DNA from: Adineta vaga
Taxonomy: Eukaryota > Animalia > Rotifera
Direction: 5' to 3'
Length of the DNA: 64,000 nt
Assembly (NCBI GenBank): GCA_021613535.1
Contig: CP075495.1
Span: forward strand, 6,076,001 to 6,140,000
The first letter of the stretch is position 1; every line of letters begins with the position of its first letter. The notes beneath the pieces are model-generated. The model was not told where the DNA came from. It worked only from the letters and a program-made list of their open reading frames with translations, and searched no databases. Positions 1-64,000 of this stretch are shown here, one piece after another. Made by a program: the position numbers and the translations under genes.

Positions 1-1794
1 AAGAAGACAGAATGTTTCATTTATTTCTTGACTATATGAACGAGTCGATTACATATAAAAGTCGTTTCCAATTCGAGCAGGTTGATGCATCATTAAAAAT
101 ACTACTGGAGACTCTTTCTTTTTTTGCTTCGTATGCGTGTGTAATTCTTGTCGTAGACAAAAAAAACAGGTCTCAAAGGAGAATGCAAGAACTCCTAGAC
201 TGATTATTATCCTGATCGAATTTTAGTAACAATAGACAAAAAAAAATAATGACAAGTGCACAAAATCGTGCACGTTGACACGTATATATACAAAGAAAAA
301 CTCCGTTTTACATAAACGGATGTTATAGATTGACAAGGGTCAGCATCCTTTGTAGACAATAGAACGAAGAGAGATTGCTGTCAATGACAAAAAAATAATA
401 ATAAGCAATTCTAAATTGTGTGGTCGAAACCAAGAAACAAAAAATATGCCTCCGGCTTATAGTCTCCTCTATTTTTTGCTACTATTCTCATTACTCGTCC
501 TATCCATCTACGCAATCAATTAGAGAGAAAAAAACAATTGTGAAAAACAAACCACTTACTTCATTCGTTGTTTGGTTCATCTGTGTCTGAATACCAGATA
601 ATTCAGTCGGCATTACTTCGTCAGTCATTTTCGAGGAGTTTTAGAAGAGGTGCGTAGTTGTATGAAGTAAATGTTTGTATATTGTTATCTAGTGGCTTTT
701 CTCGAAGAATTTAAGCCAATCTGAAGAAGAATAAAATCGCATCGAATAGGTGAGAAACTATCACAGGTAAATAGCAGAAAAAAAACAATACTATTTTATT
801 TCATCTAGATTTTTGTTTGGAATTTATAGAAGAAAAAAAGCAGAAGAAAAAAAAGCAGATAATTATTGTGGCCGACGGCAATACTAGCTTCGAAGATGGA
901 ATGCACTAGCATCGATCTAAAAGGATGATGATGAGATGGTCGTACGAGTGTTTATTTTTGTTAGATTTGTTGACTAATGAATTGTTTCTCACTATTGGTT
1001 TTTATTTTGAACAAATCTTTAAGGATTCTTTTACCTCTACTTATATTTATAACTGTTAAGTTCAACGAGAGAATTTCTCAAGATTTGCTATGAAGGAGGT
1101 TATCTATTAATAATTTGATTGACTTGTTCATAAAACGATAGATGACGCTGCTTGATGGAAAACTACAATTGAAAATTTTCTTTTCATTAACATAAGTATC
1201 GGCTTTGCAGACATAAATACTGTAAGTCGGTTTTAAAAAAAATATACATAAAAGAACTCTATAGAAAAGAAGTCACAATCAACCTACGTTGAATCCTCCA
1301 TTTATTCTTAATAATTCAAAATATTATTAGATATGTCGATTTTTCTAAAGCATTTCTTTTGCTTTTTTTTCATTTTGAAAGAATATAATCTTCGTTTTCT
1401 TTCAAAAGGAACAAATGATTCGATGATCAAATTTTCTTGTGCGTGACTTTTTCGACATTCTTCATAATGCATCAGTTTTCTTCCTACATGTAATTGAGTT
1501 TTCTACGTCACTTTCTATCGTTTTTCATATCTATATTTGATTCAGAATGAAAAAGAAAACGAGCATAGCAATATGTTGCTTATCCTTTAGAACCAAAGAA
1601 AACATTCTTTTCCTATTATTTTTCATATCGGGTAAGATATTAGTTAAAGTATAGCCGTTAAACCATATTAAAAGAAAACAAAAACCCTTTCTTAAGCTTT
1701 TTATTATGACAAATCGATTCGAAAGAAAAAGCAAATTCTTTTCTATAGAATTTATTCAAACAAGAAGAAAAAAGAAATGGAACTATGAACATAA

Positions 1795-4270
1795 TTAAAC
1801 ATCCAGACGTTTTTCACATTGATTTCCAGTGAATTTATTTCGACATAAACATGCGACTTTATTTCCTCGTGCCACGCATGTACCACCGTTTGTACATGGG
1901 TTCGGAAAACAAGGATGAACACCTAGAATTAAATTTTAAATGAAACAGAAAATGCTTTTCAAATATATTTATCTTACGAGTTTCGCAAAAAAGGCCAGTA
2001 TAAATTTGATTACAATTACATTGAGCATAACCATCATAACCCAAATAACATGTACCAAAATTTCGACAGAGAGTCTCATTGCATCTCCGTAAATCATATT
2101 GACACATACGTCCAGTAAATCCTGGTAAACATTGACAACGATAATCGTGAACAAGATCAACACATGTACCATTATTGAAACAAGAATCGATTCGACAATC
2201 ATCAATATCTAAAAAAATTAACTTTTGTTCATTCTATTCTTCGAATATTGAAAAAAAGAAAATTTTACTTATTTCACAATATTTGCCCGTAAAACCTCGG
2301 GCACATTGACATGTATACGATGCGACACCATCGACGCATGTTGAACCATGCTGACAAGAATGACTAGCACAATCATTCCATTCTAATAGTTACATAAACA
2401 GAATCCATCAATGCTTCATTTAAATAAAAGAAAATGCCTTACTTAGATCGCATCGTTGCCCCTCATAATCAATGGGACAAATACATTTAAATGATGTGGC
2501 TGTATTTACACATACACCTCCATTAAAACATTGAGGCGATGAACAGCTTTTTTCCGCTGATTAAATATTCATAAATAAAAATCTGTTCTTTTCTTTATCA
2601 TCACAATCGTTTACATACTTCTTTCACAGCGATGGCCCATAAATTTATCTGAGCATTGACATCGATATGAATCTCCATCATCATGACATGTACCATTATT
2701 GAGCTAGAGGCGAAATAAAAGAAAAGCAATTTAAATCACTAAAGATCTTATGGTCTTATCGACTTACACATGGATTATATTTAGCACAATAACTGCTCAC
2801 TAAAAATAACTATTGGATAAATTGAGTTCATAGAAAAACAAGTAGAATGTGCAAAAACATGATAAAGACTTGTATTTATTCTGTTTAATGATTTTATCAT
2901 TCTTCCGTTAAATCTTACGTACCTTGATCACATCGACGACCTGTCCATCCAGTTCGACATTTGCATTGAAAACCTCCACGTTCATTCGAAATACAACGAC
3001 CGTTACGACAGGGATTGTGTGGTGCACAAGGATCCATTCGAGCTGTCGAATTTCAAAAAGATGCATTTTGAAATAAGAAACAAACATCAAAGCAGAATTC
3101 CTCTACCTTCATCACAACTTTTAGCAGCAATGACACGATTTTGACATAAACATACATATTTTTCTTCAGGCATTGGTATACAAACACCTTCAAGTCCACA
3201 TGGTTCTCCAGCACATGGCGAAGATTCCGAATCTAGAATAGAATCTTGCTTTCGTATTAAGCACCAAGAAAAAAAGACTTATTTTTACCTTCTTCTTCAT
3301 TTTCTATAGCTGCTTCTTTTAACAATAATGGAAGAAGTTCTTCTGGTACCAAACCCGTTACTAAAGTTTCTCGATAAATAGCATAATTCATCAATTTAAA
3401 ATCTCTTTCATACATGTTTCACAATTAACTCCCGTGTAACCATATGGACATTCACACCCATAGGAACCGTAATTCATCACACATCGACCGCCATTCTTAC
3501 AACTACATCCAACTTGATAAGCTAAAAAAACAACATATTTTCACATACGGCATCAAAATAACGAAATTTCTCCTATTTAAACTGACATCGTGTGCAATCT
3601 TCTTGCCATGGTGCACAAATACAAGTAAAGCCTTCTTTCGTATCAAGACATATCGTTCCATCTTGACATGGTTTTTTTGAACAATCTTCATATCCTACAG
3701 AAGAATGTCTATATTTTGAAATCTATTCATTAACTTTTATTCTACAACCTCGAATTGAATCAAGATCACCTCCATTACACATATCCGATGAACACATACA
3801 CCAATATGTCTTCATATATGTAATACATCCATCAATAAGTAATTCTCGTGCCCAACGTTCAGTCGTACATTGACGTTCAGTAACTATAATTATAAATATT
3901 GAGTATTTTATGTGACCATTGTTAAGCGAATACAAACTTGTTGCATTTGCATGTTTAGCTTTGACATAACAACGTTGTGTCCAATGACATGGTGCAGCAC
4001 ATTCTTCATCTGCTTCTTTACATGCATAACAACGTTTATCCTCGTCTGAAACGGCTAATTCTAAACGAAGAAATAAAAAAGATTTTGATTTCAAACTTTT
4101 CCATTTCTATTTCTTGGTCAAACCAGAAACATGCGTCGGTTTTTTCTTTATCACTAGTGTTGCATATATAATGTGAATCAAAATGATAATGATAATAAAA
4201 CATCGGAAGATCTAGAAAAACGGAAACAACGTAGAAAAGTCTCATGGAAGTGAAAAACTCTTACCATCAT
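1795..4270 (-). CDS. Secreted multi-exon protein: signal peptide, Ly6/uPAR (three-finger)-like Cys domain, about 10 EGF-like repeats
   Basis: Spliced translation gives [19 protein letters not shown] (signal-like), RCYAC...CMCSSDMCN (Ly6-like end) and repeated EGF units such as [36 protein letters not shown] at 1795-1797. No transmembrane segment seen. Confidence 0.8.
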
Positions 4271-5372
4271 TGATACATTGAACTTTATCTTTCGTTCTAT
4301 CCTTGTTCAACAAAGCTTGATTATGCGTTTATGTGAAAATGATTATGATGATGTATGGTTCAACATCTTCATTGAACAAACAACAACGTACAAACCTATT
4401 GTGTCTGCGTGTGTAGGGTGACATTTTCACTAAACGTTCTTTCTTTATTCTTCAACACTCCATAGATTAGAACAGGATGATATTAAATAACACCGTCCAT
4501 CACCATCATCATCGTTTTGTTGCATCGAAGTGTGAATGAGACAACATATTACAACAACTCATACAGCTAGACAATCGAATCCTCTCAATCTCATTATTAC
4601 TCAACGTGTCGGTTTTATATAAAAAGATGAAAAAACAAAAAAATAAGTGAATTGAATAACATCATACATATTCTCTTTTTCAATTGATATGTAGATTGAC
4701 AACTATGTTGCCTTTTTTTTCTCCATTGACAATGGTCTATAATTACAAGATAACTAATTAAGATTTGGATGAAAATTATTAAGTTTTTTTTGATTGATAT
4801 CTGCCGCCTTTCACAATATCCATGATGGAAGAAAAAAAATGATATATCTATGTCGTCTGCTCTCTATGTATTGATTCTTCTTCTTCTTTTTTCCGAGGAG
4901 AAATGATATGTATGAGATCTATCATCTCATCTTCCACACGGATTGGTTATAGGATATTTATACAATGGAAATAAATATATCATTCGCATGTGATATAGAA
5001 AAAAAGGGGAAAAAGCCAATCAACGAACGATGCGAAATTAGTCTTGTAGAATGAGAGAATAACTTCTATATACAACAGACAGAATAAATGATCATTTGAA
5101 TGATAATCAAAGGTACAGAATATATTCTTTATGGATATAAAAATGATGATAGTGAGAAAGATTGAGTGTCATTTACAGAAGTCATTTCTGTTATCAAAAT
5201 CATATTTTTTTGAGAATTAAAACTTAATTGAGAAACAACGAAGAGAGATGTGCCTTTTCATGCGTAGCTTATTTCTAACGTTTAAGTTTATATAATCATT
5301 TCAGTCACATACATCATCTTCAGAGTTCTTGACTTTATTTAGAGAAACATTTCTGACGAAAAAAAGAAAAAA

Positions 5373-6124
5373 ATGGATCTTCCATATCATAATGCATATC
5401 AACATTATAATCATGAATGGTCAATACCTTCCACATCTGATAATTTTTCTCTATATCCTTCTCAAACACATGCAACAAATAGTTATAATATTTCATCATG
5501 TCCTGCTCCACCTTCTTCAACATCCTCCTCATCATATTATGACTATTATACTGCCTCGAATTGTTATCCATCAACAGCGAATACTTGTCAAACTCATTTT
5601 AATAATTATTCACCATTTACTCAACAAACTTCTGTTCCAACAGGTTCTTCATCGCTGTCACCTGAGTAAGATGACTTTGTTTTCTATTTTCCTAATAAGC
5701 ATGCGCCATCGTATTTAGATTAACAAAATCTAATTCTGAAACGATCTCTTCAAATGTAATTTATCCTTGGATGAAAAAACTTCATGTGAAAAATCTTGTT
5801 CAAAATACCGATGGAACTGAAACATACAAACGTATTCGAACTGCATATACTCGTAGTCAAATATTAGAATTAGAAAAAGAATTTCATTTTAAAAAATATT
5901 TAAATCGTCGACGACGCATTGAAATTGCACGAACATTGATGTTAACAGAACGACAAGTTAAAGTAAGCAAATTTTTCAATTATAGCACCAATGTAACATT
6001 TTTTTCTCTAAAATAAAAGATCTGGTTTCAAAATCGACGAATGAAATGGAAAAAAGATCATAATTTACCAAATACAAAATCAAAATTAATCGAAACAACG
6101 ATCAAACAAGAATTACAAGATTAA
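5373..6124 (+). CDS. Hox4: Hox4/Deformed-class homeobox transcription factor (exons 5373-5665, 5719-5962, 6020-6124)
   Basis: YPWMKKLHV hexapeptide; homeodomain [45 protein letters not shown]|[12 protein letters not shown] followed by the Hox4-diagnostic DHNLPNTK. Confidence 0.9.
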
Positions 6125-6812
6125 AACTAAAACTAAATAAAAAAGTTCTTTCGTTTCGTTTCGTTTCGTTCTCTCTTTTTTCGCTTTTCATTTTTATCTC
6201 TGATCTGGATTGTTCATTATATATGCATACATGTTTTTAACATATGTAAACAACACGCATACGTTACTTGTTCTGTTTCGATCATTTGTTGTCGAGAACA
6301 ACAAGAGAAACAGATATCATTGACACAGAAGCGGAAAGAGAAAGTGAGAACGAACACGACGTGATCTCAATTGATAAATCGATATACATTTGCTATTATC
6401 ACAATTCAAATTTCGAAGAAGAAGAGATCAGTGTTTTGATTAATGAGCTTTGATTCGACCTTTTCAGATTAAAAGAGTGTATGTTGAGATTTTTTGATCA
6501 ATAAAAAAAAAGAAAGATAGATTAATCATTCATTATCAGTTGAGAACATTTTCATTCAATAAATGTAAACAATTCTAACAAACCAATAAGAAAAGAGAAA
6601 TCTATGATTTGTTTTTGATCGATGAAATAAACTCTTGTCTCAAACAGTTGGATGTGTTTGTCAATATTTTAATAGCATAGCATCGTATTTACAAAAATGT
6701 TTAGGTTATTATTCAAAATATATTCTCTTTTAATTGCTAAGAGAATGGATTAAAGTAAAAACAAAATATAAATATATAACAAGACTAAAAAAGTAACAAG
6801 TGACTAGTTTGT

Positions 6813-9493
6813 TTATGATAAATAATTATTAAATGCTACATGTTCTTCTATAAGAGTGCACAAGAGGTTTTTCGTCATTGCATATTGTATAGCATTCATA
6901 ACTCCTAGAGAAATATCATTTATATCGATTATATGAAAGATTTTTTAACTAACCTTCTGCCGTAGCTAAAACAAAAAGAATCAATTAGAATTGTAAAGAA
7001 TGATTATTCTTAAAAATGAAATTTACTTTGTGCATTAGGATATGTCTTATCGATACGATGTCGATAGAAATGCCATCCACCATTACGATAAGAACATTCA
7101 ATAATTTGACCATTGTATTGTTCTAGTTTTGGTGAATAGATCATCTTTGCAAATGGTTTTATTCTTTTATTTAAATATAATTCGGCTTCTTTTTTTTGTG
7201 AGTATCTTAACAATCACGAACATCTGTTGAATATGAATTCGTTTTTTTTACGACTTACCGATCATTCGTAATTTTCAATTGAAAATCAATAGTATCATCT
7301 TCTTTCCATTTTAAAACACATTCAGCACGACCGCATTGATAAGGCTAAAGAAAATGAGATCATTCATATGTATAGTTCTATGAATATAATAATTTGAATT
7401 TACATCATTTACTGGTTGAAATACCAATCCATCACATCCATGTGTAATTTGTGATTGAAATTGTTCACTTAATAACTGCAAAAGAAAAGATATTTGTGCT
7501 AGAAATTCATTGACATTGCTTGATATTTTCTTACATGTGATACATCTTTCAAATCCCAAAATGGTTTATTTCGTATTGAAAATGGTTCTTCAGCTTTATT
7601 AATATGACCATGTCTAATGGCATCATTTCGAACATTCACAATTGATTGAGAGATTATATTTAGACGTTCATGGAACGATTTTTGACTAACATTTACATTC
7701 TAAATGAAATAAAAGTAGATCAATCAAGATGAACGATTATCTCGAACATACATTATACATAATAATATCATAAACAAGATATCGGTATATTTTTGTTCCA
7801 TTATGTTTATCAATAACAAATTCCTAAAGAAAAACACAACATATTCAAACGACTATTTCTTAATTATGAAGAACAAAAACAAACAAACCCCATCGAGAAG
7901 TGTATCTTTTAAATATTCGTTAGAATCAATGGTTGTAGGAAATAGTAATCGATGAATTTGAAATACATGATTATTTCGATCCAACATATAAATTCTATCT
8001 TTATCTTCGATTAACATCATATATCTAAAATAGAAAAATATTTCGTACAAAAAAATTTATTTAATATCTAAAAATCTCTCTTACCTGGTACCATCCGCTT
8101 TCCAACTAACCATGTAAGGAGATTCAAAAATAAGTTTATAATTTTTCTTATCCATGGATATAGGTTGTGATCCCGGAAAGCTTTGTCTAAAAGAAAAGAA
8201 TTCAATGAGAATTACAAATGAAAACTTTTTTTTTTCGAAGAAATTTACCGATTCCATTGACATATTTGTTGGCATTTTGTTCGAATATGATGAAGAGTAG
8301 ATTCATCATAAATGGGTACAATATGTGGATGATCAATTGCAAATTTAGGTTGAAATTGCTAGAAGAAAAGCATTGCTAGAAATAGTCTCTCAAAAGATAA
8401 GATATTACCATATGATCAACATTTCGAAATCGTTTTCTCGATGGTTCTCTGTGATTTTCATCATTTGGTCGTTTATTTATACTTGATTCAATCGATAAAT
8501 TAACTGAAATTTCAAAATATTAAAACGTTTGAAAATATTTCTATTTACTTTGACCCCATGGAGGTGATAATGGTGCAGATATTGTTGCTATATTATCTGT
8601 CTTGAAGTCTCGAATTAATTCATTCAAATAATCTTGCTTGTAAATGCCAGGTGCTCGTGCTTTTGCAAACAGATCGATAGCAGTATCGATCCTTGAAAAT
8701 CAATATTATATTTCATTTAAAAAGAAAAGAATTTCGTAATTTTTTCATGCCTATAATTAAGTCTCTGGCAAAGATATGCACAAATCAGGAAACCTGTTCG
8801 GTTGAAACCATGTGTGCAATGAACGCCTAATATATTGATAAACTATATTGTCAAACAAGATTAGCAAAAAATAAACCATACCGATGAGATCATTCGGATT
8901 TGTTTGTTGAAACTCACGACAAATAAGTATGAATCGATTAACTTGCTGTTTGCTTGGCGTTCCATTGTGTCTATTGAAAACATTTGTTGACTATATAAAG
9001 TACGTTTTTTCTGCAAGCAATTCTTACCCTTGACATCGAATTTTCTCATAACGTATATTTTCCTGTGTGAATTCAATATTACTTCTATAATATCGATCAG
9101 TATTCGTTAAATCGATAACAAGACCAAGATTTCTCTATAGCGAGGAAAAATTAGAAGAAAAAGGTTGCTTATTATTTTCTTTTAAAGATCTATTCAATTT
9201 TACATGATCATCTTTGATATTTTTAATTAACATTTGACATGTCCAATGTTTGCCTTTTTCAATAGAATTTTTATATCGATCATCTAGCGGAGTTTTGAAT
9301 GCAATAAATTTTTCTATAGAGAAAGATTAACAAAAATCAACTATATACATAAGATAATCGATTTATTTTTACCAGCAATAATTGCTGATTTTCTTGGACA
9401 ATCGATCCATCTTGCCGGAATGTCTTGCGAATCATATGCTTGATTCGTTGGTTCAAGCTCAATTGCTGATGAAAAATTGAGAGATTTTGCCAT
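6813..9493 (-). CDS. RNGTT: mRNA capping enzyme (RNA triphosphatase + guanylyltransferase), multi-exon
   Basis: N-terminal [11 protein letters not shown]; triphosphatase P-loop [11 protein letters not shown] (~8790-8826); guanylyltransferase motifs [38 protein letters not shown]. Confidence 0.92.
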
Positions 9494-9959
9494 GTAGAGT
9501 ACGATGAAAGCGTTTGTGAAAATGACGAATGAATATGAAACATTGATGCTGTCTTACGCAACATGAATTTATATACCAAACGGGAAGCTGGGTTTTTTCC
9601 TACGAAATGATGTCATGGCATAGTCTTCTTTCATTGGTTAAGCCTTTTTCATTACTGTCAAATATCTACCTCTATTATGGATATATTTCTAGAAAAGTAG
9701 GTAATCTTTTTTAAAGGTTTTCTATAGACTAGCGACATTTTTTAGTACAATCCTTTAACTTATATTATTTATATTCGATTTTGATGTTTTTCGTTTCTTG
9801 ACGTTATTGAATCATTGGTTTTGTTTTTATCGTTTCTTGGAAGTTATTTATATCACTTTTTGTTCGAAAAGTTTGTTTCTTTCTAGTATAACTCCAACGT
9901 CTCTTATCGTTGTATTTACTATCACACAGCAAGTTAGTTCGTTCTTTTGATATCCAACG

Positions 9960-11814
9960 ATGTCATCGCGTGATAACACTTCGTACTCAGGTATTCAGTT
10001 TTTTTAGTGTCTCTTTTCCTAAATAATAAATTGATCTGCTCATAGATTTAAATGAAACACCTCAAAAACGAATTAAAGTCACAAATCCTATTGTTGAATT
10101 GGATGGAGATGAAATGACACGAATAATATGGGCATGGATTAAAGAAATGGTTTGTTTGTTTTTCTTTTCATTCTTATATTATTGTAGTGAAAATCTTTTT
10201 TTTTACATATTTATTCTATCATTAGCTTATCTTTCCGTATATTGATGTTGAATGCAAATATTTTGATTTGGGCCTTGAAAATCGTGATGCTACTGATGAT
10301 CAAGTTACTATCGATGCAGCACATGCGATTCAAAAATATAATGTAGGTATCAAGTGTGCTACAATAACGCCTGATGAACAACGAGTGGAAGGTAAAAATC
10401 ATATGTTATCCCGTGTATCGAAAACTATCGTTTAGACATTTTTAGAATTTTCACTTAAAAAAATGTGGCTTTCACCAAATGGAACCATTCGTAATATTCT
10501 TGTACGTATGATTTTACCAAAACAGATAAGAATTATAATATATGTTTCTATATGTTTTATATAGGGTGGTACCGTATTTCGTGAACCAATTATTTGTAAA
10601 ACTATACCATTATTAATTCCTGGTTGGAAAGAACCTATTATCATAGGTCGTCATGCATTTGGTGATCAATATCGATGTCAAGATATGGTTATTAAAACTC
10701 CTGGACGTGTGACACTCAAATATGTTCCAGCAGATGGTTCACCAGCTACTGAAGTTGAAGTATATAATTTTACGAATACAGGTGGTGTTTCATTAGCAAT
10801 GTTTAATACTGATGAATCTATAAGTGGATTTGCTCATTCATGTTTTCAATATGCACTACAAAAGGTACTGAAGAAATCATTAATACGATCTGATCACTAA
10901 GAGAAATAATATATTCTAGAATTATCCATTGTATATGTCAACGAAAAATACGATTCTTAAACGATATGATGGACGTTTTAAAGATATATTCGAAGAGATT
11001 TATCAAAAAAATTATAAGAAAGAATTTGAAGAGAAAAAAATCTGGTATGAACATCGATTAATTGATGGTATGAATTCTAATTTTCTTCTATATATGTTAA
11101 AAAGATTTCATTGTTCTATAGATATGGTTGCTCAAGCACTTAAAAGTAGCGGTGGCTTTGTTTGGGCATGTAAAAATTACGATGGTGATGTTCAATCTGA
11201 TATTGTCGCACAAGGTATTTTAATTGTGAAAATGATTTATTCTATCAAAATTTCATTAGGTTATGGTAGTCTTGGTCTTATGTCTTCGGTACTTGTCTGT
11301 CCTGATGGTAAAACAATCGAAGCCGAAGCTGCTCATGGTACTGTAACTCGTCATTATCGTGAACATCAAAAGGTAACAATACTAGTTCATAAACGCGAAA
11401 ATTTAACAAGATTTTTTTTTGGTAGGGAAAAGCAACAAGTACAAATTCTATTGCTAGTATCTTTGCATGGACACGTGGTCTTGAACATCGAGGTAAACTT
11501 GATGGCAACGGAGCTTCAAAAGTAAGTGACAAATGTTCGAGGAAAACTTAATTTTTTATCTTTATTTTCTGTTAGTTGGTGTCGATTACTTGAAGAAGCA
11601 TGTATTGAAACAGTTGATTCTCAGAAAATGACAAAAGACCTTGCTGCTTGCATTCATGGATTGAAAAAGTATGTGATTTGTATTTTACTAAAAAAAGGAC
11701 AGACTACTTGTATTTATTTGCTTTAGTGTCAAAGAAGATATGTATTTAAACACAAAAGATTTTATCATGGAAGTAAAAAAAACACTCAATAAAAAGCTTA
11801 ATCACACCACATAA
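9960..11814 (+). CDS. IDH: NADP-dependent isocitrate dehydrogenase, multi-exon; apparent frameshift near 11510
   Basis: [76 protein letters not shown]. Confidence 0.95.
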
Positions 11815-13147
11815 GAACGAATCATGTTCAACTATCTATAAACAAAAAAGCTATTTTAATCTAAGGAACAACGACTAGTATGGAACATTTGTTTTTTCTG
11901 TTTTATTGTTAAAAGTGATCTTTTTCGTTTTATGAGTGACAAAAATCCTTCTGCAATCTTTGTCTTGTAATGTATATGAGGGAATAAAAAAAAAGAATCT
12001 GTTGATTACTGATTTTGTCCAACATTCTATTCCATTTCATAACAGTTAGAGAATTCGAATGATTACATTAGTACATGTTTGAGAGAGTTAGCTTATTCTT
12101 CTCAGAAAAATGTAATAATTTATTCATAGAAATAGTCTTACGCCTTCTATTCTAACTTATTATTGTCATATTCGTATTTCTATCAAAAGTATCGTTCTTT
12201 ATTTGATGTCGAATCGATCTCATATTAACTCATTTCTTTTGTCATATTCAGGTAGACTGATTACTTTATTTATTTGATTATAGTTCCTAAAATTACATCC
12301 ATGATTTGCATAATCATATTAGATACGTTTGAGATCGATTATGATATTTGTTTAACTTTGATTTCTCAATGGAATATCATCAAGTGCTATGATAAGTGAT
12401 CATAATCTTTGAACGAAAAACACCAAGTCGAGAATCTCATGAATTTTTATAAATTATATGAAAATGTTCGATATCGTTGATATTCATGGAATAAAAAAGA
12501 ATCTTGTCATATGTAGTATAATTAAACTTATAAAAATGTCCTTGTTTTCCTTTCTAATCAATGAGATTGATATCATTTTCATATTACTTTTTGAACTCAT
12601 TGCTAACAATAAACTGTTACATATAAACGTTCTCTTAGAGACATTGACGAAGTAATTTATGACATACTATTCTTTCTTGTCGAGTTCTTTTTCAGTTCTT
12701 CATACAACGATGAAAAACATTAACTTTTGATCTTTATATAGTATCGATTACACAATGACGTTGACAACGTTATGAAATCATACGGTGATTGTTTTTCTGT
12801 TGTGATTTGAACGGGATTTTTTTTTCGGGAATAAACTAATACTTAGAAGAACTAGAGAATCGTTTGACGTCATATTTGGCAAGGGATATTGTTTGCACAG
12901 TGTATCATTGTTTTCTCGCATTGATATTATTAAAACAGAGATATTTATTAGTTGTCGGTCTTTTAGTTATTTATTTAACACAAATGACACCTGTCATTTG
13001 TAATTTGATGAAATAACTGTATTAGAATCATTGTTCTTTTATTTCTTTGATGTTTTGTAAGCAAAAAAGAGAAAGCATATGTGAGAAGATAAGTTTAGTT
13101 ATCCGAAGAAAGAAAAAGAAAGAAAAATATTTTGATGATTGATTGTA

Positions 13148-13582
13148 TTATTCATCATAGGACATGACACTTCGTCGTTTTCGTTTGCCCAAATGACTTG
13201 CTGGACGTAAGGATGCTCGTTTACCAGATGATGGTCGAAGTGATGCACGTCGACCAACAAATGGTCGAAGAGATGCACGTTTACCAGCGAATGGTCGAAG
13301 AGATGCACGTTGTTGTATAGCAACGGGACGAAGGGATGCACGTTCATATAAATCAAGAATATCATCAACTAAAGCATTGTCACTATTATCTTCTTCGACT
13401 GTTTCAACGACATGATGATGTTGTTCTTCTTCGTTTGTATCAGCATATGATGGTTGAACTGTACACCAAAGAAGGACTAAAATATTGAATGATTGATTAG
13501 ATTTTTATCGAAAATTTTACACAATCTTACGAAGAGAAACGGTCATAGCAATGAGCAAAATTGAATTTCTGCTACTGTACAT
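13148..13582 (-). CDS. Neuropeptide precursor, 126 aa (exons 13582-13531 and 13476-13148), five ASLRP-containing peptides
   Basis: MYSSRNSILLIAMTVSLLLLWCTVQPSYA signal, acidic spacer, then R-ASLRPVAIQQ-R-ASLRPFA-GKR-ASLRPFV-GRR-ASLRPSS-GKR-ASLRPASHL-GKRKRR. Canonical GTAAG..AG intron; 381 nt in frame. Confidence 0.88.
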
Positions 13583-14430
13583 GTTTGTAATATGAATGTT
13601 TTGGGTTTAATCTAGAAAATAAGATAGTTCAATAGTTTCGATCAGTATGATCTATACAAATCAATGAAGAAACGAGAAACAGAAGAATGAAATCGAACGA
13701 GATGGAGAGGAAACTATCTCGGCATTTATTTCTAAGAAAATTGATTTATCAATAGAAACAATTGAACTGAGTATTCATTCTCAGTTTCTGATACTTATTT
13801 TGGAGAAAAATAAAAGAAAAAAATATTCATTTTGCGCATATTCATTGCAGTCAACTAGATATAAGAATAATGAACGAGAACATACAACAAAAAAAGAAGA
13901 AATAAAAAGATCTTTATATACATTTTTTTTTCTTCGGCAATCTATATTTTTGTTATGTTTACCATCGTATTTAAGAGAAAGAGAAAAACTCACTAGTTAT
14001 AATATTTTTGTCAAAAACTAATAATAATTTGTTTGACAAAAGATTTTCTGACGACATAATCAACATCTGGAAACTCATCTCCATGTAGATGATAGTACAT
14101 GATCATTTATTTCCGCTTTTATTCGTGACAATGTCATTTATTAACTAAAATACAGTGGACAACAAAGACTAATCATGTTGTTTCTATGAGGGTGAAAATA
14201 TCACTATGATATGAAATATTCATCGAAAAAATGAAAACTTAACAATGCATAGAAGATGTATATAGATAGTTCAATTTAGTTCATCATTTCAACAGAATAA
14301 TAATTCCACATACTAATCTATTTTGCATTTCTTTAGTGATGCAATTATAAAGTATAATCGATATTAGGGATATTTTTTTCCAAATGAATGAATTAAATTG
14401 ACTGCGATATTTTTAGCAGTGATAACATGT

Positions 14431-14460
14431 CTCTTTCTCTATCTCTCTCTCTCTCTCTCT
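14431..14460. repeat. Imperfect (CT)n microsatellite
   Basis: ctctttctctatctctctctctctctctct read directly. Confidence 0.85.
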
Positions 14461-14596
14461 AGTTGACTCATTCAGTACATGTATGAATAGATAATAAACG
14501 AAATCGAGCTTCACATGATCGTTTCCGAATGAAAGTCTCGTTTTTATTACGATTGAGATGATTAGTTTCTTTATATGTGTATATATAGATGAAAAT

Positions 14597-14622
14597 GAGA
14601 GAGAGAGAGAGAGAGAGGGAGA
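14597..14622. repeat. (GA)n microsatellite
   Basis: gagagagagagagagagagagggaga read directly. Confidence 0.85.
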
Positions 14623-16509
14623 AAAAGAATCGATCTATTTAGAGGGATTACCAATCGAATTGAACTAACGAATTAGAATGAAGGATGTCAACTATGGAAA
14701 GGAACAATTGTTTCTGCATCGTTTCTTCGCATACATACGAGCATGTGTACTCATAGTATTCTTTTCGTCATTCAATTGTCGAATTATAATTAGATTGCTG
14801 GATAAGATTCATTAAAAAAATCAATACACTACCGTAGTTCCATGATTTCTTTCGTTATTAACAGTATGTAGATTACGATTACGTTGGTACCTAAAATTAG
14901 GATGCTTAAGTCAAACGATATAAATTTCACAAGCTTCGTGAATTCATCTGTGACCCCAAAAGCTCGAATTGTTTGGCATAATATATATATATATATATCT
15001 ATAAGAAGAAGGGTATAAATTGATCGTTCAATCTATAGGCAAACAAAGCTTTTTATTCTTTTCTAGTCTGAAACGGGAAATTGTCAATGCGTTCACGGTA
15101 TTCTCTTGACGCTTCTAAACAAATATTCTCTTGAATGAATCGTAATAATATTATAACAAAAAAATGTCTATTTAAACACTATATAACTTGAGAAGGAGGA
15201 GGACAACAGAAAAGTTATGTTGCAACTGACAACATGACTATTAACCTCCTAGCTGTATTAATTATTTAACTTTTCATTTTAAAAAGTACAAGAGTAATAA
15301 TAAGAGCATACAAACAGTCAAGATATCAAATAAATACGATGCATAAATTTCCGTGAATAGAAATATAACTAAAAATACACGCAGTTTACCCTTCGTTTTT
15401 CTACACTATTGAGAATCAGACGTTAATTTAAATATAATAAGAAATAGAAGTACAATGACAGTGACCTACTACCAATATCTTCAATTTCCTATGTGTCCCA
15501 TATATTTGTTTATAATGTTTTACTTAGTTTTAGAATTCATGAAATATTTGTTATAAGTAAGTTCATAAAAACCGATTCATCGCAACTTCGATAGAAATAT
15601 ATCAAGAGTCCCTCTAGAGAATCTCATGAAAATAGAAACATATATACTCTAAATTAAGCATATTAACCGAGATAAAGAACTGCTATGTTTTAGTTTGAAA
15701 ACAAATATAAAATACTTTACAACAGAACAGCTGTGACAAGAATATAATCCAATCATGTCTTCTAGGCTTACTCAATTAACCACATTATCAATATTTGACA
15801 TACTTTACATGGAATGACTAAACTTCTGTGATTTTTTGACATATTTTGTCAATAAAAACATTATATTACATTCGTTTAGTACTGTGATACTCCTGATCGC
15901 TTTATCTTAATGACAAAAAAACGACTCGATGATCTTTTTCATTCTTCTATAAAAGTGCAAATATCTTACTGATGATGGCGAATACAAAGAACATAGCCCG
16001 TCTAACTTATCTTCTTTGATGCAATAAAATCGAGGAAAAAATAATCTCAATTTATGATCAATTCTTCCGCAAAGAAAGAAATCACATCATCGATTTGATT
16101 AGATCTGTCATATTAATGATACGGTAGAATTGAATGTCAGTCGTGCTAGTATTGCGAAGACAAACGATTTTCATATTGATCTAGTGAAGATGAATAACGT
16201 CAATATTAGTGAAGCGAACGAGAAGAATTCTGATGTATGAGTGAAGAAGTCTATCGAAATTTGAGTGGTATATTAAAAGCCACAAAATACTGAACGGAAA
16301 AGAGAATAGTCAAATAATAGAACTTCACTGATAGCAATTAGTAGTTATAAGTAAAGTAAAAGTAAATCAATATAAGAATTGTAAATATGAAGATACAATC
16401 AGTTTTTTTTCTACGACCATGAAAATCATAATATTTCTTTTTTTTTATTTCTATAGAAATCATCTTTAAAGGTACAACAAACAACAAATATATAGAAAAA
16501 TTAAATAGA

Positions 16510-19500
16510 CTATTGTTTAATTCCAATGATTTTCTTCAGTTCATATTTACGTTTTTTACTTAAATACTTTAATTTCTTAATCATATGTGAAAATCGTTGA
16601 ACAATATTATCATTTTGAAAAAGATGTTTATTTCGTTTAATTAATCTTAAACATGATAGAAAAAAGACATATTTACATTGATTGATTAATTGAATCGATT
16701 TTTGATTGAATATAAATGCTTTTCTAATTAACATTCGTAATGCTGAACGTATTGTACGAAATAGAAATAAACTTTTCGATTGAATATATTTTTTCGAATA
16801 GATTTCAACAAAACGAAAACATATTGCATGTAAACGTTTAAAATAATAACATGATAATGAATAGAAATTTTTTATCAATGTAATTCTAGTTGTATATAAA
16901 CGATCGAAATAATAGGAATGTGAACGAAGACTTAATGCATTTAATAATGATTGACGAATGTAATAACCTGGTTCACGTGTTACTTTAATTGTTAAATGAT
17001 TCATTTTTGTTTTGATATTTTCATTTGGATTGATTGAAACTAAGATTTGACGTGATTGAATATCGACAAGTGAACCCCAATATTCTACAGGACGAATTTT
17101 TTTCATTGTTTTATGACGAATATTTGTTTTTGTTTTCAAAGAAGTTTTCAATGGATTATTTATATGATGTAATTCATTCAATCGTTTATTCATATTTAGT
17201 TTAATACGACGAAGACGATAACGATGAGGAGAAATAATTAAAAGATCATCTTCATGACGAACAGCAAATTCATCATATAATGGACTAAATTTAATATCAT
17301 TATCAATTTTATTCAAATATATTTGTCCAAGCATTGAAGCTATACGTAAACCATGATTGATACCAATTGTACGACGATAAGTTTTGATCGGCGATGATAT
17401 CGAATAACGAGTATAAAGGTAGGAGCTAAAAAGAAATCGAATGATTGATTATGAATTATGTTGAAAAAAGTGAAATATCTACTTGTATAGTTGAGCACGA
17501 ATATATTTCAATAGTTTAGTTTTATCGTAGACTTCAATATGTCCTTCATGAATGATCATATCGTGAAAAATACCATTATTAACGAGTTTCCTATCATCAG
17601 TTAATGTTGAACACATTTGTTCATTTTCTTTTCCAACCCAATAAAGAGTTCGTCTACGAATAATATGACCATTACGATATTGTGTTTTATAAATCGTATG
17701 AATACATAAATTGAAGTTAAATTCACAATCATCAAGAAATTCAACAAGTGCCTGAAGTAAGATTATGTAAGAAGAAAACTACGAAGGGATGGAGAGCAAT
17801 TTAATGACAAACATAGAAATAGATAACATTTCTGAGTAGTATTACTAACTCAAAACTTTAGTATATGATATATTGTCTTACCTTATCAAGATAATCAATG
17901 TTAATTGAATCATAAAAATTCGAAACATCACTTCTCTACAAATCAAAGACAACAAACGAATCTTCAGTGTATTACTAGTAAAATGTAGTACATACGAGAA
18001 AATAAGTCATACTTCCGTCTTCAACTTTTGGTGCTGTTTGACAATATTGTTGCCATCGTCGATGCATTTCTACTCGATTAAATGTCGCAATACCCAATAT
18101 ATGTTTATTATGTCTTCGTAGATATTTCAATATTTCATTGGTATATTTTAAATGATTGATATTTTCATTTGTATTAATTTCTTTTTGAGCACATGCTAAA
18201 TAACGAACACTCGTTGTTTTCGGAACAAAACGTACTTTCCATAGATAACGAATATTATCGCAATCGTTTACAAATTCTTGATGAACCGTTGGAGCGCATG
18301 CTTTTTCGAGTAATTCGCGACGAGATCTTTGTTGAATAGCATGCCTATCGATTAAAAACCATTTGATTTTGAAATTTCAAAAGTTTTCTTACCAAATTTT
18401 ATGTCGATAGAAAACAAGAACCAATGGATGTGACGGTGACGATCCTTCTGTTGCATAAAAATAGGATCGAATTAATGTAAGAACATAGTGAATAAGAAAG
18501 TATATTAGATGACCAAAATATAATTGACGAATAAGTGATAATGATGATGATGATGATGAATTATTAGCAATCGTTGTCCATTGACATTTGGTTAATTTCA
18601 GTTTTTGCATTGCTTCACCTAATGAATATTGTTGTGTTCGTGGTAATTGAAGAATGAAACACATACGACGTATAAATAAATAATAATTTCGTTTTGTACC
18701 GAATAATTCAATAGGTAAAACATGTGTTAACCAAATACGAACAAAATTTTGTATAGTAGTTACAGGTGTTGTCAAAGATACTAATTGATCGAGTGTAGCA
18801 GTTGGTTCAGGAATATGATGATGAGTATATGTAAATGGTAATCGTGATCGACGACGAAGATAGAATCGATGATGGTTTGATCGAAATTGATCAAAGATTG
18901 GAATTAGATTTTGACGAATCTCTTCCTAAATATCAAATATTATTTTGTTTAAAAAAGTCGAAAAGTTTACATATTAATTAATCTCAATCTTCTTTTCGGT
19001 AATCTTTATAATTAATTAAGTGTTATTACCACTTCTTCTTTTGGTCGATGATTGAAAAATCCTTTGCTAAAATCTGAAGAAAAGAATGCTTCTACCAACA
19101 TTTCGCCGTTGAACGATTTTTCTATCGACGAATAAATATCGAATCGTTCAAATTTTGATACATGATAATGCATCAAATGACTTGGTATCAATGTTTCATA
19201 TAAATCTGTTAGATGTGCTTGTTGCCCTTGTTTTGTCGAATGTAAATGAAATTGTATTGTTCGTTTTCGTGTATTCATTTTCTTTGTTCGCGTATTGAAT
19301 AATTGTTTTTCGTTTGCTTTTCGAGTTATATAATAAGGTAGACTATAAAATGATTCATGTGTACCACTTAATTGTATAAATAATTGTCGTTTACGTGTTA
19401 AACATTCGATAATAGTAAATTCACTTAAAAGATATATTATAGCTTCATCAGCGAGGATTTTTCGTCGTTCAATCCATAGATTGGATAGAGAAATATGTAC

Positions 19501-19797
19501 TATTAAAGAATTTTTAGAAGTATAATCATAATTATTTGCTTTGATATCGATATTTGTTAAAAGTATATTCAAACGATTTTTTGTATAACAATTAATTAAA
19601 AGATTAGAAATAAATGATTGATTATCAGAAGAAATTTGTTTTCTTATAAGAAGTTCTTTCCATTGTCGATCTTGATTTTTTGTCATTTTTTTTGTTAAAT
19701 ATATTCCACGAAAAAGATCTTTACTATTAGAATCAATATTTGGTATTGTATGATGAAGAGAATATAATTCTGGATAGCAATTTTTAAGAATATTCAT
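16510..19797 (-). CDS. TERT: Telomerase reverse transcriptase, multi-exon
   Basis: QFP-like ...LPIELFG; T motif LIRSYFYATE...FYRHKIW; motifs 1/2 VRFVPKTTSVRYL; motif A YFLRSDVSNFYDSI; B' GINHGLRIAS; C VRHEDDLL; E YWGSLVD; basic C-terminal extension. Confidence 0.9.
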
Positions 19798-20127
19798 CCT
19801 GAATTATGAAATATCTATAGAAAAAAAGACAACTATTCATGTGGAAGGTACGGTATTGATACAAGAATAATGATTATATTTTGAATATTATATCTTCAAG
19901 ACTGCGACATCAATCAGTACCAGTATAATAAATTGTATCCTTTTTTATCACTTCATTAAATAATAGTATCTCATTGGATGATGTTTAGTTTTAGAGAAAA
20001 TATATTGAGTATAGAGGATGAAAAGAGATGTCACATATATTCGATATTTTCTTCCAATTAGAAGTTTGAAATACTTTTCACTTTATTTAAATGATAAATA
20101 TTCGATAAGATAAATCAAACTGTTTAA

Positions 20128-23100
20128 TCATTGTCTTCCGTCTTCGTTGGGATTTTCATAAAAGAAAAAAGCACCATCACGAAATAAACGTAATTGTCGC
20201 ATGCCGTGTTCATCAAACTTTTGCGATGTAGGTCTTGCTTGTCGTCGACGATCGTCCAAACTAGTAAAAAAATGATCTGTATCTCGTTCGGCATCATCAA
20301 TCCATTGTTCAAAATCTGGGACTCTATCCACAAGAGGTATATTCTGTTCATCATACTTTCGATCACTCATACTATCAAAAAATAACCATTGATGTTGTTG
20401 TACACTACGATTTTGACATCTAACGAAAGCAACATAATAACTTGTTTCAATACATAATACAGCGAACAAATTCAGTTTATGTTTCTTAATATCAATTTTG
20501 CGTAAATCATGACTATGCCATGTATCAGATGATGATGATGGATGTAAATCTTTTCTTAGACATTTGTTACAGTAACATACTATTGTAGCTTCAGTTGTTG
20601 GTCTAATATTCGATTCTTTTGAATAACAGTCAGAACAGAAAAAGAAATCACTCGGAGTTGTTTTATCATGATTTGTTTCGTTGCATCGAAGACACACTAA
20701 TTGTACAATATCATTATCAAGAGTGATTTGTCGATCAGGTATGATATAACGATATGAACGTTGTGAGAGTGTACGACGCGGTGACATCAATACAAGAAAA
20801 GGTGGAATCATTGCTAGTTTAGCTGGAATTTCCGAAAGTGAGTTACGAAAAATACTTGCAATATTTGTTGATGGTAAATTAAATGGATTAGCATCAAACA
20901 TTTCCCCTGTTAGAAACAAAATGAAAAAAATTTAAATCTCAAATGAATACTAAGAATAAACTAGACTTACAAATAATATTTGTTGTGATATTTGATCCAT
21001 CTGGTTTCGGTGATTGGTCAGGTACGATAGTTTTGAGTGGAGAAAAACTAAAAAGCTGTTCAAAGGATCGTAAAAATTCACTTGGATCATTTTCCATCTC
21101 TTTGAATGATGAATCATGCGTAGCTTCACTTAGTTGAGCACGAAGATGGAAAAGAGCATCACCTACTCATACAAAGATATTCTTTGAAACAAGAAACAAG
21201 TTCTGACATGATCATACGTTTAACAAAACCGTTGTTCTTATCACGAAGTACATAAACAATGTTCTCACGTAATATTGTTTGTAGTTTTTGTACTTCAGTT
21301 GATCGAACATCCATGTGTAATAGACTATCAAATATATCATTGTAAGCAAACATGCAGAAGATGGTTGCATCCATGTAGCATGAATTAGAGTCCCCTTCGA
21401 TACCTTTGTTTTTGCCTAATATTGGTTGATCAAGTGGAGGTAAGTTATTTTTCACAGTAGGTAGTTGATCAGTTGTTATTCGACCTTTTAAACGTTCATT
21501 ATTTAGCTTTTGCTTTTGTACATGATCATGAATACTTGTGACCGAAGCATAAAATCCTCTATTTGCGTTATTGAATACCACATGCATCTGATTACATTTA
21601 GGACAGTGTCCACTGTATCCTCTTATTGGTCTTTCACTTTCTAATGCATACAAATTTTCTGTACCACACAAAAACTTTCCTTTGATACAACACTGTTGAT
21701 CATTCAGTAGAATTGTTTTACCAATTAAATTTGTCTGGTTAGATATTTCACCGGTACCATTTGTATCAATAGGTCCTTTAGGGAAATTTATTGAGTAAGG
21801 TAAAACTTTAAAGATCAAGAAAAAGAATTCTGTTACCTAATGATTTCGATGTTTGAGTCAATGTTGGACCGCTTGGACGAGAATAGGCAGGTGCTCCTAG
21901 AATGACAGTTGTTAGTTGATTTGATGTTTCAAAGTCTTTTATATGGAAACGTTTTTTCATTGTCGCAAATAGACCACTCATACATGTTCAGATGGCAATC
22001 GTAGTTAGTAACCTTTTGTTTATATTTTATCTCTTTGTTAGGATGATATATTAGATTGATACAAGAATTTTTATGAGTAAATAAGAAAAAACTGATTACT
22101 CTAATTTCGTCGACAATCGCTTTTACAATTATTTCATGTTGAATACTCAATATATATTAGATTATGGTAACAATTACCAATTACATCCAGTCACAGTGAA
22201 AAGAGGTTATATTATAAGACATTAACTGATATTATATTTCTACTTTTATGTATTTATACATACCATTCAAATTTTCACGATACTGTGAAATGGTAGCTTC
22301 AGGTGACTTCGATGAAAATGTGTCTAAATAGAAATTATTCACACAAGAATTAGATCATATGAAACTCGGATATTTTATGCTAGTATAATGCATCTCATAC
22401 ATTATCTGTCTTAGTTCTTCTTTTCTAAATATTGACCTTATATTAAAAAACATACTTGATTTCGGTACCTCTGTTACACCTTGATATAGCTGTTCACGAA
22501 AAAGATTTCTTAGCTGATTGAATGTTAGTCTTTCCTTTGGTGATATAGCCCACGTTTTAATTATAATATTCCAGTATTTTGGACTACAGTTTGGCGGTTG
22601 CGGTAGAATATCACCATTTCGTACTCGGCGAACCACTTCATCATCATTTTGAATATTTGTCCAAGGTATTGTTCCTCGTGAATATGCCTCCCACATTAAA
22701 ACACCCATTGAATACACATCAGATTTTTCTGTACAATCACTCGATGATGTATTTGATGAAAGAATTTCTGGTGCGCAATATCGTTTTGGTATAATATTTA
22801 ATACTGTTCCTGCAGAAGTGACAGTTTGACTATAAATTTTACTGTAATGACTAAGTCCAAAATCTGTTATTTTCACTACAATATTTCTTGGATCGTTTTG
22901 ATCAAAACGAAATATAAGTACATTACGACATGCTAAATCACCATGAACCACATTATTCAATGCTAGATAACTCATTGCATCGATAATCTGCAGAAATATC
23001 TCTAGTAGAATTTTCTCTTCAAGCGGTTTTCTTTGTTCGGTTAACAATTCATAAAAACTACCTTCAGATGCATATTCTTGCAATAACATAATAGAACTTC

Positions 23101-23575
23101 CATCATCATCATCATCATCAGTACGTACTAGACCATACGTTCGAACAATATGTGGATGGCGGCTTAAATCAACATAGAATGAAGCTTCTTTATTTGCTCG
23201 AGCACCATCAATTTTTAATAATACTATTTCTGGACGACTATCACCAGTTGGCAACCATTCTGCATGATAGATAGTTTTTCCAGTAGTTTGAAACAATGGT
23301 CGACCTTTCTTCTTTTTAACATCGACGTCAAGTGTATAATGGAAATTCTTAGTTCGAGATGATGACTCGAATCTATCGATCACTTTCTTTATGGCATAAT
23401 TTGGGACTAAATGTTCCAATGATATTCCTTGACGAGTCATAGGGCTTGCACCATATCTTTGTATCCATTCTTCAATAGCTTTTCTCTCATATGTATGACC
23501 ATCTTGTGCTACAACTGGATCACGAAACATTTCGAGAGTAATGGGACATGTTAATGGATCCTCTGGCGTTTTCAT
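20128..23575 (-). CDS. Fusion protein: U-box + tyrosine-kinase-like domain + CYLD-type USP domain, predicted 922 aa in 6 exons
   Basis: Exons 23575-22456, 22323-22264, 21896-21837, 21775-21218, 21162-20971, 20906-20128 total 2769 nt, all GT-AG phase-1 junctions, no stops. U-box CPITLEMFRDPVVAQDGHTYERKAIEEW; kinase HGDLACRN/DFG/APE/SDVYSMG; CYLD motifs NSCYMDAT, ENDPSEFL, LFAVLCIETSYYVAFV, WLFFDSMSDR. Confidence 0.82.
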
Positions 23576-24094
23576 TATTTCTTTTAGATGTCTTTACAAA
23601 ACCTAAAATAATTAAAGCGTGATCTCGTTGAATACGTTACGATTGCTACGGGTGGCAAGAAAATGGTCTCAAAAACAAATATCCTCAAGATTAGTTTTTT
23701 CAATACACTTAATAGAAAAAAATGACACAATGGAAAAAACCGAAAATGACAATTCAAAAGGAATTGCCATGTTATATTTATTTGTCTTTCTGTATCCAAA
23801 AAACGTTTCATTCTGTTACCTTTACAGCTACACAAGGAAAACTATCGTAAAAGTCTATCACTTATAGTACTGTATGTCATATGATAAGGATATAACTGTA
23901 AGAGATATCGACAAACGATTGAAATTCAAATTTCTGATATAGAGTGAAAAAATTGAACGAAACAGATCATTATATAATGTCAGACATTATTTGATACGAT
24001 GCCAAGACAAATATTCAGAATTACGCGCAATATAGCTAAGAGAAAAAAAGAGACTTGAAAATCTTTTTTTTTCTGTATAAGAATCAATTCATTG

Positions 24095-25454
24095 ATGATT
24101 TTAGCTGCAGCTGCATGTGCTGCAGCTGGTATCTCTTACATATTAAATGATGATGAACAACCAACAAAGGCAACCTATGAATCCGTGACTGTATCATCAA
24201 CATTTGTCGATAAACAAGGAATCGTGAAATATATTTTTTATCCACAATGTCAAAACTCGTGTTTATTTATAAATCAAAAACAAAAAAGCACTCGTTCTGT
24301 TACGAATGAATATAAATTAAATCGATATCAATTACCGATGGACAATGTCAGACAAGTCGATAGATCAAATTTTAGACGAGATTTATCGTTGTGTTCTTCT
24401 GGTCAATACCATTGCAAGGTCGATTATTACAGACGTGTACAAAGCCATCATTAGTTGTCGAAAATCTGAATCCATTCCAACGAAACACCATTAAAATTAG
24501 TGTAGGAATTCAGAATGTAAGCAGAAATGCATTTTGATATGGATAAATGGATTCATAGGTAGTAAAGACGACTATATTCTTTTGTTCCAGGAACCATATG
24601 ACAAAGTTAAAATCTCTACAATTCCATCTGAAATCGTTTTTCCTAATTACGATCAATATTCATATCAAACAAATCAACAAAAAGATTTCTCTATATCTGA
24701 TAATACATATGATTCTTTATCATACAATACAACGATGAATGATGATATTATACCAATCGGAATATTGAAAAAGAATAAATTAGATATCAATGATAGAGAA
24801 AATATTCAAAAACGATTTTGTAATGAAAGACTATTAGGTAAATCGAATTGATAATAAACATTTCAGAAATTTTAATTATGTATCAAATGTACAGATACGA
24901 ACGAAAATGATGGTATGAAAACCATCATCTTAAATAATGTCAATCAATGTGTAGAAAATCTATCAAAAATTCTAAGTGAATCATGTTCAAGTGATGAAGA
25001 TCAATTAACAATATTAGAAACTTCATCGTCAATTATTTGTCCAATAAATAATAATAATAATAATAATAACCATCATAAACAAAACTCATCATGTATCGAT
25101 GATCTCAATTCGAAATATGAACATGACAATGTCAATTTCATTCAAACATTGCCAGATGGTATAATTTTACATCATGGTGAACATTTTGGTGTCTCATTAG
25201 GTGAACCTATGATACGTAAAAATAATCTTCATGAAAATCATTCAATTAATGAATTAAATCAATTATTATCAAAGACAAATTGTTTTCTGCTTCAACAATA
25301 TCATATTGAATTTATTGAAGATTTAATTCGATTGTATCTCGAACAAGGACAAGATCATTTTACTGCACTCATGATCAACTTATTTCAAGTTGATCCTTTA
25401 ATTGTTCAACAATTGAATAATGTACTTTTGAAATGGGTAGAAAAATTGACTTAA
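24095..25454 (+). CDS. Hypothetical multi-exon protein; 5' structure uncertain
   Basis: Three consecutive + strand ORFs joined by plausible introns (donor near 24517, acceptor near 24590; donor near 24838, acceptor near 24894). The first junction needs either a weak intron or a frameshift. No family recognised. Confidence 0.5.
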
Positions 25455-25715
25455 GCGACCTCTTTTCATACTATTTTTTCTAATTCATTTTCTTAATCGA
25501 AGTTCTATAAAACATTGTACAATGAATATTTCATTGATAAACTTGAAAAATTGAATTTGACTTCTAAAAAGATGGTTGTCAAGGTTATCCATAGAGATAT
25601 GAATTTAAATGGCAAACAAACATAGCTTCCGCGCTCACTACGGATTAGCTACCATCAACATTATTATTTTGATTTTAAAACATTGTTGTTTAGTAGAAAT
25701 ACAATACTTTTCATC

Positions 25716-28700
25716 ATGAGCGGATTTAATGCACTTTCCAAACCATTAAAACCTCGATCCGAAGTTGCCGTACATACTATACATCCAACACTCGAAGAAA
25801 AACCTCGTGCAAAATATAGTGTACCAGATTGGTTCAATCACAAGTAATCGAATCTTTGCTATTCGAATTTCTATATTGTACATATTTTCTTGATTAGTTA
25901 TGCTATTTCATATGATGCTGAACGAAGTAGAAATGTCTCGCATCAAGTACGACAAGATGCTCGAAGATTAGCAAATGAAACATATAATGAATCATGGTGG
26001 AATAAACATGATAAGTAAGTGAACGAACAATAGGTGAATGAATAACAACATTCTTTTTTTCTTGTTAGTGATGTACGTATTTCGGATCGTCTTGATGAAA
26101 TTGATCAATGGCGTAAAACACTTGAATATACAATTCAAGATATTGATCGTGAAATTCAAGCTATTCAAACAGCTAAAGAACAATGTGAACGTTATTTAGA
26201 ACATATGCGAAGTCCCTTAGGTAAATAATTTCTTTCTTGAAAAAACAAAAACAAAACTTCAACATTCACAAGCATTTCTGGTTTCTTTTTCCTTTTTTTC
26301 TTTAAAAGACGTTGCATTGGAAAATCATGTTACACGTGATGGACGTAAAGCAATTGATAATGTAGATGATGAAGCTGCACGTGAATTGAAAAAGGTAAGT
26401 TATTCAATAGGATATATTAACATACGATTTCTTAACCAAACGATAAACAAATTTGATTCATTTAATATCATACATTGCTGAATTTTCTCGTCATATTGAA
26501 TATATTCAATTGATTCTTGATTAACAAATAATAGTCGTTGTTTTGTTGAATCACATAATATCCAATCCAATGTTCGTTCATGTCCTGATAAACACGTGAT
26601 ACAACCAATATCATTTAAATCAACATGATAAAATTGATTTTCAAGTAATGAATCATAAACATATAAACAATAATCTTCATGTTGTTTCGATGAATATCGT
26701 CCATAACGTACAACAATACCAATATAATTTTCAAAAGCATGTAAACCATGCATTGTTGCATCATCGAATTCTAAATCAGAAACAAGTTTCAATCCAAATT
26801 GTGATAAACGTGCAAGAACAGCTGATGTCTTTGTTGATGTATATGTAAAATAACCATGATAGATTGATGATAAATTACATGTAAGAAAACGAATTTGATG
26901 ATTATGATCGAGATTAAATGGACAACCTTGTAAACGTTGTTCATGAATAAGTTTACATTTAATTAAATTATAAATATATAAATCTGTTGTTGATGCAATA
27001 AGTAATTCGTCTTTTGATTGATTATAACATACAGCAATGTAATTAATCGTTGTTGATTGTAAACATAATTTCTTTTCCCATAAACCTGTTTGAATATTAT
27101 AAATATCAACATGTGTAGATGTAGCTAGAAGAAATTTATTTGTTTCAAATTTACTAATTGGTTGACAATGATATGGAAAATTGAGAAGATTAATGACTTT
27201 TTGAGGATTATTTTGCCATGATGTTAAATTTAATAAACTTGAACTTCGATTTGTGTTGTTTTGTTTTATTGGTACTGAAAGATCAAATGTAATTGTTGTA
27301 CTTGGTAATGAACTTGTACGACGACGACCACGATAAAGAAATGTATAATCTGGTTCAATATTACAACAAGTGATATAATGTGCTCGCTTTGTTCCATCAG
27401 TTTTATCGCCTTCATCATCACTCAATGCTAATTCAACATGATAAACAGATGATGATGATGTTGTTGATAATTTTTGTTTCGTTTGATCAAGAAATTCAAA
27501 TGTAGTTGAAGAAATTCGTGCATGATGTTTTTCCTCATTATCATTGAATAATAATATTGTTGTTGCACGATGAATAGGTGGTAAAATCGTAGTATCTTCA
27601 ATGAATTCATCGCATTCAAATATATCACATTGATGTAAATATGTAGCATAAGATAAACGTTCCCGAGTATCGAATTGTACACTTTTTCGTACGACATTTT
27701 TTGCTTCATTCAAAGCTGATTTAATTCTTCCATTGATCGATGAAGATTTTAAAAGAAGAAGTTCACGTCTTCGACTTTCAGGAGTCGAACTATGCGTTCG
27801 AATACGTGGCATAAATCAAACCTCAAAAATAGCCGAATAAAAAGAAGAAAAAAGTTAACTATGTCGAGCAGAGAATAATAACATTCTTTTTATTACGTGC
27901 GTAGGAAGTCTACGTGATCGATGGTGTCAAACGACAACTTCATCAACAAGTTCAGACATCTTTCGATCAAATAGCACGACTTACCGAAGCAAAACAACAA
28001 TTAATTCGAGTAAATTTCAACTAAGAAATAGTTCATTTCATTCTAAAAAAAAGTTGCAATTTATCGTTTAGGATTTACAAGATAAACAAACAGCTTTTGC
28101 GATTTGTGAAGAAAATTTACAATTAAATGAATTCTCACCAAATATTAGTTATAAACCTGATCCATGCCGACCAATAAAAGGACAAATTACACCTGAAGAA
28201 TGGTTGGCATTTACAAAATATAATAAAGATCGAGCAGAAAAAGAAAGTATGTAATTAGAAAAACAGCAAACAAATAAAACTTGACTCTCTCTCAGTGTAT
28301 GAATCAACACGTCTTCGTGAAAATATATTTCATACCATGGGTCAATCAGCAGCTGATCTTGAATCACAACAAAAAGCAAGTGAATATGCATTACGAAAAC
28401 GTCTTCATGAACTTGAACGAGCACTTAACGAACTTGAATGGCAAAAGAAACAAGTATAATCTTTATAATTCATTCAGTTCTATTCTATATTATTTGAATA
28501 TTATTTAGACTCAAGAGGAAATTCTTAGTAATGAAAGTGATATTGAACGTTTAGAAAAAGCCATTCGAGGTATGGATCAAATATTTCAATCAATTGATTT
28601 ATGGTTGATAATGTTATTTTAGATAAAGAACCATTAATTAAATTAGCAATGACTCGTCAAGAAAATCGTCATAGTCGACCTGGTATGGATTTAGTTCGTG

Positions 28701-29099
28701 ATGAAGTTTCATATGGAGTATGTTCATAAATATATTCGAATTTCTTCTTCAGAATAATCTCTTTAGTTATGTAATGAAATTCAACAATTAAAAGCAGAAA
28801 AACGTGCCTTAGAAGATCAATTAAAACAAGCGAAGTAATTTGAAACAAAAAAAAAACGAAAGTTGTTTTCTCAAATTATTCTTTCTAGACATGCATGGAA
28901 TATTCTTCAACAAAATTTACATCGTATTGAAGATGAAATTGCTGTAAAATCGAATTCAATTATGTTAGAAAAACGTGCTTTAGAAACTCGTCGTCGTTTA
29001 AATACAGAGATAACACCGATGACAGAAGTTGATCGTAATCGACAATTATTCAATATGGATTCAAGTGGTATTCGGCCAGTTCTTCAATCTATTTATTAA
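25716..29099 (+). CDS. TEKT2: Tektin-2 / tektin B1-like ciliary filament protein, multi-exon
   Basis: KYSVPDWFNHN...SHQVRQDARRLANET...RISDRLDEIDQWRKTL resembles the TEKT2 N-terminus; tektin loop RPGMDLVRD; C-terminal IEDEIAVKSNSIMLE. Confidence 0.88.
26400..27812 (-). CDS. Intronless 470-aa hypothetical protein nested antisense inside a tektin intron
   Basis: Uninterrupted 1413-nt ATG-initiated ORF in AT-rich DNA, lying wholly within intron 26395-27904. C-terminal half is beta-strand rich (propeller-like by inference). Confidence 0.75.
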   Translation of the reverse strand: MPRIRTHSSTPESRRRELLLLKSSSINGRIKSALNEAKNVVRKSVQFDTRERLSYATYLHQCDIFECDEFIEDTTILPPIHRATTILLFNDNEEKHHARISSTTFEFLDQTKQKLSTTSSSSVYHVELALSDDEGDKTDGTKRAHYITCCNIEPDYTFLYRGRRRTSSLPSTTITFDLSVPIKQNNTNRSSSLLNLTSWQNNPQKVINLLNFPYHCQPISKFETNKFLLATSTHVDIYNIQTGLWEKKLCLQSTTINYIAVCYNQSKDELLIASTTDLYIYNLIKCKLIHEQRLQGCPFNLDHNHQIRFLTCNLSSIYHGYFTYTSTKTSAVLARLSQFGLKLVSDLEFDDATMHGLHAFENYIGIVVRYGRYSSKQHEDYCLYVYDSLLENQFYHVDLNDIGCITCLSGHERTLDWILCDSTKQRLLFVNQESIEYIQYDEKIQQCMILNESNLFIVWLRNRMLIYPIE

Positions 29100-29265
29100 C
29101 AAAAAATCAATAACAACTGATAATTAATCCAAGACATATATATTTTTTTCTTTCTCTTTGATTCCATTTCGGTGTGTGTACGCGTGCTCTACCATTTACT
29201 TTATATATGTCAAACGATGAATAAAAGTTCTACGAGATAAAAACAAATATTCTAATGTTTTTTTT

Positions 29266-31330
29266 TCATTTGAGATGGTTTAAATGTTGTTTCATTGAAT
29301 TGATGAATATGAAAATGAATTAGACTTGAAATGAAATAAAGACATGAACAGGCACTGATAAGAACAGTCCATAAATCAGGATAACGTGATGGTGGTTTCA
29401 CATAAACAGCAGCAAAGAGTAAAGAAAGTGCTACTGTTATACATAAAATCGACTAAAGAAAGAAACGCTTGTTGAATGATTGGAAATGTTGAAGGATTTA
29501 GAAAACATACAAGAAATAATTGTAGTAATGAGATATGATTAAGATGAATGTATAATCGTTGAAAAGCAAGAATTGAAAAACAAATGAAGGTTAACCAAAA
29601 GATAAACACTAGATTATCTTTGAGCATAAGTGGAAAAACACTAAACAAAGAATAAAAATGATTTGTTTGATGTTGAATCTCTTACCTAATCATAGCAAAT
29701 TGAAGAAAACCGAAACATTCCACTGGATATGTTGCTGATAATAATATCACCGGTCTAAAGAAAAGATATTCATTCTTTTTTTCGATTTCGGATAATCATT
29801 CAAAACAATACATACAAACATGGAAGTAAAATTGTTTTTTCATGGACTTGAAAGGAAAATAAGTAAAAACAAAGAGAAACATTGAACTAAACGATAAAAG
29901 ATAGGTTTCATTGAGGGTGTTCTTACGAAATTAATACCTACAAGACTTATATAAAAGTTTCGCACAGAAGGTCGTCGAAAAAGCATGAAACACGATGGTA
30001 AAATACTCAATGATGTTGTTATCAAACTACGCAATACAACTATAAATCATATCGCTGAACAAATTATTCTTACCATAGCTTTGCTAATGTTCCATGATCA
30101 AATTTCAATCGAAGTTTAATAATTAAATTCAATGTACACCAAAAATTAGCCACTTTATCCTATAAATACTAATCAATAAGAAGATTCTTATCCTGAAAAG
30201 ATTTACTTCATATAAACCACGACCAAATGGAAAAAGTCGTTTAATCACAGCTAATGGATCGTGTTTTAATACTGGAATCCAAATGATAAAAAATGTACCA
30301 ATAACCACCAATCCCAATGAAATGAATACTTTCCATCTAAATCAAAAGAGCCGTTTCAGATTTATATCTCATTAAAGAATTGTTTCTACTTGATTTTTCT
30401 TTGTTCAATACAATATGCTGATAATAGATAGACAAAGATGGGTATAGCATGATAAAGTTCCATTTGTTTATAATTTAATGACAAGGTAAAGAATATCGCC
30501 GAAAGTAAAATGGATTTCTCCTGAGTCGCCATTATAAATGCAATTAATGCAAAACCAAGACTGATAGAATTATATTGGAAATGACCATGATCAATTAGAA
30601 TTAATAAAGGATAGAATAAATTTGTTAATAGAACAGTCAACTAGATTAAATATATTCGAATTAAAAGAAGAGAAATAAGAATAAAAATATAAACCCTTTT
30701 AGTTGGAACATTTTTATTTAGTAAATCATTTCGATAAGCATAGAAAACAGCTGGATAATAAATGAGAAGATCAGCAATAAAGACTAAGAATATCATATTC
30801 ATCAAATTATAATCTTTGAAAGAAAGTTTCTTGTAACTCACCTGTATAACGCATGAAGAGTTTGTGTGCATCACTTTCATGACCATGTGATTTTTTCAAA
30901 GCACACCACGTCGGATTGATTTTATTCGATCTATAAAATACGCAATCGACGTATAAATTTTTTTAAAAAACAAAACCGCCTACATCCAACCGCAAATATA
31001 TGAATGATATGCAGTTAATAATGGATAATCCAAACCCCAATATGTCAAATTATTTGAAGATGTATTTTGATACCTAAAGTGCGAATTAATTACGGTCAAG
31101 GTTGACTTTGTTTTCTCTTACCATTCCTTAACTGGTAGATTAACAGTAATTTCCATCCAATGACGTTGTGCTTCAAAATCACCAAACATGGGTTGTTTAT
31201 TGTAACCTTACAAAGAAATAATAGGAGAAATCTGAAAAGATTTCAATGTACCTGAGTAAGGATATCGAGCAACAATCCATCGCATTGCAATAGCCGATGA
31301 AAGTAATCCAAGAAAAAGAAGGTAGTCCAT
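29266..31330 (-). CDS. ALG6: Dol-P-Glc:Man9GlcNAc2-PP-Dol alpha-1,3-glucosyltransferase
   Basis: [76 protein letters not shown]. Confidence 0.93.
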
Positions 31331-31492
31331 TCTAGAACAAAAATGATTTATCTATTCTTTATGTTCAGTTCAATTTTAAACAGTATCATTATATTATATC
31401 TGACTCTCTCTATTTATATATTATCTAATTGTGTACATGAACGTATAGACAGAAAAGTTTTTTTTATAAAATATCTGAAAAATATGTTTCAC

Positions 31493-34400
31493 TCATTCTT
31501 CTTCTTCTTCCTCCTCTTCTTCCTCATCTTCTTCATCTTGATCTGGTTGTACATCATTTGAATCGTCGTCCATTGTCGAAGAAGTATCATCTAAAAAATA
31601 ACCCAATTAAGAAACTTCTTTTCAATAATCTTCCTCAATTTCATACTTTCATTTTCTTCTTGCTGTTGTCGATATGTTACATCACTTAATTCATTTCCTT
31701 TCAAATCTTTGGCTTTCAATTGACCAATACAGAAGACATTTGCTGGACAATTATTTACATCAACCATGACTTTAGCTCGACACATAAGCATTTCTAATGT
31801 CCGTTTCAATGCTGGTACTAATCGTATACATGACATGTGTTTTTGATCTTTTTTAACCATATTACAAAGTGATTGTAACAGTCGAGTCGATTTTTGTAAT
31901 ACAGTCAATAATTGTTTTGTTCCATGTGTATCATGAAGAAAATAAAGATCTAGTGTTGGCATTGCACGAGCTCGAAAAACATCAATATATTGTTTTGAAC
32001 ATCGAAGAACAGTTGAAATAACCTAAAGGAAGAAATCAAGATTCATCATTTGACGTTGTTCCTTTGATATTTACCGTAGCATTTTTTGCATAGATTTGAT
32101 CAATAGTTACAAATGATACAAATTTTCGAAATAATTCATTAAGTTCTAACCATTCTGCACAGATATTTTCGAGTTCAGTTTTTTTCTTGGATTCATTTGG
32201 TAATTTAATTGATCGTGCTTTAATAATAAAATGTTTAAAAAGACAACGAAAATAGATAAGAAATGTTGATTTCATATTCCATGTAGATAGATCAACAATC
32301 GCATTATCTGATGTATCATCATCTGTATTATCATTGCCATCTCGATCAGCTCGTGTAAAAATTTTCAATGAATAATCAATCATACCAACAATGACATTCG
32401 TAATTTCATCCGATTCCAGATGAAGTAAATAGAGATTAAGAAGTGTTTCAACAGCTCGTATAGATGAAATTTTTGAAAATGAAATAACCGTACTTGATGA
32501 AGTATCAAGACTACATTCTTCTAAAAATTGACGACATTTAATTGTAAATATTTTGTAGAGTTCATCCTAAAAATATACAAAATATGATGTAGATATTGTC
32601 TAAAATAGACATTCCATTCGATTTACTTGATGTGTTTCTTCATCAAATAAATGAATGAATAATTCTAAAGATTGACAAAGACGAGTTGAATCAATTAAAT
32701 TCAAAATATCAGCGAATGAAAAGATCTTTTTCAAAATTCGAGCTCTTTCGTTATCTTGTTCATCTTTTCCTGTTGTTGTTGTTGTTGTTGTCGTAGTCGT
32801 TTTCTTCATTGGTAAAATATGTTTTCCAATCAATGACAATAAATAACTTAAACATGTTGTATCTTTATCTAAATCTTTTTGCCAATTATTTTGTTTAACT
32901 TTGAATAAACTTAAGAGAAAATAAAAACTATCAAGTACATAATAAAATGTTCGACTAGCTAAATCACGACTTTGATCACGATCAATCATACAATTCATAT
33001 CATCATCATCATCTGTATCCATCACTTGATTTGTTGTATCATTCGAATTTGTTGCACCCATAAATATATGAACATATTTCATTGTATGTAGAACTTGTAA
33101 GAAAAACATTTCAAATAATTCGAATGTCATAAAATCAAGTTTATCATCGTTATTTTCGTCGAAATCTTCATTATGTTCATCTTGATCAACACGAATATGT
33201 TGAGTTTGCAATGTTGTAGGTGCTGTATGAGTATCAAATCGTTTTTTAATTACACCAATCGATGAAATAGATGAATTATTATTTGTTAATAAACGATGAA
33301 GATCACCCATTAATGTTGAAACACAACGAAGGATAGTTAAACGTTGTTTACCATTACTTTTTGCTAATTGTTCGAGATATTTTGTGATATAAGGAAATGT
33401 TACATATTCCAAAGGACGTATATCAAATTCATACATATCAAATGTTAATGGTTGTTTTGATTTAGCTTCTAAATAATAATAAGATGAAGAATCAATTTTC
33501 CGTCTGATATGTTGATTTGTACTGTTCGAATAACATACAGATCACTGGAAACTATCACATAAGTGTACTTACTTGATTTAGTTTTAGGTTTTGGTACAGT
33601 TGCTGTTGCTGTTGTTCGAGATTGAGATCGTTTCTTATTCGTATTTTCTTCATCTTCGCTTTTACTTTCTTCATCATCTTCATCTTCTGTTATCGGAATT
33701 GCTCGTCTAAAGAATACTTTCATACATAGATTTCCAAAGATAATAGAAAAACTATTTACTTTGTTCCTTGTTGTTTTTTTGCTTTTGGTTTACTTATTGT
33801 TGATTTTTTTGTCATTTTTTTAACTTTATTCATTTCAATATTTGAACAAATTGGTTCATAAAATCCATATTGTTGTCGACACATTTGTACACAGATAGAA
33901 AAATGTTCTTCTATATCTGTTAATTGTTCCAGTCTTGTTGATATTAATGATTCATTTTGATTCATTGTCGATGATAACAAATTACATATTTCACGAAATA
34001 ATCGACTAGCATAATAATAAACATCGCACATGATATTCAGAGATAAATTTGATAAATCTTTTAATTTATCACGATAATATTCTAACGATTTTGGTGAATC
34101 AATATCAATTTCATTCGATGGTAAGATATCTGGTATACGTAATGAACATTGAAGAACAGCATCAACTTGATCAATATTTGACCATGATGCTAATACAATT
34201 AGACGAAGCATTGGTGCTAATAATATCGGTGATGAACTTGTATCACTCATAGTTCGATATTGATGATATTTTGAAATGATATTTGCAAGATTAAGAACAG
34301 CTGCATTCGTTGTCTGTCCATTGAAATTATAAACAATACGAGTATATTGAGGAAAACGATTGTTATCAAGTGAATTCGTTGTCATAGACATATCACTATC

Positions 34401-36965
34401 GTTGAGAAATGCTTCTTGAAACATGTCGGCTGCTGAAATTGCAAACCAATTAAGAGATTGTGTATCAATTTGCATGGATGATGCTGTAAATTGTTGTTGT
34501 TGTAATTGTTTGACATTGGCTGAACCAAGTATATTAGCTAATTCGTCATAAAAAAGTGCTAATGTTTGTGGACATTGCATACCAGATGATTGAACAAGAC
34601 CGAGAAGATCTTTTAATTCATTTTCATGATTCGATAGTTTTCCATCAAGACGATTATTACCTAAATATTTTCATTCATTCGTTAGATATGACTTCAATTT
34701 CCCTGTTTTGAATGATGTCAACAATGACTTACCATTCATTGATGTTTGTGCTAAATCGGCTACATGTCTCAACAATAATGAACGAAAGATTTCAATTGCA
34801 CCAAAAACACCGCGTGCTTTTTCTTTATGTGGTTGAATTAAACATTTTGTTACAAACATATTTAAATCATTATAAACACCTGTATTATACATTGAAGCAA
34901 GAATTGAAAATACTAAACGAAGATGATCCCCCTAGAACAAACAGAAAGAAAAATAAATCAACAATCGAGCTAATGAACAATCTACATACACGAAATACAT
35001 CGATATATTCGAAAAGATTCTTCAAATATGATTCACATGTTAACATTTTGATTTTATATCGATAACAGAAACGTTTTAATAATTTTAATATTTGTAAACG
35101 TTGAATATATCGATGTTGAAAGATAATAGCCATACGAACTAATGCACTAACAATTTGTTCATGAAAATCTGGTATAGATTTAATATCTTGACTAATGGAA
35201 AAGAGTAAATCCACAAGCATAACAGCTAATTGAAGACCAATTTGTAAATGAAGAAGATTTGTTGATGATAATGAATTATTTGTTGTTGTTATCGTTGGAA
35301 AATTACCAAACGATAATTGTTGAAAGATAGCGACAGCAAAACGAAATATTTCTTGAGCATATTTCATAACAAAGGATAGATTGGATGTTAAATATGTATA
35401 AATCGAACGAATAATTGAAGAATCTTCACCAAGTTTTTTGATTAATGTTTTTAAATTTGTATAATAGGAACGATTCGCCAGAAGAATACCAATAAAAAAA
35501 TCAAATAAAAAATAACTATTGATTTTTAAACATAGATCAGCAGTAATCGGATGTTTTTCTTGACAAGTTCGAAAAAGAATACGTGATGAATGAAAATAAT
35601 GTCGAAATCGTTCGAAAAGATTTTCAACAGGTTGAAAATTATCGGTTGTAGAACATGTTGAATGATCCGATCTAAAGAAAAAAATTGACAATTCTCCTTT
35701 TGATAATATCAAAGAAGAAAATAGTCATTTCTTACCGTCTACCGGATACAGTTGCAACATCTCGAAATAATAGAATTGTTTCAAACATATTAATCTTTGT
35801 TGATGTTTCAAATAGATAATTGAAACATTCAACTTTAACATCTACAACACTCGTCATAATCATTGGAATGATTTTTTCACGTATACGACGATCCGTTGAT
35901 TCACTTAGTTGTATTGTTGTTAATGTCGATAGAACTTGTTTGATTATTTCGACATTTGTTGAATCAAGTTTTTCTTCTAATTTTGTTACGATATCATTTT
36001 GTAAATAATCATCACAGAAAATATCTGTAACAAGCGAAATCATTTGACAACGTACATCATTATTCATCACTAAATCAATTACATCCAAATAGAAATCTAA
36101 TAAGTCTTTTGCATTCGTTGATTTTCCAATTGGAAGATAATGAAATGTTTGTAATATAAGACGTATCATTGATAATGGTAAATTTTGTACGATAACACGA
36201 TCACCACCTTTATTATCGAAACGAACAAGACGTTTAAGTAAATATTTAGCAAGAAACATTTGTAATTCATCAACACATAATAATATACGCATAAGACTAT
36301 CTTGTTGTTGAGAACGAAGAGGTGAAACATCATCTGTACTTGATGTTGGAAGTAACGATGAACGAAATATGGAATCATTTGAGAAGAATGAAACTAATTC
36401 ATTTTCAAATTGTTTTATAGATATGGATGGTAATGTTGTCGTATTATGATTTGTACTTGATGATGCACGTAAACGTTGAGATAAACGTTTGGCTAATATT
36501 CCTTGATCGACTTTAAGTTCAAGCTATAGAAGAAGAAAAGAATCATATTTCGATTGAATATTTCATGTAGATCATTTCCTCATTTTGCCATTGAGAGAAT
36601 AGTATTGCTTAGACTAAACCAATGGTAAAAATAGCGTGTGTATGTTGTCTATACAATTGTTTCTACACTCCATACATGAAGAAGATCAGCAACTCATTTA
36701 ACTAAGTATCTTTATTTGCTTCACTCACAGTTAATTCATCATTGTTATTCATATTTTCTTCATCAGCCATTTTTATTTCAAGTCCACATTCATCAAGTAT
36801 TCGTGTTATAAACATATTCGTTTCTTGTGCACTTCGTTGTGATTGTTTTGGTGGTGTGGAACTATATTCTTGAATTCTTCCAAGTGATTGTGTCGATTGT
36901 TGCATTGCAACTTGTTGAGTTGCACGCATTTCATGTTGACGTAATAGACCTGTTGGACGATTCAT
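31493..36965 (-). CDS. FANCD2: Fanconi anemia group D2 protein, multi-exon
   Basis: SLMRILL..LQ; DLNMFVTKCL...GVFGA (region of the monoubiquitinated Lys); QCPQTLALFYDELAN; VPALKRTLEMLMCRAKVM...NC...GQLKAKDLKG; acidic C-terminal tail. Confidence 0.87.
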
Positions 36966-37968
36966 TTCTGTAAAATTCAATCTAAATGTTCTATTGAGGA
37001 AGTCATTTCAAACAAAAGTTAGGTTTTTTCTTTCAATTATTATTATCAAGCAAAAATAAAAGAAAGGTTTTCTTCTCTTCTATGGCCTTTTTTTCATCAA
37101 GAATACAATCAAAAAGAATATCTATTAACGAATAACTAACCCATTAAAATAAAAAAATCACACATTTTTCTGCTCTATTTCATCTAACATACACACACAC
37201 ACAAGTACAAAAAAATTGATTATGTAAAGAACAAGCAAATAAATATCGAAATCGAACCGTATTATATTCATTAAAAGATATGCTAACTGAGCAAAATCAT
37301 GACTAGAATAGAAGGCAGCTGACTAGATCATTCAGCTCGATTGATGACGAACTAGAAATAGAGAAACATTTCGGAGTTTTTTTTCTCAAACCAATTCAAA
37401 TAAAAGTCTTACTTCATTCTGTATATCCATTTGAAATAGATGATTTTGAAGAAAACACCAAGAGATTCATAGGAAGAAGAAAAGAAAAACAAATGATCAC
37501 AATTGATTATATATGAGTAAAAGATATATCGATTGAAGCAATAAAAGGATTTGAATAAGTTTTTATTTTGTTTTCATTCTTGAAAAGTGACCTAGTCACT
37601 GTTTTGCTTGATTATATGAGGTAAATTAATGATTGAAACAAAACAAAGAAAAGAGAATCAAACATTTTTTTGGAAGAGCAATTGAGAAACATCAAATAAT
37701 AAACGAATGCATTACTGTTGTCATTGCACAAAAGAGGCAAATCACAAGATTGTATGATAATTTACATTTGGCAATATCCTAAAATATATTGAAATATCCG
37801 TTAGATAGTTGTTAAGTAATTTAAGCGAATAGAAAAAATTCTCAATATAAGTTGCGCAAAATTATAAGTTTTCAAGAGTAGGATTGTCTTACATGAAATC
37901 TTGTGATCAGATTTTTTAAATAGCATACATTGAAAATCAATTTGCTAATTCTAAATAGTTGTCAATAA

Positions 37969-40900
37969 TTATGTTGTAGTATTATTAGGAGAAGAGGAAC
38001 ATAGAGAAGGCATTGTATCAGATGTTAGTTTTGCAGCGGTTAAAATCATCTCAGTTCCACCTTCAAATGATGTATTATTCGTATGTAAAAATGTATTATT
38101 TCGACCATCGTCGGTGAGTTGTATATCTTCATCAATATCATATATTTTCGATGATGGTTGTTGTGGAAGTTTTTGTTTATCAAGTACAGGAGAGATCGTT
38201 TGTTTTTGAAAATTGTCTTCTTGATGAACTGTTACATAAGGTTCAGATTGATACGATCTGCTCGCCGGTACAATAGGAAGTTCTTGAAGGTTATTCGTAT
38301 TATCTGATGATTGTATTATTGAAGTTGTTGGTCGTTTTAATACATTTGATATTCGTGTAAGAAAATTATGAGTTGATCGATGTTGACGTTTTGCTGCATC
38401 TTCTAATTGTTTTTGTGCTCGCGTTAGTTTTACTTTTTGATCAATAACTTGTTGTTGAGAAATAAGTTTCTGTCGATTTTCTTTGGAAAAACGATTATGC
38501 CAACGTTCATTAATAGAAGTATCCAATTGTAAGGATGTTGTTTCAATTAATTCATTATTTTCATTTAGATTTTGAAGATCAGAATGACCGATCATTTCTT
38601 CACATGATTTCGACTTTTTCAAATGATCCGAATTTCCAAGTGGTCCACTACGTACAAATGCTGATATGTTTCGTTTTGTACTCAAACGAACATGAGTACT
38701 GGGATGTAAAAATCGATAGTAAAAAAATTGAAATAAAATTGCCAACCAAAATCCACCACAAACAAATGACACAAGTGAATATTTAAATATTAAATTTGTT
38801 TCAGCTGAATGAATTGCATATATGATGGAAAATGCAATATTTTCAATATAATAAATTGTATAAAAAGCAATATAATGCGCTCGAGTATCACCTTTTCGTA
38901 AATTCTAAAAAGGAAAAATATTAAGACGTAATTAGTCTGGATATTTCATAATTAATTTACCATATAACAAAATATAAATATGTAAGAACAAACAAGATTG
39001 TAACATTTTTCGAAAATAGCTTCTCGTGGATTATATTTCGTTTGATCGCTGATACAGAAAATCGTACGCTAAAATGTAGAATAATTAAATTCTTACTTTC
39101 AATCTCTACAAAACTTCAAATAAAACTTACAAAACGAAGAATCCAAAAGAGCATTCCACACCAATGTGCAACAATGATAATCCAAAACCACGAACGAAAT
39201 GTTGCAGCAAACATAGCTAATGCTAAAACTCTTGGTGTTATTAGAAATAAATACCAAATCTAGAAAAAAGAACACCCATATAAAACAATCATTGATCTTG
39301 TCAATTCTTACCCATTGAATAATTGTACTCCACCAAGATACTAATTGTGGTCCAGGTTTACCTTTTGGCCAACCTTGTGGTGAATGTGTTAATTGCATAT
39401 GACGCCAACATCGTGAATAACCACTCAGTGCATATGCTAATGAACCCAATGATGATACAATAGATAAAGATTGTTTTAGAAAAAGATTATCAACTAGAGA
39501 GAAAAAAGTACATAAGATCATTTGACTTTCTGTTGAAATAAATAGATAAATTTACATTTCATTGATGTTGAACCTAATCGTAACATAATATATAATTGCA
39601 ATGTCACTTGTGAGCCTGAATCCATAAAACAATCAAAAACACGTAATAATGCAATATCGGCATCGATTAAGATTTGTTTCGTTAAATAGAAACGTGCCCA
39701 TTTCGGATCATGACGTTTTTGAAAACCTTTCCATGTATAATATAAACCACGAATATATCTAAACAAAATAAAATATTCACTATAGAGTATGGAGCTATAG
39801 AGTTGTTTTCTTTATTCTACGTAATGGATATTAACGAGAAGATAGTATAGGATTACTTAAAACAGTATGACTAGATCAGAAGAAACAACTTTGTCGTAGT
39901 ATGATAACAATTACTGTCAGAAAGAAAGTACGTTATTCGTTAACTGTCGTTCCTCGTATTTACGATAATTCAGAACAAAGTTTCTTACTTTAAACACAAA
40001 TCTAATTGTAGTACAAGTATAATAATACGAATAATCCAGGTTAAAACATTTGCGGAAGCTGCTGAAAATTGAATATGTTTTCTTTTCACTAATTGTTCTT
40101 CAGCATTTTTTTCGGATACTTGTGATCGTTGGTTTGAGTCTGATAACTGTACATTCAATTGATCTTCTCCATTAGTATCATCTTGTTGATTCGCTGAACT
40201 TAACTTTTGATGTAATGGCATTAATTCTGAACCTTTACTATTTCTTCGTTGATCTTTTCCGGAAATATCATAGGATAAATTTGTTTCATATACCGATGTA
40301 TTATATTGTGTTTCATTTTGTTTTTCATCTCGAACTGATTTTAATTGACTACCATCAATATACCAAACAAGAGAAAAAACAGATAAAGTTAGGTTTGGTA
40401 CAATAACACACATAAGAGTTAAAATAAACAGCCAATAGGCACCTTCAGTATAATAAGCTTGAGCTAAAACGAGATCTGTAACCATATCGAAAAAGAATGC
40501 GAATACACCCCAAGCATAAATGAAGACTTCAAAAACATTGATTGTCATTTTGTCAGGTATAAAATCTGCTACTAATGTCGTTGGTGATGGTTGTGAAAAT
40601 AAATGTGGTTGTACATCATCATTATTAGTATTCGCAACAAATTCAGCTGGACATGGTGGAAGCACTGTTTCTAATTCATTCTCTAACGTTGAACGACGTC
40701 TTCGCATATAGGCTTTCTCTTCTTCATTCAATGGGAAATGTATATGTTGCGGTTCATCTTCAGTAATGGGCGATAATTTATTCGATGAAACAGATGAAGA
40801 TGTTGGTGTCGTTCCACCACCTGTATTGGCGGCTAACGGATTATCTTCTTTTGGTGGAATTGGTTCCGGACAATGTGTTGTACCTGTTACAGAAATTATT

Positions 40901-41325
40901 TCTTTTCCAAGAAGACCCAATGGATTAGCACGATATAATTCTTTCTGTGTTAAATCTTTTATTGATTGAAGAAATTGAAAACCTATGGATCCTGTTGTTG
41001 ATTCAACATCGGATGTATTGGTTGAGGTTGTTTTCGAACGTGAACGATTCGATTCAGTTGTGATTACATGTGATGAATTTGGTTGTCGTACACCCGAAGA
41101 AACAGTTGCTGATTCACGTCGAGACGTTATTGATAATCGTTTTTCTATGATATAAACATAGTTTATCAATCATTTAGAACTCATTTCAAATGTTAACATA
41201 CCTGGATTTGATTCTGCTCGTTCATATCGTTGTTGATCAAGATCTTGTTTTTTCTCACGTTCATCAACTGTTAACGATCGACCAGTAATCCATGGTCGTT
41301 CATCCGATGATTTTGGATCGGACAT
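37969..41325 (-). CDS. XKR: XK-related (Xkr/CED-8 family) phospholipid scramblase-like membrane protein
   Basis: FFFDMVTDLVLAQAYY, FSLVWY, DADIALLRVFDCFMDSGSQVTLQLY, ISNTPRVLALAMFA, IYTIFYIEN, FYYRFLHPS. Confidence 0.85.
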
Positions 41326-42628
41326 CTATTGAATAAAGACAATAACTAAAAAACATACGTATGGTTTTTTTTTCTCTTTCTTGACATACTTTTCTTTGAT
41401 ATCATTTATAAACGAATTAAAAAAAATGAAAGACCTCCAGTTGAATGATAATAGAGATAATAATCAGTGATCTTAACTTAACATTTTATTTAATATAAGC
41501 ATTCGTAACTATAATTAAATTCATCGATTTATCTAAAAAAAAGATAATTAATTAAAACAATAATGTGTAATCCTTCCAATAAGATCATGTCACTAAGTAC
41601 ATTGAGTAATGCTAAGAGTATGTGAAAGGATTAATAAAAACCGCTTTAACTTTCCATGTCTTCTCGCCCTTCTTTTCTTCTACTTAATGAACAATTCATC
41701 GCCTGCCATTCTCAACCAATACAGATACAGTGACACGAGGGATTTTGTTAATCTATAAATTAGTCATGCACACATTAGTGAAAAAGAAAAACTTACGATC
41801 AACAAAACAAAGTTATCTAATTTTTATCTTTTAAACATGATGAATAAAATATTTCAGTTAGTTCTAAAGAAAAGTTCACTGATACAACGCTCTGGACGAA
41901 TAATTCATAATAAGAATCACTTCGTAAACTTTTCAGTCACTGTTGAGTATACAATTACGATCATATTGAAACGAATAGTATTAACGACAATAATATTTTC
42001 TTCAATATCTTAAAATTCATTATAAGAATTCTGAAAATATCAAATTGTTAAGAATAGACATGACATACATCAACGAAACGGACGTTCTCGTTCGAAGAAC
42101 GTAACGGAACGTTAACGTACGTTATGTTCGATTCATTTTAACTTATTTGTCAATTCAAATTAACCAATAAGATTTTAGATCGATTTGTCGCTCTTCTACA
42201 ATTGATTTCTTCCTATATCTATTAAATAAAAACACTAGTTTGCACCCTATATAATAGTCTATTCGTATGTCTGGCAAGAAACAAAACAACAATATGTTCT
42301 TCTTCGCTACACTTCAATTGACGTAAATGCTTAGCCTATTCTTTTTCTATCACGATCTATCCAAGCATAGTTCCATTGTAGATGCATGAAATATAATCCA
42401 TATCGATAAGAAAAAGAAAAGAGAAAAAGAAATAAAGACAATGGTTACGATAGACATATTATTAAAAAAAAGAATGATCAAATACAAAAAAAAAGAAAAG
42501 AAGAGAAAAAGAGCAGAATATCTTTCAACAAGTCATATTATATCAATATCCTTTCTTAGTTTTGTCGTTATCGAGATGTAACCAAAGGCAACGTTACTAG
42601 ACGAAGTGTTGTTACTTCATGTTTTCTT

Positions 42629-44123
42629 TCAATTGGTGTACGACGTGAAAGAGGTCGAGGCCATTTTTCAAACTAGTGTAAGAAAATGAATGTATATGCA
42701 ATATGAAAATAGGTTCATTTGACTTACACTTCCTTTTAAACCTAATCGATCAGCAGCATATCCAAAATGCATTGAGCTTGCTGTCTTAGAAAAACCGAAA
42801 ACAGATTTCAATGGTGAATCAACTGTGGATTTTGTTGCATTTGTTGTGCCATCATTATTATTATTATTATTATTTACAAATGTTCTTAAGCGTCGTTGTG
42901 GTTTGAATATTCGTCGAGTTTTATCTGTCGAATTATTATCTACATCGATTGAAGAATTACAATTTTTCTGCAGATTTAAATAGCGATTTGCAATATGTGA
43001 TAATAAACGAACACTTAGTGCAGTCCCTGATCTTGACAATGGCTGAGTACATGCAGATAGTTGTCGTTTTGCTGGTGATGTCGATCTTTGATCTAAGTCT
43101 TTAATATCAATTTCATCGGAAGGATCGACAGCTGAAAGATATTCTCGTGCATAATCATCATAATTTAGAATTTTCGCAGATGTTAGAATATTTGTTGATT
43201 CTTTTTTGTTCTCGTTCGAAATTCGAACTTGAGGTGTTAATGATATTATTTTCAGAGAATTAGGCGCAATAGCATTTGGTGAATTCATTGATAATTCTTG
43301 TGTTGGTGTCGTAGGTGATGGTGGAGGAGTTCGAGGAATAATGACTTGTGGTTCTGTAGAATATGGATCATGAATAGATAAAGCACGAATTTGTAATTGT
43401 GGAAGTGATGTCATTGGTTTTGATGGACGTTTTGATGGCGATGAAGTTTTCATAGGAGTATGAACGGATCGATGAAATGATTGTTCTGTTGGTAAAATAT
43501 TTGATGATGATGTCGATGATGATATTCGTGGTAATGCTTTCGAAGTTATTCGTATTGTTCTTTTTCCTTGTGTCTGATTTTCTGATTCATTGACTAAATT
43601 CTTATCTTGATGTGTTTCAACTACAATTCTTTGACGATATTTTCTGTATGGTGTGGGTATTCGTCGAGATAAATCTCTATCGTGACAATATGGCGCAGGA
43701 TGTTGATTGATCATATCATTCTCTAACGGTTTTTCATCAAATAAATCTGTACAAAATATATGAAATGATCGATGACATTGACATTTTGGTGATGAAACAG
43801 TATGCGATCGTACACGTATTCGATTTAGAGAAGAAATATTCTTATGTTTTTGTAATAAACTTACACCTTTCAATCGAATGAATATATAAATATATGAGAA
43901 GAATAAACAACAGAATCAAACACTTACTAAGAGCAATTGATTGCTCTCGATCGTTGACATTCTCCATATCATTAGCATGAGAATATGTGTCAGTATTCCA
44001 ATAATTTAATTCATCTAATTTCATTTTATTACTAAAATGACATTCATCAATCGGATGAACTCGATTAACAATCTGTTGACTTACTGTTTCATGATGATTT
44101 CTTTTTTCTTTAGAATTTATCAC
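42629..44123 (-). CDS. Hypothetical Ser/Pro/Thr-rich, probably disordered protein; 5' end uncertain
   Basis: 401-codon ORF at 42668-43873, a short terminal exon (FEKMASTSFTSYTN*) and an upstream exon near 43950-44110. No domain recognised. Confidence 0.6.
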
Positions 44124-44736
44124 TTCAAAGTATCGAAAAAACGAAAGCAGAACAACAACAACAACTGAAAGAGAGAAAAATAGAACTTTATAACAGTCTT
44201 ATCATATAAAAATTTACAATATTTATTGTTCTCTTCCAATTTATTTCTTTGAAAACGAAAGACGAAATAGACAACACATGTAATGCCATTCTCATTTGAA
44301 TAGAGTATCAATATATATTAAATTTCATTTGATAGTTTTGATTTCTTTTCGCTCTTTCTTTTACAATTCAACAGATGAAAATCCATACAAAATTGTTCTC
44401 GTTAATAAAATAATCATTCACGTCATATGTAGATTTCAAAAGCGAAAAAATTTACATATTTGTTTTTCGTTTTCATCCTTTTTTTATTTCCTACTTTATA
44501 TCAAATAAATATATATATGTAGATACTTAAGTGGAAGGTATACAACGGCATATGACAAGAGTAAGCTGCATAAAAATGAATTGATTTTTTTTTTGTTTAA
44601 TGCTTTATATTAATACTACTTTTGTTTTGTTACTGTTCGGAGTTGGTCTAATGAAAATAAAACACGCATACACACACAGAAAAGTGGAGAGAAAGAGTGT
44701 TTGATACTACATATCAATTTTTAGGAGTATAATGTT

Positions 44737-46327
<1,591 letters not shown>

Positions 46328-47231
46328 GATAATAAATTGATCGGTTTTCTTATATTCAGATCTAGAATTGATAAACAACGATTATCTAACGTCGATGGAA
46401 TGATTAAAAAAAACTTGTTTACTCTAAAAACTATGTGATGTTAAGCGTTCCATACTATTCTTGGTTTTTTTCCCCATAGCAGGTATAAGTAGCACTATTT
46501 TCTATACGTTATCGATTAACCAATGAGTTATTGTCGCTAGTTGTCAGTTAATCGAAATCTTTCTACTTGATAGAAAAGAAAGTGAGGTTGCAGAAGTATA
46601 TAAATTCAACAATAATTTTATATCATACTAAGACATATAAATATTAGGTCGAATCTATAAATATAGATAGTAACATACATGCTGCTATAAAATATTCTTC
46701 TCTTTTAAATTATTCTATAAAAACTGAACTGAATTTTTGCATATCCAAAAATAATAAAGACAGTTCGAAATCTAAATTATTATGGAAAAGTATATTCTAT
46801 AACATGAATATGAAATTTATGAATATATTAGAGCAATCATCTGATAATCGAATAGAACTTTGAATATTAAATAGACTTTCAACATATGAAACGTGTCAGA
46901 ATGCCAAAGTTCTTGAAATTGCTTTATGCACTTGGTCAACAGTCCTCTGTTTCTAATCTAAATCTCTGCAAAAACTCATTTTTAATAGAGTAACGATATC
47001 TTATGTATATGGTTGCGATCAATCTTGCTTTCGTTTCTACTCGTTGCGACGAACATTATTGATAACTACAATTGGAAGAATGAAATCAACCAATCGAATA
47101 TCTTGTTTACAAATTGTTATAAGAATATAACCGAAATGATTTTTGAGATCTAATATAATCTTTTATCATATGTATATATATATATATATATATAAATCAA
47201 TTTCTATTTGATAAATGTTTTAGAAGAATAT

Positions 47232-47672
47232 ATGGCAGCACCAGTAAGTGCTTACGCACAGCGTATGGTTCGTTTGAGTCAACGAATCTTTACAGAATAT
47301 CCCAAAATCACCTTTTCAAAGAAACAACATCAAGAACAACATGAAAAATTTCTTCGTTTTCTTGACGATCGTCCGCATACATCCGGTACACTTGTTTCAA
47401 TGAATTATTATCCTCGATATGGTGAAATGTATCGATTAATGGAAGGTTTACGTGAACATGGTCTTTTCAGGTAGAACTTACTTTTCATCAAAGTAGGCAG
47501 GAAGAAATATGTTTTTTGTCATTCTAGAAATGAACATCGAGATTTTCAAGAGGAAGTCGCTCGTCTACGTGTTCTTCGTGGTAAACAACGCAAAAATATA
47601 CGTCTTTTATTTCCAAAACGAATGCCCGAACTTGCTGCCTGTTGTAAACCATCATCTTCATCGAAAAAATGA
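47232..47672 (+). CDS. MRPS33: Mitochondrial ribosomal protein mS33 (2 exons)
   Basis: AYAQRMVRLSQRIF...YYPR...LREHGLFR|NEHRDFQEEVARLRVLRGK. Confidence 0.88.
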
Positions 47673-47957
47673 CCATTTTTCTTCTTTTGTTTTTTTCTGT
47701 CTTTTCTATGCAACAAGTAAAATTAGGATATTATCAAAATATCATATTATATTCATGTTTTATTCTCAACTTATGACAGATCGTTCTAGAGTTCTGTTTC
47801 TTCTCATATACTATGAATATCGATACAGATTTCGAAAAACAATAGTATGGATAGACTGATGAGATGATTTTTAAAATCGTATGATTTCATTTTTATTCAA
47901 GATAAATTTATTCGGAAATAATTTTATCTTCATTACAAACTTTCACTTGCATTATAG

Positions 47958-49761
47958 ATGGAATTACGACATTGTGGTCGTCTTGCGGTTTCACTTGTTC
48001 GTCTATCTAGACAAGTACACATCTTTCTTTACATGTATTTTATCATTAATAAGGCGAATTGTTTCTCTCTCTATATAGCCAAAAGTATGTTATCCTATTC
48101 GAAACTTTTCTTCTTCATCACGATTATTTCCAACCAACTCATCACAACTTGTTTTCAAACGTTCACTATCATGGCAATTTTGGAATACGTCAACTACCCC
48201 ATTGCCAACAACAACGGGAACTATTGATCCATGGCCTGCTAATACTAGTCATCCTGTCTCTGAATCAATTACCAGCGCATCACCATCAACATCTATAGCA
48301 GCCGTATCTGATGTACCAAAAATTGAAGCCGATGAATTTGGTTACATACCTGAACCACCCGTCATCCCATCAGATGTACCTATGGAATTCTTTTTAAATG
48401 CTGCTGGTGAACCAGCACTATCAACTCTAGGTCTTGGTAAATGGTATTTACCAACGGGTTGGGTACAACAAGGTCTCGATTTAATTCATGCGAATCTTGG
48501 CCTACCATGGTGGGCAGCCATCATGCTTGGTAAGTTAATAAACTAATAAGAAATCAATTCGATTTCAATCCATTGAATTAAATTCAGGTACATTAATTCT
48601 TCGTACGGCAACTGTACCAATTGCTATTTATAATCAAAGAAGTGCTGGACAAATGCAGCTACATATGCCAAAATTACAAGAATTACAAGCAAAATTGCAA
48701 GAAGCTCGTATTCGAAATGATCAATTAGCTAGTATGTTAATATATGAATGATTTAATTTGAGAAAAGATTTGTAATTATTTCTTGATTATAGTAATGAGA
48801 GCAGGTGGTGAGTTAATGGAATTTATGAAGCATTCAGATGTTAAACCATGGAAAGCCATGCTTGGGCCATTTATGCAGGTAAATGAATAACTTTTGTTCT
48901 TTTACGTCGAACTTCTTTCCAATAAAAATTGTTTAGATGCCTTTTTTCATCTCATTCTTTCTTGGTATTCGTGGTTTAGCTAATTATCCTCTTGAGAGTA
49001 TGATGTATGGAGGAGTTTTATGGTTTCCTGATTTAACTGTTGCTGATCCTTACTATTTTCTTCCAGTTTTTACCGCTGTTACAATGTTTGTTACAATGGA
49101 AGTATGTATTTCATATTTCAATCGAAAAGATTTATTTAGTTTTCCATTTATCTAGCTCGGTATTGAAACAGGTATGCGTACAGCCAATCTAGGACCTATT
49201 GGTCGAAATGCTTTACGTGTTATTCCATTTCTATCATTGTTCTTTACTATAAATTTTTCTTCGGTAAAACATCGATTTTTATTCTCTTTTATTCATCACA
49301 ATTCCAACTTTCATAGGCATTAACATTATACTGGGCAACTTCGAATGTGATATCATTGGGTCAATCTGTTATTTTACGTCAACCATCGGTTCGACGTGCA
49401 TTAAGTTTGCCAGCACCACCACCGAAAAGAACCGAACCAAAACTTAAAAAGAAAAAAGGCATTGCTGGTTTTCGAGAAAGTATGAAAAATTTCTAAAAGA
49501 AAATCCAGTAATTAATAATCATATTGATTCCGTTTAGATTTTCGTAATAGCAAATTATTAGCTGAAGTTGAAAAACGAAAACAAACAGGAGGTTTAATAA
49601 ATCTTTTGAAAAGAAAACAAAATTTGATTGAAAATTTATCTTTTTCTTTAGATGATATTTTTCGTCGTGCTGGTATCAGTTCTGCTGTTCCAACATATAA
49701 ATATGATCCCACGAAAGTGAAAGAGAATAATCCGCCACAAATACGCAAAACATCTGGATAA
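47958..49761 (+). CDS. OXA1L: Mitochondrial inner membrane insertase Oxa1/YidC
   Basis: PTGWVQQGLDLIHANLGLPWWAAI, QMPFFISFFLGIRGLA, GGVLWFPDLTVADPYYFLP, LYWATSN. Confidence 0.93.
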
Positions 49762-49971
49762 TTCTTTTTTTTTTGAACAAATTAGTTATTTTTCTTGTTG
49801 TTAATTGTTTTTCATTACATATTAACAAGTTGAATACTATTTAGGAAAGAAGAAGAAAATTTTCAATGTTGCCAAAATAAAGATCAGATTTATATATGTA
49901 TATACAGATAGAGAAAGAGATAACAAAATTAGAACGACAAAAAAAACAAAATCAATTGAGTTTTTCTAAGA

Positions 49972-52010
49972 TTAATTAAGATGATTCAATAAATAAATAG
50001 GTAACACAGGCATGAAAGATGAGTTAGAATTGATATCTGTTTCTGATTGATCTTCATCTTCATCATCAGATGAAAGAATAATATAGTCTATATACATATA
50101 TATCTATACAATAATATATCACAAATAAATGATTGAGACTTACCCGGTTCATTGTATTTATCTTTTTCTTCAATGACAATCGATAATGATTCTAAAATAG
50201 TTTCATCGTGAAAAAATTATCTTAGAATTCTTAACTTACTGGCAGAAATAATTTTTATATTTGGTTTAATATCAATGATCTGTTCATTACTAATCTGTTG
50301 AATACTATTATTGAAAAATAAATCACCAATTTGTTCGGATTCTTCTATATCATATGATGAATAGTGTAAAAGATTGAGACCTTCAAATTCATTATCATAC
50401 ATGATATCACAATAATTATGATCGAATTTATCCATTTGATTTATAGGTATTCTTTCTTGTTTCACTTCAGATTTTTTTGTTGATTCTTTGAGTATAACAG
50501 TTCGTTGTTGTGTTTCATTAATGCTTGTTTTTATAATTACTTTTCGATCATTGAATACATTTTCTTTTTCATCATCATCACGATTTCGTTTCCGTTTACA
50601 TTTCAATAAGCTATTATTATCAGATGTTTCATCATCAACATTGGGAATTTCTTGATCAAGATAATTCGTTTTCGAATAATGATTATGATTTTTCATACGC
50701 TGTTTAAATGTATTGATTTTAGTTCCTAATTCTGCACGTAATAAAGGACATTTAAATAGTTGTTCACCATGATAATAAGCTTTAATATGATTTAATAAGA
50801 TTTCATTCATTAAACGAGTACCAATCGCACACCTTGAAGATTTGACTTTTTCTTTTAGAAATATGTCAAGATACAAATCATGAAACTTACCAATGAATAC
50901 CATCTGGTCGACGAAGATGTAACATAGTTGAGAAGATTGAATGAAGATCAATATAGAGAACATCATGTATATGGCACATCTAAAAAAGCATATGTAACTA
51001 AAGTGGGAAAAGAGATGAGTTGATATATACATGAGAACAATAATAGTTTCCATCTCGAATAAGACCTAAAAGGTGTAAAATATACTTCAATTAATTTTAG
51101 AACTCAAAGGATAAGGTAAATGACAGATTGAGTCTATCTTACCTGGTAGAATAGGTCGTATGTATTCAGCACTGGATACAATAACACCTCCTTAAATTGT
51201 AAAAAATATATGAGTTTGCAATCATACGAAAATGCATTCTTCGAACCTTTTGATGAATTCGATACAGGTAATGCTGAAAGCCATAAAAAGAATGTATTAG
51301 GTAGCATTTGTCGAAAAGAACCCATAATCGAATCGAGATTTCGTTGATATGATCTCATTGCATAAATTCCATACCTAGAAGACGATGAAATCAACTCTTC
51401 AACAGATTTGAAACAATCTTATATATTCTTACCGTGATATATCCCATACACAACTATTCATAATAATAATATCGGGTTTAATCGCTTGATTTTTAATATC
51501 TTTAAATATAACATCTTTAATATATGTTGAATAACATCGTGTTAAGAAATAAAATCGAATGCGAAGACGACCACCTGAAGTATATTCGCGAACCTACAAA
51601 GATTATCAATGTATTCGTATGATATTAAGATAATCAATTTACTTCTTCATAATCAATGCCATTAGTCAGACCTTTTTGAATACCACCACTAATCAATCGA
51701 TCACCGGAAAATCGATTTTCACCCTTTGAAAAAGAAGATATTTTTTTTCTTTTTCTTTTCATTTGAATAATGAATCCTTTTTTACCTTAAGTCGAAGTTC
51801 ATCTTCACTAATCAGATCATCTGAATTATAAAATCTTATTAAATCTTTATATAAACCTCTTACAACTAAAAGTACATAACAATAATTGTTGATATATGTA
51901 TAAAATAAACAGAAAATTTTCTTACCCGAATCACCGAGAACAAGTATATATTTCTCACAAAGTAATTCTTTCACATCTTTTGAAGTAAGATTATCCACTG
52001 TGGACGTCAT
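49972..52010 (-). CDS. PCED1: PC-esterase domain-containing protein (FAM113/PCED1 family)
   Basis: ELLCEKYILVLGDS|VVRGLYKDL, EEVREY...IRFYFLTR, PDIIIMNSCVWDISRYG, DGIHW. Confidence 0.82.
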
Positions 52011-52290
52011 TGCATGATCTAAAACAAATAAACCTTATCTTTATCATATGTTCTTATTAAGATCTCTAGAATAGGTAGAATTTTTTGTTTGCTGAAAAAT
52101 GATATTAACAGAAGATTCGCGCTCAGTTATTTAAAGAAATTTTTCTCCGTCAATTACTTTCTCATTAATATACTGTCGTAACGCTCGGAATCATGTGTAT
52201 ATGTAAATATCTATTCGAAATTCATAAATAGGAAATGAATAAAACCAAAAACAAATAAAGAAAAAATCTGTTTATTTTCAAAGCATAGAA

Positions 52291-52986
52291 TTAGACAAGA
52301 TGAATTTGTTTTTCATTTAAAAGTTTATGTATATGTCTAAATTGCATAATATATTGATCATCTGTTTTCAAATCGATAATATCATTCGATGTACCATTAT
52401 GATTTTGTTCATGCGATAGAATAAGTCCATTCACTGATTGGTCAACTTGAAAGAAGACAAATTCATTCAAATTTGATTTAGGTAAAAGTTGTGTTAATCC
52501 ATTATCATCATTTTGTTGCTGTTGTTGTTGTTCAGATTTTAATTCAGTTAGAACACTTCGTTTTAAATGTTGTTTCATATTATTTAAATATGTATGTGCA
52601 TAGACACATTCTTCTGGTGATAAAAATTCTTCTGAATTTAAAGCTCCTGCTGGATATTCTTCAATTTTGAAACAACGCGTTCGAATATATGAACATAGAA
52701 TAAAATACAAACGATTATATTCTGTTCGATGCATTAACCAACGAAATGATGTTGTCTTATGTTCACTTGCTTTCAAACGTTTTTCAATATCATCAAGTAA
52801 TTCAAATGTTGCAAGAACAAGAAGATTTTCATGTTTCAATAAAACAGGAGAATATTTTTCATTTAACCAAGCTTGTTGTAAACGTTGAAAAAGTTCTTGA
52901 GATGTCATTATATCATCATCTTCTTCTTCTTCTTCTCCATTAAAATCATTTTGTGATGATAAAGGATAGGAATTATTTTCATCCAT
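52291..52986 (-). CDS. GINS4: GINS complex subunit Sld5 (single coding exon)
   Basis: LQQAWLNEKYSPVLL, EYNRLYFILCSYIRTRCFKIE, LSPEE, C-terminal QYIMQFRHI...IHLV. Confidence 0.92.
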   Translation of the reverse strand: MDENNSYPLSSQNDFNGEEEEEDDDIMTSQELFQRLQQAWLNEKYSPVLLKHENLLVLATFELLDDIEKRLKASEHKTTSFRWLMHRTEYNRLYFILCSYIRTRCFKIEEYPAGALNSEEFLSPEECVYAHTYLNNMKQHLKRSVLTELKSEQQQQQQNDDNGLTQLLPKSNLNEFVFFQVDQSVNGLILSHEQNHNGTSNDIIDLKTDDQYIMQFRHIHKLLNEKQIHLV

Positions 52987-54355
52987 TTGAAATTTGTATT
53001 CAATTATTGAATAAATAGAACAGAATAGTTAGCCTAGTTCGATATGATTTGTATAGTATAGAGAAATATTCGCATATACAAAGAACGCCAATCGTTTGAA
53101 TGAATTCTATTTCAAAAGTTTTTAGACTCGATAACTAGCGCCATCCAAATTAAAGAGTTTCGAAAGTTCTGAAGGAAGTATTTTTCATTCTGTCCAATCG
53201 AAATTTAGTGAGTGGTGAGGAAGAATAGTTCAATGCCTAATTGTTCATACTGATTGGTTAACGTCAAATGTCCTTTGTTTTTTCTCGTACAGTATGAATG
53301 TATATGTATGTAAGTAAAGTAAAGTAAAGTAAAGTAAGTCGATGTCTATGTTGGTTCCTTGAGAGAATCTCGAGATGATTCGTATTTAACAATGAATTGT
53401 TTTTCTTTGTACATCTGTTCAAGTAAGAAAGAACGAAAAAATTTCAGGTATTTTCGAAGGTCTTTCTATTCAGATATACTTTTTTCGTATAAGAAGATAA
53501 TATTTAAGTGTGTGTAATTGTCTTTTTTCTATTGATATGAAAGAAAAATTTCTCTTACACGAGTTGAAACCTTAGGCACAACGGATTGAATTAAGAATCG
53601 TAGGAAAAAAGGTCTTCTATTATTTTCTTTTTTTGACTGAGGACATTATTTTCGTACCGATTGCAATGCTTATTTGAGCTATAAAGAGAAATTTACATTA
53701 AAAGAAATTGAAGGATATAACATGTATGAAATGAGTTTTCTCAGTTAGATTGGATCATCGTTTGACATCGACTATTGACAAAATTAAACTCATGTTTCGT
53801 CGTATTCGTTCGTTTACCGTTGTGTCTCCGCCCATACTTATATATATTTCGCGTTTAACAATCGTGTTTATTTAGAGCTTAAAGATACTTTTCTTTTTCT
53901 TTCTCTTCTTATGTTATATTATACAATGTGCCATCATTACACATCTTTCTTTCTGGTCTATTCTAGATTGTGCGTGTGTATATGTACAGAAATGAAAAGT
54001 TCAAATTTTTTATGAACAACGAAACAATATAAGTATTTGTATTGTTATCAAGTAAGTATTGTTATAAAATAAAAGTCAATGATGATAAAGCAGGGGTCTT
54101 GAAAACATCTGAGAATGTTGGATGTACACGAAAAATCAATGATCATAAAAACATTCATTTGATTTGATTTCGGTTAGCTTAAGAATGATATGAAAATGTT
54201 TCGTTTTCGAATGATTATTGTATTCTTCGTGGGATAACTATTGGCCAAATTACCTGAGACTTTTATTTAATATGAAAACAAAAAGAAAACTTAATGATGA
54301 TATCAAATCAATATGTTATTTATTTAGATGATTAATACTTTCGTGTGTGAAGACA

Positions 54356-56903
<2,548 letters not shown>

Positions 56904-57700
56904 AATTTCTTTATTTCTTTTACGAACTTTTCTTTCAACCCGGTGTGATAAACTTTTCTTTTCGTTCCTTTCTTTTTCTTTTTTAAATTATCTATGCCGT
57001 CCAGTGGAAACAAAGATTGCTATCGGCATATATGATTTCAGAGCTATGATTCGTACTTCTTTGAACTTGAATTCTTTTCTTTTCTCAAATATCTTGTAAC
57101 TCAGAGATAAAAATAATCCAACATCGTGTAAAATGTTGACTCATGTTTTCTTTTTCTTTTTCAATATGTATAAAAATTGCCTTTTGCTCGCATTCCTCAT
57201 ATGTATGTGTAACTGAGTGTATACGTGTAATCTATCTATTTACGTGTTATAGAAAAAAACGAAAAAAAAATATCTGATTTCTTTTTTTTTTCTTTTTCTT
57301 TTCGATATATAGTATAGAAGGAAAAGAAGAATGTGGATAAGGACGTCATTCAAAAGGATTAACGGCTTCGAGTTTTGCATCATGAATCAAAGGTCTCTGG
57401 AATTATGAAAGAAACAAACGGGAGAGAAAAAAAACAAGATCACATGATTGTGCTAAGTGCAGCTGAATGAAGGCTGCTAGATGAAGAAGGAAAAAGAGAG
57501 AACGAGAGAGAATGAAAGAAAAAGGGTTCGAACCCTATGCGCGAAAAAAAAACGAGAGAAATATAGAATGCATCATAATACATGAGAAAAAAAGAAGCGG
57601 AGGTGGCCCTTCTGTTCTATTCTCATTCTTTTTTATTCTTTCTTTCTGCCTAATAGTTTCTTATTCGGAATTTTCTCTTTTCTTTCCTTCTTTCTAGAAG

Positions 57701-57710
57701 ATATAAAAGG
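57701..57710 (+). promoter_or_regulatory. Putative TATA box of the antizyme gene
   Basis: ATATAAAAGG about 160 nt upstream of the ATG and about 30-40 nt upstream of CCAGT/TCAGT initiator-like motifs. Confidence 0.45.
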
Positions 57711-57862
57711 CTCTGCATAGACATTAACCCCAGTGCGTAATCAGTCGCTTGTACGGTGTTGTGTTGTTATTGTCGTAGCGGTGTATATGTTAAAACTTAT
57801 TTAACCATTACCCAAACAAAATCATTTTCTTCGATTATTACATTTAATTTGCAATTTTAATC

Positions 57863-58704
57863 ATGCCTTGTCTTGAAGTTCAATCAAATAGTGAAGTGTA
57901 AGTTTTAAGTTCTTATATATTATAGGAAAAAAATATATGATTGTTGTTGTTTTTTTTTAAAGTATGAGTCGTTTCTGTCATCGGAACGCGGCAGAAGCAA
58001 CGTGGTATTCCTGATGTCCCCAACGGTAAGATAATAGAAATAAAGTTTTTCTTGTCAATAAAATTAGTTTTTATTTTCTAGCTGCTGCAGTCTTAACATC
58101 GAAAGTAAGCGCAGAGGGCGGCAGCGTTGGACGACGAGTATTAGCCTCGCGCCACAATGAAACATCCATCAAATCTTTAGAAATTCCTCAAGTAGGTTTT
58201 TCCTGAAATAATCTTCTTGTATTTGCATAAATAAAACTTCTAATATTTTCATTATTTAGAAATTTGCTAATGATAACAATAAATTTATTGATGGTGAAAA
58301 TTACAAGAAGAGAAACAATGAACTCGATGAATTTACTGATGAAAATGATCTTTTATGGTCAATTAAATTACGTGGTCATTCTCTTTATGTTGAACTTCCT
58401 CAACAATTGAATGAAGAATCAAAAGAAAAGTAATACAAAAAAAAACAGAAAGTTTCCTCATTTATATTTTTCTTCGTTTTCATAAAATAGATTCATCAAT
58501 TTACTCGAATTTGCTGATGACACATTACACTGCAAACATGTCATTGTCTATTTTGATAAGACACGTTCAGATCGTGCATCATTGGTAAAAACATTCATGT
58601 TTCTTGGTTTTCATGTTCTATCACCTGACAATACATTAATTGAACCTTGTGAACAACAAGGTGAACAATTATATATGGTTTATATTGTCAATAGTGATGG
58701 TTAA
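57863..58704 (+). CDS. OAZ: Ornithine decarboxylase antizyme (ORF1 + ORF2 joined by a +1 frameshift), multi-exon; absent from the ORF track
   Basis: ORF1 MPCLEVQSNSEV|MSRFCHRNAAEATWYS-TGA; ORF2 contains ESKE.FINLLEFADDTLHCKHVIVYFDKTRSDRASLVKTFMFLGF. Confidence 0.95.
58003..58152 (+). other. Programmed +1 ribosomal frameshift site (TCC TGA T at 58009-58015) with predicted 3' stimulatory pseudoknot
   Basis: TGG TAT TCC TGA TGT matches the antizyme shift-site consensus; complementary stems are visible downstream (see findings). Confidence 0.9.
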
Positions 58705-60310
58705 TCTATACAAAACAACCATATCATCATATAAATATATTGTTATTGATTAGCAAAAGCAATGTTTAGTGGTTTCCACCTTCTTTAGTATTCTCTCAAT
58801 CTAAGTTTCATTATAGCGATCAAAATCATCGAACGCTTGTTGCTCTCTATGTCTTACTTTCGTTTACTTATCTTATTCATTTCTTTCATTTACTTTTGTG
58901 TTGTGTTTTCTTGTCTTTTGTTGTTTATAGACATGATTTGCTTCTGCTTTCTTTCATGTATTATCGATGAACGAACGGAAATCGAGTTCGTCATCTTTTC
59001 TTGATTCAGCTTATTTGAAATTATTGCATTTGTCATTTTTCATCATGATATCAACTAAAGTTCGTTTTTTTCTTCATTCTCTATTGATGTTTCTTTTCGT
59101 CTATTATTATTATTATTATTATTATCGTTACTCGGCAAAGCCAGTGGTTCAGTATCAGATTGTTCAGTTTTTTTCTATGCTTCTGTGGGTCATTCTATTT
59201 TGTCTATTGGTTCGTATGTGAGTGAAAGTTGAAGTGTATGTCAGTGTTCGATTCCATTATGTCTTCTAAATATATCTATGAAAAAAAAACATTATCAACA
59301 AATAAATGGATGAAAAAACATTAGTCATTTATCAAAATACGATTGAATAGAAAAAAAATCGATAAACTCTAAAGTCCGTGACATTTCTTCGTAGCGTGTC
59401 ATGTAGACAAGGAAGATTTACGTCAATATATCGAAATGTCATTAGAAAACGTCGTAGATGATTATCAGTGACTCAGTTACTTTTTTTTCTGAATTGTGAC
59501 ATAAGATAAAAAAAAAGAACGTGCATAAGAATTTTTATGATAATTATATCTGATAAATACACATATGAAAATCTGCTAAATAACAAACGACAAAGCATTC
59601 CGTCACAATAATTGTTTAACACATGCTAAGAAATTTCTTTTTTTAGAAATACTCGATCTGGAATGTTGCTTTCTATCGAAACATCGAGATTACTCAAATG
59701 TCAATAGTTCTCTTTCATGATAAACTTAAAGTTTTAATGATATCCCTTCAAACTAACAGATCAAAGTCCATAAACTTTTGCAATATGTCAATAATCTTTA
59801 ATGGATTGAAATTCAAAAGTTCAAAGTGAATATCTCAAGGAGAAAAGGATCATGATATATATGCAAAATATTTATTCTAGAATATTCGTGTACTCATAAT
59901 TCCTCATGATTGCGTATTTGTTAGATCAAAGTCAGAATCTGAAAGTCAAATCAACACTCGATTTTTCTCACATATATTGTCTTCTCTAAAGATTAATCTT
60001 ATTGGGCCTGGAAAAACATGTCAGAAAATATGATAGTCATTGCATGTTAGATTAATGTCTTAGAGAAAGAAAGAAAAATCTAAATATCCAGAGAATTCCA
60101 AGCGGAAATCAATCCTATTTGAATGTAAACCTAGTTGACAAATATAAATAACAATATTCTACTGATGAAACTGACGGATATGTTTGGCGTTAATCAAGCG
60201 AATCGTGTTCTCGTTTTTTTTCTCTCTCTAATATGAAAAAAAAATGAAGCAGTAGAAGAAAAAGACAAACGACATTCATCCACGTTTTTCTTTTTAAATC
60301 TTTTTCATTC

Positions 60311-62296
60311 ATGACAACAAACACTGTTCTAAGCAAAAATTTAGAAACATTTTCATTGATATGGTTAGATGCAGTTGTTAATGATTCAATTGAAAATATT
60401 GAAACACAACAACGTTTACGAAAATTTATTAATCATTTAAAAACTTTTCAAAATGCCGACGATTGTATACAATATATTCAATCTCAACCCAAAGATCGTT
60501 TTGTTTTGATTATTAGTGGTCGATTAGGACGGGATATTGTTCCACGAATACATAATTTACGACAGGTTTATTCCATTTATGTTTATTGTTTAGATAAGGA
60601 ACGAAATGAACGATGGGCAAAAAGTTATGCCAAAATTAAAGGTGTTATTAATCAATTACATGACTTAGAAACACAAATTCGTACAAATCATGAAAACCGT
60701 TGTCAAACAAATATAAATGAACCATTACCAATAACATTTTTCATAACACATAATGAAAATAATAAAGATATCAATGAAAATTTTATTTATTCAAAATTAT
60801 TAATTGAATATCTTTTACATATCATACCGATTTCCACAGATGAAAAAGAATTAATATCATTATGTAAAGATGAATATAAAGGTAATGAAAATGAATTACA
60901 AATTTTACGAGAATTTGAAAATGATTATTCATCTGATCGTGCATTATGGTGGTTTACACGTGAAACATTTGTTTATCGTTTAATAAATAAAGCATTTCGT
61001 ATTCAAAATCTCGAACTTTTACTTATCTTTCGCTTTTTTATTCGTGATATTCAACGATTAATCGAACAAAATAAATGTACAAATGCTCTTTATGTTTATC
61101 GAAGTTATTTAATGTCAATGGATGAAATGGACTTATTTCGAAATTCGATTGATGAATTTCTTTCAATCAATGGATTTTTCATAACAAATATACATCGACA
61201 ACAAACAATCAATTATTTATTAAATTCCGATTTAACACATGATTTAGAAAAGGTTCTTTTCGAAATCTATGCTGATCCACAAACTGATTCACATAAACCA
61301 TTTTGTAATATAACACCATTTAGTTTTTTTACGGGTGAAGATCAAATACTTTTCACCTTAGGATCAATCTTTCGTTTAGTTAGTATTCATCAACAAGATA
61401 TTGAAAATCATCGAATATGGATTATTCGAATGAAACTAACCACGGAAAGTCATAAACGATTGAAACCCTATTTTGAACCAATGAAAACTCAGTACAATAC
61501 GGGACAAATGAATCTATTGTCATTTGGGAAGATTCTACGAAAAATGCAAAAATTTGATGATGCAGAAAAATTCTATCGACGTCTATTAAAAGAATTACCA
61601 CATGATCATATCAATATAGCTGATTGTCATTATAATTTAGGACTTGTTGCTGATGAAAAAGGTGATTATGAATCGAGTTTAGAATGGCATCAACAAGCTA
61701 TAATAATTAAAAAACAAGTTTTAAAAACCAATGATCCAAGTTTAGCTTGTAGTTATAATAGTATTGGAAATACTTATCAAAAAAAAGGTGATTATAAACG
61801 TGCTTTAGAATATTATAATAAAGCATTATTAGTTTGGAAGAAAGCATTTGGTGAAAATCATCCTGATATAGCAATGTGTTTGAATAATATGGGTTGTATT
61901 TATGAAAATGAAAAGAAATATTCTCAAGCACTTGAATGTCATCAAAAAGCATTAGCGATTAAAAATCAACATTTACCAAATGATCATGTGAATTTAAGTG
62001 CAACACATAATAATCTGGCAACTGTTTATGGTTGTACTGGTCAATTGGATTCAGCATTACAACATTTTCATTCATCATTGAAGATTAAATATAAATGTTT
62101 ACCATCTAATCATCAAGATATTGCTTTATCATTGAAAAATATTGGTCTAATTTATGAAATGAAAGGAGATTTTCTTCAAGCGAAAATGAATTATGAAAAA
62201 GCAGCAACAATCCGTCGGCATGTTTTATCATCGACTCATCCGGATGTCGTGCGTATTGAACAAGATATTAAACGAGTGTCATCAAAACTCAAATGA
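60311..62296 (+). CDS. Intronless receiver-like / ADP-ribosyltransferase-like / TPR-repeat protein
   Basis: N-terminal LIWLD...FVLIISG...SIYVYC; central WWFTRETFVYRLINKAFR, YVYRS, VLFEI, GEDQILF; about 6 TPRs such as ACSYNSIGNTYQKKGDYKRALEYYNKAL. Confidence 0.88.
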   Translation: MTTNTVLSKNLETFSLIWLDAVVNDSIENIETQQRLRKFINHLKTFQNADDCIQYIQSQPKDRFVLIISGRLGRDIVPRIHNLRQVYSIYVYCLDKERNERWAKSYAKIKGVINQLHDLETQIRTNHENRCQTNINEPLPITFFITHNENNKDINENFIYSKLLIEYLLHIIPISTDEKELISLCKDEYKGNENELQILREFENDYSSDRALWWFTRETFVYRLINKAFRIQNLELLLIFRFFIRDIQRLIEQNKCTNALYVYRSYLMSMDEMDLFRNSIDEFLSINGFFITNIHRQQTINYLLNSDLTHDLEKVLFEIYADPQTDSHKPFCNITPFSFFTGEDQILFTLGSIFRLVSIHQQDIENHRIWIIRMKLTTESHKRLKPYFEPMKTQYNTGQMNLLSFGKILRKMQKFDDAEKFYRRLLKELPHDHINIADCHYNLGLVADEKGDYESSLEWHQQAIIIKKQVLKTNDPSLACSYNSIGNTYQKKGDYKRALEYYNKALLVWKKAFGENHPDIAMCLNNMGCIYENEKKYSQALECHQKALAIKNQHLPNDHVNLSATHNNLATVYGCTGQLDSALQHFHSSLKIKYKCLPSNHQDIALSLKNIGLIYEMKGDFLQAKMNYEKAATIRRHVLSSTHPDVVRIEQDIKRVSSKLK

Positions 62297-62800
62297 ATAT
62301 ATCATTATATCATTGATTATCTTTTCATTACGTCATATAATTATATTTCTGAGTATATCTTATTTCTTCCATAAGATCCATTTCTTTATCAACATTCCTA
62401 CACATTTTCTAGTAGAATAACTAGAGATAAATCAAACTGTAAATGACATTCTATTACATAAATAATCATCAAGAGATAATCAATTGGATTAAAAGAATGA
62501 ATTGTTATTTACATAAGAAATATTTCGTTGAATTCTTTTTATAGTCATATTATTATAAATAAGAAACACACAAAAGGCAAAGAATATGTATATATATAAA
62601 TATGCGAATGAGGTTGTAGTCGTTCTATGTCGCACATTATTCCATATAATCACTGTGTGTAAAGGTAGATTTAAAGAGAAAGAGAGAGCAAACAGAAAAG
62701 AATAAACACAAAATGAGGCAAGGAATGACAAGACAAGACAATAATACACGCACACACACATATTTAGAAAGAAAGCTGATGTTCGCACATAATTTTTTTT

Positions 62801-64000
62801 TCAAAGAAATTGCCATTCAAGTGCATGAATCAATGCAGTTAGATTTTGATGTTCACTAACACGCCAGAAGGGCCATGTGAGCTAAATGAAAATAATAGAA
62901 CAAATTCATCTCAATTCGTTTTCTCTCCTTCAATTTACTTGTTTTGCAGCTAATTCTTCATCTCGACCGTCTCCAACAACTACGTATGTTGGTTTTCGTC
63001 CAAATCTTGTATGTATACGTTCGAAACAACTTTCTTTTCCAATTTTAGTCGCACTATATATATTTTCAATATCAAACACACCACCAAGTCCATATAAAAT
63101 AACTTTTGATAGTGCTGGTACTAATTGACATGTTGTGACAAGAACATTAATACAATTTTTTCTAAAATATTTCGATAAAAATATCAAAATTAAGAATATT
63201 TCTTTTCTCTTAATTGATTTACCGTTGTTTAATTATATTTAAAGCTTTTATTGCTAATGTAAGCCATGAACCAGTTAAAGTTTCAATATCAACACGTAAT
63301 TGAAGTAATTCTTCATATTTTTGTTGACCAAGTAAATCTAAATAGTAATAATGAAAAAATAATCCATTGCTTTTTCTTTATTTGTATCATTACTTTGGGC
63401 ATTTGTTCGATATGTGTTGTAGATTTCTTTTATACGTCGATAACGAAAAGCTAATTTACGCATCCAATCAACTCCACCACGAACAGTACTACTAATACAT
63501 GGATTATTAGTATTTGTTGATGAATGGAAACCATCGGCAGAGAAATTATAATTACTAAATCGAAAAGAAAAAGAAATTGAGAAACAGATGAACATTTCAA
63601 TTCAAATAAGAATTCATATCCGATTTGTATTCTTCATCGACAATAAAGTTTCGAAGACAGTTATCACTGAGAAATGCTTACGCAAGATCTTGTCCATTAT
63701 CGTCCGATGAAACATCATCAATATGAACTTGATCACATTCTTCCAAATCATTGAAAAATAAATGTGCATCAGCTAAGGTAAAAATAATTTCTTCAATACG
63801 TAAACCAAGCGCCATAGCAGCTTGAGCATCCTATTTTTTTGCAGCAATAAAATATATTTAATCCATCAAAACATTTTTTTGCAAATAAAATTTTACCTTT
63901 TGATAACGTTGAGCATATGTGCCTGTTAATAATGAATGTAGAATAATAATTGTTTCATCTAAATCCCAAACAAATATTCGTTCAACATGATTATCTGGAT
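62801..64000 (-). CDS. EYA: Eyes absent (EYA) tyrosine phosphatase, 3' part; gene continues beyond the window
   Basis: [80 protein letters not shown]. Confidence 0.96.

What the first reader, a model, noticed from the sequence alone, without database searches (positions are those of the whole stretch)
20128..23575. Single gene fusing a U-box E3 ligase, a tyrosine-kinase-like domain and a CYLD-type deubiquitinase
Seen: the ORF track shows three separate ORFs, but two 60-nt micro-exons (22323-22264 and 21896-21837, donors GTATGT and GTAACA) link the U-box/kinase exon in frame to the CYLD exons. All five introns are phase 1 and the CDS is 2769 nt (922 aa) without stops. Known: U-boxes add ubiquitin, CYLD-family USPs remove K63/M1 chains in innate immune signalling, and CYLD normally carries CAP-Gly domains rather than a kinase or ligase. 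Inference: an exon-shuffled ubiquitin writer/kinase/eraser-or-reader signalling protein, possibly immune-related. I do not know this architecture from characterised proteins.
Basis: partly seen in the sequence, partly recalled or inferred. Interest (0 to 1): 0.85.

Follow-up and report, generated by a model that had tools for sequence, protein, structure and literature searches.

The report
Rotifer U-box–kinase–CYLD fusion gene
In the rotifer Adineta vaga, a ubiquitin ligase domain, a kinase and a CYLD-type ubiquitin-removing domain that lacks a catalytic residue probably form one gene, as predicted in other bdelloid rotifers, but no RNA evidence could be obtained.

Summary
All five introns are phase 1 and have canonical splice sites.

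Exon 1 encodes a U-box plus a tyrosine-kinase-type domain. The remaining exons encode a diverged CAP-Gly-like domain plus a CYLD-type USP. The genome is Adineta vaga.

The public A. vaga annotation calls only a standalone 558-aa CYLD-like gene here (UJR26358.1). Orthologues in Adineta steineri (910 aa) and Rotaria socialis (912 aa) are annotated as single fused genes with the same all-phase-1 exon plan.

Supporting points:
- All CYLD-linked kinases form one 100/100 clade across genera.
- The exon-1 donor is conserved at the same codon in six loci.
- Micro-exon 2 has a homologue in A. steineri with both splice sites.

The CYLD part is kept similar to a standalone paralogue 390 kb away by gene conversion. 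It has nevertheless gathered 23 derived amino-acid changes against 6, including catalytic His to Tyr.

I put a single fused gene at about 0.65. The layout is a new variant of known kinds. It exists as unnamed database predictions, and I found no paper describing it. The scan noted other U-box–kinase genes in this genome, but not this fusion elsewhere.

The parts
22456..23575 (-). Exon 1 (1120 nt, ATG at 23575): U-box plus tyrosine-kinase-type domain. It ends at a phase-1 donor, CAA|GTATGT.
   Evidence: Pfam. Donor conserved at the same codon in 6 orthologous loci. If the intron is not spliced, the frame runs on to a stop at 22355 (406-aa ORF).
23360..23557 (-). U-box domain (aa 7-72).
   Evidence: PF04564, E 9.7e-18, 64.5 bits against a cut-off of 21.4. 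Signature residues are invariant across 26 family members.
22505..23194 (-). Protein kinase domain (aa 128-357), tyrosine-kinase type. It is non-RD (HGDLACRN), and the Gly-rich loop is replaced by GRPLFQTTGK.
   Evidence: PF07714, E 2e-49. Best PDB matches are EGFR, FAK, CSK and BTK. K121, D213, N218, DFG 238-240 and APE are invariant or nearly so in the family.
22324..22455 (-). Proposed intron 1 (132 nt, phase 1). It contains the stop of the unspliced ORF at 22357-22355.
   Evidence: In relatives the sequence after the donor is unconserved and of variable length.
22264..22323 (-). Micro-exon 2 (60 nt, phase 1, no ATG). Acceptor TTTCTATTTAG, donor GTATGT.
   Evidence: Homologous to a 66-nt exon of A. 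steineri, with acceptor and donor retained and a length difference of 6 nt (blastn E 2e-6; exon 4018-4083 of L007). Whether it is included in the mRNA is not shown. Skipping it also keeps the frame.
21897..22263 (-). Proposed intron 2 (367 nt). It holds ATG 21981 and ATG 21960, which read in frame into micro-exon 3. ATG 21981 is the start of the public 558-aa model.
   Evidence: These ATGs have no counterpart in A. steineri or R. socialis. The stretch ends with a CTAAC branch-like motif, a pyrimidine tract and AG.
21837..21896 (-). Micro-exon 3 (60 nt, phase 1): a proline/serine-rich linker unit.
   Evidence: Corresponds to exon 2 of the standalone paralogue (L003 5015-5074) and to the 60-nt micro-exons of A. 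steineri.
21218..21775 (-). Exon 4 (558 nt): CAP-Gly-like domain with a Cys3His site, followed by the start of the USP domain with the catalytic Cys box (Cys546, codon 21380-21378).
   Evidence: Same 558-nt exon in A. steineri. Match to 2vhf residues 5-67. Cys box reads GDSNSCYMDAT.
21480..21737 (-). Diverged CAP-Gly-like domain with invariant Cys/Cys/Cys/His (fused-model residues 450, 471, 474, 478).
   Evidence: AlphaFold2 model, pLDDT 85-90 over the core. The top 39 VIA-align rows are all CAP-Gly domains, with CYLD CAP-Gly3 7owc at Z 8.3. Foldseek prob 0.85-0.99. Invariant columns. Pfam CAP_GLY is not detected.
20971..21162 (-). Exon 5 (192 nt). It has a tandem NAGNAG acceptor; the alternative start is at 21165.
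   Evidence: The 192-nt size is shared with A. steineri and R. socialis. The public model of this copy uses 21165. Homologues fit 21162.
20128..20906 (-). Exon 6 (776 nt plus stop): second half of the CYLD USP with the B-box-like Cys/His insert. Tyr820 (codon 20439-20437) stands where the catalytic His should be. Asp841 is at codon 20376-20374.
   Evidence: Match to 2vhf residues 161-350; the alignment shows ETSyYVAF against ETSHYVAF. All 13 outgroup sequences with a residue there have His. Codon coordinates.
20147..21899 (-). Tract shared with the standalone paralogue at G000:C2:5.70 Mb (96.6% nt identity, about 98% in the middle including two identical introns, decaying at both ends): a gene-conversion or duplication tract.

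Best explanation
This is the Adineta vaga orthologue of a bdelloid-rotifer gene that joins four modules in one reading frame. An N-terminal U-box (E2-recruiting ubiquitin ligase module) and a tyrosine-kinase-type, non-RD protein kinase sit in exon 1. One or two short linker exons connect them to a CYLD-type module made of a diverged, zinc-binding CAP-Gly-like domain and a USP domain with a B-box-like insert.

Shown here: the domains, the open phase-1 splice path, the orthologous fused gene models, the conserved donor, and the loss of the catalytic His.

Inferred:
(1) The exon-1 donor is spliced to the linker exons, so one 902-922-aa protein is made (micro-exon 2 may be optional).
(2) The U-box-kinase half is the active effector. 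Its catalytic residues are conserved family-wide.
(3) The CYLD half in A. vaga no longer cleaves ubiquitin chains. It acts as a ubiquitin-chain or partner-binding module that directs the ligase/kinase to ubiquitinated complexes, as NHL, LRR, PARP-like, PDZ or ankyrin modules would do in sister genes.
(4) The CYLD half is repeatedly overwritten by gene conversion from the standalone CYLD-like gene of the same genome.
For: - Domains.
- Splice path and phases.
- Fused single-gene models with the same all-phase-1 plan: A. steineri (P0271, 910 aa, CAF1431148.1 / UniRef100_A0A819XJB2; also P0330, P0348, P0151, P0274, P0278) and R. socialis (P0281, 912 aa, CAF3613586.1; a second annotation series gives CAM4908911.1).
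- The kinase halves of all CYLD-linked genes form a 100/100 clade across Adineta and Rotaria. It excludes A. vaga's own other paralogues.
- The kinase-to-CYLD order and orientation were also found in Rotaria sp. Silwood2 (L019) and an ENA contig (L021). The spliced R. sordida model P0153 shows it too.
- The phase-1 donor N|GTATGT or GTAGGT sits at the same codon in six loci. A GT in the same phase and place occurs in more distant family members. Sequence and tail length after it are unconserved.
- Sister genes continue from exactly this point into NHL, PARP-like, LRR or PDZ domains. One contig carries U-box-kinase-LRR as a single uninterrupted ORF.
- Micro-exon 2 has no ATG but keeps its acceptor, open frame and donor, and is homologous to an A. 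steineri exon.
- A. steineri L008 and R. socialis L010 offer no in-frame ATG directly upstream of the linker exons.
- Flanking synteny was lost in A. vaga while the kinase-CYLD linkage was kept.
Against:
- The public A. vaga annotation was built with RNA-seq, PASA and ab initio callers (PMC8494291). It gives a standalone 558-aa CYLD-like protein from ATG 21981 (UJR26358.1).
- Unspliced, exon 1 gives a plausible 406-aa protein.
- Introns 1-2 (132 + 367 nt) are long for this genome and could be a former intergenic spacer with its own promoter.
- The A. steineri homologue of micro-exon 2 contains in-frame ATGs. It is more diverged between A. steineri copies than its flanks are.
- Rotaria sp. Silwood2 and R. 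magnacalcarata annotations call the kinase alone.
- The fused models elsewhere may be ab initio joins.
- The CYLD half evolves under relaxed constraint: dN/dS about 0.56, and 23 derived changes against 6.
Confidence: 0.65

Rival explanations
1. There are two adjacent, separately expressed genes. One is a 406-aa U-box-kinase ending at the stop at 22355. The other is a 558-aa CYLD-like gene starting at ATG 21981, as in the public annotation, or an SL-trans-spliced downstream gene of a two-gene unit. On this view the in-frame splice path is a by-product of all CYLD introns being phase 1.
For: - The NCBI model UJR26358.1 equals the ATG-21981 model.
- Most database relatives of the kinase are 370-405 aa.
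- The standalone paralogue and the orthologues in other species are about 555-572-aa proteins with their own ATG exon.
- A 560-nt gap is more like a spacer than a bdelloid intron.
- The A. steineri homologue of micro-exon 2 carries ATGs.
Against: - ATG 21981/21960 and the 28 residues that follow have no counterpart in any other species, and they lie in a stretch that looks like an intron 3' end.
- The many 370-405-aa relatives end in unconserved read-through tails just after a conserved GT. Most of them come from metagenome sources (JGI, ENA, Logan), and uninterrupted ORFs such as L021 and L023 show no intron modelling there.
- This reading does not explain why the donor, its phase and the linkage are conserved across genera while neighbouring genes were shuffled.
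- No separate A. vaga protein model for the kinase part was found in the collection.
Confidence: 0.25
2. Only the U-box-kinase is a working gene. It either ends in intron 1 or splices to micro-exon 2 and reads on 10 codons to a stop. The CYLD part is a decaying partial duplicate that survives only because gene conversion keeps refreshing it.
For: - The window copy lacks the ancestral first exon and the last 6 codons.
- It carries 23 derived substitutions against 6 in the paralogue. Several are at positions invariant elsewhere, including the catalytic His.
- Kinase-linked copies elsewhere lost the catalytic Cys (A. steineri P0271, P0151, P0278) or the whole USP core (L019, P0337).
Against: - 549 codons stay open across five splice-compatible exons.
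- dN/dS is about 0.56 overall and about 0.4 in the interior (hand count from the table), which is not neutral.
- Intact kinase-linked CYLD parts persist in A. steineri (P0348, P0274) and R. socialis (P0281).
- Even the deleted forms keep the CAP-Gly-like domain and C-terminal tail in frame. That suggests selection on a non-catalytic role rather than plain decay.
Confidence: 0.1

Closest known systems
Human CYLD (three CAP-Gly domains plus a USP with a B-box; PDB 2vhf, 7owc)
   Same: The USP halves align to 2vhf (E 3.3e-11 and 2.1e-9), with the Cys box GDSNSCYMDAT, the FFDS Asp and a Cys/His-rich insert at the B-box position. A CAP-Gly-fold domain lies directly N-terminal of the USP, as CAP-Gly3 does in CYLD (Z 8.3 to 7owc).
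   Different: It has one CAP-Gly-like domain, not three, and that domain lacks a Pfam CAP_GLY match and carries an extra invariant Cys3His site. The catalytic His (H871 in human numbering, from memory) is Tyr. A U-box and a kinase are attached N-terminally. Of 49 long CYLD-type representatives from elsewhere, none has a U-box or a kinase.
Unnamed fused predictions in other bdelloids: A. steineri CAF1431148.1 / UniRef100_A0A819XJB2 (910 aa) and R. socialis CAF3613586.1 / UniRef100_A0A818NYA3 (912 aa)
   Same: They have the same domain order, the same all-phase-1 exon plan and an orthologous kinase (79% and 70% identity).
   Different: The R. socialis copy keeps both Cys and His. A. steineri P0271 has Cys to Thr but keeps His. 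A. vaga keeps Cys but has His to Tyr. The A. vaga copy also has a new C-terminal end and has lost its old downstream neighbour. None of these proteins is characterised.
Bdelloid U-box-kinase family with other C-terminal modules (NHL, PARP-like, LRR, PDZ, ankyrin)
   Same: They share the N-terminal U-box plus non-RD TK-type kinase, with the junction at the same point after the kinase.
   Different: The C-terminal module here is a CYLD-type CAP-Gly plus USP. The kinase belongs to a separate, well-supported clade.
Plant U-box kinases (PUB class with kinase plus U-box), recalled from memory and not tested
   Same: A protein kinase and a U-box lie in one polypeptide.
   Different: In plants the kinase is N-terminal and of the RLK/Pelle type, the U-box is C-terminal, and there is no deubiquitinase module. 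There is no evidence of common origin.
A20/TNFAIP3-type ubiquitin-editing enzymes (DUB plus E3 activity in one protein), recalled from memory
   Same: The concept is shared: ubiquitin-adding and ubiquitin-removing or ubiquitin-binding modules in one chain.
   Different: A20 uses an OTU domain and zinc fingers, not a U-box and USP, and it has no kinase. The resemblance is functional analogy only.

Membership tests
U-box E3 ligase domain (PF04564) | Profile match above the curated cut-off | tested here: met
   E 9.7e-18, 64.5 bits against a cut-off of 21.4, aa 7-72.
U-box E3 ligase domain (PF04564) | Conserved core residues of the fold across relatives | tested here: met
   C10, P11, P20, V21, D25, T28, Y29, I34, I38 and P45 are invariant in 26 family members. 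E2 binding and ligase activity were not tested.
Protein kinase, tyrosine-kinase type (PF07714) | Profile match, and closest solved relatives are tyrosine kinases | tested here: met
   E 2e-49. EGFR, FAK, CSK, BTK and ITK are the top PDB hits.
Protein kinase, tyrosine-kinase type (PF07714) | Catalytic residues: beta3 Lys, catalytic Asp and Asn, DFG, APE | tested here: met
   K121, D213, N218, D238-F-G and P269-E270 are present and invariant or nearly so in the family.
Protein kinase, tyrosine-kinase type (PF07714) | Canonical GxGxxG ATP loop and HRD arginine | tested here: not met
   The loop reads GRPLFQTTGK (P93, F95, G99 and K100 invariant). The catalytic loop reads HGD, so it is non-RD. Activity is therefore plausible but unproven.
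CYLD-type USP deubiquitinase | Sequence homology to the CYLD USP domain | tested here: met
   2vhf E 3.3e-11 (exon 6) and 2.1e-9 (exon 4). Pfam UCH is below threshold on single exons and weak on whole relatives.
CYLD-type USP deubiquitinase | Catalytic Cys in the Cys box | tested here: met
   GDSNSCYMDAT, Cys546, codon 21380-21378.
CYLD-type USP deubiquitinase | Catalytic His in the His box | tested here: not met
   Tyr820 (TAT, 20439-20437) stands where human CYLD and all 13 bdelloid homologues with a residue there have His. The domain is homologous to CYLD, but this copy should not be filed as an active deubiquitinase.
CYLD-type USP deubiquitinase | Cys/His-rich B-box-like insert inside the USP | tested here: inconclusive
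   The insert has Cys and His residues at the aligned place. Canonical CYLDs show invariant Cys and His residues there. No structure of this part was predicted.
CYLD-type USP deubiquitinase | CAP-Gly domain(s) N-terminal of the USP | tested here: inconclusive
   There is a fold-level match to CAP-Gly domains, including CYLD CAP-Gly3 (Z 8.3; 39 top rows). There is no Pfam or sequence match. The model's mean pLDDT is 72.8.
Single fused gene (one transcription and translation unit) | Transcripts spanning the exon 1 / linker / exon 4 junctions | not testable with these tools
No transcript-derived protein was found in the collection.
Single fused gene (one transcription and translation unit) | Conserved splice-compatible structure and linkage in related genomes | tested here: met

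The most novel reading that the evidence does not exclude
Bdelloid rotifers own a lineage-specific family of U-box-kinase signalling enzymes whose C-terminal recognition module is swapped by phase-1 exon shuffling. The swapped modules include CYLD/CAP-Gly, NHL, LRR, PARP-like, PDZ and ankyrin. The CYLD-bearing member would be a self-contained ubiquitin writer-kinase-reader. Its dead or dying USP recognises K63/M1 chains or a CYLD partner. It is kept in step with the active standalone CYLD by gene conversion, so it may act as a decoy or sensor of the CYLD pathway.
Probability: 0.3. Interest if true: 0.7.

Novelty: new variant of a known kind. Interest (0 to 1): 0.55.

Why it matters
If the fused protein is made, it places a ubiquitin ligase module, a kinase and a CYLD-type chain-binding or chain-cutting module in one chain. 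In mammals these activities meet only as separate proteins in NF-kB and cell-death signalling complexes.

It would be a natural experiment in what a CYLD domain does once catalysis is lost. Three independent kinds of loss appear in the kinase-linked copies: His to Tyr, Cys to Thr, and deletion of the USP core.

The locus is also a clear case of concerted evolution between a fused and a free copy of the same domain in an asexual animal.

Finally, it flags a probable annotation problem. Many 370-405-aa bdelloid 'U-box kinases' in the databases appear to be first exons read through a conserved donor.

Tried and rejected
- Exact look-ups of the 406-aa ORF and of single exons found nothing in the protein collection. 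The look-up of encoding contigs on P0001 returned no record, because records of the window's own genome are left out.
- A search for transcript-derived fragments crossing the junctions, using P0001:1-200, returned only exon-4 ORFs from genomic and metagenomic contigs.
- Pfam on single CYLD exons gave nothing. A sequence search of the CAP-Gly-like region against the PDB gave nothing. Only the fold search identified that domain.
- Flank synteny of the window with the A. steineri and R. socialis loci is absent. I first read the paralogue as a recent partial duplication that created the fusion. I dropped that reading once the orthologous kinase clade and the species-wise clustering of the CYLD parts pointed to an old fusion plus gene conversion.
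- Poly(A) hexamers judged by eye are uninformative in DNA with 30% GC.
- Literature searches (bdelloid + U-box + kinase; CYLD + rotifer; CYLD + His871) found no description.
All searches used single exons by reference or stored database proteins.
Full report
WHAT IS IN THE SEQUENCE

The window is G000:C2:6076001-6140000 of a 100.8-Mb genome in six contigs with about 30% GC. A database protein identical to part of the locus is 'hypothetical protein I4U23_007691 [Adineta vaga]', on a contig of 16,274,841 bp. That is the length of G000:C2. The genome is therefore the bdelloid rotifer Adineta vaga.

On the minus strand, ORF 23575..22355 (406 aa) carries two Pfam domains:
- a U-box (aa 7-72, E 9.7e-18);
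- a PK_Tyr_Ser-Thr kinase domain (aa 128-357, E 2e-49).

Its nearest solved relatives are tyrosine kinases: EGFR, FAK, CSK and BTK. Downstream ORFs match the USP domain of human CYLD, PDB 2vhf. Exon 4 aligns with the Cys box (E 2.1e-9). Exon 6 aligns with the second half, including the His box (E 3.3e-11).

- Exons are 1120, 60, 60, 558, 192 and 779 nt. They sum to 2769 nt, or 922 aa, with no internal stop.
- All five introns are phase 1 and measure 132, 367, 61, 55 and 64 nt.
- All acceptors are AG.
- Donors are GTATGT, GTATGT, GTAACA, GTATGA and GTAAGT.

I used the joined model only for this bookkeeping and for locating codons. Every search used single exons by reference or stored database proteins.

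ONE GENE OR TWO?

Evidence for two genes:
- The public A. vaga annotation holds a 558-aa standalone model, UJR26358.1. It starts at ATG 21981 and reads straight through the acceptor of micro-exon 3. That annotation was made with funannotate from RNA-seq/PASA, GeneMark and Augustus (PMC8494291).
- Unspliced, exon 1 gives a 406-aa protein.
- The gap between the kinase exon and micro-exon 3 is 560 nt, which is long for this genome.

Evidence for one gene is comparative, and I find it stronger.

(a) Fused single-gene models exist in other bdelloids.
- A. steineri: P0271 and P0330 (910 aa), P0348 (897 aa), and partial models P0151, P0274 and P0278.
- R. socialis: P0281, P0331 and P0340 (912 aa), and CAM4908911.1 (590 aa) from a second annotation series.
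- R. sordida: the partial model P0153 splices the kinase into the CYLD linker.

(b) Mapping those proteins back to their contigs gives the same plan.
- A. steineri: exons 1117/60/60/558/192/743.
- R. socialis: exons 1114/99/564/192/767.
- All introns are phase 1, with a long first intron of 579 and 688 nt respectively.

(c) In a maximum-likelihood tree of the U-box-kinase halves, every CYLD-linked gene from Adineta and Rotaria falls in one 100/100 clade. That clade excludes the other A. vaga paralogues and the NHL-, PARP-, LRR- and PDZ-linked relatives. Two further loci in that clade also have CYLD sequence downstream on the same strand: Rotaria sp. Silwood2 (L019) and an ENA contig (L021).

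(d) The exon-1 donor lies at the same codon and phase in all six loci examined: CAA|GTATGT, CAA|GTATGT, TAA|GTATGT, CAA|GTAGGT, CAA|GTATGT and CGA|GTATGT. What follows it is unconserved and of variable length. This is the signature of an intron, not of a C-terminal tail. More distant family members keep a GT in the same phase and place. Eukaryotic gene models of those members continue from that point into NHL, PARP-like, LRR, PDZ or Cys-rich regions. One Logan contig has U-box-kinase-LRR as a single uninterrupted 579-aa ORF.

(e) Micro-exon 2 of A. vaga has no ATG, and an in-frame stop lies upstream of it. It still keeps an acceptor, an open phase-1 frame and a strong donor. It is homologous to a 66-nt exon of A. 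steineri, with both splice sites retained and a length difference of 6 nt.

(f) ATG 21981/21960 has no counterpart in A. steineri L008 or R. socialis L010. There, in-frame stops lie 25-70 nt upstream of the linker exons and exon 4, with no ATG between.

(g) The linkage outlived the loss of neighbouring synteny. The NRF/acyltransferase gene that follows the fused gene in A. steineri and R. socialis lies 383 kb away in A. vaga.

Caveats:
- The A. steineri homologue of micro-exon 2 contains in-frame ATGs and is less conserved between A. steineri copies than its flanks are.
- Some annotations (Rotaria sp. Silwood2, R. magnacalcarata) call the kinase alone.
- The fused models elsewhere may themselves be ab initio joins.
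- Inclusion of micro-exon 2 is not needed for the fusion. Joining 22456 directly to 21896 also keeps the frame.

I put the single-gene reading at about 0.65.

THE CYLD HALF

A. vaga has one other CYLD-like copy, I4U23_007570 (UJR26227.1, 562 aa), at C2:5.70 Mb on the opposite strand. It has its own ATG exon and no kinase upstream. It sits in the WD40 - CYLD - adh_short - ZER1-like neighbourhood also seen in another Adineta-type genome. It is the ancestral standalone gene.

Homology with the window runs only from 21899 to 20147.
- Overall nucleotide identity is 96.6%.
- The interior is about 98% identical, including two identical introns.
- Identity falls to 73% over micro-exon 3.
- Homology ends 6 codons before the ancestral stop.

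CYLD parts cluster by species, not by architecture: A. vaga window with its paralogue, and A. steineri fused copies with standalone copies. Their kinases, in contrast, are orthologous across genera. The simplest reading is an old fusion whose CYLD part is repeatedly overwritten by gene conversion from the standalone copy. In A. steineri the two genes lie on the same 10-40-kb contigs.

Since the last homogenisation, the window copy has accumulated 23 derived amino-acid changes against 6 in the paralogue. Its tree branch is four times longer, and dN/dS is about 0.56. The changes include substitutions at positions invariant in all other sequences.

The key change is Tyr820 (TAT, 20439-20437) at the catalytic His position. 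That position is H871 of human CYLD, a number I recall from memory; a literature check found nothing. The catalytic Cys (Cys546) and the Asp of FFDS are kept.

Kinase-linked copies elsewhere show other losses:
- Cys to Thr in A. steineri P0271, P0151 and P0278;
- deletion of the whole USP core in Rotaria sp. Silwood2 and in R. socialis CAM4908911.1, with the N-terminal domain and C-terminal tail left in frame.

Other copies keep both catalytic residues (P0281, P0348, and P0274 as far as it reaches). Deubiquitinase catalysis therefore seems dispensable in the fused context.

The roughly 130 residues before the USP are conserved in all bdelloid CYLD-like proteins. They carry an invariant Cys-x20-Cys-x2-Cys-x3-His pattern.

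An AlphaFold2 model of this part has a mean pLDDT of 72.8, with 85-90 over the core. It matches CAP-Gly domains almost exclusively. The top 39 VIA-align rows are all CAP-Gly domains. Human CYLD CAP-Gly3 bound to ubiquitin (7owc/7owd) scores Z 8.3/8.2, and Foldseek probability is 0.85-0.99. There is no Pfam or sequence-level match.

The module is therefore 'CAP-Gly3-like plus USP', a minimal CYLD, and not a bare USP.

THE KINASE AND THE U-BOX

Across 26 family members, these kinase residues are invariant or nearly so:
- the beta3 Lys;
- the alphaC Glu;
- the His, Asp and Asn of the catalytic loop, which reads HGDLACRN in this copy;
- DFG;
- APE.

The HRD Arg is Gly, so this is a non-RD kinase. 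The Gly-rich loop is replaced by a conserved GRPLFQTxGK.

The U-box core residues are invariant. Both modules look functional. No activity was tested.

HOW IT PROBABLY WORKS (INFERENCE)

The N-terminal U-box-kinase is the conserved effector of a bdelloid-specific family, and the C-terminal module sets the target. In this member the target-setting module is a CYLD-type CAP-Gly plus USP. In A. vaga that module can no longer hydrolyse chains. It most likely binds K63/M1-type ubiquitin chains or a CYLD partner. That would bring the ligase and kinase to ubiquitinated complexes, making a writer-kinase-reader rather than a writer-eraser. An immune role is a guess by analogy with mammalian CYLD.

COMPARISON WITH WHAT IS KNOWN

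I Pfam-scanned 49 long CYLD-type proteins taken from the best 150 hits of a search over 1.84 billion representatives. Forty-four have CAP-Gly domains, three have Death domains and one has a C3HC4 RING. None has a U-box or a kinase.

The full text of about 8.4 million papers and preprints held no description of a bdelloid U-box kinase or a rotifer CYLD.

The architecture is therefore undescribed in the literature I could search. It is not new to the databases, since unnamed UniRef entries in A. steineri and R. socialis carry it.

Earlier notes of this scan flagged other U-box-kinase genes in the same genome (s1-498780, s1-505593) and CYLD-derived pseudo-deubiquitinases elsewhere on this chromosome (s1-482841). 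None noted this fusion on other DNA.

VERDICT

A single fused gene is likely (0.65) but has no RNA proof.
- This copy is a homologue of CYLD but fails the catalytic-His test, so it should not be called an active deubiquitinase.
- It is a new variant of known kinds, of moderate interest.

Noticed in passing
G000:C2:5703.8-5705.8 kb (L003:4835-6783, + strand): The standalone CYLD-like paralogue I4U23_007570 (562 aa) has its own ATG exon and an intact catalytic His. It lies between a WD40 gene and an adh_short gene, as in another Adineta-type genome (L004). It is the apparent donor of the gene-conversion tract in the window.
   Followed up: yes
G000:C2:5712210-5713277 (-), L022: The NRF/Acyl_transf_3 gene directly follows the fused gene in A. 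steineri and R. socialis. In A. vaga it lies 383 kb from the window gene and only about 6.5 kb from the standalone CYLD copy. No kinase or CYLD remnant lies beside it. A rearrangement breakpoint seems to coincide with the altered 3' end of the window gene at 20147.
   Followed up: partly
L019:7740-8107 (Rotaria sp. Silwood2) and P0337 (R. socialis CAM4908911.1): These kinase-linked CYLD copies have the whole USP core deleted in frame. Only the CAP-Gly-like domain and the conserved C-terminal tail remain.
   Followed up: partly
window 21162-21167: Exon 5 has a tandem NAGNAG acceptor (gAGtAG). The public model of this copy uses 21165, which adds one residue. The paralogue's model and all homologues fit 21162.
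   Followed up: yes
L012:2222-3178 (G000:C5:16.66 Mb) and L014:2144-3568 (G000:C6:10.10 Mb): Other A. vaga U-box-kinase paralogues have an NHL-propeller ORF and an ankyrin-repeat ORF 0.8 kb downstream on the same strand. For L012, a phase-1 GT lies at the same place as in the window gene. Many 370-405-aa database 'U-box kinases' look like first exons read through this donor.
   Followed up: partly
L023 (Logan contig SRR26974992_98004), 1875-3614: U-box, kinase and LRR lie in one uninterrupted 579-aa ORF in an unidentified bdelloid-like organism. This family member has no intron at the junction.
   Followed up: no
P0029 and members of alignment A4: Outside bdelloids, some CYLD-type USPs are combined with three Death domains (P0029 and two others), and one with a C3HC4 RING finger. 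I did not identify the organisms.
   Followed up: no
L008:2568-2766 (A. steineri): The 60-nt linker micro-exon and its 46-nt intron are tandemly duplicated as a 106-nt unit with identical flanks (gtttctttag ... gttat). This gives two PSYY-type linker exons.
   Followed up: partly
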